Positions 1 through 64,000 of a stretch of DNA of 64,000 nt are shown here, in pieces. The number at the start of each line of letters is the position of its first letter. Position 1 is the stretch's first letter. Origin of the DNA: an uncultured delta proteobacterium (lineage in GTDB: Bacteria; Desulfobacterota; RBG-13-43-22); the NCBI GenBank assembly GCA_963790475.1, contig CAWBOS010000012.1, positions 992,001 through 1,056,000 of the forward strand, in the 5' to 3' direction. A model generated the notes under the pieces. It saw nothing but the letters and a program-made list of their open reading frames with translations, ran no database searches and was not told the DNA's origin. Made by a program: the position numbers and the translations under genes.

Positions 1-2
1 TC

Positions 3-296
3 GTTTCCGAACAATGGGTGGAAAAATCGACCAAGACAGACCCCACCGTCCAAATGTGGAATGCCTATGGATACCTCTGGCATGTTAATTTACCCCTCCG
101 GTTGAAGGTTAACCAGTCCCCCGTTCCCATAGACGCCATTCCTGCGGACGGATTCATGGCCGAAGGGGTTCTGGGCCAGAATATAATCATCATCCCTTCT
201 AAGGACCTGGTGATTGTCCGGGTGGCCAACCAGACCAAAGGGCCGATGGACCTGGTCAAATTTCTGAACATGGTGCTGAGCGCCATTGAAAATTAG
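3..296 (+). CDS. Serine hydrolase (beta-lactamase/AmpC-like family), C-terminal part; runs off the window start
   Basis: Frame is open from nt 3: VSEQWVEKST...YGYLW...AEGVLGQNIIIIPSKDLVIVR, a typical C-terminal motif of the family. Confidence 0.8.
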   Translation, partial: VSEQWVEKSTKTDPTVQMWNAYGYLWHVNLPLRLKVNQSPVPIDAIPADGFMAEGVLGQNIIIIPSKDLVIVRVANQTKGPMDLVKFLNMVLSAIEN

Positions 297-358
297 TTCT
301 TTTTGCGAAACTATCAATAGGAGAGAGCCGAAATCAGATCAAATGAAAGGAAGATAAG

Positions 359-1255
359 ATGAAGCTGAAAGGTAAAGTGGCCCTGGTCGCCGGAGGCGGA
401 CAGGGGATCGGTGAAGGGATTTCCCTTTGTTTTGCTGAAGAAGGAGCGGATGTCGCCATCGCTGATATCAACGCTGATAACGCCAAAAAGGTTGCTGAAA
501 AAATCGAAGCGATGGGGTGTAAGGCGCTTGTCTTATCCGCCGACCTTACTGAAGACAACGAAGCTCAAAAAACCGTTCAGGAGACTGTTGATTTTTTTGG
601 CAGGATCGATATTCTGGTTAACAATGTCGGTGGGGTAAATGCGGAGACGCTGATGCAGGTCGGGGAGCATCGAACCACCCTCGGGGATGAAAGCCTACCA
701 GAATTTATGTATTTCAATTCAAAAGTTTGGGATCAATATTACAAATTGAACCTGAAAACGCATGTGATTCTAAGCCAGGCGGTAACCCCCCATTTTATTA
801 AGCAGCGAAGCGGCAAGATCGTGAATATATCCTCTGTCTCCGGAAGGCTCCCTGAGCCGGGCCACATGCCCTATGGTTCCATGAAGGCCGGTGATATTTC
901 CTTGACCTGGTCCTTGGCCAGGGCACTGGCTCCTTACAATGTGACGGTTAACTGCATCTGCCCCGGGTTTGTGTATACTCCCCTCTGGGATATGGGGGCA
1001 ACGGCCCGTTTCAATATGATTCGTGAAGCCAAGGCTAAAGGACAGGGGCTTCCCCCAGGTGTTGCTGCCGATGATGTTGAAAGGCTCTCCCCGAGGGAAT
1101 TGTGGCTGAAGTATATCGTCGTACCTTCCACACCACTTGGAAGAGAGCAGACGGCGGAGGATATGGGGCGGGCGGCGGTTTTCCTGGTTTCGGACGATGC
1201 CAAAAATATTACCGGACAGATCCTGCATGTGGACGGCGGAATGACCATGAGATGA
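359..1255 (+). CDS. SDR family NAD(P)-dependent oxidoreductase
   Basis: GGGQGIG Rossmann motif, LVNN, YGSMK (YxxxK) catalytic motif, ITGQILHVDGG C-terminus. Confidence 0.95.
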   Translation: MKLKGKVALVAGGGQGIGEGISLCFAEEGADVAIADINADNAKKVAEKIEAMGCKALVLSADLTEDNEAQKTVQETVDFFGRIDILVNNVGGVNAETLMQVGEHRTTLGDESLPEFMYFNSKVWDQYYKLNLKTHVILSQAVTPHFIKQRSGKIVNISSVSGRLPEPGHMPYGSMKAGDISLTWSLARALAPYNVTVNCICPGFVYTPLWDMGATARFNMIREAKAKGQGLPPGVAADDVERLSPRELWLKYIVVPSTPLGREQTAEDMGRAAVFLVSDDAKNITGQILHVDGGMTMR

Positions 1256-1315
1256 AGGAGTACATTATTATTTGTCTCGGAATTGAATTGGATATCGTTT
1301 TTAAATGAAAAATTT

Positions 1316-1397
1316 CTGGACCCTGGATTTCGCCGGGGTGACCAATAAAGGGAAAATATGCATTTCGCGTCATTCCGGGCTTGACCCGGAATCCAGG
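1316..1397. repeat. REP-like palindromic units (GTCATTCCGG...CCGGAATCCAG family)
   Basis: ctggaccctggatttcgccggggtgac and gtcattccgggcttgacccggaatccagg; same family recurs at 7746, 9761, 54818 and 61505. Confidence 0.75.
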
Positions 1398-1459
1398 GAC
1401 TCTTTTTTTTCTATGTTGAGACTAATAATAAAAATAATGGGTTTTTGATAGGAGCTGTT

Positions 1460-2283
1460 ATGAAAGCTTGTGTGGCCACGGGAGAAAAAAGACGGATCGA
1501 GTGTCAGGAAGTGCCGACTCCTTCCATTGGACCGGGGATGCTTCTGCTGAAAACTCGATATGCCTGCATCTGCGGCAGCGATCTTGAATATCTGGACGGT
1601 TCTCTGTCCCTTGTCGGCCAGGGGGTCACCCATCTGGGGGCGGTTTTGGGCCACAAGACCGCTGGAGATCTAGGATTGGATACCCAACCGGGAGCAGCCG
1701 ATTTGATCGGCCAGGTCTTCGGCATTCAACCCGGTTCTGTCCCGGGCCACGAATTTGTGGCCGAAGTGGTCGAGGTAAAATAGGTTTGCTGGCCATGTTG
1801 TCGGCCAGGGTATACGGAGCTTCACCGATCATCGTGGTCGATGTAGTCCCCTCTCGTTTGGAAAAGGCCCTGGAGTTGGGTGCCGATGCCGTGATAAATG
1901 CCGGCGAAGTTGATGCCGTGGCCGAAGTTGCTAAACTTACCGGAGATGGGGCCAACGCGGTTATCATTTGTGTTCGGGACGGCGAGGTCTTGAACCAGGC
2001 GGCGGAAATGGGCAGTCGCGGGGCTACCATTGTCCTGGCCGGCTTTGTCCCGCCCATGAAAGTAAATCCCATGCTCTGGACCGTCAAGCAATTGAGGATT
2101 GTGGGCGTGTTGGGCGGGCCGGCCGACAGCGGGAACGTCTCAGAATTGTCCCTGTATCTCATTGCTCATAAACAGATCGATCCTCGGCCGCTGATTTCAG
2201 AAATTATCCCTTTTACAGAGGTCCAGAGGGCGGTTGATTCGGTTTATGGCGGAGAAAATATAGCCGTTCTATTGAAGCCATAA
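1460..2283 (+). pseudogene. Zn-dependent alcohol dehydrogenase (MDR family) with internal deletion/frame break
   Basis: N-part has ICGSD and GHEF, then stops at TAG 1781-1783. Another frame resumes at IGLLAMLSARVYGA...ALELGAD. The central segment including most of the GxGxxG motif is missing. Confidence 0.8.
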
Positions 2284-2328
2284 AAGGGGAAAAATGGTTA
2301 GTTTAACTTTAGAGAAAGGGAATAATGA

Positions 2329-2928
2329 ATGGCTGATAAAAAACCTGAAGAGCTGAAAATTACCAGGCGGCAATTCATTGCCGGGGCGGGCACCGTTCTC
2401 GTCTTAGGTACGGTTCCGAAACTGGCCGTCGGCGTCACCGGGATGGCAAAAGCAGGCAGTGGGAAGATACTTGAAGGGGTTCCGGTGTCCGCTTTGATTG
2501 TCCATGATTCTAACCTATGTGCCGGTTGCGGGGTTTGCGGGCTCATGTGCGCCTTCTACCACGAGAAGGAATACGGGGCCTCGCTCTCACGTAATGAATT
2601 GGAGAGAGATCCCTTTCGTGTCGAATATACTTTTTACGTCTGCCAACAATGCACCTCCCCCGACTGCTATTTCGCCTGTCCGAATAAAGATGAAGCCTTA
2701 TGCGTGGATAAAAAGACCGGGGTGAAATATGTCAATACCGCCAAATGCGTGGGGTGCGGCAGTTGCACCGAGGCTTGCCGGTTCACCCCTCCCCGGGCCA
2801 ATGTCCATCCTGTAAAGAAGGTTTCCTTTAAGTGCGATTTGTGCCGCGAGAGGGTAGAGGGCCCAATTTGTGTGGAGTATTGCACGATGCATGCCCTGCG
2901 TAAAGTTTCAGGGAAGGAAAGGGGATAA
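2329..2928 (+). CDS. 4Fe-4S dicluster protein (DmsB/AorA-like) with twin-arginine signal peptide
   Basis: TRRQFI followed by a hydrophobic stretch; CAGCGVCGLMC, CQQC..PDC...CP, CVGCGSCTEAC, CDLC....PICVEYC. Confidence 0.9.
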   Translation: MADKKPEELKITRRQFIAGAGTVLVLGTVPKLAVGVTGMAKAGSGKILEGVPVSALIVHDSNLCAGCGVCGLMCAFYHEKEYGASLSRNELERDPFRVEYTFYVCQQCTSPDCYFACPNKDEALCVDKKTGVKYVNTAKCVGCGSCTEACRFTPPRANVHPVKKVSFKCDLCRERVEGPICVEYCTMHALRKVSGKERG

Positions 2929-2930
2929 AC

Positions 2931-4810
2931 ATGAAACCCTACGGCTGGAGCGGAAAAATACTCTGGGTGGATCTGACCACCCGCAAAATCAGCATGGTCC
3001 CCACTTCCGATTTTGAACCGGAGAAATATCTGGGCGGGATCGGTTTGAACAGCAAGATATTCTGGGAAATGGGGTGCCCCAGAGTCGAGGCCTTTGATCC
3101 CCAAAGCCCGCTGCTTATTGCTATTGGACCGGTAACCGGAACGGCGGGACCTTTCAGCCGGGCGGAAGTTTGTGTTATCGCCCCCCAGGCCTATCCGCAG
3201 GAAACCTTCGCTTATTCGGGGATTGGGGGAAAAATTCCCGTGGAAATCAAGTATGCCGGCTATGACGCCCTCGTCATAGTGGGTAAGTCCGACCAACCGG
3301 TGTATCTGTCCATAGCCGATGACCAGGTGAAGCTAAATGATGCCAAATCGATATGGGGCCTGGATACCTTCGAAACGCAAAAGGCCTTAATGGCCGCCCA
3401 TTCCAAAGCCGCTGTTCTGACTATCGGACCGGCCGGAGAAAATTTGTGCCGCGTGGCCATTATTCTCAATGAAACCGCCAGCGCCGCCGGTCAGGGAGGA
3501 TATGGGGCGGTTATGGGCTCCAAGAATCTAAAGGCCATAGTGGTCAAGGGCTCTGGGATCATGAAAGTGGCCAAACCGGATGTCCTGATGAAGCTTCAGC
3601 AGGAACGGATGAAGGACAGGGAGTGGCTTACCGGTGCAGCCCAGTCCTGGGGCAGGTATCCTTTGACCGGAGGCCAGATAGCCCGAAACATGCGGAGCTA
3701 AATATTTCAAACGTGTCGGGGGATGCCACGGCTGCACCTATCAATGTATGGGCATTTATGACATCCCGGGCATCGGCAAGGGTGCCCAGATGTGCGTGGA
3801 AGCCTGGTATGGATGGTTCAGCGGTGGTAGCTCCGAAGGGTACTGGGAAGGCAATATCCTCTCCCAAAAATTGGGGATCAATAACTATGAGCTTTTGGGC
3901 ATTATGTCCTGGCTGGTTACAATGCGTGGGATGGTGGACAAGAAAGCTTTGGGGGTTACTTCCATTCCGGTCATTGATCATAGCATTCAATACGAATTCG
4001 GTGGACAAAATGCCCACCATCAGTTTCCTGGTCGAGTTACTCAATGGCATGGCCAGCGGCAAAAGCATTCTCTCCCAGGGCACGGCCCGGGCCGCAGAGA
4101 AATTGGGACCCGCCGCTCAGGCGGCCTTTAAAGAAGTCTTTCCGGCCCGGGGGTATACACGCCATCATATCGAAAACGTCGGGTCGGCTCTGCACTGGGC
4201 CATGGATTCCCGCGACCCTTATAATTCATGCCATGATTATACCATGCCCTATCAAGGGTTTGGATATAATACCCAAGTGGCTTCTCACTTCGGTGTCCCG
4301 GGTGGTGATATGATGGGCGGCAGGAAGAATGTCTATGAAAAAACCGAATACCAGACCGCCTGGGTGCAGAATCACCAGAGCATTAAAAACTCCATGCCGA
4401 TCTGCGAATATGCCAGCATGCCCGCCAGCTTTTTTCATCCGCCGGCTATGGATATCCGCATTTTTGAATCCAGTGTTCTTTCTGCGGTCACCGGGATTGA
4501 TTATTCGGTGGAAAAATTGTGGGAAGCAGGGGAACGGATCACCAACATGAGGCGGGCTATAGCGGTTTCCAGGGAAAACCGGAGTCGGGAACAGGACACC
4601 CTTAGTCCGATCTGGTTTGAGAGGCGGGTTGGTCCTGCTGAAGCCCTGGGGGCCCCTTTGGATAAAACCAAATGGGAGGCCTTGAAAGACAGATTCTTTA
4701 GGCTCAGAGGCTGGAATAAAACGACCGGCAGGCCCACCAGGGCCAAACTGGAAAAACTCGGAATGAAAGGTGTAGCCGATCGGCTGGAGAAAGAGGGCAG
4801 ACTGGGATGA
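2931..4810 (+). CDS. Aldehyde:ferredoxin oxidoreductase family protein, split by two +1 frameshifts (near 3697 and 4025)
   Basis: GWSGKILWVDL, YLGGIG, AGYDALVI, IGPAGEN, GAVMGSKNLKAI; next frame gives GCHGCTYQC; third frame gives GRPTRAKLEKLGM. The three ORFs join into one AOR. Confidence 0.85.
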
Positions 4811-5032
4811 GGGGTAAGAGAAAAAAAGTTCGAAGTTAAGAGTTCGGAGTCCGGAAAAAACCCATGATATGATCCATGGCGCCGGGAATGCGAGTGACTG
4901 TTCAGACATGCTTTTCACTCCGCCTGCGGCCCTCGACCCCTTGAATCCTTGAACCCTTTTTCATAGATGATGGTGCCCCCTGGGGCGTGACGGTTATAAA
5001 CAAACTATAATAAGAATCGGAGGAAATTTGAA

Positions 5033-6712
5033 ATGACCATGATTGACGGAGGAGCCCTGGTCGGTAAGGCCCTGGCCAATGAGGGCGTGGAAAAGGCCTT
5101 CGTTTTGTGCGGCGGACATATTATGCCGATTTTTTATGGGATGCGCAATGCGGGGATTGAAATCATCGACATGCGCCATGAGTGCGCGGCAGTGTACGCG
5201 GCCATCGCCTATACCAGGGCCGCAGGCAAGATGACGGTGGTGGTGACCACTGCCGGTCCGGGCGTCGGGAATACGCCGGCGGGAATGATGGAAGCTCAAT
5301 CGTTGGGTATTCCTCTCCTTCAGATCGGCGGGGCGGTGGCCATGACCAAGAGGGACGCTGGGGATCTTCAGGACATGTCCACCTTGAATGTAATGGAATC
5401 CTGTTCCAAGTGGGCCCGGAAAATCACTCTCACGGAGCGGATCCCGGAGTATGTCTCGATGGCTTTTCGCCAGGCCCAGGATTCAACCCCGGGACCGGTC
5501 TATCTGGAGATTCCCACGGATTTATGTTTCAACAAGGTGGAAGAGGGAAATATATCATTCCCAGTGAATTATCGTGCAAAGGCGATTCCTTTTGGCGATC
5601 CGGTTTTGATCGATGCGGCGGCAGACCTTTTAGTCAAGGCCAAGCAACCGGCTATTATTGTCGGTGACGGCGCTTTGTCATCGGTTGGGAATAAAGCCTC
5701 GGCTGTGGCGGGCCTCTCGGATTATTTAAAAATACCGGTTGGTGTCTCTGGGTCCTCGTGCCGGGGGTTGTTCGGGGACGAATATAAAAATCCGCTACTC
5801 AGAACCAATGCCATCTGGTTTGCTGATGTGATTTTAACCCTGGGCTGTCGTTTTGATTTCCGTCTGGGATTGGGGACTATGGTGCCGAAAGAGGCTAAGG
5901 TTATCCAGGTTCATACGGATATGTCGCAGATCGGTTTCAACCTGCGGGCAGATATTGGAATCGTCGGGGGAACTGGCCCGGTGGCCGGTCAATTGCTGGA
6001 AGTGGTAAAAACTAAAAGGAATAAACCCGCAGAGGTCTCCTGGGTTGGTCCGGATCCAAAATCCATGAAGGCGCAAATGTCAGAAGCTTACGGGGCGGAG
6101 GGTATCCCAATTCACCCGGCCCGTTGTGCCGGTGAGGTGGCCAAGTTTCTGGAGCAGGATGGCCGGGATTGGTCATTGATCTGTGACGGGGGCGAAGCCG
6201 CGGTTTGGATGATCATCGCCGCCACGGCCCAACGTCCGGGGCAGATCCATTCTTCGGGTCCAAACGGTACGATCGGTACCGGGCCCGCTCTGGCCGTCGG
6301 GGCCTGGGCGGCCAACCGGAAACCGGTCTTGTGGTATACCGGGGACGGGAGCTTCGGATTTTATGCCATGGAAATGGACACCATGGCCAGGCTGGGGATT
6401 CCTGTGGTTTGCGTCGTTTCCAATGACTCGGCCTGGGGGATGATCCGTCTGGCGGAGAGGTATATCCGGCCCGAAGAAATCGAAACCAGGGGGCAGTGCC
6501 ATGTGGAGCTGCATCATATGCGGGCTTATGAGAAGATGGCGGCTATGTGGGACGGGTATGGCGAATGTGTTACCGATCCGGCGGAGATCATACCGGCCAT
6601 CAAACGGGCGGCAGCCAACGGCAAACCGTCGATTATTAATGTGGAAGTGGACAAGGTAAGCCTTTCACCAATGATCGCCGGCTTCGCCAACATGGTCAAG
6701 CCGGACAAGTAA
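5033..6712 (+). CDS. Thiamine-diphosphate-binding enzyme (acetolactate synthase/benzaldehyde lyase/oxalyl-CoA decarboxylase-like)
   Basis: RHE motif, TAGPG, GPVYLEIP, GDGSFGF...NDSAWGM ThDP motif. Confidence 0.93.
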   Translation: MTMIDGGALVGKALANEGVEKAFVLCGGHIMPIFYGMRNAGIEIIDMRHECAAVYAAIAYTRAAGKMTVVVTTAGPGVGNTPAGMMEAQSLGIPLLQIGGAVAMTKRDAGDLQDMSTLNVMESCSKWARKITLTERIPEYVSMAFRQAQDSTPGPVYLEIPTDLCFNKVEEGNISFPVNYRAKAIPFGDPVLIDAAADLLVKAKQPAIIVGDGALSSVGNKASAVAGLSDYLKIPVGVSGSSCRGLFGDEYKNPLLRTNAIWFADVILTLGCRFDFRLGLGTMVPKEAKVIQVHTDMSQIGFNLRADIGIVGGTGPVAGQLLEVVKTKRNKPAEVSWVGPDPKSMKAQMSEAYGAEGIPIHPARCAGEVAKFLEQDGRDWSLICDGGEAAVWMIIAATAQRPGQIHSSGPNGTIGTGPALAVGAWAANRKPVLWYTGDGSFGFYAMEMDTMARLGIPVVCVVSNDSAWGMIRLAERYIRPEEIETRGQCHVELHHMRAYEKMAAMWDGYGECVTDPAEIIPAIKRAAANGKPSIINVEVDKVSLSPMIAGFANMVKPDK

Positions 6713-6821
6713 CAGGGTTCCAGGGTTCGAGGATTCAAGTCCCGCCAAAGTTATGGCCTCTTGAACCCTTTTTTTTCATTCTTCATCGGTGCCCACTTCA
6801 ATCAGCGTGGGTCTTGAAAAA

Positions 6822-7403
6822 ATGGAAGAACTTTTCGATCAATGGCCGGAAAAATACGAGCAATGGTTCCAGACCCCGATCGGGCGTCTGGTGGAGGAAT
6901 ATGAAAACAGACTTATTTTAGAGATGCTCCAACCTCTTCCCGGAGAGAAGATACTGGATGCGGGATGTGGCAGCGGTGTTTTCACCCGCCATCTTTTGGC
7001 CGCCGGCGCTCAGGTAGATGGCCTGGAGATCTCTCTCCCCATGCTTCAAAGGGCCAGGGAAATATCAGCGGGATATCCGTTCCGAAGCATTCAGGGAGAT
7101 ATGCTCCATCTCCCCTTTCGGGATAATCGATTCGATAAGGTCATTTCAGTTACCGCCATCGAGTTTGTCCAAGATGCTGGAGTTGCTGTACTAGAGGCCT
7201 TCCGGGTTACCAGGCCCGGAGGGGTTGTCTTGGTCGCAACCCTGAATAGTCTCAGCCCCTGGGCTTCCCGTCGACTGGAGGCGGCAAAAAAGGGACATCC
7301 CCTATTCAATCAGGCCATCTTCAGATCACTCGCTGAGATACGAACGCTGGCAGCGGTTGACGGAATCGTGATGGATAAAGCCTGGTTAAAGCAGGCTCAG
7401 TAA
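6822..7403 (+). CDS. Class I SAM-dependent methyltransferase (C-terminus possibly truncated)
   Basis: ILDAGCGSG, GDMLHLPF, RVTRPGG motifs. Confidence 0.85.
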   Translation: MEELFDQWPEKYEQWFQTPIGRLVEEYENRLILEMLQPLPGEKILDAGCGSGVFTRHLLAAGAQVDGLEISLPMLQRAREISAGYPFRSIQGDMLHLPFRDNRFDKVISVTAIEFVQDAGVAVLEAFRVTRPGGVVLVATLNSLSPWASRRLEAAKKGHPLFNQAIFRSLAEIRTLAAVDGIVMDKAWLKQAQ

Positions 7404-7462
7404 GACAAGGGCTTAAGTCAAGAGGAATATGAGGTTTGGATTAGAGTTCGGATTGGACGGAT

Positions 7463-7702
7463 ATGCTGATTAGGATTGAAATATCCAGCGTTCTTCAACC
7501 CATGATTCCGGTTTCCGGCAAAAATCTTTCAGGAGACCAATGGGAGGTGCCCGAGGGGACGCATACAGGAAATATTTTGGATTTATTGAGTCTGACCCAC
7601 ATTCCGACTATGCTCATTCTCAATAAAGGTGTGGTAAACGAAAAAGCTTTCCTAAGGGAGGGAGACAGGTTAAGGATTTTTCCGTTGGTTAGCGGGGGAT
7701 AA
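7463..7702 (+). CDS. MoaD/ThiS family sulfur carrier
   Basis: 79 aa ending LREGDRLRIFPLVSGG; adjacent to an AOR gene. Confidence 0.85.
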   Translation: MLIRIEISSVLQPMIPVSGKNLSGDQWEVPEGTHTGNILDLLSLTHIPTMLILNKGVVNEKAFLREGDRLRIFPLVSGG

Positions 7703-7745
7703 AAAGTGGCTGGCCACAGGAGGGGCAGAGGGTCTGCCCTGTGAC

Positions 7746-7859
7746 GTCATGCCGGACCCCGTATCGGGTACGGGGCAGGCCCGATCCGGCATCCAGGGAA
7801 TTAAAAACTCTGGATTCCGGCTGGAGTCTATCCCGCACTTGATGCGGGACCGGAATGAC
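7746..7859. repeat. REP-like composite palindrome
   Basis: gtcatgccgg...ccggcatccag / ctggattccgg...ccggaatgac inverted arrangement. Confidence 0.75.
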
Positions 7860-7941
7860 ATTATAGGCACTTATTATTGTCTTGTACTACAATTGGGAAG
7901 AAATTAAGATACCGAAAAATAGAAAAAGAGAGGAGTTTGTT

Positions 7942-9648
7942 ATGAAGATATTACGGGTGAACACCAGCAATCTGGAGACTCATTATGAAGACCTTCCTGC
8001 GGACTGGAAGATACTCGGTGGCCGGGGGCTTTCAGCCAAAATCATCAAGGCCGAAGTTCCACCTCAAAGCGATCCCCTCGGTCCGGAGGCCAAAATGGTC
8101 ATTGCCTCAGGACCACTGGCCGGCACCCTGGCCCCTTCCTGCGGTCGCATCTCCATAGGCGGAAAAAGCCCGCTGACCAAGGGGATCAAGGAGGCCAATG
8201 CCGGAGGCCCGGTTGGCCAGGATCTTGATAAATTAGGAATCAGGGCCATCGTCATCGAGGGCCTGCCCAAGTCGGATAAATTATACATCCTCTCCATCAC
8301 CAAGGATGGCGCCAAGTTAAAGGATGGAGAGGCCTATCGAGGCCTGAAGACCTATGACCTGGCCGATGCTTTGCGGAAAGAATACCATGACAAGATATCG
8401 ATCATCTCCATCGGGCCCGTGGGAGAACGAAAATCCCGGGCTTCGTCGATAGCTTTTACCGACAAAGATGGGCACTGCTCCAGACACGCCGCCCGAGGCG
8501 GACTGGGAGCGGTCATGAGCGCCAAGGGCTTAAAAGCCATCGTGATCGATGACCAGGGAGTGCCGCCCATCGTTTACGCTGACCGGAAAGCCTTTCAGGA
8601 AGCGTTGAAGAACTGGCCCGAAGTCCTTAAAAAGGATCCGTCGTTGGCCGGTACGAGCAAATACGGAACTCCCGGAATCATCGTTCCCTTGAGAAGTCTG
8701 GGAAGTATGCCCTCTAAAAACTACAGCAGTGAACCGACCGAAGGCTTTGAGGCCCTGGCCGGACCGTCCCTGGAAAAGATCAACCAGGAAAGAAAGGGCC
8801 GCATGGATGCCTGCATGCCCGGTTGCCTGGTCCGCTGTTCCGTTGTTTACAATGACGCCAACGGAAACCACCTTACCTCAAGTTACGAATATGAGACTCT
8901 GGCGCTCATGGGCACCAATTTAGGGATTGCGGACCCGGATGCCGTGGCCAGATTCGATCGGATCTGCGATGACCTGGGAATCGATACCATTGAACTGGGA
9001 AGTGCCCTGGGGGTGGCCGCATCGGCCGGAAAAATGGAGATGGGAAACGTGGCTTCGGCCCTGGCCCTCCTGGATGAAGTGGAAAAAGGAACGCCCTTCG
9101 GCAGAATCCTGGCCGATGGGGTGGTGGCCACAGCCAAATCGCTGGGGATTACCAGGATACCGGCCTTTAAAGGCCAGGCCATTCCGGCCCACGATCCCAG
9201 AGTAACCAAGGCCACGGGTGTAACTTACCATACCAGTCCCATGGGCGCGGATCATACGGCCGGAGTCTCCTATGAAAATCCCATGTCCAATGAAGGGCAG
9301 GTGGAGCGCTCCCTTAAAGCCCAAATCATGACTGCCATGATGGACTCTCTCGGTTACTGCATATTGGCTGCACCAACGAATAGAAAGGCTCTGCTTAGTT
9401 TTTTGAAAGATTTGATCAACGCCAGGTACGGTCTCAATGTCGATGAAAACGATCTTATTAAGATAGGCAGGGAAACTTTGAGGGATGAAGTCGCTTTCAA
9501 TAAAAAAGCCGGCTTTATCGAGGCCAACGATCCGGCGCCGGAATTTGTCCGAACCGAGCCCCTGGCCCCGACTCAAAGCGTTTTTGACGTGCCCGTGGAG
9601 CAAATAGACAGGATCTGGGATCAATTGAATACCATAATAGTCATCTGA
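7942..9648 (+). CDS. aor: Aldehyde:ferredoxin oxidoreductase (W/Mo-pterin)
   Basis: LGGRGL, KSPLTKGIKEANAGG, AARGGLGAVM, CMPGCLVRC, EYET, DDLGIDTI; RBS gaggag precedes ATG 7942. Confidence 0.93.
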   Translation: MKILRVNTSNLETHYEDLPADWKILGGRGLSAKIIKAEVPPQSDPLGPEAKMVIASGPLAGTLAPSCGRISIGGKSPLTKGIKEANAGGPVGQDLDKLGIRAIVIEGLPKSDKLYILSITKDGAKLKDGEAYRGLKTYDLADALRKEYHDKISIISIGPVGERKSRASSIAFTDKDGHCSRHAARGGLGAVMSAKGLKAIVIDDQGVPPIVYADRKAFQEALKNWPEVLKKDPSLAGTSKYGTPGIIVPLRSLGSMPSKNYSSEPTEGFEALAGPSLEKINQERKGRMDACMPGCLVRCSVVYNDANGNHLTSSYEYETLALMGTNLGIADPDAVARFDRICDDLGIDTIELGSALGVAASAGKMEMGNVASALALLDEVEKGTPFGRILADGVVATAKSLGITRIPAFKGQAIPAHDPRVTKATGVTYHTSPMGADHTAGVSYENPMSNEGQVERSLKAQIMTAMMDSLGYCILAAPTNRKALLSFLKDLINARYGLNVDENDLIKIGRETLRDEVAFNKKAGFIEANDPAPEFVRTEPLAPTQSVFDVPVEQIDRIWDQLNTIIVI

Positions 9649-9760
9649 TGGCTTCAAAGGTTGTCCGAAAAATTTTTATGCTGAAGGCTCGACTGAGAGG
9701 TTTGAAATTCTATGGTGATCATTGCTCGTTTCTCGTTCTGGTTTTAACCTGCAACCAGTA

Positions 9761-9904
9761 ACCGGTGATGAATTCGTAAAAAGGCGTCACCCCGGCGAAA
9801 GCCGGGGTCCAGGATATTATAACTAGTTAAAAATACTGGATTCCGGCTTTCGCCGGAATGACGATTGCGGGCTTCCGGCGACTTTTTACGAAGTTCTCAC
9901 CGGT
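9761..9904. repeat. REP/MITE-like palindromic element
   Basis: cgtaaaaag...gtcaccccggcgaaagccggggtccag...ctggattccggctttcgccggaatgac...ctttttacg, bounded by accggt at both ends. Confidence 0.8.
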
Positions 9905-10008
9905 AACGAGCAACGGGCAAAGCTGTCGTTAGCCCTTAACAGAGCTCATTTCAGCGTTAACTGCTTAGAGGATATTTTGTAAGAATCTAAATAGGGAGGT
10001 AATTTGAA

Positions 10009-11937
10009 ATGCCGGATATTGATATCGATGCGCCGGGAAAAACCCTGATGCTGATGGGCAATGAAGCCATTGCCCGTGGTGCCCTGGAGGCCGGGGTGGG
10101 ATTTATCGCTTCCTATCCCGGTACACCCGCATCGGAAATCCTACCCCGACTGGCGGAGGTTGCCAAACGCCGGAACCTGTACGCTGAATGGTCGATCAAT
10201 GAAATCGTCGCCCTGTGGAATGCCAACGCCGCGGCTACCGCGGGAATCCGCTCCATGGCCTCGATGAAACAGAACGGGACCAATGTGGCCATGGATGCTA
10301 TTGCCAATCTGATGGAAAGAGGTCTGCATGGGGGCGGCGGAATGATCCTGGTCAATGCCGATGACCCCGGTCGGAGAAACAGCCCTAATGAGCAGGATAC
10401 CCGGGGTATCGCCAAGATGCTGGATATCCCTCTGCTGGAACCGGGTGATTTCCAGGAGGCCAAAGACATGATCCCCTGGCTCTATGACTTGTCGGAAGAA
10501 TTGGATTGTATGGTCATGCTGCGCGAAGTGGCCAAAATCGGCCACACCAGGGGCAATGTCATCCTGGGTGAGCTTCCCGCCCGGGAACAGAAGGCCCGCT
10601 TCGATCTTGTCCCCAAGATTCCCATCTTTGGACAAACCAATCTCCATGCCCGTCTGCATGAGAAACTGAAAAAGGCTATGGAACGGTTTGAAACCTCACC
10701 CTTCAACCGCTATATGGGTCCTGACGCCCCGGATTTGCTGGTCATCAGTTGCGGGGCCTCTTTTCTCTACACCATGGAAGCGGTCCGAATACTCGGATTG
10801 CAGAATCGGGTCGGGGTTTTAAAACTCGGTACCCTCTGGCCCCTGCCCGAAAAATTGGTTGAGGATTACCTCCGAAAAACGCGGCAGGTATTGTTTGTCG
10901 AGGAAGTACACCCCTTCGTCGAACAGAGCGTCATGGAATTCACGGCCAGTCTGGGACCGGCCGGTCCAAGACCGTATTTTTACGGCAAGCGATCCGGACA
11001 TATTCCTTTCTACGGAGAGTTAACCCCGGATGATGCCCTGAAGGCCATTGCCGGAATTATGGGGATCCAATACCAGGCCCGGGACCCGGAGTATGCCCAA
11101 AAAGTTCAGGCCGCTTCCCGGGAAGAAGTAATCATGCGTCTCGGTTCATTATGTGCCGGCTGCCCCCACCGGGCCAGTTACTGGGCCATTCATCGGGCGC
11201 TCACTCTCGATGGGCGGGGCGGGTTTGCTACCGGCGATGCCGGCTGCATGAGTGCCGGCTTCGGTCCCGGCGGATACTTTGTGGCCAAAATCGGCAACTG
11301 TATGGGTGGGGGGGCCGGACTGGCCGATGGTTACGGCAAGCTTAAGCAATTCGGGTTCACCCAGCCGGTGATCGGCGGTGAGGGGGACTCCACCTTTTTT
11401 CATGCCAGCATTCCGGCCCTGCTCAATGCCGTCTGGAACCGGTCGGACTTCACTCTGGTTGTTTATGACAACAGCACGACGGCCATGACCGGCTTTCAAC
11501 CCCATCCGGGTGTCGGAAGGACCGCCATGGGAGACCAGGGGATAACCGTTCCCATCGAAGACGTCTGCCGCGCCTTCAAGGTACGGGTGGAAATTTGCGA
11601 TCCTTTCGAACTGGAAAAGACCACCCAGGTGCTGCTCGATGTCCTGCGGGACGAAGGTCACGGCCCCAGGGTCGTCATCATGCGCCATGAGTGCGAACTG
11701 CAAAGAGGCAGACGGGAAAAGAGGCCCTATGAGGTGGCGGTGAATCCTGATAAGTGCCTGGGCGAGAGCTGCGGCTGTAACCGTTTATGTGTCCGGGTAT
11801 TCCGCTGTCCGGGACTCCGTTGGGAAGAACAGACCGGCAAATCGGAAATCGATGAGGTGATCTGCAGCGGTTGTGGACTGTGTACCGACATCTGTCCGCA
11901 AGGGGCGATTGAGAAAAAAGCGATAGGGGGGAGGTAA
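10009..11937 (+). CDS. iorA: Indolepyruvate:ferredoxin oxidoreductase alpha subunit
   Basis: MGNEAIARGALEAG, YPGTP, EQD, LCAGCPHR, GDSTFFH, C-terminal 4Fe-4S motifs. Confidence 0.93.
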   Translation: MPDIDIDAPGKTLMLMGNEAIARGALEAGVGFIASYPGTPASEILPRLAEVAKRRNLYAEWSINEIVALWNANAAATAGIRSMASMKQNGTNVAMDAIANLMERGLHGGGGMILVNADDPGRRNSPNEQDTRGIAKMLDIPLLEPGDFQEAKDMIPWLYDLSEELDCMVMLREVAKIGHTRGNVILGELPAREQKARFDLVPKIPIFGQTNLHARLHEKLKKAMERFETSPFNRYMGPDAPDLLVISCGASFLYTMEAVRILGLQNRVGVLKLGTLWPLPEKLVEDYLRKTRQVLFVEEVHPFVEQSVMEFTASLGPAGPRPYFYGKRSGHIPFYGELTPDDALKAIAGIMGIQYQARDPEYAQKVQAASREEVIMRLGSLCAGCPHRASYWAIHRALTLDGRGGFATGDAGCMSAGFGPGGYFVAKIGNCMGGGAGLADGYGKLKQFGFTQPVIGGEGDSTFFHASIPALLNAVWNRSDFTLVVYDNSTTAMTGFQPHPGVGRTAMGDQGITVPIEDVCRAFKVRVEICDPFELEKTTQVLLDVLRDEGHGPRVVIMRHECELQRGRREKRPYEVAVNPDKCLGESCGCNRLCVRVFRCPGLRWEEQTGKSEIDEVICSGCGLCTDICPQGAIEKKAIGGR

Positions 11938-11943
11938 GATCAG

Positions 11944-12561
11944 ATGAAAGATTTGATAAAAGACCCGCTCAGTCTCATTGTTATCGGTGTTGCCGGACAG
12001 GGCAACGTGGTCACCTCTCAACTTATCTGCGACGCCTTGATGAACGAGGGCTTTCGGGTGACCTTCGGACAGACCTATCCGGCCCAGCAGCGGGGGGGAC
12101 CGGTGATCAACTATATCAGAGTATCCAAAGATATCCAGGCCAGCCCGATCATCCCCCAAGGGCGGGCGGATGTCATCGTGGCCATGGAACCGGTGGAAGC
12201 CATGCGGATGCTGAACCAATACGGCAATCCGGATGTGGTTACCATAGTCAACCCCAGACCGATACAGGCCATCGACATCACCGGTCTGGGTGCGAAATAC
12301 CCCTCGGTGGAAAAACTCATGAAAGACATAACCGCCCTGTCCGCCAAAACATGGGTTGTCCCGGCCACGGAAGAAGCCAAGAAATTGGGCAACCCCATTA
12401 TGGCCAATGTCATACTGGTCGGGGCCCTCGTTGGTTCCGGTCTGCTTCCGCTGGACCGAAAGTCTATGGAACCGTTGCTTCGGAAACGTTTTCCTAAAGC
12501 CCTGGATATTAATATGAAGGCCTTCGATAAAGGCATTGAGCTCATGAAACAATACGGGTGA
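11944..12561 (+). CDS. iorB: Indolepyruvate:ferredoxin oxidoreductase beta subunit
   Basis: GVAGQG, QRGGPV, ANVILVGAL, NMKAFDKG; directly follows iorA. Confidence 0.92.
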   Translation: MKDLIKDPLSLIVIGVAGQGNVVTSQLICDALMNEGFRVTFGQTYPAQQRGGPVINYIRVSKDIQASPIIPQGRADVIVAMEPVEAMRMLNQYGNPDVVTIVNPRPIQAIDITGLGAKYPSVEKLMKDITALSAKTWVVPATEEAKKLGNPIMANVILVGALVGSGLLPLDRKSMEPLLRKRFPKALDINMKAFDKGIELMKQYG

Positions 12562-12615
12562 GCGGTTTCAAGGTTTATCGAAAATCGGCTGATACCGACA
12601 AAGGGGATTCTTAAG

Positions 12616-13512
12616 ATGGTTATGATACGGAAAGAGGGTAAAATCGACGGACATACCTATCTGATCGACGCGGTTCACCAGGGGGTGAGCCGGGGGCACG
12701 CCGTCTACCTGCTTAAAAGCAGTGATGGCGGGACCTGTTTGATCGACTCCGGCACCAAAGATTCGGCTAAGGTCATCCATGAAAAACTGAAAAACCTTGA
12801 TGCCTGGCCGGTGGAGAGGATCATTCTTACCCACTCCCACTGGGATCATACCCAGGGGATCGGTTTCCTTCGGGAAAAAGCCGCGGGAACCGGTAAAACT
12901 CCTGAGGTCTTCGCTTCGGAAAAAGCCGGGCCTTTTCTGGCAGATCAATCCTTTAATATTTGCTTCGGCACGGATCAGGCACCCTATGATAATGTTGACG
13001 GGGTTCTTCCCTTGAAAAACGGCCAATCCATCGAGGTGGGCCGTGATGTGAAGATACAAATCGTGGAAACTCCCGGGCACATGGTGGATCATATTTCAAT
13101 TTGGGAAGAAAATACCGGAAATCTTTTTGTGGGGGATGCCATCGGGATGAAGTGGGGGGATCATCTGGTCGTGCCCAATCCGAATTCCCGTTTCTGGAAC
13201 GAGAAAGACTTCCTTAATTCTATCGAAGTCATTAAATCCCTGGAGCCAAGAAGAATTTGTCTGGGCCATTTCGGATGCCTCACCGGTTCGGATGCACTAT
13301 CTTTTCTGGATGAAACCGTTTCTTTCTATGAGAAATGGATGGAGATATTTTACAAGAATTCAGGTCGGTTGGATGACATCCCCTTTCTGGTTGACCGAAT
13401 ATGGGAAGAAATCTATCACGGTAATCTTGAAGGGCTTAAAGCCCTTGTGCTGCCGGGGTTGATGCATGCTGTTGAATTGGCGGCCGGGGCCTATGCCGAA
13501 CAACACTCCTAA
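12616..13512 (+). CDS. MBL-fold metallo-hydrolase
   Basis: THSHWDH, TPGH, LFVGD, LGHFG. Confidence 0.92.
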   Translation: MVMIRKEGKIDGHTYLIDAVHQGVSRGHAVYLLKSSDGGTCLIDSGTKDSAKVIHEKLKNLDAWPVERIILTHSHWDHTQGIGFLREKAAGTGKTPEVFASEKAGPFLADQSFNICFGTDQAPYDNVDGVLPLKNGQSIEVGRDVKIQIVETPGHMVDHISIWEENTGNLFVGDAIGMKWGDHLVVPNPNSRFWNEKDFLNSIEVIKSLEPRRICLGHFGCLTGSDALSFLDETVSFYEKWMEIFYKNSGRLDDIPFLVDRIWEEIYHGNLEGLKALVLPGLMHAVELAAGAYAEQHS

Positions 13513-13541
13513 AGGATTGGGTCCCTGGGAGAGGAGTTTTT

Positions 13542-14000
13542 ATGGAAAACACTTGGAAGCTGCATCATGTCGGAATACCCGTCCGGGATTTGGATAAGTC
13601 AATAAAAGATTACCAATCCTTAGGCACAACCACATTTCAACCGGAATTCGTGATCGACAGCAGCAAATTTGCCGAGTATCTGGTGTACGGTAAGACCCCT
13701 GATCCCGTGGTCAAGACCAGAGTGGCCATGGGACAGGTGGGTCCCCTGAGGGTAGAGCTGCTGCAACCTCTTCAAGGGGAAACGGTTCACAAAGAGCTCC
13801 TGGAGAAAACGGGTGAAGGCATCGGACATATTGCCTACACGGTGGATAACCTGGAAGAAGAAACCGCCAAGCTGGCGGAGAAAGGATTCCAGGTCATCCT
13901 CAGTATCATTCGGCCAGGTCAAACAAGACGCAGTGCGGTTTATATCGACACCCGCAGCAGCTTCAGTAACCTTCTAATCGAACTGATACAGGCCAGCTAG
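13542..14000 (+). CDS. VOC/glyoxalase family protein (methylmalonyl-CoA epimerase-like)
   Basis: HHVGIPVRDL, ELLQP, GEGIGHIAYTV, IELIQ. Confidence 0.9.
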   Translation: MENTWKLHHVGIPVRDLDKSIKDYQSLGTTTFQPEFVIDSSKFAEYLVYGKTPDPVVKTRVAMGQVGPLRVELLQPLQGETVHKELLEKTGEGIGHIAYTVDNLEEETAKLAEKGFQVILSIIRPGQTRRSAVYIDTRSSFSNLLIELIQAS

Positions 14001-14184
14001 CAAAAAAGTTGACGACAGTCAGTGTGTCAAACTCATCAACCAAACAATCATCGAAAAGAAATTTCCTGGGCTTCGTTTTCAAATATTCTCAAAGTTTAAC
14101 GGTATCTCCCTCGAGGATTCCGCTCCTAAGAGGATTACTCCCTGGATTTGTCGGGAGGTTCCGATGAAAAAGGGAGGTTTATTG

Positions 14185-14244
14185 ATGAGACTACTCCAAG
14201 GGGAAAAGATAATTGAAGTGGGAGGGATTGGACCAAGGCCAGGA
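14185..14244 (+). pseudogene. N-terminal stub of a CaiB/BaiF CoA-transferase
   Basis: RBS aagggagg then MRLLQGEKIIEVGGIGPRP, resembling the family N-terminus (PLxGxKIIExGGIGPGP); similarity then ends. Confidence 0.5.
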
Positions 14245-14339
14245 AGAGAGCCTAAGCAACCCAGAAAAAAAGAATCCGTTCACTTTTTCGAGAGCGGGTA
14301 TGTCAAATCAAATGATCAAGAAGAGCTAAGGAGGAGAAT

Positions 14340-15240
14340 ATGTCCTATTTTCAGAACGGAAATGCCCGGATATACTATGAGGATGTGGGAGAAGGGGATC
14401 CCATCATCGCCAACCACGGGTTGGCCGAAGACACCACCTACTGGAGTGAACCAGGGGTCACCGCCGCTCTGGCCGAGAAGTATCGCATAATCTCAATCGA
14501 CATGCGGGGCCACGGCCGGACCGTTGTCGAGGGTGAATCGAAGGGTTACGATGAAATCACTATGGGAAATGATTTCACCGCCCTGGCCGACCATCTCCAA
14601 CTTGGCAAGTTTCACCTTCTGAGCCATGCCACCGGTGGGATGGTCGCTGCCCGCTACGGTATCCGACACTCCGACAGACTTCTCAGCCTGATGCTCACCG
14701 ATACGGGATCGGAGACCCTGCCGAAGATGTTCGCCCCCGACGGCCACGAGATTACTGAGGAGGAACAGGAGCAGCTTCGAGAACTGGGCGAACAGACCAG
14801 GCAGGAGTGGGTCAGAAATCAACCGCCACCACCAAGCTACATGCAGCGAAAAGCCAATTGGCGCAGCAACCCGGGGGTCTTTACCTTCAAGATGTCCGAA
14901 CATCCTTACAGCGAAAAGATGTACGCGATTATGGATGACTGGGGCCAGCGTCGTAATCCATGGGGCCCTTATGGAATTTATGCAGAGCTTTTACACCGAT
15001 CCTGATCCCATGGTGGAAGGATTACGGCAAGTCAAATGCCCGACGCTGCTGCTGATCGGTGAATTTGACCTTGTCTTCCTCAAACCGACCGAGCTGATGG
15101 CCAAGGAGATACCGGACAACCGGCATGTGGTTATGCGGGGGTGCGGGCACATGACCGCCCTGGAGGCGCCAAAGTGGACGGCCCATGAACTAATCGATTT
15201 TCTTGAATGTGTGGTAAAAAAGGGACGAGCCAACTGGTAG
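14340..15240 (+). CDS. Alpha/beta hydrolase with one +1 frameshift near 14962-14965
   Basis: HG, DMRGHG, SHATGG (Ala at the usual nucleophile position); C-terminal PTLLLIGEFD...GHM lies in the +1 frame. Confidence 0.8.
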
Positions 15241-15338
15241 ACAAACAGGACCCGTCAATAGGTTTGGGGTTCAGGGTTTAGTAGCGTTGACATCACATCC
15301 GAAGAATCATATTATCACCTCGCATAAAAAGGAGACGA

Positions 15339-15863
15339 ATGATGAGCATAAAAATACCCCTACCCAAAATTGAAGACTTGCCGGAAGAGATCCGGGAGAT
15401 GGTATCCTCCTCACCCCTGAATGTAGTCAAAATGATGGCCAACGCCCCCGCCAGTTTTCTGGGTTTCCAGAAGTTTGCCGGAGGTGTGCTTTTTAAAAAT
15501 CAATTTGACCCTCGCAAACGGGAAATCGCTATTTGCCGAATCGGTCATGTCACCAAAGCCGATTATGAATGGACACATCATGTTAGGGTAGCCAAGGGTT
15601 TGGGGGTCACCGATGAAGAGATAATGATAATCGGTTCAGAAAATCCCGTGACTTCACTGGATGAAGAAAGTAATCTTCTCTGCCGCGTTGCCGATGAAAT
15701 CAGTCTGAATGTCCGTTTAAGCGATGAGGCCCTAACCCGGATACTGGAGCGATATGGGGTTCGGGGTTCCACCGAACTTATCCTCTGTTGCAGCTACTTT
15801 AATATGATCAGCCGGTTTTTAGAATCGACAAGGATTGAGCTTGAAACGACGGCGGGTTCATAA
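15339..15863 (+). CDS. Carboxymuconolactone decarboxylase/AhpD family protein
   Basis: DPRKREIAICR, YEWTHH, YFNMISRF. Confidence 0.88.
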   Translation: MMSIKIPLPKIEDLPEEIREMVSSSPLNVVKMMANAPASFLGFQKFAGGVLFKNQFDPRKREIAICRIGHVTKADYEWTHHVRVAKGLGVTDEEIMIIGSENPVTSLDEESNLLCRVADEISLNVRLSDEALTRILERYGVRGSTELILCCSYFNMISRFLESTRIELETTAGS

Positions 15864-15933
15864 GAAGGGACATGGTCGCCTCGGTCCTTATCAAGGTCTT
15901 GAAAACGGGAAAGTTTTAAAAGGGAATCCCGGG

Positions 15934-16041
15934 ATATCAGAAGAAGATGGTGTCGATCTGGGCCTATTTGGCCCATCTGATTACTCGATAAGCATCGGCA
16001 AACCGGTGCAGGCCGGAAGCCAAGAGGTCCAAAAGGCCCAC
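15934..16041 (+). pseudogene. Internal fragment of an HpcH/HpaI aldolase
   Basis: [18 protein letters not shown] parallels PGLDAIYVGPSDLALALG in the intact aldolase at 17079-17870. Confidence 0.55.
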
Positions 16042-16058
16042 TGTTTGGAGGAAAAGAT

Positions 16059-17066
16059 ATGGACAAGCCAAAAATATATGTCACCCGGCGGATCGCTCAG
16101 ACAGCGCTGGACATGATCGCGGGTGAAACGGAGATGGAGGTTTGGGCCGGCGAACTACCGCCACCCTACCAAACCCTGCAGGAGAAAGCCGGGTCTGCCG
16201 ATGGTCTCCTGACGTTGCTTACCGATCGGATCGACACCGCCCTGCTGGATAAGGCCCCACACTTGAAAGTGATCAGTAACCTGGCTGTGGGATACGACAA
16301 CATCAATGTTACCGAGGCCACCGCTCGGGGAATCCTCGTGGGCAATACCCCTGACGTTCTAACCGAAACCACGGCCGATATGGCCTTTGCCCTGCTCATG
16401 GCTTCAGCCCGTAGGTTGGTCGAGGGCCACGAATACACCAGGAAAGGTCTTTGGAAAACCTGGGGTCCCATGGTCCTCCTGGGGCAGGACGTTTACGGGG
16501 CTACACTGGGCATAATCGGGTTGGGCCGTATCGGGGTTGAGATGGCCAGGAGGGCCCGGGGGTTTGACATGCGAATTCTGTATCACGGACCAAACCGGAA
16601 AAACGAAACGTTGGAAAAGGAATTAGAGGTTGAGTATGTAGCCGAACTGAAGGACCTATTGGCATCCTCCGATTTTATCAGCGTTCACGTCCCGCTGACG
16701 CCCTCTACGGAGAGACTCATCGGCCGGGCTGAATTTCAGCTCATGAAAAGAACCGCCGTGTTCATCAACACGGCGCGAGGAGGCATCGTGGACCAGCAGG
16801 CCCTTTATGAAGCCCTCAGGTCCGGACAGATCTTTGCCGCCGGACTGGATGTAACTGCTGTTGAACCTGTTCCCCGGGATGATCTCCTGCTTACGCTCAA
16901 CAACGTCATTATCACCCCGCATATCGGCAGCGCCAGCGTCAAGACTCGGGAAAAGATGGCTATGATGGCCGCCGAAAACCTGCTGGCAGGCATCAAGGGA
17001 AAACTTCCGCCGAATTGTGTTAATCCGGAGGCACTTCGGATTTCCCCCCATGTTCGCCCCACTTAA
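16059..17066 (+). CDS. D-glycerate dehydrogenase/glyoxylate reductase
   Basis: [34 protein letters not shown]...EP, PHIGSA. Confidence 0.95.
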
Positions 17067-17078
17067 ACTCTCGACTTA

Positions 17079-17870
17079 CTATGAGCCGGCGGTTCCCTTC
17101 TCCTTATTCTGAGCGGCACGGGCCGCGGCCAGGTCGGTGTAGACCGCCCGCATCATGAAACCGGCATCCGAATTCAGGGTCACGAAGTTGAAACCGGCTT
17201 GAAGCCGGCGCTGGGTATAGGCCAGACCGTTGGTGTGGATACCAACGGGCAGACCATGCTTTTTACAGGTCGATAGGATCCTGTCGACCGCCGCCAGGTG
17301 CAGCGGGTCATCGGTATCGCCGCGGGCCGGCAAACCCAGGGCCAGGGCGAGATCCGACGGGCCGACATAGATAGCGTCCAGCCCGGGCGTGGTCACAATA
17401 GACTCGAGGTTTTCGATTCCTTCCTTGGTTTCAATCATGGCGATGCAGGCGATCTGGCCATTGGCTTCCGTTGCATAGCCACGACCGCCATAGAGCGCGG
17501 CGCGCAGGGGGCCGAAGGATCGGGTGCCAACCGGCGGATAGCGGCAGGCCGAGATCGCGGCCAGGGCATCTTCGCGGTTGTTGACCAGCGGCACGATTAC
17601 CCCCAGGGCGCCAGCGTCCAGCACTTTCATGATCTCCTTAGGGTCGTTGCCGGATACACGCACAATCGGCGTTACCGCGGTGGTAGAGATGGCCGGAAGC
17701 ATGTGCAGCAGGTCCCGGTAGTCCAACAGCCCGTGCTGCAGGTCTATGCAGAGCCAGTCGAAACCGGCGTTGGCCATCATTTCGGCGATGTGCGTGTTGG
17801 CCAAAGACAACCAACCGCCAATTGTCTGCTCACCGGCGCGCCATTTGGCAAGTGCTGTGTTCTTTCTCAT
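17079..17870 (-). CDS. HpcH/HpaI aldolase family protein
   Basis: GFDWLCIDLQHG, LDAGA, RYPPVGTRS, MIET, GPSDL. Confidence 0.93.
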   Translation of the reverse strand: MRKNTALAKWRAGEQTIGGWLSLANTHIAEMMANAGFDWLCIDLQHGLLDYRDLLHMLPAISTTAVTPIVRVSGNDPKEIMKVLDAGALGVIVPLVNNREDALAAISACRYPPVGTRSFGPLRAALYGGRGYATEANGQIACIAMIETKEGIENLESIVTTPGLDAIYVGPSDLALALGLPARGDTDDPLHLAAVDRILSTCKKHGLPVGIHTNGLAYTQRRLQAGFNFVTLNSDAGFMMRAVYTDLAAARAAQNKEKGTAGS

Positions 17871-17883
17871 GAATTCCTCTGTG

Positions 17884-18022
17884 AGACCTTCTAAAAATAC
17901 CCCTTTTGCCCAATCTCTGTGTCAGACTCAAATTTCAATCCTCGAAATATTCCACATATTCCTGCGGTTGAAATTTTCGCCTTCCTTGACCTTGAGCAAA
18001 ATTGAACATTTTTGAAAGGTCT
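17884..18022. mobile_element. MITE-like element (~140 bp) with imperfect terminal inverted repeats
   Basis: agaccttctaaaaat ... atttttgaaaggtct; a diverged 5' half recurs at 53525-53598. Confidence 0.6.
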
Positions 18023-18094
18023 TTCTCTGTTGGGTTCTTTCGTTACCTTGTCTGAAATTCCGGAGCCGTTACTTCCTTATTATCAATACAATAT

Positions 18095-18123
18095 ACTATA
18101 GGGAAACAGCGATAGACCGTCAA
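18095..18123 (-). promoter_or_regulatory. sigma70-type promoter TTGACG-N17-TATAGT facing the aldolase gene
   Basis: Reverse complement ttgacg gtctatcgctgtttccc tatagt; near-identical copy at 34112-34140. Confidence 0.65.
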
Positions 18124-18455
18124 GGAAGAACTCTTTTTTTATCTTCTTTCCGGGATTGTACAAACATTGGTCCTCAATGCCTGACCCCAGGCCGCTGGAA
18201 ATCTGGAGGTCTTGACGGGATTATTTGAGCAACCTGAGAGTTTTTACTAAGGGGAACGGGGTGGTTTGAAGAAGTACTTCCTCCTACTGTTAAATTCCAT
18301 TTTTGAAAAAATACAATATACCAAGTACAAATCGTTGACGAACCTTCCTATTTACTGGTCCTACTCCAAAGAAAAATCCCCTTATTTACTATTCCTAAAA
18401 ATCGTGTATGATGGAATCCATTTAAAACCCGGAACAATAAGATAACCCATCTTCC

Positions 18456-18545
18456 AGCAACGTCACTTAACCCTAAAGGGGGGCAAGAATATGGAGGAAT
18501 TTAGGAGACCCCGTTTCTCAACTGAGAGATGGGGTTTTTTATTTT
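18456..18545 (+). ncRNA. Putative structured sRNA/leader, copy A (diverged)
   Basis: Terminator accccgtttctc-aact-gagagatggggt-tttttt, shared with copies at 22615, 24670 and 27762. Confidence 0.45.
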
Positions 18546-18697
18546 GCAATTAACCTATAATACGAGTTCTCTAAAAGGTCGGGGCCAACAATGTTTGGTT
18601 GAATTAACGAACCTCAACCTGTAGTATCGGGAGAAACCGACCTGTTAAAAGATATGGAGTGAAAAAGAGAAGAGTTCTTAATCTGAAGGGATAAAAG

Positions 18698-19501
18698 ATG
18701 GATTTTGAATTTATACTTTTCGAAAAAAAGGATGGGATTGCCGCGGTAACATTGAACCGGCCTGATAAATTAAACGCCCTGACACCCCAAATGAGGGTGG
18801 AAATGCGAAAGGTGTTTGAAGAGGCGGCTGAGGATGACGGCGTTAGAGTATTGATTCTTACCGGAGCAGGACGGGGTTTTTGCGCCGGTGCGGATATCGT
18901 TACCGTTGCCGAACGCGCCGAACTGGCCGATGACGAGTCTATGAGGGCCTTACGCCTGCAACCGGTCGCTACAAACCGGCTGGCAACGTTGCTTCGAAAC
19001 CTTAGCAAACCGACGATCTGCGCGCTCAATGGGATTATTGCCGGCGGCCCTATTGCGCTTGCCTTGAGCTGCGATATAATCATCGCCTCGGACCAGGCCA
19101 GGTTCCGTATGGCCCTGACGCGCGTGGGCCTTTCATTGGAAAATGGCATCTCCTATATGCTTTCCAGGCGAATAGGGTCCCATTTAACCCTGGAACTCGC
19201 CTATACCAATGATATCATCGATGCTCAGGAGATGGAGCGGATCGGTCTGGTCAACAGGGTTGTCCCACATGACAAACTGATGCAAACGGCCAGGGATATG
19301 GCCCAAAAAATGTTTGATATTCCCCCGCTTGGTCTGGCCATGGCTAAGAAATGTGTCTATAAATCCCTTGAGGCTCCTGACCTGGAGACGCAAATTGCTT
19401 TTGAAATGCTCCTGGGCAAGACCTTGAGTCAGACCGAAGACCGTAAGGAAGCGGTTCAATCCTTTATGGAGAAACGAAAACCGGTTTATCAAGGGAGATA
19501 G
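18698..19501 (+). CDS. Enoyl-CoA hydratase/isomerase family protein
   Basis: LNRPDKLNAL, GRGFCAGAD, KPTICALNG, GLVNRVV. Confidence 0.95.
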   Translation: MDFEFILFEKKDGIAAVTLNRPDKLNALTPQMRVEMRKVFEEAAEDDGVRVLILTGAGRGFCAGADIVTVAERAELADDESMRALRLQPVATNRLATLLRNLSKPTICALNGIIAGGPIALALSCDIIIASDQARFRMALTRVGLSLENGISYMLSRRIGSHLTLELAYTNDIIDAQEMERIGLVNRVVPHDKLMQTARDMAQKMFDIPPLGLAMAKKCVYKSLEAPDLETQIAFEMLLGKTLSQTEDRKEAVQSFMEKRKPVYQGR

Positions 19502-19566
19502 AAGCCCTTAGAATCAAAAATTTTTAAAAACTTAACAGATACCTTTTAACCAGGAGGAGGGGAAGT

Positions 19567-20418
19567 ATGTGCGAGTATTGTGAGAAATTTGGGAGCGATG
19601 ATATCTGGTACCTGAATCGGAAAGGATATGCCAGGCAGTTGTATCGCCGGAAATTACCCGGGGAGAAATTCGTCCCCGAGGCCATATCCTACCGCCAGGA
19701 AAGGAGCCGTCTCCGGGATCTATGGGCCGATGCCCGCCTGAAAAAAGATCAGGAAAAAACAAAGAAGCTCTCCCAGGATTTGGACCGGCTCTATCAGGAA
19801 AACGAACCCTGTCAGGTCCTGCCCTTGAAAGACTGTTACAAAATCCTGGAGTATTCAAATCCGATTGCCTCCATGTCCTGCATCTGCCGCAAACAAACCC
19901 GGGCTACGGATGAGCGTCACCCGGACGAATATTCCTGCCTGGGTCTGGGGACGGGAATGCTGAAGTGGGAAAGGTGGCCGGAAAGATACCGGGGCGGCGT
20001 TCAATTCTTATCCACCCAGCAGGCCAAGGAGTGGTTTGACAAGTGGGACAAGGCCGGCATGGTGCATATGATTATGGTCTACGGTACGGAAAACGAAGGC
20101 CTCCCTTTTGTCGGAGGATTGTGCAACTGTGACTATCCCGACTGTATACCTCTCAGGATACGGCATGACTATGATATCAAGCATGTGCTTCTAAAGGCCC
20201 ATTACGTGGCCGTTCCGGATTACGACCTTTGCACGGGCTGCGGGACCTGCGTCGAAAGATGCCAGTTCGGGGCGATTAAGATGGAGGTCACCACCGGCAA
20301 GACGAACATTGATATGTTTAAGTGTTTCGGCTGCGGTGTCTGCGAAACGGGATGCCCGACTGAAGCCATAACTTTGGAACGCCGGGAGAAATTCCCCGCC
20401 TTAAGGGAGGAATGGTAA
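19567..20418 (+). CDS. 4Fe-4S binding protein
   Basis: MCEYC, CICR, LCNC, CTGCGTCVERC, CFGCGVCETGCP. Confidence 0.88.
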   Translation: MCEYCEKFGSDDIWYLNRKGYARQLYRRKLPGEKFVPEAISYRQERSRLRDLWADARLKKDQEKTKKLSQDLDRLYQENEPCQVLPLKDCYKILEYSNPIASMSCICRKQTRATDERHPDEYSCLGLGTGMLKWERWPERYRGGVQFLSTQQAKEWFDKWDKAGMVHMIMVYGTENEGLPFVGGLCNCDYPDCIPLRIRHDYDIKHVLLKAHYVAVPDYDLCTGCGTCVERCQFGAIKMEVTTGKTNIDMFKCFGCGVCETGCPTEAITLERREKFPALREEW

Positions 20419-20419
20419 A

Positions 20420-20668
20420 ATGGCCTATCAACATATTGCGATTGATTATGACAAGTGCACGACCCCTTATGCCTGTAAGAGATGTCTTCAAGTTTGTCCA
20501 CAGGCGGTATTTGCGGTCATGGCCGTAAAAACGAAAAAATTTCAGGAAACGGACGAAAATGAGCCGGGCGCTTTCAAACTCACAGTTCCTTTTGGTGACA
20601 AGTGCACGGTCTGCAACGATTGCGTCGAGGCCTGTCCGGTCAAAGCCCTCAGCGTTACCTACGAATAG
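20420..20668 (+). CDS. 2x[4Fe-4S] ferredoxin
   Basis: CTTPYACKRCLQVCP and CTVCNDCVEACP. Confidence 0.9.
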   Translation: MAYQHIAIDYDKCTTPYACKRCLQVCPQAVFAVMAVKTKKFQETDENEPGAFKLTVPFGDKCTVCNDCVEACPVKALSVTYE

Positions 20669-20678
20669 GAGATCGATT

Positions 20679-21254
20679 ATGGAGGACAAAAAAGGATACT
20701 CGTTTGAGCTGCACGAAGATATGTTAAGTCTTATTGAAAATGAGTTTTCGCCACAGGAAATCGCAGCCAACCTGGCCGCCGCGATTGAGAGAAAATCTTC
20801 TCCGGAAATCCCGGAGATCGGCAAAAAGATTTTTAGCGAATATGGAAGGCGTTGGGCCGAGCGGGTTCTCGAGTTGGGGGAATCCTACCCGGACCGGACC
20901 TATGAGGTCCTGCGGGAGGCCATCGACGCAACAGGAAGTCCGGCATTTCCATTGATTCCACAGAGATTCATTGAGATAGCTTATTTGAGTACACAGAAAA
21001 TCTCCACCCTACCCATCTCGGAGAACAACATTGCCCGTTTGATCTTCAGGATCGGGAACTGCCGCACTTATCAGTCCGTTTCCGACCGATTGGGCCAAGA
21101 GACGGCCGGGCTTTTGTCCTGCCGTGAGGGTTGTCTGAATTTGTGTCAGGGGATTATAGAAGGCCTTGGCCTGGAGGGGATCGAAACGGAGGTATCCGCC
21201 GGAATGCCGGATCAGGGCTATTGCCAATTTATACTTAACAACACCAAAGCATAG
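20679..21254 (+). CDS. Hypothetical protein with three C-terminal Cys motifs (possibly V4R-like)
   Basis: RBS aggag before ATG 20679; GNCRTY, SCREGC, YCQF; tightly coupled to the ferredoxin gene. Confidence 0.7.
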   Translation: MEDKKGYSFELHEDMLSLIENEFSPQEIAANLAAAIERKSSPEIPEIGKKIFSEYGRRWAERVLELGESYPDRTYEVLREAIDATGSPAFPLIPQRFIEIAYLSTQKISTLPISENNIARLIFRIGNCRTYQSVSDRLGQETAGLLSCREGCLNLCQGIIEGLGLEGIETEVSAGMPDQGYCQFILNNTKA

Positions 21255-21260
21255 AAAAGG

Positions 21261-21289
21261 GAATGGGACGCCCTGAGGACGTCCCATTC
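21261..21289. terminator. Hairpin after the Fe-S operon
   Basis: gaatgggacg-N9-cgtcccattc perfect 10-bp stem; no clear U-tract on the + strand. Confidence 0.45.
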
Positions 21290-21432
21290 AGTCGAGGGAG
21301 TTACCCAGAGAGCCGCCTCATCTTCTGATGGGGCAGACTGTTAAGTCTTGGGGTCGTTGACCAAGTTTTATTGCCTGAAAGATTAGTGAACATGAACAAG
21401 GGAATTCTTATTAAGAAAGGAGATTAACCATC

Positions 21433-22389
21433 GTGGCACAGTTTAAATTAAACCAGGTAGACAAGTTGGAAATATTGACACTGGAGGACAACTATCTCGA
21501 CTTGGTCTCCGGAGATAATTCCGACATAGTCGCAAGAGCGATGCCACTCAAAGATATGCAGTTAAAAAATTCAATCTTAGCTGAGCATGGTTTCTCCGCC
21601 ACGGTTACCACGATTACACAGGAGAGGTCAAGAATGATGCTTTTTGACTTCGGTTTTTCTGAAGATATTGTTGCCCGGAATGCTGATGCCCTGGGAGTGG
21701 ATTTAACCAAGGTTGAAGTGGCCGCCCTTTCTCATGGTCATATAGACCACTTCGGCGGACTTGAACAAGTAGCAACAAAAATTGGAAAGAAAGGTGTGGG
21801 ACTAATCCTGCATCCTTTTGCATTCAGAAAAAATAGATACGTCGAAATCAGGCCAGGCGTTAAGATAATACTGCCTTCAATAGAAAAAGAAAAAGTCGAA
21901 GCCGCAGGGTTGAAGATTGCCGAAGTGAAAGAACCTTTACTGTTATTGGACGGAGACGTGTTGTTCTTAGGGGAAATACCCAGGAGGACCGCTTTTGAAA
22001 AAGGATTACCAAATGCATTCTACGAGGAAAATGGTCAGAAAGCTTTGGATTCTACCGAAGACGACACTTCCTTGGTTATGAACGTGAAGGGTAAAGGTCT
22101 GGTGGTGCTATCGGGCTGCGCCCATTCGGGCATAGTGAATACAGTCGAGTATGCAAGAGAGATTACAGGCATAAATAAAGTGCATGTAATTATGGGAGGA
22201 TTTCACCTAACCGGCCCGGCATCAGCACCAATTATTGATATCACGGTAAAAGCAATTATGCAGATAAACCCGGACTACGTCATCCCGACTCACTGTACCG
22301 GAAGAAATGCCACCCTGGCCATTGAAAAGGCTATGCCTGATAAATTTCTGGTGAACATGTCGGGGACGAAAATGACCTTTGCGGCCTGA
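21433..22389 (+). CDS. MBL-fold metallo-hydrolase (MJ0448-like subfamily)
   Basis: AEHGFS, LSHGHIDHFGG, SGCAHSGIVN, GGFHL, PTHCTG. Confidence 0.92.
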   Translation: MAQFKLNQVDKLEILTLEDNYLDLVSGDNSDIVARAMPLKDMQLKNSILAEHGFSATVTTITQERSRMMLFDFGFSEDIVARNADALGVDLTKVEVAALSHGHIDHFGGLEQVATKIGKKGVGLILHPFAFRKNRYVEIRPGVKIILPSIEKEKVEAAGLKIAEVKEPLLLLDGDVLFLGEIPRRTAFEKGLPNAFYEENGQKALDSTEDDTSLVMNVKGKGLVVLSGCAHSGIVNTVEYAREITGINKVHVIMGGFHLTGPASAPIIDITVKAIMQINPDYVIPTHCTGRNATLAIEKAMPDKFLVNMSGTKMTFAA

Positions 22390-22614
22390 TCAAATTCCTC
22401 CTTTTTCGAGGGGACATTAAATTGTGAAAGTCAGGATTGACTATCCAGGCATTGTCGCGTTTGATGGGGACTTCTTTCTGTAATCGTTCAGTTGCGTTTT
22501 TGAAAAATCAGAGGAGTTCAAACAGAAATAAATGAAACTCTATAAAATAACTTGACTTTTTAGAAGTTTTGAGATAAAAAAAATTTTCATGAAAACATAG
22601 AACTTTTTCTTGTT

Positions 22615-22690
22615 GGCAACCTTTAACCAAAGGAGTGTCAAGGGAGAAATTTTTGACCCCATTTCTCAATAGAGCGATGGGGTTTTTTAT
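22615..22690 (+). ncRNA. Putative structured sRNA/leader, copy B
   Basis: ggcaacctttaaccaaaggagtgtc...gaccccatttctcaatagagcgatggggtttttt. Confidence 0.55.
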
Positions 22691-22757
22691 TTTCAATTTA
22701 ACAATGAAACTTAAAAGCAACGTCCCACCCTAAACATGGTTTGTTTCTGGAGGATTT

Positions 22758-22790
22758 ATGAAATGGAGTTTTCAGAAGATGACCCTATGA
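22758..22790 (+). CDS. Putative leader/mini peptide MKWSFQKMTL
   Basis: RBS ggagg; codon-aligned homolog at 26216; followed by an imperfect hairpin and U-rich tract. Confidence 0.4.
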   Translation: MKWSFQKMTL

Positions 22791-22893
22791 AGCCTCCAGA
22801 GAATTTTTATGCCTTCTTAGGGGCTTTTCTATTTAAATCGGGAAAATGAAGTTCGTTTATTAATTGTTAGGCAAAATCTTTTAGAGGTTTAAA

Positions 22894-23625
22894 ATGGAAA
22901 AAGCTATATTTTGTAAAGGATGCCGGATTCAGTGGCATGGGATTATTCCCATTCGAGGGCCACTTTCAATGCCTTTCAGATTATTTGGAATTAAACCGAG
23001 TAAAATGAACCCAAATATCTGCAACTTGTGCGAGACAAAATTTACAAAAATCAAGCACGCTAAACGAATTATCTTCCCTGCTACAGTCATGTTTGCCGAT
23101 ATTCGTGGATATACAAGTTTTTTTGAGATTATGGATATTCCGAGTGTTGCCTGTTTACTGAGTGGTTTTTATGAAAATTGTGGCTATGTAATATGGGAAA
23201 GAGATGGCCTCATTTTCAAGTTGATAGGAGATGCAATGTTAGGTGTTTTCAATTTTCCAATCACTCGAGATGATCATGTTAAACAAGCAGTGATATCCGG
23301 ATTAGAGTTACAAAGGAAATGTTTGACTATGAAGGCGTCTTTAGAAAAACCTGAAGAGTATTCAAAAGATCTTGGTATTGGTGTTGGTATTCACACTGGA
23401 AATATCGCAGTCGGAGAGATAGGGCAGTTTTGCAAAGATTTTACAGTGATTGGAGATGTTGTGAATTTAGCGGCAAGACTACAAGGAGTTGCCAAATCAG
23501 GTGAAGTTGTTATTTCAGAAGACGTATATCGGGAAGTGCAAAATGATTTTCCGAACGCCAATACCCGGATATATGAACTTAAAGGAATTAAGGACCGCAT
23601 TAAAGCGCATGTTTTACGTCCTTAA
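22894..23625 (+). CDS. Class III adenylate/guanylate cyclase with Cys-rich N-terminus
   Basis: VMFADIRGYT, KLIGDA, GVGIHTG, IGDVVNLAARL, ELKG; N-terminal CKGC and CNLC. Confidence 0.92.
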   Translation: MEKAIFCKGCRIQWHGIIPIRGPLSMPFRLFGIKPSKMNPNICNLCETKFTKIKHAKRIIFPATVMFADIRGYTSFFEIMDIPSVACLLSGFYENCGYVIWERDGLIFKLIGDAMLGVFNFPITRDDHVKQAVISGLELQRKCLTMKASLEKPEEYSKDLGIGVGIHTGNIAVGEIGQFCKDFTVIGDVVNLAARLQGVAKSGEVVISEDVYREVQNDFPNANTRIYELKGIKDRIKAHVLRP

Positions 23626-23862
23626 GATGTTGTCAGAATCTTATCCACTTAGGTATTTTGTTGCCGGAATAATAGAATCGGAATAGGGGCAGTATGGCCG
23701 GACAAAGAATAACCAGAAGGCAAAAAGACATCTCCCGGCTTTTGCGCGAAAAAAAATATAATCCGCCTCAGAGGTCGAAAAAGGATAATACGTTTCCATC
23801 AAAAAAGCGCGGTAGATAAAAGAGGCGTTTTTGATAATAGATATCAGGAAAGGAGTCATCTT

Positions 23863-24468
23863 ATGAAAAAGTATCGCTTGATTATAGGTTTGATTATTTT
23901 TCCCCTATTGATAGTAATCGCCTGCGGGGAAGAGGAGAAAAGCGACCAGGGAAGGGTAATTGCATTTGACAAAGCCAAACGGACAATAACCTTGATCAGG
24001 GATAAGGATTTTCTCCAATACCCTAATAACAGGGCAATGCTCCCGGTTACCTATGACCTGCCCCAAGACATTATTGGAATTAAACCGGAACTAAAAGTCG
24101 GTTTAAGAATGAAGTTAGATTCTGCAAATAACCAAATCATCATTTATGATCCGATCGATCGCAATTTCAAGACCATCCCTTATACCCTCTTGGATAAAAA
24201 AGAAGGGGTTTTATTGGACAACTCCTTGGTTTTTGATACCAATACTAATAAGCCTAAAAAGTTCCCAATTATCGACCGAGAAAGGAAATTAATCACTGTT
24301 TATTCCAGGAGACAACAGATATTGGCTACCTTCAGTCTTCCTCAAAAATTCTTTGACTTGCCGGAATATACTTGGAATGCTGGAGATGAGGTTCGGATTT
24401 ATTATAAGAAAGAAGGGAAAGCACTAAGCCTAACGAATATTACCAAGTACGGTTTGGTTAGAGATTAG
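23863..24468 (+). CDS. Lipoprotein, DUF4881-like
   Basis: Signal peptide with lipobox VIAC; QGRVIAFDK and GDEVRIYYK resemble a deltaproteobacterial lipoprotein family (family name from recall). Confidence 0.7.
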   Translation: MKKYRLIIGLIIFPLLIVIACGEEEKSDQGRVIAFDKAKRTITLIRDKDFLQYPNNRAMLPVTYDLPQDIIGIKPELKVGLRMKLDSANNQIIIYDPIDRNFKTIPYTLLDKKEGVLLDNSLVFDTNTNKPKKFPIIDRERKLITVYSRRQQILATFSLPQKFFDLPEYTWNAGDEVRIYYKKEGKALSLTNITKYGLVRD

Positions 24469-24669
24469 AAGGACACAAAACGGCCTTTTTATGCACATTT
24501 CAACGGTAATTGTTGATTTTCGGAGTGATCGCTTTAGAATAGTTGTGCTCGGCTGCCAACAGATATCTCGACCTACCTGTCCGATGAAATATCATACTAA
24601 GGATTTTAATTGACTTATTGATTGTGAAGGGATAGAGATTTTTATGTAATATTAAGCTATGTTATTGGA

Positions 24670-24745
24670 GACAACCCTTAACTAAGGAGTGTCGATGGAA
24701 GAATAATAGACCCCATTTCTCAGAAGAGAAGTGGGGTTTTTTTAT
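24670..24745 (+). ncRNA. Putative structured sRNA/leader, copy C
   Basis: caacccttaactaaggagtgtcgatggaagaataatagaccccatttctcagaagagaagtggggttttttt. Confidence 0.55.
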
Positions 24746-25028
24746 CTTGAATCCTTTATAGACGCTGAAAATTTTGACCATTACTGAATATTGCAGCAGA
24801 AAAATGATGTTGGTCAAACAGAGAGGAGGGTATTTGCTGGGCCAAAGACAAGAGGCGAATTGGCAATGAAATAAGATAGAATATAAACTCGTAAGGTAAC
24901 CACGGCTCCAATAATTCAATTTTTTCCATTCTTAAAACCAGTCCCCAGTTAGGGAGGGATGTTTTTCAGAAATTGTATTTTGTTTTTTATTGTGTTTTGG
25001 TAATCGGCATCTTGTGAAGGGATATAAT

Positions 25029-25331
25029 ATGACATTATTAGCTCATTTTTTTGCTGCTGTGTTTTTTGTAAATGGGGTTCCTCATTTTGTACACGGGGTT
25101 TCTGGACAATCGTTCCAAAGCCCCTTTGCCAGCCCACCAGGAGTTGGAGAATCATCTTCTATAGTCAACGTGCTTTGGGGATCATTCAACTTTATCGTTG
25201 GGTACGTTTTACTTTTTTGTATCGGAAGTTTCCATATGGCTCCAAATTTGGATACTCTTGTTACCACTATCGGTGGACTTTTAACTGCGCTTGCTTTGTC
25301 CTGGCACTTTCAAAGGGTTAGAAGCAAGTAG
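25029..25331 (+). CDS. Small hypothetical membrane protein
   Basis: Three hydrophobic segments; NGVPHF and PFASPPGVGESS motifs; ATG 25029 follows aaggga. Confidence 0.75.
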   Translation: MTLLAHFFAAVFFVNGVPHFVHGVSGQSFQSPFASPPGVGESSSIVNVLWGSFNFIVGYVLLFCIGSFHMAPNLDTLVTTIGGLLTALALSWHFQRVRSK

Positions 25332-25648
25332 ACAAGCACCGCAGGATATTCCTTTTTGAAAGCGTCCTTAGGTGCATTATAGAAGAGGAACAAAAATGAA
25401 TCATGGTGGGTTTTAATGGAAAAGGTTTTTGGGGATCTCTGCGGCCAAAGCCAGAATTTCTCGCTCTACTGGGATACCATTGACCAAGAGCGGGAGGGAA
25501 AGGAAGCTGGGGAGGATAGTCAGCGGGGGTGAACTTGATCAATCATATAGTTCTTCTGGGATCAGGATATTGGGGCCGGAAAGATTTGTCGTGAAATGAA
25601 AATCCCAGATAGAGAAATCTGCCGCCCTTGATGGCCCTTTCCGCCCAA

Positions 25649-25819
25649 TTAAACACCTCCAGCATAATTAACCCCGTGATCCACTGCATAATGGATCATC
25701 TTGATGGCCTCGGGTTCATTGATTTTTGCCTGATCGTTATCGATTACCGGAAGCCGCATAGCCCCGAAACCAAGGGCCGAAACCTGCCAATCAAGTTTAC
25801 CGAAAGGTCGAAACTTCAT
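25649..25819 (-). pseudogene. N-terminal stub of an aldo/keto reductase (not in the ORF track)
   Basis: RBS ggagga then [24 protein letters not shown]...[15 protein letters not shown], ending just before the expected DTA motif. Confidence 0.75.
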
Positions 25820-26125
25820 TGATCAATTCTCCTCCAAAATAGCCACTGAAATGGGTTTGATATTAGTTATTAAGGATTTAAAAGAATATAGACAAAATCT
25901 CAGTACGAGTCAATTCCTATTGATGTTTTGGTGATATCGTTTTAATTGGGTTGGAGAAACAATTTTCTTGAGAACTTAAGTGCTACTTCCTGAAATCTTC
26001 ACTCCTTCATTTCAGAAAAAAGACAAGGGTTCAAAGGATAATTATTAAGTTAACAGTGGAAGCCATGAATTCTGGCCTCGATATTATGGAACGTACTCCC
26101 CTAATGTTCTATCCGAATAATTCCC

Positions 26126-26156
26126 TTGACATTTTCTCTCAATCTGAGTTTATATT
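26126..26156 (+). promoter_or_regulatory. Candidate MerR-type promoter TTGACA-N19-TATATT
   Basis: Perfect -35 box, 19-nt spacer containing a CTCA-atc-TGAG dyad. Confidence 0.4.
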
Positions 26157-26215
26157 TATTTACTAAATAGAAAGTTAACCTCCCAACCAAACCCCGGCCT
26201 TTTTAGGAGTGGGAC

Positions 26216-26305
26216 ATGAAGTGGGAGTATCAAAAAGTACTGATACGAAGCCTCCGTGAGGGATCATCCCCTTATGGAGGTTTTTTATTTTCGACCGACG
26301 TTTGA
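26216..26305 (+). CDS. Putative leader peptide MKWEYQKVLIR... running through a terminator
   Basis: RBS taggag; homologous to 22758-22790. Confidence 0.4.
   Translation: MKWEYQKVLIRSLREGSSPYGGFLFSTDV
26251..26286 (+). terminator. Intrinsic terminator/attenuator upstream of the MerB-like gene
   Basis: cctccgtgaggg-atcatc-cccttatggagg followed by tttttt. Confidence 0.7.
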
Positions 26306-26371
26306 TTTTATTATTATAGGATTGCTGAGAGATTTCAAAGAATTTCCCAAATGATATGAAGGAGTACTATC

Positions 26372-27064
26372 ATGAGTGAACCCAACCGATCTGATAAAAC
26401 TTTTTATATTATCATGAAACGAATGGTGGAGACGGGGGTGGCACCCCACTATACGGAGATAGCGGCGGAGTTAGGGGTTCCTCCAGAGGGCGGTAAAAAA
26501 GCTCTTCAGGATCTTTTCTCCACACCGATGTTCCCTGGATGGTTATATCCAAATACGGATTACATTACTTCTTTTCCACCCTTTAACAACCTTCCCACCC
26601 AGTATCGTTTAACAATTGATGGCCAACAAAAATGGTTCGGTCAATGAGGATTTGAGTCGCTGGCGGTCAGCTGGCTTTTCCCGGGGAAGGTTGTCCGGAT
26701 TGATGCTCCCTGTCTTGACTGTGGATCTCCGATCAAAGTGGAAATGAAAGATGGTGTGGTTGAAAAAACTGACCCAGAAGGTCTTGTTGCCTACACCTGT
26801 GTCCCTCTTCGCGAGTGGTTTAATAACCTGGCCCATTCCTGAAGCACTATGAATCTCTTCCGGTCGGAAGAGCATGTTCGTAATTGGAGCGGTTTCAAAA
26901 CAAACACCGAAGAAGGAATCGTTCCACTGCTTGATATGGCCAGAGGTTTTTCCGGTAATTTTTTTAAGCGCCGTCTGGATCCAGATTATTTTTCTCATAT
27001 GCAGGAATATTTAATGGAGCTGGTCGGAACCTGGAAAGAGATGGGTTCTTTCTGGACACTTTAA
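26372..27064 (+). CDS. MerB (organomercurial lyase)-like protein with two predicted selenocysteines (U92, U157), 230 aa
   Basis: In-frame TGA at 26645 and 26840 with no other stop; WFGQ-U-GFE, CLDC and AHS-U-STMNLFRSEEH match the MerB layout; hairpins follow both UGAs. Confidence 0.85.
26654..26677 (+). promoter_or_regulatory. SECIS-like hairpin 1
   Basis: gagtc-gctg-[gcggt]-cagc-t-ggctt; loop starts 16 nt after UGA 26645. Confidence 0.6.
26849..26875 (+). promoter_or_regulatory. SECIS-like hairpin 2
   Basis: ctcttcc-[ggtc]-ggaagag perfect 7-bp stem; 19 nt separate UGA 26840 from the loop. Confidence 0.75.
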
Positions 27065-27104
27065 GGTTGATAATAACAACGAGTAAGGGGCTCGTCAGAA
27101 ATGG

Positions 27105-27293
27105 CGAGCCGATAGCTTAACGTGTTGAAAACGGATTTGCAATGATTCGAAAAGCCTCTAATTCTTTTGAGTTAGAGGCTTTTTCTTTCTGAGAAATTAT
27201 CTTCTTACAAATGGCAATGATTTAACTATTTATAATTATAGGCTTTAATGTTATATCATAACGGTATTATCAACACGTTAAGCTATCGGCTCG
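27105..27293. repeat. Perfect 24-bp inverted repeat pair enclosing a terminator
   Basis: cgagccgatagcttaacgtgttga (27105-27128) and its exact reverse complement (27270-27293). Confidence 0.85.
27150..27185. terminator. Bidirectional intrinsic terminator after the MerB-like gene
   Basis: aaaagcctctaattc-tttt-gagttagaggctttttct. Confidence 0.75.
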
Positions 27294-27570
27294 TCAAAAA
27301 TGGTCCTGCCTTTTTTATGTGGACTTCGAACGGTATTCGATTATTCCCAGGGTTGTCTGGAAAAAGGATTTGTAGGTGCTACTCGGCAGCCATCAGATAT
27401 ATTGACACGGTCTGTCTGGGGAAATCTCTTTCTAAGGATTTTAGTTGACTTTTTAATTGGGCGAGGATTAAAATTCCTGTGTAATATTAGGCTGTTTTCT
27501 TATCGGCAACCCTTATATAAGGAAGGTATGAGGTTTATACTCCTACCTTACAAGAGGAGCTTTAAAGAAA

Positions 27571-27771
27571 ATGATCCTGCGCGTCCAATACAAAAATGGT
27601 AAGTATGATTACGTCAACCGGCGAACCCTCGATGCTCTCATCAAACAAGAAGCGATCGAACAGTTCTATCGCCCCCAGGAAAAAAAATGGGTCAACATCA
27701 ACATCGATCCGATAAGGGGGAAAGAGAGCATTTTTTACTTTGGAATGGAAAGAAGGCAGTTAACCCTTTAA
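27571..27771 (+). CDS. Small protein, GSU3473-like family
   Basis: MILRVQYKNGKYDYV...LDALI...WV..DPIR...ERR; RBS gaggag (family name from recall). Confidence 0.75.
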   Translation: MILRVQYKNGKYDYVNRRTLDALIKQEAIEQFYRPQEKKWVNINIDPIRGKESIFYFGMERRQLTL

Positions 27772-27832
27772 CCAAGGGAGTGTCGATGGAATAATAGGCC
27801 CCATTTCTCAAGTGAGAGGTGGGGTTTTTTAT
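27762..27832 (+). ncRNA. Putative structured sRNA/3'UTR element, copy D
   Basis: aaccctttaaccaagggagtgtcgatggaataataggccccatttctcaagtgagaggtggggtttttt. Confidence 0.55.
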
Positions 27833-27969
27833 TCGGGAGATACCCCTTGTCATCATTTATTGGTAAAGTCCCGCCCCGCATAGCCCCGTTTCTTTCTCCA
27901 TGTCCTCTTAAACTCCGGGGTGAAATTATTTTTGGCCAGGAATGGTTATTTATATCAATTGCCTCCCTT

Positions 27970-28644
27970 CTAAAGTTCCATGTCCTTAAGGTCATCAGCC
28001 AAAATCAGTGTCGGTTCGGTTAAAGATTGGATTTCTTCAGGATTCCATCCGGGAGCAACCTCTTTCAGGATCAGCCCCTTGGCTGTGACCTCAATAACGG
28101 CCAGGTCGGTGACAATCAGGTCAACACAGCGCGGGCAGGTTAAAGGAAGGGTACACTTCTTTACTATCTTGATCCGGTTATCCCGCGTCGTGTGCTCCAT
28201 GGCCACGATAACTTTCTTGATCCCCACAGGCATATCCATGGCCCCGCCGATATTCCCCAGTTTGCCGACCGGGTCCAGGGACCAATTGGCGAGATCTCCC
28301 TGTTCAGACACCTGGAGGGCCCCAAGAACGGTCACATCAAGATGCCCCCCTCTGACCATGACAAAAGAATCCGCGTGATTGAAAAAACACATGCCCGGTT
28401 GCGGGGCCAGAAATTTCCCGCCGGCATTGGTCAGATTAAAATCTGCCAAGGCTTCCTCACCTTCGGTCAAGATGCGTCCGTAACCGAGGATGCCCTGCTC
28501 GGAATGGAAAATGACGGTTTTATCGGGCGGGATATAACTAACCGCGTCCGCGCCGATACCAAACCCAAGATTAACATAATCCCCATCCTGGAATTCTTTG
28601 GCCACCCTCATGGCAACGACTTCCGTATCCAGCCTGATTTTCAT
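27970..28644 (-). CDS. 3-oxoacid CoA-transferase subunit B
   Basis: VNLGFGI, HSEQG (catalytic Glu), RGGHLD, GDLANW, GGAMD, LPLT. Confidence 0.93.
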   Translation of the reverse strand: MKIRLDTEVVAMRVAKEFQDGDYVNLGFGIGADAVSYIPPDKTVIFHSEQGILGYGRILTEGEEALADFNLTNAGGKFLAPQPGMCFFNHADSFVMVRGGHLDVTVLGALQVSEQGDLANWSLDPVGKLGNIGGAMDMPVGIKKVIVAMEHTTRDNRIKIVKKCTLPLTCPRCVDLIVTDLAVIEVTAKGLILKEVAPGWNPEEIQSLTEPTLILADDLKDMEL

Positions 28645-29438
28645 TTCACCTCTCCTTGATTTATCCGCACGATACGATTTACAAAGATTCCCGGTGTAAC
28701 GATGGATTCGGGGTCCAGTTCCCCTGGATTCACAATTTCATCCACTTCAACAATGGTTATTGTGGCTGAGGTCGCGATCAGAGGGTTAAAACTTCTTGAA
28801 GAACCCCGGTAGATCAGATTCCCCAGCAGATCGGCCTTATAGGCCCTGACAAAGCCGATATCAGCCTTGAGCGGTGTTTCAAAAATATAGTCTCGACCCT
28901 GGATATTTCTCTTTTCCTTGCCTTCCTGATAAACGGTATCCACCCCAACCGGGCTGTAAAACCCGCCTAGTCCGGCTCCCCCGGCCCTGATTCTCTCGGC
29001 CAGCGTTCCCTGAGGTACGATTTCCAGTTGAATATCGCCCTTTTTGACCGCCTTTTCCAGGGGAGATTCAATTCCCATGACCGACGTGCCCGCCCATGAA
29101 GTGATCGCTTTTTTTACCTGGCCGTTTTCAATTAAGATGGCCGGTGTTGTATAGCTTTGACCCAGGATAAGTGAATATAACCCCGGGGCGTTGATTCTCT
29201 CCCTTAGTCCGGGTATATCCTCAGATGACTTTTCTTGATATTCCAGCATCCCCACTCCGGATATCTGTCCCAGGTTACAGCCAATAAGGGTTAAGTCCTT
29301 GGCCCCCTGCTCTTTAAGCGCTTTAATCAGCTTTTGGGCAATACCACCAGGGCCGCTAAAAGAGTGAAGCATAATGGTGGAGCCGTCCGGGATATCGGCC
29401 ACAGCTTCTATGAAAGTCCTGAATACTTTGTTTTTCAT
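28641..29438 (-). CDS. 3-oxoacid CoA-transferase subunit A
   Basis: PQGTLAERIRAGGAG, KADLLGNL, FNP, TPGIFV. Confidence 0.93.
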   Translation of the reverse strand: MKNKVFRTFIEAVADIPDGSTIMLHSFSGPGGIAQKLIKALKEQGAKDLTLIGCNLGQISGVGMLEYQEKSSEDIPGLRERINAPGLYSLILGQSYTTPAILIENGQVKKAITSWAGTSVMGIESPLEKAVKKGDIQLEIVPQGTLAERIRAGGAGLGGFYSPVGVDTVYQEGKEKRNIQGRDYIFETPLKADIGFVRAYKADLLGNLIYRGSSRSFNPLIATSATITIVEVDEIVNPGELDPESIVTPGIFVNRIVRINQGEVK

Positions 29439-31141
29439 TTCAATTGTTCTCTCAGCTCTCGCTTGAGAACCTTTCCGGCGGCGCTTACGGGAATCTCGTT
29501 TATAAAAATCACCTCTCTGATTTTTTTGTAGGCAGCCACCTCGCTATTTAAAAATTGCATCACTTCCTCACGGGTGACCTCCTCACCCGGAGCGAGCTTC
29601 AGGAAGGCGACCGGAATCTCCCCCGCATCCGAATCGGGTTTACCGACCACAGCACATTGTTCAACAGCCGGATGCCGGAAGAGAATCTCTTCCAGTTCCC
29701 TTGGATAGACGTTGTAGCCCTTGTAGATGATCATGTCCTTCAGTCTGTCTGTAATAAAAAGGTAGCCCTCTTCATCCATTTTGCCGATGTCACCGGTATG
29801 AAGCCATCCATCCTTCAGTACCTCCGCTGTGGCCTCCGGTTTGTTGTAATACCCTTTCATGACCTGAGGACCTTTGATCAAAACCTCACCTTCCTGTCCG
29901 GGAGGAAGTTCATTCCCTGTGGTGACTTCTACAATCTTGACTTCGGTATCGAAAACCGGCAGACCGACAGATCCAACCCGTGCGCCGGCTGCGCTGAGAG
30001 GCGTCATCGTGGCGCCCATAGTACACTCGGTCAAGCCATATCCTTCGCTGATGTATTCCACTCCGAAAGCTCCGGTAAGTTTTTCAATTATCGCCACGGG
30101 CAAGGGTGCGGCACCTGAACCGGCAAACCTTACGTAGGAAAGGTCATGTTTCTCAAAATCCGGATGATTGATCATGGGAATATACAACTGCGGGGCGCCG
30201 CCGATATAGGTCGCCTTGTATTTGACGATGGCATCCATATACTCTTTCGCATCAAACCTCGGCAGGACCACCATGGTATTTCCCATAAATATCTGGGCAT
30301 TGAGATACCCTACGGTTCCCATGGCATGAAACCAGGGCACCACAACAATAGAGGTTTCCTCATCCCGTCGTATCGGCAATTCTGATAGGAGAACACCGTC
30401 GGGGTATATCGCTTCCCATACCCCGTCTATTTCCTGCACCACAGCGCCGCTGGCCCAGTTGCCGAATTGAAGGACATTGGCCTCGACGTTGGCATGCGTG
30501 AGAACAACGCCTTTTGAAAGTCCAGTGGTACCTCCGGTATAGGCCAGGTGGGCCACATCGTTAGCGGTATCGATATCCACCTGACCGGTGAAAGGCTGGT
30601 ATTTTTTTAAGAGAGGGGCCATATCGGTGGTGTCCGGCACATCCACTTTGGCCAAGGGTTTGAGCGGAGCGGTGATCGGATTGAAACAGTCAGCAATGCT
30701 GGTGGTGATCACCCGTTTAACCTCGGTCTGCGGAATAGCCGAAGCCATACCGGGGTAAAGAAGATCCAGTGTAATTAAGGTTTCAGCCCGGCAATCATTA
30801 AGCTGATAGGTGAATTCTCTGGGTGAAAGAAGAGGACTGAGAGGCGTAAAAACCGCACCGATTCTCATGATGCCGTAATAGGCAATGGCGAATTGGGGGC
30901 AGTTCACCAGATGAATAGAAACCCGGTCTCCCTTTTTAACTCCCAGATCAAGAAGGGCGGAGGCGAAACGTTCGGCAAGCTCCTTGAGTTCGGCATAGGT
31001 GATTTCCGTTCCGGCGAATATGATGGCCAGTCGATTGGGGACCCTTCTTGCGGTTTGTTCCAGGATGTTAAAAATAGGTTTTCCCGGATAAAATTGATTT
31101 CTGGGAAAGCCCTTCGGCCAGGCGTTGAAGTTCTTAGACAT
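29435..31141 (-). CDS. Long-chain fatty-acid--CoA ligase
   Basis: YTGGTTGLSKG, EGYGLTE, LHTGDIG, RLKDMI, GKVLKREL; RBS ggagg before ATG 31141. Confidence 0.95.
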   Translation of the reverse strand: MSKNFNAWPKGFPRNQFYPGKPIFNILEQTARRVPNRLAIIFAGTEITYAELKELAERFASALLDLGVKKGDRVSIHLVNCPQFAIAYYGIMRIGAVFTPLSPLLSPREFTYQLNDCRAETLITLDLLYPGMASAIPQTEVKRVITTSIADCFNPITAPLKPLAKVDVPDTTDMAPLLKKYQPFTGQVDIDTANDVAHLAYTGGTTGLSKGVVLTHANVEANVLQFGNWASGAVVQEIDGVWEAIYPDGVLLSELPIRRDEETSIVVVPWFHAMGTVGYLNAQIFMGNTMVVLPRFDAKEYMDAIVKYKATYIGGAPQLYIPMINHPDFEKHDLSYVRFAGSGAAPLPVAIIEKLTGAFGVEYISEGYGLTECTMGATMTPLSAAGARVGSVGLPVFDTEVKIVEVTTGNELPPGQEGEVLIKGPQVMKGYYNKPEATAEVLKDGWLHTGDIGKMDEEGYLFITDRLKDMIIYKGYNVYPRELEEILFRHPAVEQCAVVGKPDSDAGEIPVAFLKLAPGEEVTREEVMQFLNSEVAAYKKIREVIFINEIPVSAAGKVLKRELREQLK

Positions 31142-31385
31142 GGGAAACCTCCTTCTTAAAGTTGGCATAAAGTACAGGGCAGCAAAAAAGAAATCATTTT
31201 AAACCCAATTTTATCCCCGGCAGATAGTCAGATTAATTATAACTTTTTTTTAAGAAAAACAGGATGCCCTCCTTCCCTCCATGGTTTGAAAAACAGGCCA
31301 CGATCCGGTTATCCATCTCGCAGGGGAAGCTGCACCTGTTCGACCCGGAAACGAAAAAGAGGATCGATTGAACCTCACAAAAATA

Positions 31386-32273
31386 TCATAATCCAAAATC
31401 TTTCAATTCCTGCAGGAGAATTTTCAAAGCGCCCTCGACCTCAGACCCTGCCTTTTTTAAAGGCATCCTTGGTTCACCCCCAAAATAACCTTGCAGGTCC
31501 ATGACCGCCTTTAATCCGCCGATCCCATAAGTAGCCGTCACCGCTTTGGCAATGGGGGTGAGCCGATTCTGCAGGTCCAGAGCTTCGGCACATTTCCCCT
31601 CTCTATAAAGATCCAAAATTCCGGTGCATAAATCAGGGAGGGCATTGGCTACGGCCAGGATGCCCCCCTTCGCACCGACACACAAGGCGGGGAAAAGGAC
31701 CGGTGCCGAGCCGACGAAAACATCAAAGTCCTTATCGGACAGGTGGATGATCTGACTGAGCTGTTCTATATTTCCCGAACTGTCCTTGGCTCCCAAAATG
31801 TTGGGGTGTCGGGAAAGCCGGGCGACCAATGAAGGCTCTAAGTTAACCCCGGTAAACTGGGGGACATTATAGACCAGAATGGGAATACGGGAGGCCTCAG
31901 CCACAGCCCAAAAATGATCATAAAGAACCTGGGGAGTCATCGATCCTTTAAAGTAATAAGGGGTCACCACCAAGGCCAGGTCAGCACCCAGACTGGCCGC
32001 TGAATTGGTAAATTTTATGGTTTCGACAGTTGATTCCAGCCCTGTCCCGACCAGCATGATCTTATCTTCGGGGATGGCCTCCCGGCAGACCTCAATCACT
32101 TTCATTTTTTCTGTTTCACTCAAATAAACCGCCTCCCCGTTGGACCCCAGGACCAGATATCCGGAAAGTTTGGTTCGGTTCCATTTTTGAATATTTTCTT
32201 TCAACCTTTCAAAGGCCACCTCGGCCCCGATAAATGGCGTGGTGATGGGGGGCATTATTCCCTGAAGTTTCAT
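31386..32273 (-). CDS. Dihydrodipicolinate synthase family aldolase (4-hydroxy-2-oxoglutarate aldolase-like)
   Basis: GSNGE, TPYY, YNVP, KDSSG. Confidence 0.92.
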   Translation of the reverse strand: MKLQGIMPPITTPFIGAEVAFERLKENIQKWNRTKLSGYLVLGSNGEAVYLSETEKMKVIEVCREAIPEDKIMLVGTGLESTVETIKFTNSAASLGADLALVVTPYYFKGSMTPQVLYDHFWAVAEASRIPILVYNVPQFTGVNLEPSLVARLSRHPNILGAKDSSGNIEQLSQIIHLSDKDFDVFVGSAPVLFPALCVGAKGGILAVANALPDLCTGILDLYREGKCAEALDLQNRLTPIAKAVTATYGIGGLKAVMDLQGYFGGEPRMPLKKAGSEVEGALKILLQELKDFGL

Positions 32274-32402
32274 AATTCCTCCTTAGGTTGTAAGATGATG
32301 TTATTATAATAAAAATAAGATATTTAAACTTTACCACTCCCCTGGGTAGAAAAAACCCTCCCGGAAAAGGGGAGAACGGGGTGATGTATTTGTTAATAGT
32401 GG

Positions 32403-34034
32403 TCAACGCTGATAAACGGTTTTTCCGTCCACAATGGTCATCAGGACCTTAGTCTCCAGGAGTTGTTCGGGGGGCAGACTTAGAATGTCCCGATCGATGA
32501 CGATCAGGTCCGCCAGTTTTCCCGGCTCGATGCTGCCCAGCCGGTCCTCTTCTTTGGCCAGGTAGGCTCCGTTCCAGGTATAGAGCCGGATAGCATCTAT
32601 CAGATTTATGGCCTCCTCCGGGCCGATAACTTTCCCACTGCCGGTCTTTCGGGTTACCGCGGCATACATCTGAACAAAGGGTCCATAAAAAGTTATGGGA
32701 CAATCATTGTTTCCTCCGGCTATTATACCCATTTCCTGCATGGTCCGGTGAGGATGGAGCCACCGGCTCCTCTCCGGTCCAAAATTCTCGTAATACTGGT
32801 CTCCCAAGCCATACATATATCCGATGCTGCTGGAAGGGGTTACCCCCAGCTCCTTGATTCTTTGAAGCTGCCTGGGCCTACAGCAACTATTGTGCTCAAG
32901 CCGGTGCCGCACATCAGGGATCGGTTTCATCTTTTGAGCTTTTTCGATACAGTCCAGGGCGATGTCAATGCCCCGGTCACCAATGCTGTGGATACTGCAG
33001 CGGAGACCCGACTGATGGGCTTTAAGAACAAGTTGCTCCATGATATCCGGGTCAGTCATCATGAGGCCAAGCCCTTGGGGACCTCTGTTTTGTGGTTCAT
33101 AGACACCGGCTGTTCCTCCGGCTCCCGAGCCATCCCCCATGATCTTAAGGCTCATCACCTTCAGCCAGTCATTCCCAAAACCGCTCTCTATCCCAAGATC
33201 GCTCAGGGCCTCATTAAGGTTAATCCCATCGGGTTCTTTAGGATAGACGCTGACCATGAGATTCAACCTTACCTTTTTGACGCCTTCCTTCAAAAGCTGT
33301 TGATAGGCCCTGATGGCCAGGCTATAACCACTGGCATCATGGGTGGAGGTAATTCCCCACTCAGAAAACTGATTCAGGACCGCTTTAAACCCCTCTTTCA
33401 ACTCTTCAACCGTGTAGGGAGGAATAACCCTGGTGGCCAGCACGGTGGCGGTTTCGTACAGAAGACCAGTCGGTTCATTAATCTGATCTCTATCGATTTT
33501 GCCACCCGGAGGATCCTGGGTACGAGCGCCGATCCCGGCCAGTTCAAGGGCTAAGCTGTTCACCAGGCCCTGGTGCCCCGTATCCGAAAGAATGAAAACA
33601 GGGTTATGGGGAGCCGCCTCATCGAGTTCCCAGCGAGTAATATGCCTGTTCTCGGACAGTTTAGAATCATTGAAATTTCCGCCACGCACCCACTTGCCGG
33701 GGCCAAGCTCTCCCGCCCGTTCTCTCACCATCCGGAGTATGTCCCGGATGCTTTGAACCGACGGTTGGCGACAGTTGATTTCCGTTACCAGGGACGCCGC
33801 CAGGCTGGGATGCGTGTGTGAATCGATGATTCCAGGCAAGACAGTTTTATGCTTAAGGTCAAGGACCTCGGTCCTATCACCGACCAAGGTCATGATTTCA
33901 GGAGTCGAACTACAGGCCAGGAATTTACCTTCTTTAATGGCCACAGCCTCAACGATCGAGTCAGCCTGGTCGACGGTAATTATTTTGCCGTTGATGAGCA
34001 CCCGATCGGCACAAAAAAGGTCTTTCATGGTCAC
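32403..34034 (-). CDS. Amidohydrolase (YtcJ-like)
   Basis: PGIIDSHTH, HSIGD, RLEH, GSIEPGKLAD. Confidence 0.93.
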   Translation of the reverse strand: MTMKDLFCADRVLINGKIITVDQADSIVEAVAIKEGKFLACSSTPEIMTLVGDRTEVLDLKHKTVLPGIIDSHTHPSLAASLVTEINCRQPSVQSIRDILRMVRERAGELGPGKWVRGGNFNDSKLSENRHITRWELDEAAPHNPVFILSDTGHQGLVNSLALELAGIGARTQDPPGGKIDRDQINEPTGLLYETATVLATRVIPPYTVEELKEGFKAVLNQFSEWGITSTHDASGYSLAIRAYQQLLKEGVKKVRLNLMVSVYPKEPDGINLNEALSDLGIESGFGNDWLKVMSLKIMGDGSGAGGTAGVYEPQNRGPQGLGLMMTDPDIMEQLVLKAHQSGLRCSIHSIGDRGIDIALDCIEKAQKMKPIPDVRHRLEHNSCCRPRQLQRIKELGVTPSSSIGYMYGLGDQYYENFGPERSRWLHPHRTMQEMGIIAGGNNDCPITFYGPFVQMYAAVTRKTGSGKVIGPEEAINLIDAIRLYTWNGAYLAKEEDRLGSIEPGKLADLIVIDRDILSLPPEQLLETKVLMTIVDGKTVYQR

Positions 34035-34111
34035 TTCCTCCTTTGGTTACTCGCCATTCATGAGTATTGCCATAGTTAATAGCTTTTCTGACTTTATGCT
34101 CAAAGAAATAT

Positions 34112-34140
34112 AATATAGTGAAACAGCGATAGACCGTCAA
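34112..34140 (-). promoter_or_regulatory. sigma70-type promoter TTGACG-N17-TATATT facing the amidohydrolase operon
   Basis: Reverse complement ttgacg gtctatcgctgtttcac tatatt; 27/29 identical to 18095-18123. Confidence 0.7.
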
Positions 34141-34464
34141 GCGAGAACTCTTTTTATAATCTTATTCAAAGATTGGGAAATCTTCTTTCCGAGGAAGTTA
34201 ATTTATCCATGAGTAATGCTAAGCGAATTGAAAACGCCCTCTTCCAAGGATCAAAAGCAGGATTGACCCATTTTCTATAAATTTACCTTTAAATCCCGAT
34301 CTTGAAAATTGGACCAAGGGGTATCGCCGTTTTGGGTTCATTAATTTCTTGATTTTCATCAAAAAATGCTTATGCTAATTAAGTAGGCCCTCTTAAGTAC
34401 ACTGACAGTTACGAACGGAATTAGACATATCTAATAAAAAAATAAATTTGAGGAGGAGAAGGCC

Positions 34465-35142
34465 ATGGAAATCAATTACAAAGGTTTTATGAGGGAAATG
34501 ATCCAAAGAAATCCGGTAACTATTGGCCCGGAGGCATCGTTTTTTGATGCGCGAAAAATCATCCGGGATAATGGGATCAGACATTTGCCGGTAGTGGATA
34601 ATGAAAATAAACTGGTCGGCATTGTTACCGACCGGGACATTCGGGAAGCGGCTCCTTCGGATGCCACGTCCTTAAGTGTCGGCGAAATTAATTATCTGCT
34701 GGGGAAATTACAGGTTTTATCGTTTATGACGCCCCAAAAGAATTTAATCACCATCTCCCCCGACACCCTGGTGGAAGAAGCGGTACAATTGATGCATGAT
34801 AAAAAAATTGGCTGTATTCCCGTTGTGGAAGATGGAAAGCTTTATGGAATTTTTACCGAAACGGATGCCCTGGCCTTGCTGGTTGACTTATTCGGCATCA
34901 AGCAGAAAGGGACTCGTCTGACTGTCGCTGTTGAAGATAAGCCTGGTGAATTATGCGCTATTTTTGAAGTGTTTAAAAAGCATGATACCAGTGTGATCAG
35001 CATCACTTCCCCATCGTTTGTCGTCGATGGAAAAAGGCTCACAGCAATTCGAATCAGAACTGAAAAATATAAGGATATCGTTCAAGATCTGGAGAAAGCG
35101 GGCTTTCCCGTATTATCCATTGGCCAGTGGCCGTCAGTTTAG
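34465..35142 (+). CDS. CBS + ACT domain protein (AcuB-like)
   Basis: IRHLPVV...GIVTDRD, IGCIPVV...GIFTETD, DKPGEL. Confidence 0.92.
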   Translation: MEINYKGFMREMIQRNPVTIGPEASFFDARKIIRDNGIRHLPVVDNENKLVGIVTDRDIREAAPSDATSLSVGEINYLLGKLQVLSFMTPQKNLITISPDTLVEEAVQLMHDKKIGCIPVVEDGKLYGIFTETDALALLVDLFGIKQKGTRLTVAVEDKPGELCAIFEVFKKHDTSVISITSPSFVVDGKRLTAIRIRTEKYKDIVQDLEKAGFPVLSIGQWPSV

Positions 35143-35195
35143 TGCGCTGTAAAAATCTTACCCGACCGCCAAGCCAAGTTGGGTGAAACCTGAAG

Positions 35196-35696
35196 ATGGA
35201 CTCAACGGATGCGCGTGCGTCGGCCGTCGATCAAGAATGGCTCATAAACGTTTATCCGCTCTACCTCCACGACCTCTCTGAGTTCGATGACCACTACTAC
35301 ACGTTGAACCAGCGAGTATTGTGGGAGCCGGACTATCTGCCAAACTGGCTCGAGGAGGACAGGGACCATTCGCTGATCATCAGCGAGTCGGGTTGCCGAG
35401 TCGGTTTCGCCTTGGTAAACGAGGCGCCGTCGCCCTACCTGATGCCGGGAATCCGCTATCGACTGCCGGAGTTCTTTGTGCTGAGGAAGTATCGTCGTTG
35501 TGGTCTCGGACGTCGCTCGGGCCTGGCACTCCTCGACCAATTCCGCGGAAGGTGGCAGCTAAGCGTGCTACCCCGCAACGGACCGGCGATTTGCTTCTGG
35601 CGCTCGATATTGGCCGATTATCCCGGGGGCCTCTGTCCGGAGGCCACGGAATCGGGCGATGTTCTTTACCTCTTCGACACTGGTCAAGACAGATAA
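35196..35696 (+). CDS. GNAT family N-acetyltransferase
   Basis: YLHDLSEF, VGFALV, EFFVLRKYRRCGLG, NGPAICFW. Confidence 0.85.
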   Translation: MDSTDARASAVDQEWLINVYPLYLHDLSEFDDHYYTLNQRVLWEPDYLPNWLEEDRDHSLIISESGCRVGFALVNEAPSPYLMPGIRYRLPEFFVLRKYRRCGLGRRSGLALLDQFRGRWQLSVLPRNGPAICFWRSILADYPGGLCPEATESGDVLYLFDTGQDR

Positions 35697-35902
35697 GGGG
35701 AGATATTCTTTCCCAAGCGGAGAGTTAAGGCCGCAGCCCTTAAGCGCATAGGTCCCGGTGGCTTCTTCCCTGGCGCTGGAACGGCCCGCCGGGGAAGGCC
35801 AGGTCAATTGCAACTTTCGAATCGTAATCGTTAGTTCAAGCACATTCCGACAATAAGACTACAAAAGGATTATCAGAAACCGAATAAAAGGAGGTTAGAA
35901 TT

Positions 35903-36478
35903 ATGAAGGTGGTAGCTATTAACGGAAGTCCACGGAAGAAGGGGAATACATGGACTTCTTTAAATAAAGTGCTGGACGAATTAAAAGCAGAAGGGATAGA
36001 GACTGAACTGATTCAACTCGGGGGGAAAAAGGTTCACGGCTGTATCGCCTGTTATAAATGTATGGAAAAAAAGGATCGAAAATGCCATGGCCACAAGGAC
36101 GAAATGAATGAATTCATTTCAAAAATTGATGAAGCCGATGGCATTCTGATTGGTTCGCCGACCTACTTTGGTTCATGCAGCACGGAAGTCAAAGCCCTGA
36201 TCGATCGTTGCGGTCTGGTGGCCATCGCCAACGACAGAATGCTTTCCAGGAAAGTCGGGGCAGCGGTTGTCGCCGTTCGAAGGCAGGGGGCTACGCAGGT
36301 GTTCAACCAGATAAACATGCTCTTTTTCATAAATAACATGATCGTTCCCGGATCCACCTATTGGAATCTGGCGGTGGGATTAAATCCGGGAGACGTGCTA
36401 AAGGACCAAGAAGGCATGCAGACCTTGTCCAATCTCGGGAAAAACATGGCCTGGCTGCTAAAAAAACTTGAGGAATAA
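35903..36478 (+). CDS. Flavodoxin family / iron-sulfur flavoprotein
   Basis: NGSPRKKGNT, CIACYKC....C, GSPTYFG. Confidence 0.93.
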   Translation: MKVVAINGSPRKKGNTWTSLNKVLDELKAEGIETELIQLGGKKVHGCIACYKCMEKKDRKCHGHKDEMNEFISKIDEADGILIGSPTYFGSCSTEVKALIDRCGLVAIANDRMLSRKVGAAVVAVRRQGATQVFNQINMLFFINNMIVPGSTYWNLAVGLNPGDVLKDQEGMQTLSNLGKNMAWLLKKLEE

Positions 36479-36649
36479 AGAACGACCTCTTATCTATTGA
36501 TTCCGTTACTGAAATTTCCTAAAAATTAAATAGATAAGAGGAGGCCGTCCGAAATAATCTTATCTTTCCTGTTAATTTTCCAGGTCTTTTATCCTTAAAT
36601 TCGGGAAAGTGTCGGTAGTGGGTTAATTGAAACTGACCCACCACAAAAA

Positions 36650-36753
36650 TGTCGTAATTTTTTACAATTTCGATAATTTTAAAAATACTGTAAAAACAAT
36701 TAGTTATGCGTTATTAGGATCAAATACGAAAAATTTCGTCGGCATTCTTTACA
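36650..36753. promoter_or_regulatory. Two candidate enhancer boxes (T/C)GTCG-N6-TTTACA for a sigma54 activator
   Basis: tgtcgtaattttttaca (36650-36666) and cgtcggcattctttaca (36737-36753), upstream of the sigma54 site. Confidence 0.55.
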
Positions 36754-36854
36754 ATTTCTTCGGCGGCGGGCAACTGTCTCCTATGTTGAAGCCTTAAGAG
36801 CTTTTTTAATAATATCAGGTAGTTTTACTAACTTTGGTCTCTTAATGGGAAAAT

Positions 36855-36870
36855 TGGCACAGATATTGCT
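36855..36870 (+). promoter_or_regulatory. sigma54 promoter (-24/-12)
   Basis: TGGCAC-agata-TTGCT, 55 nt upstream of the PEP-CTERM gene. Confidence 0.8.
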
Positions 36871-36925
36871 CTTAAAATAATTCTAAGAAGTCAAATATAA
36901 AAGATTAAGGAAGTCAAAAAAGACC

Positions 36926-37636
36926 ATGAAAAAAAGAAATTTATTAATTTTGGGTATTATTTTTACGGTGGTGACCCTGATTTCGGCCCCAGTGGGCGCT
37001 ACCTCGATCACGTTTACCGGCTCAAGCGGGAACCTTTCAGCCTCAGCTCTATTTGACTTGACTGGGAATACGTTGACCATTACACTGACGAATACGTCCT
37101 TGGCTGATGTCTTGGTTCCGACGGATGTATTAACGGGTTTGTTCTTCGACACCAACCCTGCCCATACCCTTACACCCGTTTCTGCTTCATTGAACGGTTC
37201 AACAGTATACTATGGATCTTTGACTGATGTAGGTGACGGATGGGGATACGGAGCTGGAGTTAGCGCCCATGAGGAAAACAGCGCTATTTCTGCTTCAGGA
37301 GCTGTTAATGGTCTTGGCCATAGTAATTTTTCAAGTAATAATAATGCCTTACAAGGATTGGATTATGGTATTCTTAGTGCTGGAGACAATACAGCGACCG
37401 ACAACGGCGGGATCCATGGACCATTGATCAAGAACTCTGTCCAATTCGCTCTTACGGCAGGATCAGGGTTCTCCCTTAGCGATTTGGGGAACAATGTAGT
37501 ATTCCAATACGGCACCGCCCTGACTGATCCCAATTTTCCAAACGATCCCACTTCGGTTCCCGAGCCGAGTGTGCTCCTTCTTCTGGGCGCAGGCTTGATC
37601 GGACTCGGGGCCTTCAGGAGACGCTTTAAAAAATAA
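36926..37636 (+). CDS. PEP-CTERM (exosortase-dependent) surface protein
   Basis: Signal peptide; C-terminal VPEPSVLLLLGAGLIGLGAFRRRFKK. Confidence 0.95.
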   Translation: MKKRNLLILGIIFTVVTLISAPVGATSITFTGSSGNLSASALFDLTGNTLTITLTNTSLADVLVPTDVLTGLFFDTNPAHTLTPVSASLNGSTVYYGSLTDVGDGWGYGAGVSAHEENSAISASGAVNGLGHSNFSSNNNALQGLDYGILSAGDNTATDNGGIHGPLIKNSVQFALTAGSGFSLSDLGNNVVFQYGTALTDPNFPNDPTSVPEPSVLLLLGAGLIGLGAFRRRFKK

Positions 37637-37658
37637 TCCACCCTTAATTTGAAAATAC

Positions 37659-37690
37659 AAAGGCAGAGTCATTCGGCTCTGCCTTTTTTA
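37659..37690 (+). terminator. Intrinsic terminator
   Basis: aaaggcagagtc-attc-ggctctgcctttttt; homologous copy at 42430. Confidence 0.8.
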
Positions 37691-37940
37691 TGCACATTTG
37701 AAACCGTAACAGAGAATTTTCGGAACGATAGCTTTAAAATAGTTGTCGTGAAGTTCGCAAGCAGGAAGGATTTACCTCTTCGTTTCCCCGCATCACTTTT
37801 TATTGGTAAAGTCCAGACCGGCAAAGTCCCATTTTCTTCAGAAGACTCCCGCCACCCCTTGCTGTTGGCCCTGTCTTTCTCATTGACCCTGTCTTTATTT
37901 TCTTTTATACTTTTCCCATCAAAAAGAAAATTATAATAAA

Positions 37941-38294
37941 ATGAAACTTAGAGAAATTATCGATACTCTGGACGCTACCCTTATTTGTGGGACCGCCTGT
38001 CTCGAACGGGAAGTGAAAACCGCCGGAGCCAGCGATCTCATGAGCGACATACTGGCAGGGTTTTCCGACGGATGTGTGCTGCTGACCGGCCTGACCACGA
38101 TTCAGGTGATCCGTACGGCAATGGTGACGGGAGTAGGGGCGATCGTTTTTGTGCGCCGCAAGCGGCCTACGGAGGAGGCCCTCGAACTGGCTCGGGCGGA
38201 AAACATGCCGTTGATATCGACCCCCTACTCGATGTTTGTTTCTTGTGGAAGGCTGCATGATAGGGGTATTACCGGGCTCGATGGTTCTCGATAG
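37941..38294 (+). CDS. DRTGG domain protein
   Basis: ASDLMSDILA, LLTGL, AIVFVR. Confidence 0.85.
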   Translation: MKLREIIDTLDATLICGTACLEREVKTAGASDLMSDILAGFSDGCVLLTGLTTIQVIRTAMVTGVGAIVFVRRKRPTEEALELARAENMPLISTPYSMFVSCGRLHDRGITGLDGSR

Positions 38295-38388
38295 GGTCGC
38301 ACTGGCCCGGCCCTGAACCGGGGACCCCGATAGGCGCGCTGGCATCATTTCCGGGTTCATCCCCAGGCAGAAAGGCAACATTTCCCCT

Positions 38389-38829
38389 ATGGCCTCTATA
38401 AGGCACCGCTTCTTCATAAGAAAAAAAGATTTCATTCGTGCCGGCGAGTCGACGATTAGCTTGAAAAACATCTTGAAATCGATGAACTTCGATCCGGCAT
38501 TGATCCGCCGCATGGCCATCTGCGGTTACGAGGGCGAGATCAATGTGGTTTTGCACGGCGGTGACGGGACCATGGACCTGGAGATTTTTTCGGATCATGT
38601 GACCATGGAAATTTCCGACAATGGTCCGGGAATCGAGGATATCGAACTGGCCATGACTGAAGGTTTTTCCACAGCAACCGATGAACATCGCGAGATGGGG
38701 TTCGGGGCCGGAATGGGCCTGCCGAACATGCGCAAGAATTCAGACGAATTTCGGATCGATTCTCAAATAGGGGTCGGTACCAAGGTCTATATGTTGTTTA
38801 ATCTGCAAACCCCGGGGAAAACATCGTGA
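38389..38829 (+). CDS. Anti-sigma-factor-type Ser/Thr kinase (RsbT/RsbW-like)
   Basis: YEGEINVVLH, DNGPGI, GFST, GFGAGMGLPNM, GTKV. Confidence 0.9.
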   Translation: MASIRHRFFIRKKDFIRAGESTISLKNILKSMNFDPALIRRMAICGYEGEINVVLHGGDGTMDLEIFSDHVTMEISDNGPGIEDIELAMTEGFSTATDEHREMGFGAGMGLPNMRKNSDEFRIDSQIGVGTKVYMLFNLQTPGKTS

Positions 38830-40154
38830 AGCCGGAGAAGAAAAACCCTTTCCTCCTGATGCAATTCGATTCGGAGCAATGCAACGAATGCATATCCTGC
38901 GTCAGGGCTTGTCCGACCCAGGCCATACGGGTTTGGAAGGACACCTCCATTCAACTGGTAGGAGACTGTATCGGATGTGGAGAATGCATGCGGGTCTGTC
39001 CCACCCATGCCGTCAAACCGCTGCATTGGCAGGGACCCACCCTGGAGCGGGATCCATTCACGGTGGTCATTCCTTCCCCTGTTCTTTATACCCAGTTTCC
39101 AGGGGTTTTCGCGGAAGACCTGCGACAAACCCTGGAAGATATGGGTTTCCGCTATGTTTTGGATCTGTTTCCCTATATACAGATGTTCCAGCAGGCGACC
39201 GTGGAACATATCCTCCGCAACCGTCGCCAGACGGACCCAGGCCCGCGTCCGCTGATCTCGCCGGTTTGTCCCGTCGTTATTCGTCTGATCGCTCACAAAT
39301 TCCCAAGGCTGTTGCCGAACATCCTGCCACTGAAGACTCCGTTGGCCCTGATTGATAACCGTGAGAAAAAGCTTCTGCAACTCATGTTCGGGCTGGCGGA
39401 AGACTCGATAAGTCTTTGCTATATCACTCCCTGTCCGGCGGAGTTGGTTTCCATCCGTTCCCGATTCATTAGTGAAATGTCCACGATGGATCAAGTGTTC
39501 GGTATTAATGACGTCTACGCCGAACTACTCAAGCATGTCAAAGGACGGACAACGACAGACATGCGCTCCATAGCTGACCGGCAATCCAAGCGGTTCAATC
39601 TCTCCCGCAGTCTGAATTGGGGGATGTCCGGAGGAGAAATTTCAGGCACCCGCATCGAGCGTTCTCTGGCCGTTCACGGGTTGAAAGAAACCATTACCTA
39701 CCTGGAAAAAATCGAGATGGGACTCTTTAAAGAGATGGAGTACATCGAATTTCGAACCTGTCCTGAAGGCTGTCTGGGCGGTGTCCTGACCACCATCGAC
39801 AAATATATCGCCAAAGGATTCATCCACAAGATGCTGCGCATCTTCGGAACAGGCACCGGTCTGCAAAGGAAAGACATCATGGACCGCTATGAATCGGGCG
39901 AATTCCTTTACCGGGAAGACCCCGCGGCACGGGCTGGAGAAGTAGAAGGTCCAAAAGTATCCTTATCCATGAATCAGTATCTCGAAATCGAATCTCTTTT
40001 GGAGATCATCGGCGGCCGAAATTGCTCGGCCTGCGGATCACCAAGCTGTCGGGTGTTTGCCGAAGATGTTGTGCGGGGCATGGTCACACTGGACCATTGT
40101 GTTTTGCTACAGGCGCGAAAGTTCGGCAAAGACTTGTCCGATTCCCTTAAATAA
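38826..40154 (+). CDS. [FeFe]-hydrogenase-like Fe-S domain protein (probably non-catalytic)
   Basis: Two N-terminal 4Fe-4S motifs; SPVCP, ITPCPAE, TCPEGCLGG; C-terminal CSACGSPSC. Confidence 0.85.
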   Translation: MKPEKKNPFLLMQFDSEQCNECISCVRACPTQAIRVWKDTSIQLVGDCIGCGECMRVCPTHAVKPLHWQGPTLERDPFTVVIPSPVLYTQFPGVFAEDLRQTLEDMGFRYVLDLFPYIQMFQQATVEHILRNRRQTDPGPRPLISPVCPVVIRLIAHKFPRLLPNILPLKTPLALIDNREKKLLQLMFGLAEDSISLCYITPCPAELVSIRSRFISEMSTMDQVFGINDVYAELLKHVKGRTTTDMRSIADRQSKRFNLSRSLNWGMSGGEISGTRIERSLAVHGLKETITYLEKIEMGLFKEMEYIEFRTCPEGCLGGVLTTIDKYIAKGFIHKMLRIFGTGTGLQRKDIMDRYESGEFLYREDPAARAGEVEGPKVSLSMNQYLEIESLLEIIGGRNCSACGSPSCRVFAEDVVRGMVTLDHCVLLQARKFGKDLSDSLK

Positions 40155-40242
40155 CCCCGGAAATAAACTGCGATCTGTCCCGATGCCGGCCGCGAAGTGT
40201 GAAGCGGCGTAAAAGAATAAATTAGAAATAAAGGAGGCATTC

Positions 40243-41337
40243 ATGAAGGCATCCATCTATAAGAAGCTACGTGAGCAGTTGGATCAATATTCGGTTGGTT
40301 TTCCAGCCACCCAATCGGGCATCGAGATCAAGATTCTTAAACGGCTTTTTTCCGAAGAAGAAGCCGGTATGTATCTCGATATGAGCATGATGTTGGAGAC
40401 CCCCGAGGTGATCGCGGCGCGCACCGGTCGCAACCCGGAGGCGGTTTCCTCCCTGCTGGCTGCCATGGCCGGAAAGGGGCTGTTGTTCCGCCAGCGTAAA
40501 AACGAGGAGGTCAAGTACGCGGCCGCGGCCTTCGTGATCGGGTCCTACGAGTTTCAACTTAAGAACATGGACCGTGATCTGGCCGAAATGATAGAAGCCT
40601 ATTTCCAGGAAGGCTTTATGGATTTTACTCCGGGAAAGAACATCCCCCCCTTGCGGCCTATTCCGGTGCGGCAGTCCATCCAGGTTTCCTGGCCGGTGGC
40701 GCCCTACGCGCAAGCCCGCGAAATCATCAAGACCAAAGAGAAAATCGCCTTGGCCGACTGCATCTGCCGTATCCAGCAGGGAATGATCGGCAAAGGCTGC
40801 GGCAAACCCACGGAAGTATGCCTGTTGTTCGGCGCGCATGCGGATTACTATGTCGAAAACAAATTTGGCCGGTTTATCAGCCAAGAGGAAGCTCTGGCGG
40901 TTTTGGAGGCCAGCGAGAAGGCGGGCCTGGTGAATCAACCGGCCAATATGGTCAATCCCGGGGGCATGTGCAACTGTTGCGGTGATTGCTGTGGAGTGCT
41001 TCGAACACTCAACAAGATGTCCAAGCCGGCCCTGGCGGTCTTTAACAACTACTACTCCGTGGCGGACCCTGATTTGTGTACAGCCTGCGAAACATGCCTG
41101 ATGCGCTGCCAGATGGCGACTGTCAGCATCAACGACGATCAGGTGGCCGTCGTCGACAAGGATCGGTGTATCGGCTGTGGTCTGTGCGTGACCACCTGCC
41201 CCACCGAAGCCATGGCCCTAACCCTTAAACCCCAAGAACAGCATAGTATCCCTCCGGCCAGCGGGCGCGAATTGATGGAACAAACCTTCAAGACCAGGGG
41301 TACCACGTTGATTCCCTTATCCATGATGGACAAGTAG
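40243..41337 (+). CDS. 4Fe-4S binding protein with N-terminal HTH-like region
   Basis: CICR, CNCCGDCC, CTACETCLMRC, CIGCGLCVTTCP. Confidence 0.9.
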   Translation: MKASIYKKLREQLDQYSVGFPATQSGIEIKILKRLFSEEEAGMYLDMSMMLETPEVIAARTGRNPEAVSSLLAAMAGKGLLFRQRKNEEVKYAAAAFVIGSYEFQLKNMDRDLAEMIEAYFQEGFMDFTPGKNIPPLRPIPVRQSIQVSWPVAPYAQAREIIKTKEKIALADCICRIQQGMIGKGCGKPTEVCLLFGAHADYYVENKFGRFISQEEALAVLEASEKAGLVNQPANMVNPGGMCNCCGDCCGVLRTLNKMSKPALAVFNNYYSVADPDLCTACETCLMRCQMATVSINDDQVAVVDKDRCIGCGLCVTTCPTEAMALTLKPQEQHSIPPASGRELMEQTFKTRGTTLIPLSMMDK

Positions 41338-41994
41338 CTTGGTGCGCGGGAGTGCCCCTGTCGGACTTGAAAACGGTTCAGTCAGAATTTTCACGTTCTA
41401 TTTTTCAAAGTTGATCCAAGATTTTATTACGTATCAAAGCAAACCAAGCGCTTATCTGCATCGGCCTTACTAGGCTGCCGGTGTTTTACTTTTTTCCATT
41501 TTCTTTTCAATCTATTTTGTAGAGTTATGGGAGAAAGTTATTTAACCGGTCCTTCCTTTAATATTGTTTTTAAATTTTAGCCGGAGATACTAAATTTCAA
41601 ACGACAATCAAGGCAAATAACAAATCAAATGTCCCACTAAAAAGAAAACCTGTGGGGCCCCTCATTCAATTCGGGACCGTCTTTTCCATTCTGCTCATTA
41701 AATCACGCTCAAAGTTGATCCCATGGGAAAACTACGTTCACCCCTGACTACGCCCCTGAAATATCCTTGGCCCAATAATCCGAATATTTAATTAAATTAA
41801 AATTTATGCAAAAATACTGTCTTTGTTTTTGTAAGATACCCGCTTCATATTATTTATTTTGCAGATCTTTTAAAGTAAATTGCAAGCAAAGAGAGTTCCT
41901 AAACTCTTCCATATCTCCCAGAGGAGATTTAGGCCTTGAGCGGGGCCTGGGACGGATTGGAGGGCCTTAGATCGTTCAGTAAAGGGAACAAGCT

Positions 41995-42354
41995 ATGAAG
42001 GTATTGATTGTAGATGATGACCAGGCGATAGCCACTATAGTCCAGTTTTTGTTGGAAGATGAGGGGCATGAGGCAAAATTGGCTCTGAATGGGCGGGAGG
42101 GGTATTTGATCTATCTTCAGTTCCTACCGGACCTGGTGATTACCGATATCCAGATGCCTGAGGAGAATGGGCTCGAACTGATAAGCCGTATCAGGGAGCA
42201 TGATCCCCAGGTCAAGACCATCTATATGAGTGGTGACTTGAATCAGTTTTATCCCCTCCTTAAAAAAGAGAGGACAAAGTATCCCATTAACTTTTTGGAG
42301 AAACCCTTTTCCAGGAAGGAATTGATCGGGCAGGTTTCCCAGTTCGTCCATTAA
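41995..42354 (+). CDS. Single-domain response regulator
   Basis: VLIVDDD, DLVITDIQMP, NGLEL, LEKPF. Confidence 0.92.
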   Translation: MKVLIVDDDQAIATIVQFLLEDEGHEAKLALNGREGYLIYLQFLPDLVITDIQMPEENGLELISRIREHDPQVKTIYMSGDLNQFYPLLKKERTKYPINFLEKPFSRKELIGQVSQFVH

Positions 42355-42429
42355 GCAGACACGGATAAAGGACTCCGAGTTGGCCCAAAGGAAGGAAGCG
42401 GTTATGGCCAAAACAAAGAGGGTTTCCTC

Positions 42430-42461
42430 AAAGGCAGGGTCATTTGGTCCTGCCTTTTTTA
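42430..42461 (+). terminator. Intrinsic terminator
   Basis: aaaggcagggtc-attt-ggtcctgcctttttt. Confidence 0.8.
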
Positions 42462-42617
42462 TGCACATTCAAACAGTATGGAACGACAAGAAAGGTGGCC
42501 GGTTGTAATTCGGAGAGGAGGCGGGGTCACATGGATCAAGTTCTGAAATCCGAGAGCGGTTCCGTTATCTCGACTCCGCCTGATGGGCGGGTCGAGATAA
42601 AATAAAAAATTCTTTTG

Positions 42618-43106
42618 CTAATTATCTTTTTGATGCAGCAAGATTTCCCCTTCAAGAACAGCAATTTCATTCTGTAACTGTTGAAACCGGGTTCCGATGA
42701 CTATGGAGACGTTGGTCATAACCCGATACCCAATCATTGCGTTCGACTCGAAAACTTTTTTTAAACAGTCATTCTTAATTTCAATGAGTTGACAGCCTTT
42801 AGAGGAACAATAACCTGAAAGCCTGTATTTAAAGGGCGGAACAAAACTGGACCAGCCGAATACCTTTCCTGAAGAAATGGTGGCTATGGTCGTTTCTTTC
42901 GAAGAATGACCCCCCGGCAGGTCGAAACGCAGGTCCACCCCCCCTTCGATTACCGCCCATAGGAAGGCCGCATCTTCCCCATCGCTAAAGAGTTTTTCAC
43001 CCTCCTTAATGGTGATTATTCGGCAGCAATCGTTTACGGCATCGAGTTGTTGCTGATCCAGCCCTTTAAAAATCTCTACTTTGCCCAACTGGTCGATTTT
43101 GTTCAT
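42618..43106 (-). CDS. Cyclic-nucleotide-binding domain protein
   Basis: IFKGLD, GEKLFSDGE, IEGGV, GKVFGWSS. Confidence 0.85.
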   Translation of the reverse strand: MNKIDQLGKVEIFKGLDQQQLDAVNDCCRIITIKEGEKLFSDGEDAAFLWAVIEGGVDLRFDLPGGHSSKETTIATISSGKVFGWSSFVPPFKYRLSGYCSSKGCQLIEIKNDCLKKVFESNAMIGYRVMTNVSIVIGTRFQQLQNEIAVLEGEILLHQKDN

Positions 43107-43415
43107 AATGGCCTCCTAATTTCTCTGTTCATTAAATCTTGGAACTGTACGATTTGGGTAGACAAATGAATTGCGGCTTGAATTTATTGTAAGTCAGATA
43201 TGTTGTATGTCAAGGGGAAAAACTCTGATTTACAAATGAAAAAGATCACAACCTCCCTCCATCCCTTTGTCTTCCCCCTGTTTATTCCCTTGATTCTCTC
43301 TTTTTATTATTTTATATTTTTCCCATCAAAAGTAACTTCTTAGCCAATAAAATACGATAGGGGGGAATTTGATATTCTCTCTATAAAAAATCTTTTACCC
43401 CGGTTAGTTTTAATT

Positions 43416-43841
43416 ATGACAGTCCTTGCCCTCCTGAACGGGTGCGCCCCTAAACAGGTTAAGATCAATGAAACAGGATCAAGGATACGAAGTGAGATCG
43501 TTCGGGAAGCTGTTAATCTTCTCGGAAAGCCTTATAGAAGTGGGGCAAAGGGGCCGGACGCCTTCGACTGTAGCGGCCTTGTTTATTATATATATCAAAA
43601 AGTCAGTATAGTACTTCCCGGCATGACGGAGGGGCAAATAGAGTTAGGTTACGGGGTTTCCAACGATAGTGTTCAGCCGGGGGATCTTGTATTTTTTAAA
43701 ATTAGGAAGGATCTCCATGCGGGAATAATGATAAACAGGAATGAATTTATTCATTCATCGAAGTCAAGAGGTGTTGCGGTAGGTGATATTAACGAGAGCT
43801 ACTGGCGGAAAAGCCTTATTGGTTTTAGAAGTATTCTGTAA
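43416..43841 (+). CDS. NlpC/P60 (C40) peptidase lipoprotein
   Basis: LNGC lipobox, LGKPY, FDCSG, PGDLVFF, HAGI, FIHS; true start probably upstream. Confidence 0.9.
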   Translation: MTVLALLNGCAPKQVKINETGSRIRSEIVREAVNLLGKPYRSGAKGPDAFDCSGLVYYIYQKVSIVLPGMTEGQIELGYGVSNDSVQPGDLVFFKIRKDLHAGIMINRNEFIHSSKSRGVAVGDINESYWRKSLIGFRSIL

Positions 43842-43879
43842 GAAAATATTTATCGATACCCATTATTCAGGAGAACCTG

Positions 43880-45286
43880 ATGGCCAGCGATATTGTTGAA
43901 CAGCTTGATCCCATTTTTAAACCGCAATCCATAGCCATTATCGGGGCCAGTAATAACGTGGCTAAGTGGGGAGGCCGGATCATCAGTCAGATCCTATCCT
44001 CTGATTATCGGGGTAGACTCTATCCGGTAAACCCGAAGGAAACTAAAATTGCCGGGCTTACCGCCTATCCCGATGTCCTTGAAATCCCCGATCAGGTTGA
44101 TCTGGCCATATTTACGGTAAGGGCCGCCCAGATGCCGGGGGTCATGCAAAAATGCATAAAAAAAGGGATAAAAGGCGGGGTCATCATTTCAGCCGATTTT
44201 GCCGAAACCGGTGAGGAAGGAAAGGCCCTGGAGGAGGAGACGACCGGAATCGCGCGTTCCGGGGGCCTTCGATTTGTCGGTCCCAACGGGAACGGCATCT
44301 GGACTTCGGCGGTGGGCTTAAACGCCTGGTCGATGCCCCAGCCGCTACCGGGCGCCTTGGGTTTTATCAGCCAGAGCGGCACCTTTGGAGGTTATGCCAC
44401 CATGGCCGCTACCATAAAGGGGTTCGGCTTGAGTAAATTCATCAGCATCGGCAATCAGGCCGATCTTAAGATTGCCGATTATCTTGATTATCTGGTGCAG
44501 GACGAAGATACCCGGGTTATTGCCATCTATGCGGAGGGGATGAAGGACGGCCGAAGATTCTTTGAATCGGCGATGAAGGCTTCAAGAATAAAGCCTATCC
44601 TGATCTTCAAGGGCGGATCCACCGGTTTGGGCGCCCGAGCCACCCTGTCGCACACCGCGTCCATTGCCGGGGATGATGAAATTTTCGATGCCGTATGCAG
44701 ACAAACCGGGCTGATAAGGGTCTCAGAAATCGAGCACCTTTTTGTCATGGCCGAGGCTTTGATCACCCAGCCCTTACCTCGCGGTAAAAGAATTGCCATC
44801 GTTGGCAGCGGCGGACAAGGCGTAGCCCTCATGGATGCCTTGGCCTCTTTGGGAATTGATGCCCCTGAATTTACCGAGGAGGATAAATTAAAAATCAAGA
44901 AACTCCTGCCACCCCATGCGCCGACGCCTAAAAACCCGGTGGATTTTGCTGCCGGAGGTTCGGAAACGCTGGAGGAAGTCCGCGTGGCTGAAATGCTGGC
45001 TTCATTCGATTATATCGACGGGGTAATCACCAATGTGCCGACAGACCGGAATCATAGTTCCCCGTCCTTTTTTGAACAGAAAAAGGCCCTGATGACCGCC
45101 TTTGATTTATTCTGTCGAATTCCCAAGAAGTATAACAAACCGATCCTGACGCAAAGATGGTTTGTTTCGGAGGCGGTGTCTGAAATATTAAGAATCGCCA
45201 GGATCCCCATGTATAACAGTCCCAGCGAATGCGCTAGGGCCATGTACGGTCTGGTCAAGTATTCCGAAATCAAAAATAGACCCTGA
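43880..45286 (+). CDS. ADP-forming acyl-CoA synthetase alpha-like (CoA-binding) protein
   Basis: IAIIGAS, YPVNP, VGPN, ISQSG, SIGNQAD, SHTASIAG, KNPVD. Confidence 0.92.
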   Translation: MASDIVEQLDPIFKPQSIAIIGASNNVAKWGGRIISQILSSDYRGRLYPVNPKETKIAGLTAYPDVLEIPDQVDLAIFTVRAAQMPGVMQKCIKKGIKGGVIISADFAETGEEGKALEEETTGIARSGGLRFVGPNGNGIWTSAVGLNAWSMPQPLPGALGFISQSGTFGGYATMAATIKGFGLSKFISIGNQADLKIADYLDYLVQDEDTRVIAIYAEGMKDGRRFFESAMKASRIKPILIFKGGSTGLGARATLSHTASIAGDDEIFDAVCRQTGLIRVSEIEHLFVMAEALITQPLPRGKRIAIVGSGGQGVALMDALASLGIDAPEFTEEDKLKIKKLLPPHAPTPKNPVDFAAGGSETLEEVRVAEMLASFDYIDGVITNVPTDRNHSSPSFFEQKKALMTAFDLFCRIPKKYNKPILTQRWFVSEAVSEILRIARIPMYNSPSECARAMYGLVKYSEIKNRP

Positions 45287-45371
45287 GGGTAAACCCAAGT
45301 TGGCTCGGTAAATAAGCAGACAGGGGTGATAATGCCTTCCGGAAGGACGCCAGAAACAGAAAGGAGCCAAA

Positions 45372-46718
45372 ATGACAAGCACAAGGACACAGGAACTTAT
45401 CCGCGCGGATAAAGAACACCAGGTCCACCCCTGGTGGGTAACCGGGCAGGAAATTACCAAGGTTTTCGAAAGGGGTCACGGCATATATCTGGTAGATACT
45501 GAAGGCAATGAATATATGGACCTGGCCTCTCAGTTAATCTGCTGTAATCTCGGGCACCACTGTCAGGAGATTAATGAGGCCATAACCGCGGCCCTGGATA
45601 AGATCGACTATGTGACCAACTTCTATGGGCAGACCAATATCTATGCCATTGAACTGAGTCAGAAGCTGGCCCAAATTACCCCGGGAGGCTTGAAACATTT
45701 CTACTACACCTGCGGTGGCTCGGAGTCAACCGATACCGCCCTTAAAATGGCCCGGGCCTACTGGCATTTCAAGGGGCAGGCCGGAAAGTACAAGATTATC
45801 AGCCTGTACGATTCTTATCATGGTTTGAGTGGGTATTCTATGAATGTCACCGGGTTGGGGGGCGGCCGGATGCATACTCCCTTCGGTCCGGCGCCGGCCG
45901 GCTTTCTGCGGGTACCCAGCTACTACGACTATCGCTCCATGTTTGGTGATGTCCCCGACAGCGGTCTTTTGAGCGCCCGGTTCATGGAAAAGGTCATCCA
46001 GCAGGAGGGAGCGGGAAGCATTGCGGCTTTCATCGCTGAGCCGATACTGGGTTCCGGCGGCCATGTTGTACCCCCCGAGGGGTGGTGGCCCATGGTAACC
46101 GAGATATGCCGGAAGTATAATATACTATTAATCGTTGACGAAGTGATGACCGGCTTTTGTCGGACCGGAAAAATGTTTGCCTCGGAGCACTGGGATCTCA
46201 AGCCGGATATCATGACCATGGCCAAAGGAATCACCGCTGCTATTCTACCCTTCGGCGGTGTGGCCTTCAGTGACGAGATCTATTCAGCTTTTGAAGGCAA
46301 ACCCTTCCCTCATGGCTTCACCTACACGGCGCATCCGGTTTGCTGCGCGGCCTCGATTGCTACCATAGACTACTATTTGAAACATAAGGTGGCGGAAAAC
46401 GCGGCTAAGGTAGGCCTGCATATCCAAAAGCGGCTGGAAAGAGAATTTCTGCCGTTCCCCTGTGTCGGTCTAATTGACGGCCGTGGTCTTTTCCAGGCTA
46501 TTGAACTGGTAACGGACAAAGGAAATAAGACGCCGATCTCTTATGAGCAAAATCTGGCGCTGATGCAGAAACTGCAGGAGAAGGGCATCTGGACCCGAAT
46601 CCAGGGGCCGGCTTTAAATCGATTGGAGATCTGCCCGCCCTGCATCATAACCGTGGAAGAGGCCGATAAAGCCCTCGATATCATTAAGCCCCTATTGACC
46701 GAATTCAAAATGAAATAG
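45372..46718 (+). CDS. Class III aminotransferase
   Basis: GGSES, SYHG, IAEP, DEVMTGFCRTG, PDIMTMAKG, HGFTY. Confidence 0.95.
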   Translation: MTSTRTQELIRADKEHQVHPWWVTGQEITKVFERGHGIYLVDTEGNEYMDLASQLICCNLGHHCQEINEAITAALDKIDYVTNFYGQTNIYAIELSQKLAQITPGGLKHFYYTCGGSESTDTALKMARAYWHFKGQAGKYKIISLYDSYHGLSGYSMNVTGLGGGRMHTPFGPAPAGFLRVPSYYDYRSMFGDVPDSGLLSARFMEKVIQQEGAGSIAAFIAEPILGSGGHVVPPEGWWPMVTEICRKYNILLIVDEVMTGFCRTGKMFASEHWDLKPDIMTMAKGITAAILPFGGVAFSDEIYSAFEGKPFPHGFTYTAHPVCCAASIATIDYYLKHKVAENAAKVGLHIQKRLEREFLPFPCVGLIDGRGLFQAIELVTDKGNKTPISYEQNLALMQKLQEKGIWTRIQGPALNRLEICPPCIITVEEADKALDIIKPLLTEFKMK

Positions 46719-46723
46719 GCCGA

Positions 46724-47458
46724 ATGGTAAAAGTGAATCTGTTTATTACCTGTTTGCTGGACACCCTGTTTCCGGATACCGCCCAGGCAGTGGTTGACGT
46801 TCTGGAACACCGGGGAGTGACCGTCCATATTCCCAAAGGGCAAACCTGTTGCGGGCAGCCGGCTTTCAACGCCGGCTTTTGGGATGAAGCCAGGGATATG
46901 GCGCGCTACACGATCGATCTTTTTTCCAAGGTGGAAGGACCGATTATCATCCCCTCCGGTTCCTGTGGGGTGATGATCACCCGCCACTACCCGGAATTGT
47001 TTCACAACGACCCGGTCTACGGTCCCAAAACCCAGGCGCTGGCCGGGCGACTTTTCGAGTTTACCCAATATCTGGTGGATCATCTGCATGTTTCCAACCT
47101 GGGGGCGGCTTTCCCGGCCAGGATTGTCTACCACCCCTCCTGCCACACGTTGCGCGGGATGCAGATCGACCGCCAGCCTCGCGCGCTCCTGGCTGAAGTA
47201 CAAGGGTTGGAAATCCTATCCCAGGAGAACTCTTCAACCTGCTGCGGTTTTGGGGGGATATTCGCCGTCAAAATGCCGGAGATCAGCGGCCGGATGCTCG
47301 CCAACCGCATCGCAGCCTTCGAAGCCACCGGTGCCGACCTGGTGGTCGGTTGTGACATTAGCTGCCTGATGCATATTGAAGGAGGTCTGCGCAAAAAGGA
47401 CAGCCGGATGCGAACCCTGCACATTGCCCGATTGTTGGCCCAGGGGCTGAAATCATGA
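46724..47458 (+). CDS. lutA: L-lactate utilization Fe-S protein A
   Basis: LFITCL, TCCGQP, SGSC, YHPSCH, CCGFGG. Confidence 0.92.
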   Translation: MVKVNLFITCLLDTLFPDTAQAVVDVLEHRGVTVHIPKGQTCCGQPAFNAGFWDEARDMARYTIDLFSKVEGPIIIPSGSCGVMITRHYPELFHNDPVYGPKTQALAGRLFEFTQYLVDHLHVSNLGAAFPARIVYHPSCHTLRGMQIDRQPRALLAEVQGLEILSQENSSTCCGFGGIFAVKMPEISGRMLANRIAAFEATGADLVVGCDISCLMHIEGGLRKKDSRMRTLHIARLLAQGLKS

Positions 47459-48888
47459 GCACATCGCCGATATCCATCAAAGAGGGTGTAAAAAAAGCCC
47501 TGGAAAACCCGGCTCGCCTGGTGAATATCCAGACCGCCGCCGAAAGGTTTTACACCGGGCGTATCGATGCTTTAAAGACACTGCCGGATTCGGATGCCGT
47601 GCGCGACCTGGGGCGCAAGATCCGCGCCCACACCATCGCCCATCTGGACCAATATTTGCTTCAATTCGAGGCCTCTTTGTCGGCCCTGGGCGGGGTGGTG
47701 CACTGGGCCAGGGATGCCCAGGAGGCCGGTGAAATCATCACCCAGATTGCCTGCGCAGCCAAGGTCAAGCGCATTGCCAAATCCAAAAGCATGGTCAGCG
47801 AGGAAATCCAGCTCAATGCCCGGTTGGAAGCAGCGGGGATGGAAATTGTGGAGACCGACCTGGGGGAATATATCGCCCAACTCAGCGGAGACCATCCTTC
47901 GCACATTATCGCCCCCGTGGTGCATCTCAACCGAAAAGATGTAGGGCGCATCTTCGCCGAGAAGCTCAAGGTCCCCTATACGGAAAACATTCCGGAACTC
48001 AACGCCATCGCCAGGAGCAGCCTGCGGGAAGTATTTTTGGGCGCCGATATGGGCATCAGCGGCTGCAACTTTGCCGTGGCTGAAACCGGCACGATCTGTC
48101 TGGTGACCAACGAAGGTAATGGACGCATGGTGACCAGCCTGCCGCGGGTCCATGTGGCTTTGATGGGAATGGAAAGGATCGTCCCCACCATCAAAGACCT
48201 GGGTGTCCTGCTCCAACTCCTGGCGCGCAGCGCCACCGGGCAAAAGATGTCTTCCTATACCTCGCTGATTACGGGGCCGCGCCGGCGGCCGGAGGCCAAC
48301 GGGCCTGAAGAACTGCATGTGGTGATCCTGGATAATGGACGTTCAGGCGTCCTGGGGAGTGACCTGGCCGAAGTGCTTTACTGCATCCGCTGTGCCGCCT
48401 GCTTGAACGCCTGCCCGGTCTACCGCAGCATCGGCGGACACGCTTATGGTGCTGTCTACACGGGACCTATCGGTTCGGTCATCTCTCCCGCCCTGGGCGG
48501 TATCCCGCTGTATGCCGATCTGCCGCAGGCCAGCACCTTATGCGGCGCCTGCCAGGAAGCCTGCCCGGTTCGGATTGACCTTCCCACCCTGCTGTTGCGC
48601 TTGCGAAACAAAGCCATTCGGCAGGGGATCTCCCCCCTGTGGATGAAGGCCGGCATGAAAGGCTTCCGATGGGTTGTTACTGATGCCAAGCGTTACACCT
48701 TCCTGACTTCGCTGGCCGGGATTTTCGGCAAGCTCCTCGGCCAACGCTGGCTGACCTGGCTGCCGGGCCCTCTCGGCGGATGGACACGCTACCGGGCCTT
48801 CCCCCCTTTTAGTAAGAGTTTTCAGCAACGCCATCGGAACGTAAACAAGGCAAAAACCGAGGATGCCCCGCCAGCGGGACAAGGGTAA
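47455..48888 (+). CDS. lutB: L-lactate utilization Fe-S protein B
   Basis: KSKSM, ETDLGE, PSHI, NEGN, CIRCAACLNACP, STLCGACQEACP. Confidence 0.95.
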   Translation: MSTSPISIKEGVKKALENPARLVNIQTAAERFYTGRIDALKTLPDSDAVRDLGRKIRAHTIAHLDQYLLQFEASLSALGGVVHWARDAQEAGEIITQIACAAKVKRIAKSKSMVSEEIQLNARLEAAGMEIVETDLGEYIAQLSGDHPSHIIAPVVHLNRKDVGRIFAEKLKVPYTENIPELNAIARSSLREVFLGADMGISGCNFAVAETGTICLVTNEGNGRMVTSLPRVHVALMGMERIVPTIKDLGVLLQLLARSATGQKMSSYTSLITGPRRRPEANGPEELHVVILDNGRSGVLGSDLAEVLYCIRCAACLNACPVYRSIGGHAYGAVYTGPIGSVISPALGGIPLYADLPQASTLCGACQEACPVRIDLPTLLLRLRNKAIRQGISPLWMKAGMKGFRWVVTDAKRYTFLTSLAGIFGKLLGQRWLTWLPGPLGGWTRYRAFPPFSKSFQQRHRNVNKAKTEDAPPAGQG

Positions 48889-48955
48889 AGTTCCGAATGG
48901 TTATTAACGAAAAATTGTTTCAGTTTAGCTTTTTGAAATTCAAATACTTTTATTG

Positions 48956-49114
48956 GACAGGATTTACAGGATTCCTTTTTTCGTGCCTTTCTGGTAGAAA
49001 GGCACAAACCGAATCGTCCTGCGGATTGTCTTAGTTTTCGCTGAAAGCGGATCGAAGTTGCTCAGGGCCTTTCAGGGCCTGAGCAAAGACCATATAAATC
49101 CTGTTAATCCTGTC
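48956..49114. repeat. Inverted-repeat element (gacaggatttacaggatt / aatcctgttaatcctgtc) between lutB and lutC
   Basis: Near-perfect 18-bp terminal inverted repeat with an internal hairpin (gctcaggg...cctgagc). Confidence 0.65.
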
Positions 49115-49139
49115 AGATAATTTTTTCCCTTAGGTAGGG

Positions 49140-49805
49140 ATGGAAATGAGTAGTGATTCCCGTCAAAAAATATTAGAGAACATCCGGGATGGATTAAAAA
49201 AATCCCTGCTGCCGGAGGCAACAGCCGAAGCGCCGGCGCTCGAATTTCCAGGCAATGCCGGCGGCGTGGATAGGTTTGTTAGTGAATTTGAAAAACTTTC
49301 CGGAAAGGCTTACAGGGTACGGACCCAAAATGAAGCCTTTGATCTGGCAATCAAGATCTTTGCCGAACGCGGCTGGAAACAAACGCTGATCTGGGAAATT
49401 CTCCTGAACAAGAATGCACCGTTTCGACAATTACTGGATAAGGCCGGAATTGAGGTTCATACGGTCGGGGAAACCCGGGATTTGGCGAAAGTCCGCGTAG
49501 GGATCACCGGCGTTCAGGCGGCCCTGGCCGACACGGGCTCCCTGGTGCTGCAGAATACTCCCGGTCAGCCGTCCTTTGTTTCCCTGCTCCCGGAGGTGCA
49601 TCTGGCCTTGCTGCGCGCTGACGACATCCATCCCAACTTACAGGCCTATCTGGAAAGCATCGATGATCTGAAACAGCAGGTCTCCGCCAGCAATAACCTG
49701 GTATTCATCACCGGTCCCAGCCGCACCGGGGACATTGAACTCACTCTGACCCTGGGTGTCCATGGTCCTGGCGAAGTGATGGTGATTATCTGGGAGAATG
49801 AATAA
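49140..49805 (+). CDS. lutC: L-lactate utilization protein C (LUD domain)
   Basis: ADTGSL, SLLPEVH, ITGPSRTGDIE, GVHGP. Confidence 0.93.
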   Translation: MEMSSDSRQKILENIRDGLKKSLLPEATAEAPALEFPGNAGGVDRFVSEFEKLSGKAYRVRTQNEAFDLAIKIFAERGWKQTLIWEILLNKNAPFRQLLDKAGIEVHTVGETRDLAKVRVGITGVQAALADTGSLVLQNTPGQPSFVSLLPEVHLALLRADDIHPNLQAYLESIDDLKQQVSASNNLVFITGPSRTGDIELTLTLGVHGPGEVMVIIWENE

Positions 49806-50016
49806 TCACCTGGGTTGCAGGTTGCGAGTATCTTATCCTTAAAAACAAGTACAAATAATGCTGTTTGGCTCAAGGTTCGTATCATTCCTTCAGTTCCCCA
49901 GGGGGGAACGAGACGATACGGTCGGGCCGCTCGACTTCGTCGAGCTTTTGAAAAGGCTCCTGGCCGGGAGCCGATCTGTCGATCTAAGAGAAGAGAATTC
50001 CCTAGGAGACCGTGAC

Positions 50017-53000
50017 ATGAAAACAGAGTTGTTGAAATCAGAAATTGGCTTCTATTTTCGTATTAAGCCTCTGTTTTACCTGTTCCTCGTCCAGGGATTA
50101 ATCCTGTCGATTCTCCTTTTCCTGACGGCCTGCCTGCCATGGGATCGGGGAGCCACGCAATTATTCTGGCAGATCGGCCGGCCCGATAACAACAACCAGG
50201 AATTTGCCCTGGCCCCGGACCGATCCGTTGATTATGACGAAGACGGATTGTTTGTGGTTGGCCAGTCTGACAGCAGGACGGATTGGCCTTTCGTTCATCC
50301 GGGGCCAAACGATCGGTGGGCCGGCGGACGAAGCCACACCTTCACTGTCCTTTTCGGAGTGAACCATCCCCCGCTTTCGGGCCATTGCCGGCTCATTTTG
50401 AAATTGATAGATACCCACAAGCACCACCCGCCGCGCTTGCGGGTGGTGATCAACGGAAAATCCTTTGACCGGGATCTGCCCTCAGGTACCGGAGAGGCCT
50501 CGATAAACGGGGAACCCCAAAAAGGACGTCACTCCGAGATAAAAATCACCTTTCCGGCAAACCTGCTTCAACAAGGGGATAATGAGATAAAATTCATTAC
50601 GCTTAGCGGCGGCTGGTACCTCTATGACTGGGTGGGGCTTTATACCCCTGTGAGTATGGCCTACAGGCCTCTATCTGCCCGCAACCAGGTGCGGGACATA
50701 CTATCGCATCATTTTTTAAGGGAGCAGGATGACGGGCGTTTCCAGAAGATACGATTCCAAATACGGCATATCGGTGAGCCCTCGCCTGCCATCCTGCGTA
50801 TCCAGGGAGTCCAGCCCAGAGCCGTTATCCTGCGCAGGGTATCGGAAGAGATCGAGATACCGGTTCCCGCCGTGAAACGTGAAAAAAAGGTCCGGGTTTC
50901 TGTCGAGGTCGAGGGAAAACAACTGGTCGATCGGGAGGTGATCCTGAGGCCTATCCAAGCTCTGAAAATTTTTATCCTGCCCCATTCCCACACCGACGTC
51001 GGTTATACGGAAATACAGACTACGGTAGCGGAAAAACAGGTGAACCACCTGCTGCAGGGAATGGAATACGCGGAAAGAACATCGAATTATCCGAAGGGTT
51101 CACAGTTTGTCTGGAATGTCGAGGTCCTGTGGGCGGCGGATTTGTTTATGCACCGTCTGTCCGCTGCTCAGCGGGTCCGTTTCCTGGAGGCGGTGAAAAA
51201 AGGCCGTGTGGCTTTGAACGGGATGTATCTCAACGAGTTGACCGGCCTGTGCCGGCCGGAGGAATTGCTGCGGCTTTTTCAGTGGGCGCCCCGCCTGGCC
51301 GAACAAGGTGGAGTCCCGATTGATTCGGCCATGCAAAGCGATATACCCGGTGCCACCTGGGGGACCGTCACCGCCATGTCAGAGGCCGGTATCAAATATT
51401 TTTCAACGGCCCCCAATTATTTCGACCGTATCGGGGAGACTCTGGTCCGCTGGGAAAACAGGCCTTTTTACTGGATCTCTCCCTCCGGCCGGGAAAAAGT
51501 GCTGGTTTGGATTCCTTATAAAGGGTATGCCCTCTCAGACCTGATAAAGAAATTGACGCCGCAATTTTTGGAGGATTATCAAAACCGCCTGCTGAGGCAG
51601 GGCTACCTCTATGATATTGCCTATATCCGCTGGAGTGCCGTCGGTGACAACGCCGGTCCGGATTCGGCCATCTGCGATTTCGTAAGAGATTGGAACACCA
51701 GGCATCATTCCCCCCGTCTGGTGATTGCCTCCACCCATACCGCTTTCCGCGCCCTGGAACTGCGCCACGGCAATCGGCTTCCGCGGGTGCGCGGGGACTG
51801 GACGTCTAACTGGGAGGACGGAGCGGGCTCATCGGCCCTGGAGACGGCCATGAACCGGGCCAGTTCGGACCGCCTGGCCCAGGCGGAGGCCCTGTGGGCC
51901 ATGATTAATCCCGGCGGTTTTCCGAGGGCCGCCTTTGATGAAGCTTGGCGTCAGGTTCTCCTTTTTTCTGAACACACCTGGGGTGCCGATATCAGCGTAT
52001 TGAATCCTGAAAGCGAAAAAACCCGGGAGCAGTGGGAAATCAAGCGTTCTTACGCCAATCAGGCCGAGAAACAGTCGCGTGACCTCTTGGCCCGGGCTCT
52101 GGAAAATCGGCAGGGAATGGGCCTTTTCGCTTCATCCGTCAAGTGGGCGGGTAAGGATAAATACCCTGAACCTTATCAAGAAATCGACGTATTCAATACT
52201 ACCTCCTGGCCCCGTACGGAACTGGTGACCCTTTCAAAGGATTTCCCCTTTCCCGGCGGAGACCGAGTGGTCGATGACCGGGGCAGGCCGGTGTCTTCTC
52301 AACGCCTGAAAAACGGGGAATTAGCTTTCATTGCCCGAGAAGTGCCCCCTCTGGCCGTCAGACGATATCGTGCTTCGGCCGGGACTCCTTTTGCTGAGGG
52401 GAAGGCTGCCGCATCAGGGACAGTGATAGAAAATGGGATCCTGCACCTAGGCCTGGATGAGAAAACCGGTGGCATCATTGATTTCCGGATAGACAAGGTA
52501 GACGGGAACCTGGTCGATACCGGTTCCGGACAGGGTTTGAATGAGTACCTGTATCTCCAGGGCGACAATCCGGCCGAAGCCCGACGGAACGGCCTAGTGA
52601 AGATAAGCGTCAAAGAATCCGGCCCTCTCGTGGCCTCCCTGCTCATCGAGTCCAAAGCTCCGGGCTGCCGGAAACTGTTAAGGGAAGTGCGCCTGACAGC
52701 CGGCTTTGACTATGCGGAGTTAATCGACACCGTTGATAAAAAGCGTCTGAAGGCCAAGAGCTATTATGACCGCCAGGGGAAAGAAAGCGTCAATTTCGCC
52801 TTCCCCTTTAATGTGGGCCAGGGCGAAATACGGATGGATATCCCCTGGGCGGTGATACGGCCGGAAATGGACCAAATACCCGGCTCCTCAAAAAATTGGT
52901 TAACAGTCGGGCGATGGGCGGACGTCTCCAACGACCGCTTTGGCGTTACCTGGATTACCCTTGACGCCCCGCTGGTTGAAATCGGGGGGATTACCGCCAC

Positions 53001-53496
53001 CCTGCTCAATTCCCAGACCGATCTCCAGGTCTGGCGCAAGAAAATTGAACCCACCCAGAAGCTTTATTCCTGGGTGATGAACAATCACTGGGGGACCAAC
53101 TACCGGGCCTTTCAGGAGGGGCCGGTCGTGTTTCGCTACCTGCTGCGTCCCCACCTGGGCTTCAACCCGATCGAAGCCTCGCGGCTGGCCATCGGCCGGA
53201 GCCAACCGCTGATCGCGGTACCGGCCCGGGGACCTGAGCCTTCGGCGAAGCCGCTGCTGCAGGTGGATTCGGATAAGGTCCTGGTAGCTGGTGTGAAGCC
53301 CAGCGACGATGGGAAGGCTTTGATCGTCAGACTTTTCGGGGCCGCAGGCCAGACAGTGAAAACACATCTCTTTTGGAAGGGAACGGGACCGAAAAAGATC
53401 TGGTTGAGTGACACCAGTGAGAGAGGCCGCCGGAAACAACATGGGCCGATCGAAGTGCCGGCCTACGGTCTGGTAACCCTGCGGGTCGAGGGGTGA
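50017..53496 (+). CDS. Glycoside hydrolase family 38-like protein with N-terminal beta-sandwich; possible lipoprotein
   Basis: PHSHTDVGY, DIPG, WEDG, EHTWG, MNNHWGTN; hydrophobic stretch ending LTAC; RBS aggag before ATG 50017. Confidence 0.85.
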   Translation: MKTELLKSEIGFYFRIKPLFYLFLVQGLILSILLFLTACLPWDRGATQLFWQIGRPDNNNQEFALAPDRSVDYDEDGLFVVGQSDSRTDWPFVHPGPNDRWAGGRSHTFTVLFGVNHPPLSGHCRLILKLIDTHKHHPPRLRVVINGKSFDRDLPSGTGEASINGEPQKGRHSEIKITFPANLLQQGDNEIKFITLSGGWYLYDWVGLYTPVSMAYRPLSARNQVRDILSHHFLREQDDGRFQKIRFQIRHIGEPSPAILRIQGVQPRAVILRRVSEEIEIPVPAVKREKKVRVSVEVEGKQLVDREVILRPIQALKIFILPHSHTDVGYTEIQTTVAEKQVNHLLQGMEYAERTSNYPKGSQFVWNVEVLWAADLFMHRLSAAQRVRFLEAVKKGRVALNGMYLNELTGLCRPEELLRLFQWAPRLAEQGGVPIDSAMQSDIPGATWGTVTAMSEAGIKYFSTAPNYFDRIGETLVRWENRPFYWISPSGREKVLVWIPYKGYALSDLIKKLTPQFLEDYQNRLLRQGYLYDIAYIRWSAVGDNAGPDSAICDFVRDWNTRHHSPRLVIASTHTAFRALELRHGNRLPRVRGDWTSNWEDGAGSSALETAMNRASSDRLAQAEALWAMINPGGFPRAAFDEAWRQVLLFSEHTWGADISVLNPESEKTREQWEIKRSYANQAEKQSRDLLARALENRQGMGLFASSVKWAGKDKYPEPYQEIDVFNTTSWPRTELVTLSKDFPFPGGDRVVDDRGRPVSSQRLKNGELAFIAREVPPLAVRRYRASAGTPFAEGKAAASGTVIENGILHLGLDEKTGGIIDFRIDKVDGNLVDTGSGQGLNEYLYLQGDNPAEARRNGLVKISVKESGPLVASLLIESKAPGCRKLLREVRLTAGFDYAELIDTVDKKRLKAKSYYDRQGKESVNFAFPFNVGQGEIRMDIPWAVIRPEMDQIPGSSKNWLTVGRWADVSNDRFGVTWITLDAPLVEIGGITATLLNSQTDLQVWRKKIEPTQKLYSWVMNNHWGTNYRAFQEGPVVFRYLLRPHLGFNPIEASRLAIGRSQPLIAVPARGPEPSAKPLLQVDSDKVLVAGVKPSDDGKALIVRLFGAAGQTVKTHLFWKGTGPKKIWLSDTSERGRRKQHGPIEVPAYGLVTLRVEG

Positions 53497-53524
53497 TGGT
53501 GATTATTTGGGAGAAAGAGTAAAG

Positions 53525-53598
53525 AGACCCCTGAAAAATGCCCGCCTTTTGACCGATCTTTCTCGTCAAGCTCAAATTTCAAACCTCGAAATATTCCA
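53525..53598. repeat. Partial copy of the 17884 MITE-like element
   Basis: agacccctgaaaaat...ctcaaatttcaaacctcgaaatattcca matches 17884-17955. Confidence 0.6.
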
Positions 53599-53599
53599 T

Positions 53600-54760
53600 T
53601 CAGTCTTTGAAGGCGGTGAGGGGTTCCCGGATCAATTCTCCTTTTGCGAAGCGCTCCAAAGAGAGACAGGAGATATCGATGCCGGGTTTTTCACCCAGGA
53701 TCAGCTCGGCTATGACTTTTCCTACCGCCGGGCTGTGCTGGAAGCCATGGCCGCTGAAACCATTGGCCAGGAAGAATCCTCTCAATCCGGGAAATTCTCC
53801 CAGTATGGCATGGTTGTCGGGAGAGATCTCATAAGATCCGGCCCAGCCGCGGTCTATCTCCGCCTTCTCCATGATGGGTACCCGGTGCATGGAGTTCCGG
53901 GCCACCTCCACCATGGCCTCGTAATCCACGTTCAGGTTAAAGGAAGGGAAATCGTCTTTGGGCCCGGAAATCAACAAACCTGCTCCTTCTCTTCGGAAAT
54001 ACCAGCCCCGGTGAAAGTCGATGACCAGGGGAATGGGATCGGGAATATGGGAGAAAGGCCTGGTGAAGAATAGCTGCCGACGAAAAGGTTGAACCGGGAC
54101 CTCCGCCCCAGCCATTTTGCCTACTTCCCCGGCGAAGGGGCCGGCCGCATTGACTACAACGGGCGAATCGATATCACCCCGAGGGGTCCGAACCCCGGCC
54201 ACCCGGTTACCCTTTTGCAGAATCCGGAGGACCTCGGTCTGCTCATAAATTTTTACCCCGCCTTTCCGCGCCCCCCGGGTGAAGCCGCTCAAAGCTTCAT
54301 AAGGACCGGCATAGCCATCCCAGGTGCAGAAGGTTCCCCCTTTTAGGTCATCGACCCGGAGATAGGGCCAGCGGTATTGGATTTCCTGGGGGGATAGAAG
54401 TTCGACGGGAATTCCGAACCGGTGCTGGAGGTCGGAATTGTTTCGAAATACGGCCCACTCCTCTTCGTCGGCGGCCAGGAACAGGTAGCCGACTTTTTTA
54501 AAGTCAAGCTCAGTGCCCATGATTTCCTGAAAATGGTTCCAGGTGTTGAAACTCTCCAGGGAGAAGCGGATGTTGATCTCGGTGGAGAATTGAGCCCGTA
54601 TTCCACCGGCGCATTTGGCCGTGGACCCTTCACCCAGAAACCCCTTTTCCAGGAGCACGACCCCCCGGGCCTTTTTCCGGGCCAGATGGTAGGCGATGCT
54701 GGTGCCGATGATCCCGCCGCCGATAATAACAATGTCCGCCGTTTTTTCCAATCGATTCAT
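53600..54760 (-). CDS. FAD-dependent oxidoreductase (sarcosine oxidase beta/DAO family)
   Basis: IIGGGIIG, VVNAAG, WAGSYEISPD, GFSGHGFQHSP. Confidence 0.93.
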   Translation of the reverse strand: MNRLEKTADIVIIGGGIIGTSIAYHLARKKARGVVLLEKGFLGEGSTAKCAGGIRAQFSTEINIRFSLESFNTWNHFQEIMGTELDFKKVGYLFLAADEEEWAVFRNNSDLQHRFGIPVELLSPQEIQYRWPYLRVDDLKGGTFCTWDGYAGPYEALSGFTRGARKGGVKIYEQTEVLRILQKGNRVAGVRTPRGDIDSPVVVNAAGPFAGEVGKMAGAEVPVQPFRRQLFFTRPFSHIPDPIPLVIDFHRGWYFRREGAGLLISGPKDDFPSFNLNVDYEAMVEVARNSMHRVPIMEKAEIDRGWAGSYEISPDNHAILGEFPGLRGFFLANGFSGHGFQHSPAVGKVIAELILGEKPGIDISCLSLERFAKGELIREPLTAFKD

Positions 54761-54817
54761 TCCCTTTGCTTTTCCGATTCCCTAACCCGGACAAGCCGGA
54801 ACCAAATTTGGTAGGAT

Positions 54818-54933
54818 CGTAAAAAGTCGCCGAAACAGCTTTTCAGTCATTCCGGCGAAAGCCGGAATCCAGGATTTTCAGAAACCTATCATTTTCCTGG
54901 ACACCGGCTTCCGCCGGTGTGACGACTTTTTAC
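54818..54933. repeat. REP/MITE-like palindromic element
   Basis: gtaaaaagtcg...gtcattccggcgaaagccggaatccag...ctggacaccggcttccgccggtgtgacgactttttac. Confidence 0.8.
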
Positions 54934-55031
54934 TGGATCATGACATTTAATAAATTTTATCCAATTTGAAAAGAATTTAAGTCGTTAGTTACTAATAATT
55001 ATGGGAAAGGACAGGGTCAGCTTCTGCGTGA

Positions 55032-55466
55032 CTAAAAAGTTCCCAATTGACAGGAACCAATCTTAATTCTTAAGTTCTCACAGGCAGAGGTGATTTCTTT
55101 CTTGGCCATTTTGAATTTCACCGCGATCTCCCAGGCCGAGGCACAGGAGAGTTTCCCCTTAACCAGGGAGGCCCGTATGACCTCTTCCAGGGCCGGTGAT
55201 ACGGTTTCCGCCGCCGTGACCGCCTTATCGGGAGGGCCATATCCGAAAAGACCAAGCTGGCATTTAAAGATGGGTATCTCAAGCAAATCGATGGTAACCC
55301 CTACTTCACCGGGCGTTACTTTTAATTTGCCGACTACTTTAAAGGCGGCGGTACAGGATATTTTATCGTCCTTGATTTCCTGTTTCACGGCCTCGGCGAT
55401 TGCCGGATTCAATTTGAGTTCCGGTGCCCTTTTTTTCGCATACTTTCCTTTGTCGGTGTGGGTCAT
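55032..55466 (-). CDS. Hypothetical protein with duplicated Cys-containing module
   Basis: ISCTAAF...CQLGLF and LSCASAW...CQLGTF internal repeat; RBS ggagg before ATG 55466. Confidence 0.75.
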   Translation of the reverse strand: MTHTDKGKYAKKRAPELKLNPAIAEAVKQEIKDDKISCTAAFKVVGKLKVTPGEVGVTIDLLEIPIFKCQLGLFGYGPPDKAVTAAETVSPALEEVIRASLVKGKLSCASAWEIAVKFKMAKKEITSACENLRIKIGSCQLGTF

Positions 55467-55572
55467 GGATTTCCTCCCGTTAGTATTTTCTCTATTTTTG
55501 AAATCAATTTCCTTCCGGCAGATTATCTTTTTTCCGGCCGAAATAAGAATTGTTATTATTGTCAATAGTCCC

Positions 55573-56376
55573 CTATCGGCCAGCCTTTCTTCGGGCAAAA
55601 TCTTCCACCGCTTTGGAAAATTCCGGGGTAAAGACCGAGATACTCTGGTTGCGGTCTTCGAGGTTTATGGCCGCCGCTAAAGACGGGGCGGTGAGGTTCT
55701 GATTTAAAGCCTCTTTGGTCAGTCTAAGAGCAGTGGGGCTTTTTTCTTTCATGAGCCTGGCGTGGGCTAAAGCGGTCTCCAAAAGTTTCTCCTCCTCAAC
55801 CACCCTGTTGACCATTCCGATTTGTTGCGCTTCGTAGGCATCAACGGTGCGGCCGGTGAGCAATATTTCGGCGGCCCGGATGGAACCCACGGCCTTCTGC
55901 AGGAAAAAGGTGCTCCCCAGTTCTCCCCCTGAAAGACCGATATTTATAAAAGAGGGGGTAAAGGCGGCCTTGGAAGTGGCGAAAACCGCATCGGAGGCCA
56001 GGGCCAGACACATTCCGCCTCCTGCCGCCGGGCCGTTGACCGCACTGATGACCGGCTGGGGAATGGCCCGGAGGCGGGTTATGATGGATGAAAACCTTTT
56101 TTGCACTTTAAAAAGGTGAGTAGCCGCGTTTTGATGGTGCTGGGCGGCCTCGGCCTTCGAGCGCTCGTCTTTTAGATCGGCCCCGGCACAAAACCCCCGG
56201 CCCGCACCGGTCAGGATTATTACCCTGACGGTGGGAGAGTCCTCAAGTTCGTCGTACAGTCGGTGCAACTCATCGAGCAGGTTGAGGCTCAGGGCGTTTA
56301 GACGGGCGGGGCGGTTGAGGGTAATTAACCCGATGCCGGGTTCGATTTCCGTGAAAATAAGGGTGTCAAAGTCCAT
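55573..56376 (-). CDS. Enoyl-CoA hydratase/isomerase family protein
   Basis: LNRPARLNAL, GRGFCAGAD, VNGPAAGGG. Confidence 0.95.
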   Translation of the reverse strand: MDFDTLIFTEIEPGIGLITLNRPARLNALSLNLLDELHRLYDELEDSPTVRVIILTGAGRGFCAGADLKDERSKAEAAQHHQNAATHLFKVQKRFSSIITRLRAIPQPVISAVNGPAAGGGMCLALASDAVFATSKAAFTPSFINIGLSGGELGSTFFLQKAVGSIRAAEILLTGRTVDAYEAQQIGMVNRVVEEEKLLETALAHARLMKEKSPTALRLTKEALNQNLTAPSLAAAINLEDRNQSISVFTPEFSKAVEDFARRKAGR

Positions 56377-56531
56377 AAATCTTCTCCTTACCAATAATGT
56401 TAGGCCTGAAAAAGTGTAACACTTTAACCTTATGAAAAAAAATATCTGTCTAAAAAAGTTTTTGAACTATTCATCCGAAAATATTATTTCCGGAGAATAT
56501 TAGATAGAGACTTTTTCTTCTATTCATTCGC

Positions 56532-57758
56532 TTAATGGGTCAGGTCCTCAACTCCCATTTTTCTCGATGGCAAGACTATTGTTGCCGTTCCGTTCGGAAT
56601 CATAAAGTTGCCGTCATGATCCTCAGCGGTAATTACTAGGTCGATCAGGTGTTTCCTTTGCTGCACATATTTTTTGACCACCTTACCCTTACACAAGGCC
56701 AGGGAATCCCGATACAAGACCCCGCGAAGCTGGTCTCCCATCTTCTTGATGAATCCGTCGTCACCCATCCAGTTGGAAATCATGCGCCCCAGCCAGGCCC
56801 GGATTTGCATGCCCAGACAGTTGGCCCGCGGCATGCCCAGCCGTTGGGCGGCGGCATCGGCCAGATGCCAATGGGTGAAATCGGGCAGACCGCTCTCCGG
56901 ATCGATCATATTCTTCCAGGTGTCCCGGTTGTGGGCCATAAATGTCCGCCAACTGACGCTTTTGCCCATGGCGGCGGAATAGGCGATTGCTTCAGCCTGG
57001 GTAAAGACGTGATGTGTCGGCGGAAGCTCGTCCCCTTCATTGACGTCCTCCCAGAAGAGGGGATTCCCGCCCCGGATTTTTTCTTTTTCCGCCCGTTCAA
57101 ACCAATTTTCCACTTCAGGGCTGGAAAAGCGGCGAAATTGAGGCGGTTTCCCAACCTGTACCTTATCCGACGAAGGCTTTCTCAGCACTACGGCTATTCC
57201 GGCGATATCCACAACGGCCACTACTTCACCCCGTTGATTTGTAAAGACGCGGTTTCCATTAACCAGAAATTGTAAGGCGGTATTCTCTCGGGTTATGTCC
57301 CTGACCGATGTAGGATATTCAAACACCGAAAACCTGTCGTCCTCCCGTATGATTTTAAACCATTCCACCGAAACCCCGGCGTCGACTCGGGCGACGTGAA
57401 AATCCAGATCCTCCGCCGCTTTGGCGATTCCGGAATAGGGGGCGATGGCCCCCAGGAACTGAGGGGGTGCGATGATGCCGCCGTAGCGGCTGTTCTTTAC
57501 ATAATCCCGGTTGCAATACAAGGGATTGATATCACCAATGGCATCACAAAACTGTCGGATGGCGTCTTCGGTGGCCACCCGGCGCGTCATCCTGTAAGCA
57601 CCCATCTTATAACCGGTTTCCGGGTCGGGACCGTCGACCGTCACCGGCCGCGGCTTTCCCAATTCAAGTTTCGATTCAATTTCGGCGATGATTCTTTCCC
57701 TTATTTCTTTATCACCTTTGGCTCGCTTAATTTCTTCCTCCGTCATATATCTCTTCAT
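56532..57758 (-). CDS. MaoC-like double hot-dog dehydratase
   Basis: IRQFCDAIGDINPLY, GIIAPPQF, FWEDV..GDELP, NWMGDDG. Confidence 0.85.
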   Translation of the reverse strand: MKRYMTEEEIKRAKGDKEIRERIIAEIESKLELGKPRPVTVDGPDPETGYKMGAYRMTRRVATEDAIRQFCDAIGDINPLYCNRDYVKNSRYGGIIAPPQFLGAIAPYSGIAKAAEDLDFHVARVDAGVSVEWFKIIREDDRFSVFEYPTSVRDITRENTALQFLVNGNRVFTNQRGEVVAVVDIAGIAVVLRKPSSDKVQVGKPPQFRRFSSPEVENWFERAEKEKIRGGNPLFWEDVNEGDELPPTHHVFTQAEAIAYSAAMGKSVSWRTFMAHNRDTWKNMIDPESGLPDFTHWHLADAAAQRLGMPRANCLGMQIRAWLGRMISNWMGDDGFIKKMGDQLRGVLYRDSLALCKGKVVKKYVQQRKHLIDLVITAEDHDGNFMIPNGTATIVLPSRKMGVEDLTH

Positions 57759-58577
57759 AATTTTTGGACCTTTGCCCCACTAAAATGGGGACCTCTCTTA
57801 AGGAAATGCTGACTTCACCAATAGGGGTAGCTCGATGCTCAAAAAGAAAAAAAGTTGAAAACGGAAAATATCAAGATAATTACAAGTAAATAATGAGGAA
57901 AAGGGGGGAAGTCAAGGGGAAAAAGTTTTACTGATCTCAGTGGATCCGGACATATCTCTGGTTATTACAATGACGAAGTAACTTACAGGTTTGCCTGAAT
58001 TAAATTCACACAAAAATCAACAGGCCAGCTCTTTTTCGAAAGCGGTTGGGAAAAACTTGATAACAGGATGATATAATTATCATAAAAGTTATAATAGCGT
58101 TTAGTACCCAATGGGCCTTCCTGAATCCTATTCCGGTTAATCTAATAATCCCCCTATTTATTTAAAAAAGGGACTAAAACATCCCCAAGCCAATACCGTC
58201 GGTTTGGAAGAAACTTGAGGCCATCTTCTCGGTCAGCGGTTTGCGTCCGGGTCATTTCAAATCCGAACTTACATTAGCCTCTTTTAAACAAAAAATTACA
58301 TAATATAAATATGTTAACATTGGTTATCACTCCCGGATAACAGCGAGGCAAGTTCTTATTGGAGAAGGGTTTTCTTCGTCTGCGACCAATGGGGGGTCTC
58401 CGGATTATTTCATTCTTTGTGAATTTCATTCAATTAAATTTTTCTTATTGACTTAAATTTACAGCTATGGCTTAGTTAATAACCGACTTTGAATCATACG
58501 ATCTTAAGGTTTGGTTATTTCTTTCAGGCCACCTTTGGCTCCACCTTCCGAATCGATTGACTGGACAGGACCTCTTA

Positions 58578-59828
58578 ATGTCTTTCAAAGATGACCCAAT
58601 CGGCAGCCTTCTCCCCCAGCCACTCAAAACCCCTGAGCCCGACAATCGGCTCCGGATCCTCTTGTCGGCAGAAGAAATCATCTCTGAAAAAGGCTTTAAC
58701 GAGGTGACCATTTCGGAGATAGCCCGCAAGGCCGGCGTAAAAGACTCAATCATCTATCGTTATTTTAAGGGTAAAGAGGATTTACTTTTTTCGATCCCGG
58801 AAGAGAGGTTGAAGATAGGCCTTTCCCTATTAGACCGGGATCTCCAGGGAATCATCGATCCTAAAAGTAAGCTGAGAAAACTGATATGGGCCTATCTGTG
58901 TTACCACAACGTCTATTCGGCCTATGCCCGAATTCTCCTTTTTGAATGTCTTTCTTCCACGGGATTCTATTCCACCCCGGCCTATCAACTGGTTTTGCAA
59001 TATGCCAACCGTATCTCCAGCGTCCTGGAACAGGGGGTGCAAGAAGGAAAATTCCGCAATGATGCCTCCCTGACCGCCATGGGAGAAATCATCCATGGGA
59101 CTCTGGATATGAACTCCATCAGTTTTCTGGTGTTAGGGGAAACGGCCAACCCCCTTTCCGATTTTGAGGACACGGCCGCACTGGTTGAACGCATGATTGC
59201 TCCCCGACAGGAAAAACCCACATCCAATTCGGGAAAAATATCCAGTATTTTGGATGCCGCAGAAAAGGTTTTTGCTCAAAAGGGATTTAATAAAGCGAGG
59301 ATGACGGAAATTGCCAAACAGGCGGGTGTGGCCGACGGAACGGTGTACGAATATTTTAAAAACAAGGACGATCTGTTTTTCTCCATACCGAAGAGACGGT
59401 TCGAACAATACCTGGGTGACATGACAGAGATCTTTGGCAAAAGTTCTCCGGTTCGAAAACTGAAAGAGATCATCCACTATCACTTCTCAACCTGTCTGGC
59501 CGATCGGCATTTCACAAAAATTTTTGTTTTTAATCTCATTTTTAATAAGAACTATTACCAATCGAAGGTTTTTGATTCCTTCCGAAACTTTTATGGACAA
59601 GTAGAAAAGGTCATCGAAGAGGGTAAGACCGAAGGATCCTTTAACTCCGAAGTGAATCCGAGGGTATTTCGAAATATGTTTCTGGGTACCTTCTACTATC
59701 TGATGCTGCGCTGGCTTGGGGGACCCGCGATGACCAAAGCGGGTGTGACCAAGGAGATCAATCAGGTCATTGATCTGCTGTTGGACGCTGTTATAACAGA
59801 CAAACCGAGAGGAGGATCGGTTGAATAA
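58578..59828 (+). CDS. TetR/AcrR family regulator with two tandem TetR units
   Basis: IARKAGVKDSIIYRYFKGKEDL and IAKQAGVADGTVYEYFKNKDDL. Confidence 0.92.
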   Translation: MSFKDDPIGSLLPQPLKTPEPDNRLRILLSAEEIISEKGFNEVTISEIARKAGVKDSIIYRYFKGKEDLLFSIPEERLKIGLSLLDRDLQGIIDPKSKLRKLIWAYLCYHNVYSAYARILLFECLSSTGFYSTPAYQLVLQYANRISSVLEQGVQEGKFRNDASLTAMGEIIHGTLDMNSISFLVLGETANPLSDFEDTAALVERMIAPRQEKPTSNSGKISSILDAAEKVFAQKGFNKARMTEIAKQAGVADGTVYEYFKNKDDLFFSIPKRRFEQYLGDMTEIFGKSSPVRKLKEIIHYHFSTCLADRHFTKIFVFNLIFNKNYYQSKVFDSFRNFYGQVEKVIEEGKTEGSFNSEVNPRVFRNMFLGTFYYLMLRWLGGPAMTKAGVTKEINQVIDLLLDAVITDKPRGGSVE

Positions 59829-59899
59829 ATCTAAATGGATCCCTTTGCTCAAATTTAAAAAAAACAATATTTAGAAATCTACCAGGCGGGAGGGCCAAT

Positions 59900-61486
59900 A
59901 TGGCGGAGGAATCTCAATTGAAATACGTCTATGATCTCATTGCCCATCAAGGGAAGACCCTGGGCGATAAACCTTATATTTTACATGAGGACCGGAAGGT
60001 CAGTTTTGCCGAATATGATCGGGCTACCTGCCGGGCGGCCAACGGGTTGAAGGCCCAGGGAGCCCAAGCCGGTGACGGGATGGCCATTCTCATGGGGAAT
60101 TGCCCGGAATATCTTTTTCTGTTTTACGGTCTTCCCCGGGCCGGGTTTTATTCCGTGCCCGTAAATGCGGCCCTCAAAGGGGAGGGACTGGCTTATATCT
60201 TAGAAAATTCGGACGTGAAATACCTGGTTGTGGATGATGTCCTTTATCCCAAGATCATCGAAATCGGACGTCCTTTGAAGTCCCTCAAAAAGATCTTTGT
60301 CCGTCGAACGACCGATGCCCCCCTGCCACCCGGGACCATAGATCTGACTGACCTTTTAGCGGCCTCGGATGAAAGACCGAATCATGTGATCGAGCCCACG
60401 GCCATTACCCATCTCATGTACACTTCGGGGACCACGGGGTTCCCCAAAGGCGTGGTGAACCGGACCGGACCGGGCGGCATCGACAGGATGATTGCCTTGG
60501 CCAAGGTTTTAACTGTGCCGACAGATATCCTTTATACCGCCTTACCCCTTTTTCACGCCAACGCCCTAAGCCTGACTGCCGGTTTTTCCATGGGTGCGGG
60601 TTTGCCTTTTGGATTGGACAAGAAATTCACCGCCTCCGGCTTTTGGGACAGAATCCGGTTTTACGGGGCCACCCAGTTCAATGGTCTGGGGGCCATGATT
60701 CCCATCCTGATGAAGCAACCGGAAAGACCTGATGATGCCGACAACCCGGTCCGCCTGGTGATCTCAGCCGCCTGCCCGGCCAACCTCTGGGAAGCTTTTG
60801 AGAAAAGGTTCAACCTGAAAATATGGGAAGCCTACGGGGCGGTTGACGGTGGAGGACTGCTGATTTTTAATTTCGGCAACGCACCGGTAGGGTCTGTAGG
60901 AAAAGTAATGGGCGAAACCGACTGGAAACTGATCGATGATGAGGGAAATGAGGTCCCCCAGGGTGAGATCGGCGAACTGGTCACCCGATCACGTATTCCA
61001 ACGAACAGAGTGGTCGAGTATTATAAAAACCCGGAAGCTTCACAGAAAAAAGTTAAAGAGGGATGGGTCTATTCCGGCGATTATTTTTATGCCGATAAAG
61101 ACGGGAACCTGTTTTTTACCGATCGGAAGAGTGATTCCATGCGCCGCCGGGGTGAGAATATTTCCTCTTTTGAAGTGGAAAGCATTATTGAAAAATACCC
61201 GGATGTTGAAGTCTGCGCCGCCTTCGGTGTCCCTTCGGAGCTGGGAGAAGACGAGGTGATGATCTGGGTGGTACCCAAGCCGGGGGCCAAGCTCGACCTC
61301 AAGGATCTCATCCGCCACTGCGCCGAGAATATGGCCTATTTCATGGTGCCGAGATACATCGATATCGTAAACGAGATTCCAAGAACGGAGACCTTGAGGA
61401 TCATTAAGACCCAGATGAAAAAACAGGGTGTTACCGAAAAGACCTGGGACCGGGAAAAAGAGATGCCGGATTTGAAGCTGAAATAA
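59900..61486 (+). CDS. AMP-binding acyl-CoA ligase (CaiC-like)
   Basis: YTSGTTGFPKG, LPLFHANA, EAYG, RRRGENISSFEVE. Confidence 0.93.
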   Translation: MAEESQLKYVYDLIAHQGKTLGDKPYILHEDRKVSFAEYDRATCRAANGLKAQGAQAGDGMAILMGNCPEYLFLFYGLPRAGFYSVPVNAALKGEGLAYILENSDVKYLVVDDVLYPKIIEIGRPLKSLKKIFVRRTTDAPLPPGTIDLTDLLAASDERPNHVIEPTAITHLMYTSGTTGFPKGVVNRTGPGGIDRMIALAKVLTVPTDILYTALPLFHANALSLTAGFSMGAGLPFGLDKKFTASGFWDRIRFYGATQFNGLGAMIPILMKQPERPDDADNPVRLVISAACPANLWEAFEKRFNLKIWEAYGAVDGGGLLIFNFGNAPVGSVGKVMGETDWKLIDDEGNEVPQGEIGELVTRSRIPTNRVVEYYKNPEASQKKVKEGWVYSGDYFYADKDGNLFFTDRKSDSMRRRGENISSFEVESIIEKYPDVEVCAAFGVPSELGEDEVMIWVVPKPGAKLDLKDLIRHCAENMAYFMVPRYIDIVNEIPRTETLRIIKTQMKKQGVTEKTWDREKEMPDLKLK

Positions 61487-61504
61487 GAACAGTCGTCTTT
61501 TCCT

Positions 61505-61579
61505 GTCATTCCGGCGAAAGCCGGAATCCAGTTTTCCTGATACTAATGATCCTCTGGACCCCGGTTTCACCGGGGTGGC
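61505..61579. repeat. REP-like palindromic element
   Basis: gtcattccggcgaaagccggaatccag...ctggacccggtttcaccggggtggc. Confidence 0.8.
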
Positions 61580-61629
61580 GTTTACGGACAATCTTTTGTT
61601 AATTTCTTAAATCTAAAGGAGGTTAAATT

Positions 61630-62865
61630 ATGAGTTATCTTGAATTGGATCTTACGTTGAGTGATGAAGCCAAGGCTATGCAGGAAACTGTTCGGAAATT
61701 CGGTATGGAGGTTATGCGGCCGGCAGGCATTGCTTTAGACAAATTACCTGATCCGGCCGAGGTGATTGCCAAAGGATCACCGCTTTGGGATGTGATTCGG
61801 ACCTATCGTGAACTGGGGATCCATAAGAGGGGTATTCCCAAGGCCTTTGGCGGGATGGCCGAAGATATGGACCCGAAAGCCGGGGCCTTGATGGCCCAGG
61901 AAATGGGTTACGCCGATGCCGGGTTGTCCATTAGTCTGGGGGTCGGTGGTTTTCCCATAACCTTTGCCATGATGTCTCCGGAACCGGAATTACAGCAGTT
62001 GGTTCGGGATTATTGTGAGGACACCAAAGGTGAAATCATCGGCTGCTGGGCGATTACCGAACCCGATCATGGATCGGACTGGATTTTAGGGATCCACCCT
62101 AAATTTGCCGATCCCAAGTGCGGCCCCAGTGTCAAGGCGGTCCTGAAAGGTGACGAGTATATCCTCACCGGTCAAAAATCAGCCTGGGTCAGTAACGGCA
62201 CCATCGCCACCCATGCCGCCCTCCATGTCTGTCTGGACCCGTCCAAAGGCATGCAAGGCACCGGGCTGGCCGTAGTTCCCCTCAATCTGCCGGGTATCAC
62301 CAGAGGTAAGCCTCTGGACAAGATCGGCCAGCGGGCTCTGAACCAGGGAGAGATTTTCTTTGAGGAAGTGAAATTGCCCAAGAAATATATGGTTATATCC
62401 GATGGGGCCATGATGTCGGCTATAACCAAGATGATTCTGGTCAGCGCCAACAGCGGCATGGGGTTAAGCTTTGTCGGCCTGGCCCAGGCGGCTTATGACG
62501 AGGCCTTACGATATGCCAAGGAGAGGGTCCAGGGCGGGGTGCCCATTTTTGAGCACAAGAACATCAAGCTGCAACTGTTCAATATGTTTATCAAGGTGGA
62601 GGCGGCCAGGGCCTATGCCCGCCGTATGGGTCTTTATAATGTGGCCATGGCTCCCAACGGATCCGCTCCCCATGCTATTGCCTCCAAGATTTTATCTACC
62701 AATACCGCTTTTGAGGTAGCCAACGAGGCCGTTACTATCTTCGGCGGTGTAGGACTGACCAAGGAATATCTGATTGAAAAATTGTTCCGGGATGCCCGGG
62801 CGGCCATGATCGAGGACGGGGAAAACAACGCCCTGGCCTTGAGCGGTGCGGAGGATTTAATTTAA
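61630..62865 (+). CDS. Acyl-CoA dehydrogenase
   Basis: AITEPDHGSD, GQKSAWVSNG, KIGQR, FGGVG, RDARAAMIEDG. Confidence 0.95.
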   Translation: MSYLELDLTLSDEAKAMQETVRKFGMEVMRPAGIALDKLPDPAEVIAKGSPLWDVIRTYRELGIHKRGIPKAFGGMAEDMDPKAGALMAQEMGYADAGLSISLGVGGFPITFAMMSPEPELQQLVRDYCEDTKGEIIGCWAITEPDHGSDWILGIHPKFADPKCGPSVKAVLKGDEYILTGQKSAWVSNGTIATHAALHVCLDPSKGMQGTGLAVVPLNLPGITRGKPLDKIGQRALNQGEIFFEEVKLPKKYMVISDGAMMSAITKMILVSANSGMGLSFVGLAQAAYDEALRYAKERVQGGVPIFEHKNIKLQLFNMFIKVEAARAYARRMGLYNVAMAPNGSAPHAIASKILSTNTAFEVANEAVTIFGGVGLTKEYLIEKLFRDARAAMIEDGENNALALSGAEDLI

Positions 62866-62880
62866 AATCAAAAAAAACCC

Positions 62881-62946
62881 AATAGGTCAGCCGTCCCGGC
62901 TGACTCTTTAATAATGTTATACAGTCAGGCAGGATGCCTGACCTAT
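62881..62946. repeat. Intergenic inverted repeat with nested hairpins
   Basis: aataggtcagcc...ggctgact / agtcaggc...gcctgacctatt. Confidence 0.6.
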
Positions 62947-63005
62947 TTTAGGGAACTTTTTTCTTTTTTAAGAGGACTGTTTCATTTAGGCAAAGGAGCA
63001 AAAAA

Positions 63006-64000
63006 ATGAGCGAGAATGTTTATATCATCGGTGTGGGGATGATCAAATTCGGCAAGTATCTGGAAAAGGGGATCAAGGTATTGACCGGCGAGGCCCTGGA
63101 ACTGGTGCTCAAGGATTGCGATCTGACCCGGGCGGACATCGAGGCGGCCTGGTTTTCCAACACCGGTTGGGGGATGTATACCTTTCAACATTCCATACGG
63201 GGACAGGTGGCCCTGACGGCCAATGGGCTGGAAAAGATTCCTTTTACAAACGTCGAGAACGCCTGTGCCAGTGCCAGCACCGCCCTTCATGGGGCCTGGA
63301 CGGCCATCAAGGCCGGATTATACGATTGTGCCTTGGCCATTGGTGCGGAAAAGCTTTACGATGAGGATCGGGTGAAGGTTATGAAAGGCTTTATGGCCGG
63401 CACCGACGTGGAGGAGACCTTGGCCCGAATGGCCAAATGGCAGGAAGAAGAGCGGAAGCGCAAGGAAGAGGAAGCCGCCGTGAAAAAAGTGGAGGCCCCC
63501 CCAGAAAAACCGGGTGGTCATTCCGTGTTCATGGATTTTTATGCCGCCGGAGCCCGCAATCACATGAAAAAGTATGGTTCGACCCAGCGGCAGTTGGCCG
63601 TGATCGCCGCCAAGGCGCACAACAATTCGGTCCTGAATCCTTTGGCCCAATACACTTTTCCCATGACCGTGGAACAGGTTTTGGAAGACCGGCCGGTTTC
63701 TTTTCCTTTAACCAGGGCCATGTGCGCGCCTATCGGTGACGGGGCCGCGGCGGCCATCATCTGCAGTGAGGCTTTTTTGAAAAAACACCCCTCAAGCCGG
63801 GCCGTTAAAATCAGGGCTTCGGTTCTCCAGGGTGGAACCCGAACCGGCGGAAACGATATTTCCCAAAGGGCCTCCAAGAAAGCCTATGCTGTAGCCGGAT
63901 TGGGTCCTGAGGATGTGGATGTAATCGAGGTTCATGATGCCACGGCCTTTGGCGAAATCGGCCAGATGGAGGCCCTGGGCTTCTGTCCGGAGGGAGAAGG
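63006..64000 (+). CDS. Thiolase family protein (SCP-x type); runs off the window end
   Basis: MSENVYIIGVGMIKFGK, VENACASAS, NPLAQY, DGAAA, EVHDA; absent from the ORF track because there is no stop in the window. Confidence 0.9.
   Translation, partial: MSENVYIIGVGMIKFGKYLEKGIKVLTGEALELVLKDCDLTRADIEAAWFSNTGWGMYTFQHSIRGQVALTANGLEKIPFTNVENACASASTALHGAWTAIKAGLYDCALAIGAEKLYDEDRVKVMKGFMAGTDVEETLARMAKWQEEERKRKEEEAAVKKVEAPPEKPGGHSVFMDFYAAGARNHMKKYGSTQRQLAVIAAKAHNNSVLNPLAQYTFPMTVEQVLEDRPVSFPLTRAMCAPIGDGAAAAIICSEAFLKKHPSSRAVKIRASVLQGGTRTGGNDISQRASKKAYAVAGLGPEDVDVIEVHDATAFGEIGQMEALGFCPEGE

Follow-up and report, generated by a model that had tools for sequence, protein, structure and literature searches.

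The closest described systems are MerB of the mer operons (e.g. on plasmid R831b; PDB 3F0O, 3F0P and 1S6L), with Cys96, the proton donor Asp99 and Cys159 at its three catalytic positions, MerB2 of Bacillus megaterium (PDB 5C17), which is likewise encoded in a mer locus, uses Cys and has no selenocysteine (Sec), and SaoL, a selenoprotein related to MerB from the SAO system of anaerobes. As far as the accessible part of its description goes, SaoL has a single Sec, which lies at the position of MerB Cys159 and follows a Cys to give a Cys-Sec dipeptide, while its remaining catalytic positions are Cys and Asp as in MerB; it is the marker of an SAO locus of nine genes, and its database entries are truncated at the UGA (Haft and Gwadz, bioRxiv 10.1101/2022.07.06.499078). 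A form of MerB with two Sec was not found in the literature and selenoprotein catalogues that were checked, where the one-Sec SaoL is the only MerB-like selenoprotein; these sources were available only in part, and supplements and BSepDB lay outside the scope.

The gene described here is a single frame of 230 codons on the forward strand of the window (i.e. the whole stretch of 64,000 nucleotides that was analysed), which starts with ATG at 26372, contains TGA at codons 92 and 157 with 64 open codons between them and ends with TAA at 27062-27064 (Table 1). One frame with two TGAs, the 64 codons separating them and a read-through product of 230 amino acids had been claimed in the initial annotation, and all of this is confirmed by the coordinates; the product includes the motif C114xxC117, and the arrangement goes far beyond what chance would give. 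Under translation Table 11 the same frame is split into two open reading frames, 26372-26647 (91 aa) and 26849-27064 (71 aa).

Table 1. Features of the double-Sec MerB-like gene and its surroundings; positions are those of the window.
Feature	Position	Strand	Basis
Terminator-like hairpin and T-run, upstream; parts the gene from the preceding unit	26247..26284	+	Hairpin search
AGGAG, Shine-Dalgarno-like, 7 nt 5' of the ATG	26360..26364	+	Read from the sequence; inference
CDS (230 aa) of the MerB-family selenoprotein; Sec 92 and 157, stop TAA	26372..27064	+	Frame, Pfam, alignment, AF2, Foldseek
UGA codon 92, Sec; aligned with MerB Cys96	26645..26647	+	Alignment, relatives, reads
Glu95 codon; aligned with Asp99, the proton donor of MerB; nearly all relatives have E or D	26654..26656	+	Alignment
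SECIS-like hairpin 1: 6-bp stem, 5-nt loop starting GGU (GGUC in most copies); stem 14 nt past the first base of the UGA	26659..26675	+	Folding, relatives, synonymous-site peak, read-depth spike
C114-L-D-C117 motif codons; invariant in the family; turn between two predicted strands	26711..26722	+	Relatives, AF2
UGA codon 157, Sec; aligned with MerB Cys159	26840..26842	+	Alignment, relatives, reads
SECIS-like hairpin 2: 4-bp lower stem, 3-nt bulge, 7-bp upper stem (26855-26861 with 26866-26872), GGUC loop (26862-26865)	26848..26876	+	Folding, relatives, synonymous-site peak, read-depth spike
Hairpin with 15-nt arms, T-run behind it; probable terminator of the gene	27150..27190	+	Sequence; inference

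The read-through protein matches the Pfam MerB profile (PF03243) over residues 73-189 with 70.8 bits against a gathering cut-off of 27 (E 1.3e-19), and the phmmer alignment to solved MerB places U92 on Cys96, E95 on Asp99 and U157 on Cys159, in agreement with the correspondence put forward in the initial annotation. The gene product shares Pfam family and fold with mer-operon MerB and aligns with it one to one at the three catalytic positions, but has Sec/Glu/Sec where MerB has Cys/Asp/Cys, as well as an additional invariant CxxC, the first Cys of which aligns with MerB Cys117. The AF2 model of the 230-aa protein reaches a pLDDT of 95.2 and a pTM of 0.91, and all 11 PDB chains that Foldseek returned for it at E<=0.001 are MerB or MerB2 (TM 0.49-0.67). 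Among solved structures, MerB2 matches best in sequence (E 1e-6) and is one of the top fold matches (TM 0.61-0.67), the difference being that it contains no Sec. On alignment and predicted model, the product meets the description of a MerB fold in which the positions of Cys96 and Cys159 hold chalcogen nucleophiles and that of Asp99 a carboxylate, spatial distances not being part of this statement. The distance from canonical MerB is considerable, with a Foldseek identity of 17-20% and scores below the cut-offs of both NCBIfam MerB models, NF033555 and PRK13239 (23.9 versus 200 bits in one case, 30.3 versus 193 bits in the other); indeed, no NCBIfam model matched the gene product at its cut-off. 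The genomic setting differs as well, since the genome has no MerA above cut-off, unrelated genes as neighbours and five MerB-family loci.

SaoL was correctly named in the initial annotation as a known Sec-containing relative of MerB, but the gene product itself is not SaoL. It has two Sec instead of one and Glu in place of Asp, and the residue ahead of Sec157 is A, S, T, R, V, N, M, H or W in 120 relatives (Ser here) and in none of them the Cys that forms the dipeptide of SaoL. Against the SaoL model NF040728 it scores 38.4 bits with a cut-off of 140, which is reached by none of the five MerB-family loci of the genome. A search of the genome for SaoP gave 98.6 bits at best (cut-off 295), and the search for SaoC gave no match, although this is a weak blank, the model having matched no control genome either. 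An identity with SaoL was therefore rejected on the basis of the score, the missing CU motif and the lack of an SAO locus.

Reading both TGAs as Sec requires that they are neither errors, nor true stops, nor sense codons of another kind. If the gene were not a selenoprotein gene, the TGAs could be stops in a decayed or split gene with a 91-aa product, sequencing errors, or codons reassigned to Trp or Gly, a possibility supported by the split of the frame under Table 11, by the 51 database proteins that read W at both sites and by the ordinary folding energy of hairpin 1. Four runs mapped to the stretch, two of DNA and two of RNA libraries, show no alternative letter at either TGA codon. Base-call errors, named in the initial annotation as a potential refutation, can be dismissed because the reads are invariant there and the orthologs of other genomes share the two TGAs. 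Throughout the genome TGA serves as a normal stop, ending 833 of 2,401 long ORFs, and the frame past a TGA closes after a median of 13 codons. The machinery for Sec is present in the form of selA, selB, a Sec-containing selD and tRNA-Sec, the last of which is the only listed tRNA with the anticodon tca. As a caveat on selA, one of its two copies is broken and the intact one comes from a contig of 3.2 kb, in a genome bin with 9.68% contamination.

The Trp proteins, which would likewise have spoken against Sec according to the initial annotation, meet this refutation only in appearance. Metagenome loci fetched via one such Trp/Trp protein had TGA on the DNA at both sites in every case in which both were covered (21/21), indicating that the Trp/Trp homologs in the databases are artefacts of gene calling with TGA as W. 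Furthermore, frame, TGAs and hairpins are conserved in 23 distinct genes from relatives and in 80 copies from named loci, and synonymous constraint peaks directly 3' of the TGAs, where the frequency of identical codons rises to 0.84 (site 1) and 0.94 (site 2) compared with 0.54 overall. Environmental contigs pile up solely on two stretches of ~60 nt at the TGA/hairpin sites, which appear as read-depth spikes from relatives.

Bacterial SECIS elements are stem-loops located shortly 3' of the UGA with a G in the apical loop, and the SelB-binding loop of E. coli fdhF is GGUC. The loops of the two hairpins start 20 and 22 nt past the first base of the respective UGA, and hairpins 3' of both TGAs are kept in 23/23 genes of relatives. 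The stem of hairpin 1 is 100% paired in all 23, but is invariant and so offers no covariation; on its own the hairpin folds no better than shuffled sequences (z +0.61, with 143 of 200 shuffles equalling it), and conservation was relied on instead. Hairpin 2 has a folding z of -2.04 and an upper stem that is 97.5% paired among the 23 genes, with the pair 17-32 being UA in 19 and GC in four. This compensatory change may reflect a single event, since the four sequences share one clade with four others without the pair. Comparison of 25000-27600 with Rfam (E<=10) returned only weak, chance-level matches, none at the gathering score, and is uninformative on SECIS. With Sec machinery, invariant reads and conserved elements in place, the proposal that the gene does not encode a selenoprotein appears very improbable.

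Two TGAs are found at all of the MerB-family loci of the genome (5/5) and in 25 of 28 places among 61 relatives. The loci in named genomes (n=80) comprise 80 U/U gene copies and one C/C copy, and codon 92 is TGA without exception in the 23 genes from relatives and in 79 rows compared at the DNA level. In a sample of 401 genomes of the phylum, 46 of 62 places have two TGAs, including all but one of those above 170 bits; 38 of the genomes carry a two-TGA copy, while one copy in the sample combines one TGA with one TAA. The family is common, with 563 confirmed relatives among species-representative genomes. Like the other sequence checks proposed in the initial annotation, the one on orthologs came out in its favour, both positions being occupied by TGA or Cys. 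C/C forms are P0018 (= L087), P0048 and P0049, besides distant C...C relatives, and in a further 63 forms (the 155-aa type) site 1 is Cys and the protein stops immediately 5' of site 2, where a TGA stop is inferred. The Cys forms preserve the MerB-type pattern of C...C plus carboxylate, nearly the entire family has a carboxylate, E or D, at the proton-donor position, and in a divergent paralog CAHC takes the place of C114xxC117. Sec and Cys forms are interleaved in the tree, which is a quick one with a midpoint root, many unsupported forks and six distant C...C proteins as outgroup. Its group "C-(trunc)" was chosen by length (150-160 aa, every second protein) and includes P0066 with Ser and P0082 with W at site 1.

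The family is a distinct MerB subfamily that is widespread in Desulfobacterota, among anaerobes of the sulfate-reducer type, stand-alone and multi-paralog, and is not SaoL. Although neither selenium incorporation nor the protein itself has been observed, we are close to certain of the identity as a whole, namely a 230-aa protein of MerB fold in which both UGAs are read as Sec through their own SECIS inside the coding sequence, which has a Sec92/Glu95/Sec157 site of two selenolates and a carboxylate, and which belongs to this subfamily.

The surroundings of the gene provide little guidance on its function. The neighbours of the five paralogs are unrelated and reveal no shared functional context, and in a search for conserved neighbours at ~80 named loci no single neighbour was shared by more than nine, so that no function can be assigned to the family from operons. 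This agrees with the claim of the initial annotation that the gene stands alone and independently of a mer operon, as no conserved neighbours were found, nor any mer genes among the unrelated neighbours, though without a separate search for merR/T/P. The genome has hgcA, whereas the best match in the MerA profile search remained below the cut-off (353.9 versus 454.45 bits). By hand count, hgcA is present in 19 of the 38 carrier genomes and in 100 of the 363 others; these genomes are related and not independent, and the enrichment, which is only modest, was rejected as evidence of functional coupling. The RNA libraries X18 and X19 yielded contigs over parts of the gene, two of them spanning the first TGA, but these are no more than a hint of expression because they reveal neither level nor strand and may stem from carried-over DNA. 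No conclusion on habitat is drawn for the gene, since no sequencing run contained half of the sampled words.

The role of the gene product is likely to be protonolysis of a bond between carbon and a soft metal, which is inferred and not shown, just as the activity was marked as inference in the initial annotation. An organometallic compound, for which methyl- and other organomercury are the foremost candidates, would be held through its soft metal or metalloid by the selenolates of Sec92 and Sec157, and Glu95 would protonate the leaving carbon, such that the carbon-metal bond is cleaved. The C114xxC117 turn may then help to accept the tightly held metal or to set it free, or may return the site to its reduced state. 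No activity has been observed, and we consider the odds to be even that the protein follows such a MerB-like course, with metal binding by selenolates, protonation of carbon by Glu95 and assistance by the CxxC. In model chemistry, extra S or Se donors are reported to accelerate Hg-C protonolysis. Bonding between Hg and Se is very strong, so that release of the product could be slow, which counts against a lyase; likewise, the fate of the released Hg(II) is unexplained, as MerA has no match at cut-off.

The strong Hg-Se bond favours holding over turnover and would suit a double-Sec protein of MerB fold that is not a lyase, but binds, buffers or hands off a soft metal (Hg(II), Cu(I), Cd or similar) via its selenolates, perhaps together with the CxxC. 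The two Sec and the invariant CxxC would supply four soft ligands, MerA is absent at cut-off and mer genes are absent nearby; moreover, according to the available part of the preprint, MerB binds other metals at its Hg site and can be turned into a copper-binding protein by one residue change (Haft and Gwadz, bioRxiv 10.1101/2022.07.06.499078). By contrast, a pure binder has no need for the proton-donor carboxylate that has been kept, and a simple chaperone would not usually be present as four to five old paralogs in one genome, so that we regard mere metal binding as rather unlikely. The retention of old paralogs suggests several substrates or partners, and not one resistance function.

It has also to be considered that the MerB fold may have been re-used for metal-free redox or carbon-chalcogen chemistry, in which Sec92 and Sec157 would cycle by way of a diselenide or selenenyl-sulfide that is resolved or reduced by C114xxC117. 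The invariance of the CxxC and the weak co-occurrence with hgcA are compatible with this, and bacterial selenoproteins are mostly redox proteins, as far as the accessible portion of the source states (PMC9312934). The paralogs lie amid metabolic and redox genes, paralog D for example between ETF-like and flavin-oxidoreductase-like ORFs (judged from N-terminal sequence without a family search), but this context is anecdotal because no neighbour is conserved. Since the sole relatives in fold and sequence are carbon-metal lyases, and the Cys forms retain the MerB-type C...C plus carboxylate pattern, redox chemistry without a metal is considered unlikely. A double-Sec MerB-fold protein that acts as a MerB-like organometal lyase remains the best explanation as a whole, with a likelihood that we place slightly above even.

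The double-Sec MerB-like gene is confirmed as real and extends the known kind of MerB-like selenoprotein. Both catalytic Cys of an enzyme family are replaced by Sec, each with its own SECIS inside a gene of only 693 nt. Public protein sets present the family as fragments of 91 and 155 aa or as false Trp/Trp proteins, so that it would be overlooked or misinterpreted in merB and selenoproteome surveys. Among the texts examined, which could be consulted only in part, selenoprotein lists hold the one-Sec SaoL as their sole MerB-like entry, and a two-Sec MerB family would extend them. A bis-selenolate site facing a soft metal also offers a direct, testable case of Se-Hg enzyme chemistry. The family occurs in Hg-methylating lineages, and the genome studied here has hgcA. 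We know of no genes that account for the breakdown of methylmercury in anoxic sediments independently of mer. It is possible, albeit doubtful at present, that the family is the long-sought mer-independent enzyme degrading methylmercury or other organometals in anaerobic, often Hg-methylating Desulfobacterota, a bis-selenolate MerB that operates without MerA, has substrate-specific paralogs and is hidden from mer surveys by annotation. If this is true, surveys of mer genes would be blind to the family, because annotation splits its genes at the UGAs or mistranslates these as Trp.

Both UGA codons of the MerB-like gene, at positions 92 and 157, are selenocysteine (Sec, U) codons, a reading that rests on six independent lines of evidence. 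They are the sole interruptions of a frame that translation table 11 splits into two ORFs (26372-26647 and 26849-27064), and when the frame was re-read from the sequence, the coordinates, residues and spacing proposed in the initial annotation all proved right. The gene looks monocistronic, since an AGGAG motif and a terminator-like hairpin lie upstream and a hairpin with a T-run lies downstream.

Features of the double-TGA MerB-like gene and its flanks (window positions)
Feature	Position	Strand	Basis or remark
Double-TGA MerB-like frame	ATG 26372 to TAA 27062-27064	+	sequence reading
TGA codon 92	26645-26647	+	in frame
TGA codon 157	26840-26842	+	in frame
AGGAG	7 nt upstream of ATG 26372	+	sequence reading
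Terminator-like hairpin, end of preceding unit	26247-26284		upstream of MerB-like gene
Hairpin with 15-nt arms, then T-run	27150-27190		downstream of MerB-like gene

The surroundings of the gene contain two further features. A 30-nt inverted repeat (27102-27131/27267-27296, 93% complementary) encloses 135 nt including the likely terminator of the gene; its arm has 10 copies in the genome (at most four mismatches), paired three times at a start-to-start spacing of 165 nt (in the window, at C10:822195/822360 and at C12:1185568/1185733), so that it looks like a small MITE-like element. Upstream, an otherwise ORF-poor 1-kb stretch (25331-26216) holds a 65-codon frame on the minus strand (25649-25846) with one in-frame TGA, which by its translation alone resembles an aldo/keto reductase N-terminus and may be a gene remnant.

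The two TGAs are conserved as a pair. Each of the five MerB-family loci of the source genome bin has two in-frame TGAs and no more, placed at the same pair of positions. Two TGAs are likewise present in 25 of 28 matching places in 61 related genomes; the exceptions are a weak match of 26% identity and two short pieces of the N-terminus. The 80 loci taken from named species-representative genomes yielded one Cys/Cys gene and, with two copies at one locus, 80 U/U gene copies. An even sample of 401 genomes across the phylum gave two TGAs in 46 of 62 places, the remainder consisting of one place with a TGA and a TAA, three weak places with a single TGA and 12 without any, which are weak or fragmentary; above 170 bits, only the TGA/TAA place lacks the pair. 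Exchange between Sec and Cys is usual at such sites, and orthologs do carry TGA or Cys at both positions, as the initial annotation would predict: three relatives that are close and full-length, and many that are distant, combine Cys at both sites with E or D at 95. Cys at 92 followed by an end exactly before 157 is found in 63 of 120 listed relatives, which fits a Cys/Sec form truncated at the UGA, the DNA of which was not seen. U/U, truncated and C/C forms are mixed across a quick tree, whose well-supported branches require at least seven changes, and the C/C gene (L087) is nested within a U/U clade.

Homologs with Trp at these positions had been named as a refutation of the Sec reading, and this appears to be met by 51 of the 120 database relatives, nearly all on contigs of about 1-2 kb, which have Trp at both. 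The underlying DNA nevertheless reads TGA: when a Trp/Trp protein (P0004) served as query, 26 metagenome loci were fetched, of which all 21 covering both sites have TGA and TGA, two cover site 1 only (also TGA) and three gave no row. Trp is therefore rejected as the product of gene callers using a code in which TGA is Trp, and the Sec reading holds. A profile search of 1.84 billion representatives agrees: of its best 150 matches, 40 stop near residue 91 and 23 near residue 156. In the bin itself TGA is otherwise a normal stop, closing 833 of 2,401 ORFs of at least 300 aa, with the frame closing a median of 13 codons beyond it. Base-call errors, the other concern raised initially, find no support, as none of four public sequencing runs has an alternative letter at either TGA.

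The machinery for Sec insertion, which the initial annotation had left to be confirmed, is in place, with selA, selB, selD and tRNA-Sec all found in the bin. The selD gene (C10:1969676-1970587) contains one in-frame TGA and thus encodes a Sec-containing SelD. Two selA copies are present (C13:443527-444625 and C20:712-1809), the intact one on a 3.2-kb contig and the C13 copy broken into four frame pieces with TAA and TGA inside; the 9.68% contamination of the bin is a caveat for the intact copy, and the broken one either arose by duplication and decayed or reflects that contamination.

In 23 distinct genes from relatives, both TGAs have a hairpin with a GGUC-type loop downstream of them. The first consists of a 5-nt loop on a 6-bp stem, with 100% of cells paired, and shows no covariation, its stem being invariant among the 23 genes; the second has a 7-bp upper stem (97.5% of cells paired) and a 4-bp lower stem. 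One upper-stem pair of the second varies, being UA in 19 of the sequences and GC in the other four; since those four are all orthologs of a single paralog, the change may have happened only once. Folded on its own, hairpin 2 is more stable than its shuffled versions (z -2.04) and hairpin 1 is not (z +0.61). Synonymous constraint was measured as the share of sequence pairs agreeing in amino acid that also agree in codon. This share is 0.54 gene-wide but 0.84 for codons 95-101 and 0.94 for codons 162-168, peaking directly after the two TGAs and exceeding 0.85 nowhere else. Furthermore, in the four public runs contigs from many other organisms pile up on the gene solely at 26641-26702 and 26827-26888, with depths of 404 and 750 in one run (X2) against about 5-8 elsewhere. 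Beyond the gene, other-organism depth is also raised at 27075-27136, near the inverted repeat.

With C written in place of U, the read-through protein matches Pfam MerB at 70.8 bits (cut-off 27), as the family assignment had implied. No model of NCBIfam release 20.0 reaches its cut-off, neither SaoL (38.4 versus 140 bits) nor MerB proper (30.3 versus 193; 23.9 versus 200). MerB2 and MerB are the only PDB sequences matched by phmmer, the alignment to MerB placing U92 on Cys96, E95 on Asp99, U157 on Cys159 and C114 on Cys117. With 40 aligned sequences as input, AlphaFold2 gave a model of very high confidence (pLDDT 95.2, pTM 0.91), and all 11 PDB chains found by Foldseek at E<=0.001 are MerB or MerB2 (TM 0.49-0.67), followed by weak winged-helix matches to the N-terminal part.

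The known MerB-like selenoprotein SaoL, in the accessible part of its description, carries a single Sec as part of a Cys-Sec dipeptide; Cys and Asp are retained at its remaining positions, and it is the marker of an SAO locus of nine genes (Haft and Gwadz, bioRxiv 10.1101/2022.07.06.499078). By contrast, none of the 120 listed relatives has Cys directly ahead of the Sec157 position, and Sec also occupies the first site; the SaoL model fails on the other loci of the bin as well, and no SaoP or SaoC lies above cut-off there, so that identity with SaoL is rejected. Of the mercury genes whose presence had been in question, hgcA was found and MerA was not, at its cut-off in the bin; the neighbours of the MerB-like genes are also unrelated, and a mer-operon MerB is likewise rejected. 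HgcA (C10:447391-448608, minus strand; 438.6 bits, cut-off 275) has an NVWCAAGK cap helix and no in-frame stop, and its N-terminal region has CC where CU is given for most HgcA proteins in the part of the preprint available (Haft and Gwadz). By hand count, hgcA is above cut-off in 19 of 38 carrier genomes and 100 of 363 others, which are related genomes, so the link of the family to mercury methylation is weak.

The case for MerB-like chemistry is that the fold is retained and so, at sequence level, is the geometry of the triad, the whole family keeping a pair of chalcogen nucleophiles together with a carboxylate (E or D). Cleavage of a carbon-metal bond, with organomercury as the leading substrate, is inferred with middling confidence, activity not having been shown. 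That the protein binds soft metals without catalysis is unlikely, and metal-independent redox or carbon-chalcogen chemistry is rather improbable. For carbon-metal cleavage, the family-specific, invariant C114xxC117, which lies in the turn joining two predicted strands (107-113 and 120-126), might take over or release the metal or re-reduce the site, which is pure inference. A simple mercury-resistance role is disfavoured by the lack of MerA and mer context, by several old paralogs per genome and by the absence of a conserved neighbour, any one being common to at most 9 of about 80 loci.

At least 563 relatives were confirmed in a scan of species-representative genomes; the best 80, mostly MAGs, are labelled mainly Desulfobacterales, Desulfobacteraceae, Desulfosarcinaceae, Desulfatiglandales, Syntrophaceae, Syntrophobacteraceae, Desulfomonilaceae and 'delta proteobacterium', and one locus each bears the label Poribacteria, Dehalococcoidia or Acidobacteriota. 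Four paralogs of the bin fall in separate clades, each with orthologs in other genomes, and the duplications are therefore old. The fifth, L005 (C6:349411-350106, minus strand), is a divergent double-TGA gene (Pfam 27 bits) whose first site reads U-A-A-D, whose second reads U-T-E-C and whose CxxC is kept as CAHC where others have CLDC; it may be a separate two-Sec lineage. It adjoins a 762-aa ORF that looks sulfatase-like from its N-terminus, and hydrophobic ORFs that may be membrane proteins. Around paralog D (L004/L043; C10:951123-951803, minus strand), flanking ORFs on the same strand resemble, by their N-termini, an ETF beta subunit plus an Fe-S protein to one side and, to the other, a FixC-type flavoprotein, ETF alpha and an old-yellow-enzyme-type reductase, an arrangement not conserved at other loci. 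One 12-kb locus in a named genome (L064) holds two double-TGA MerB-like genes from different clades.

A literature search for MerB-like selenoproteins returned SaoL alone, supplementary tables not being covered. As far as their accessible parts go, reviews from 2022 and 2026 list SaoL as the only MerB-like form, given as 'CU' with one Sec in the 2026 table, and MerB is not mentioned in the main texts available for the GOS selenoproteome paper, Peng et al. 2016, deep-Sep and BSepDB. The double-Sec feature is strongly supported, and the initial reading of the gene is borne out by the TGAs, SECIS elements, constraint, Cys homologs and machinery, short of substrate and activity. We rate the family as a second, separate, two-Sec branch of MerB-like selenoproteins, an earlier listing in supplements not being excluded; the substrate of its protein is the question that remains, and it is directly testable.
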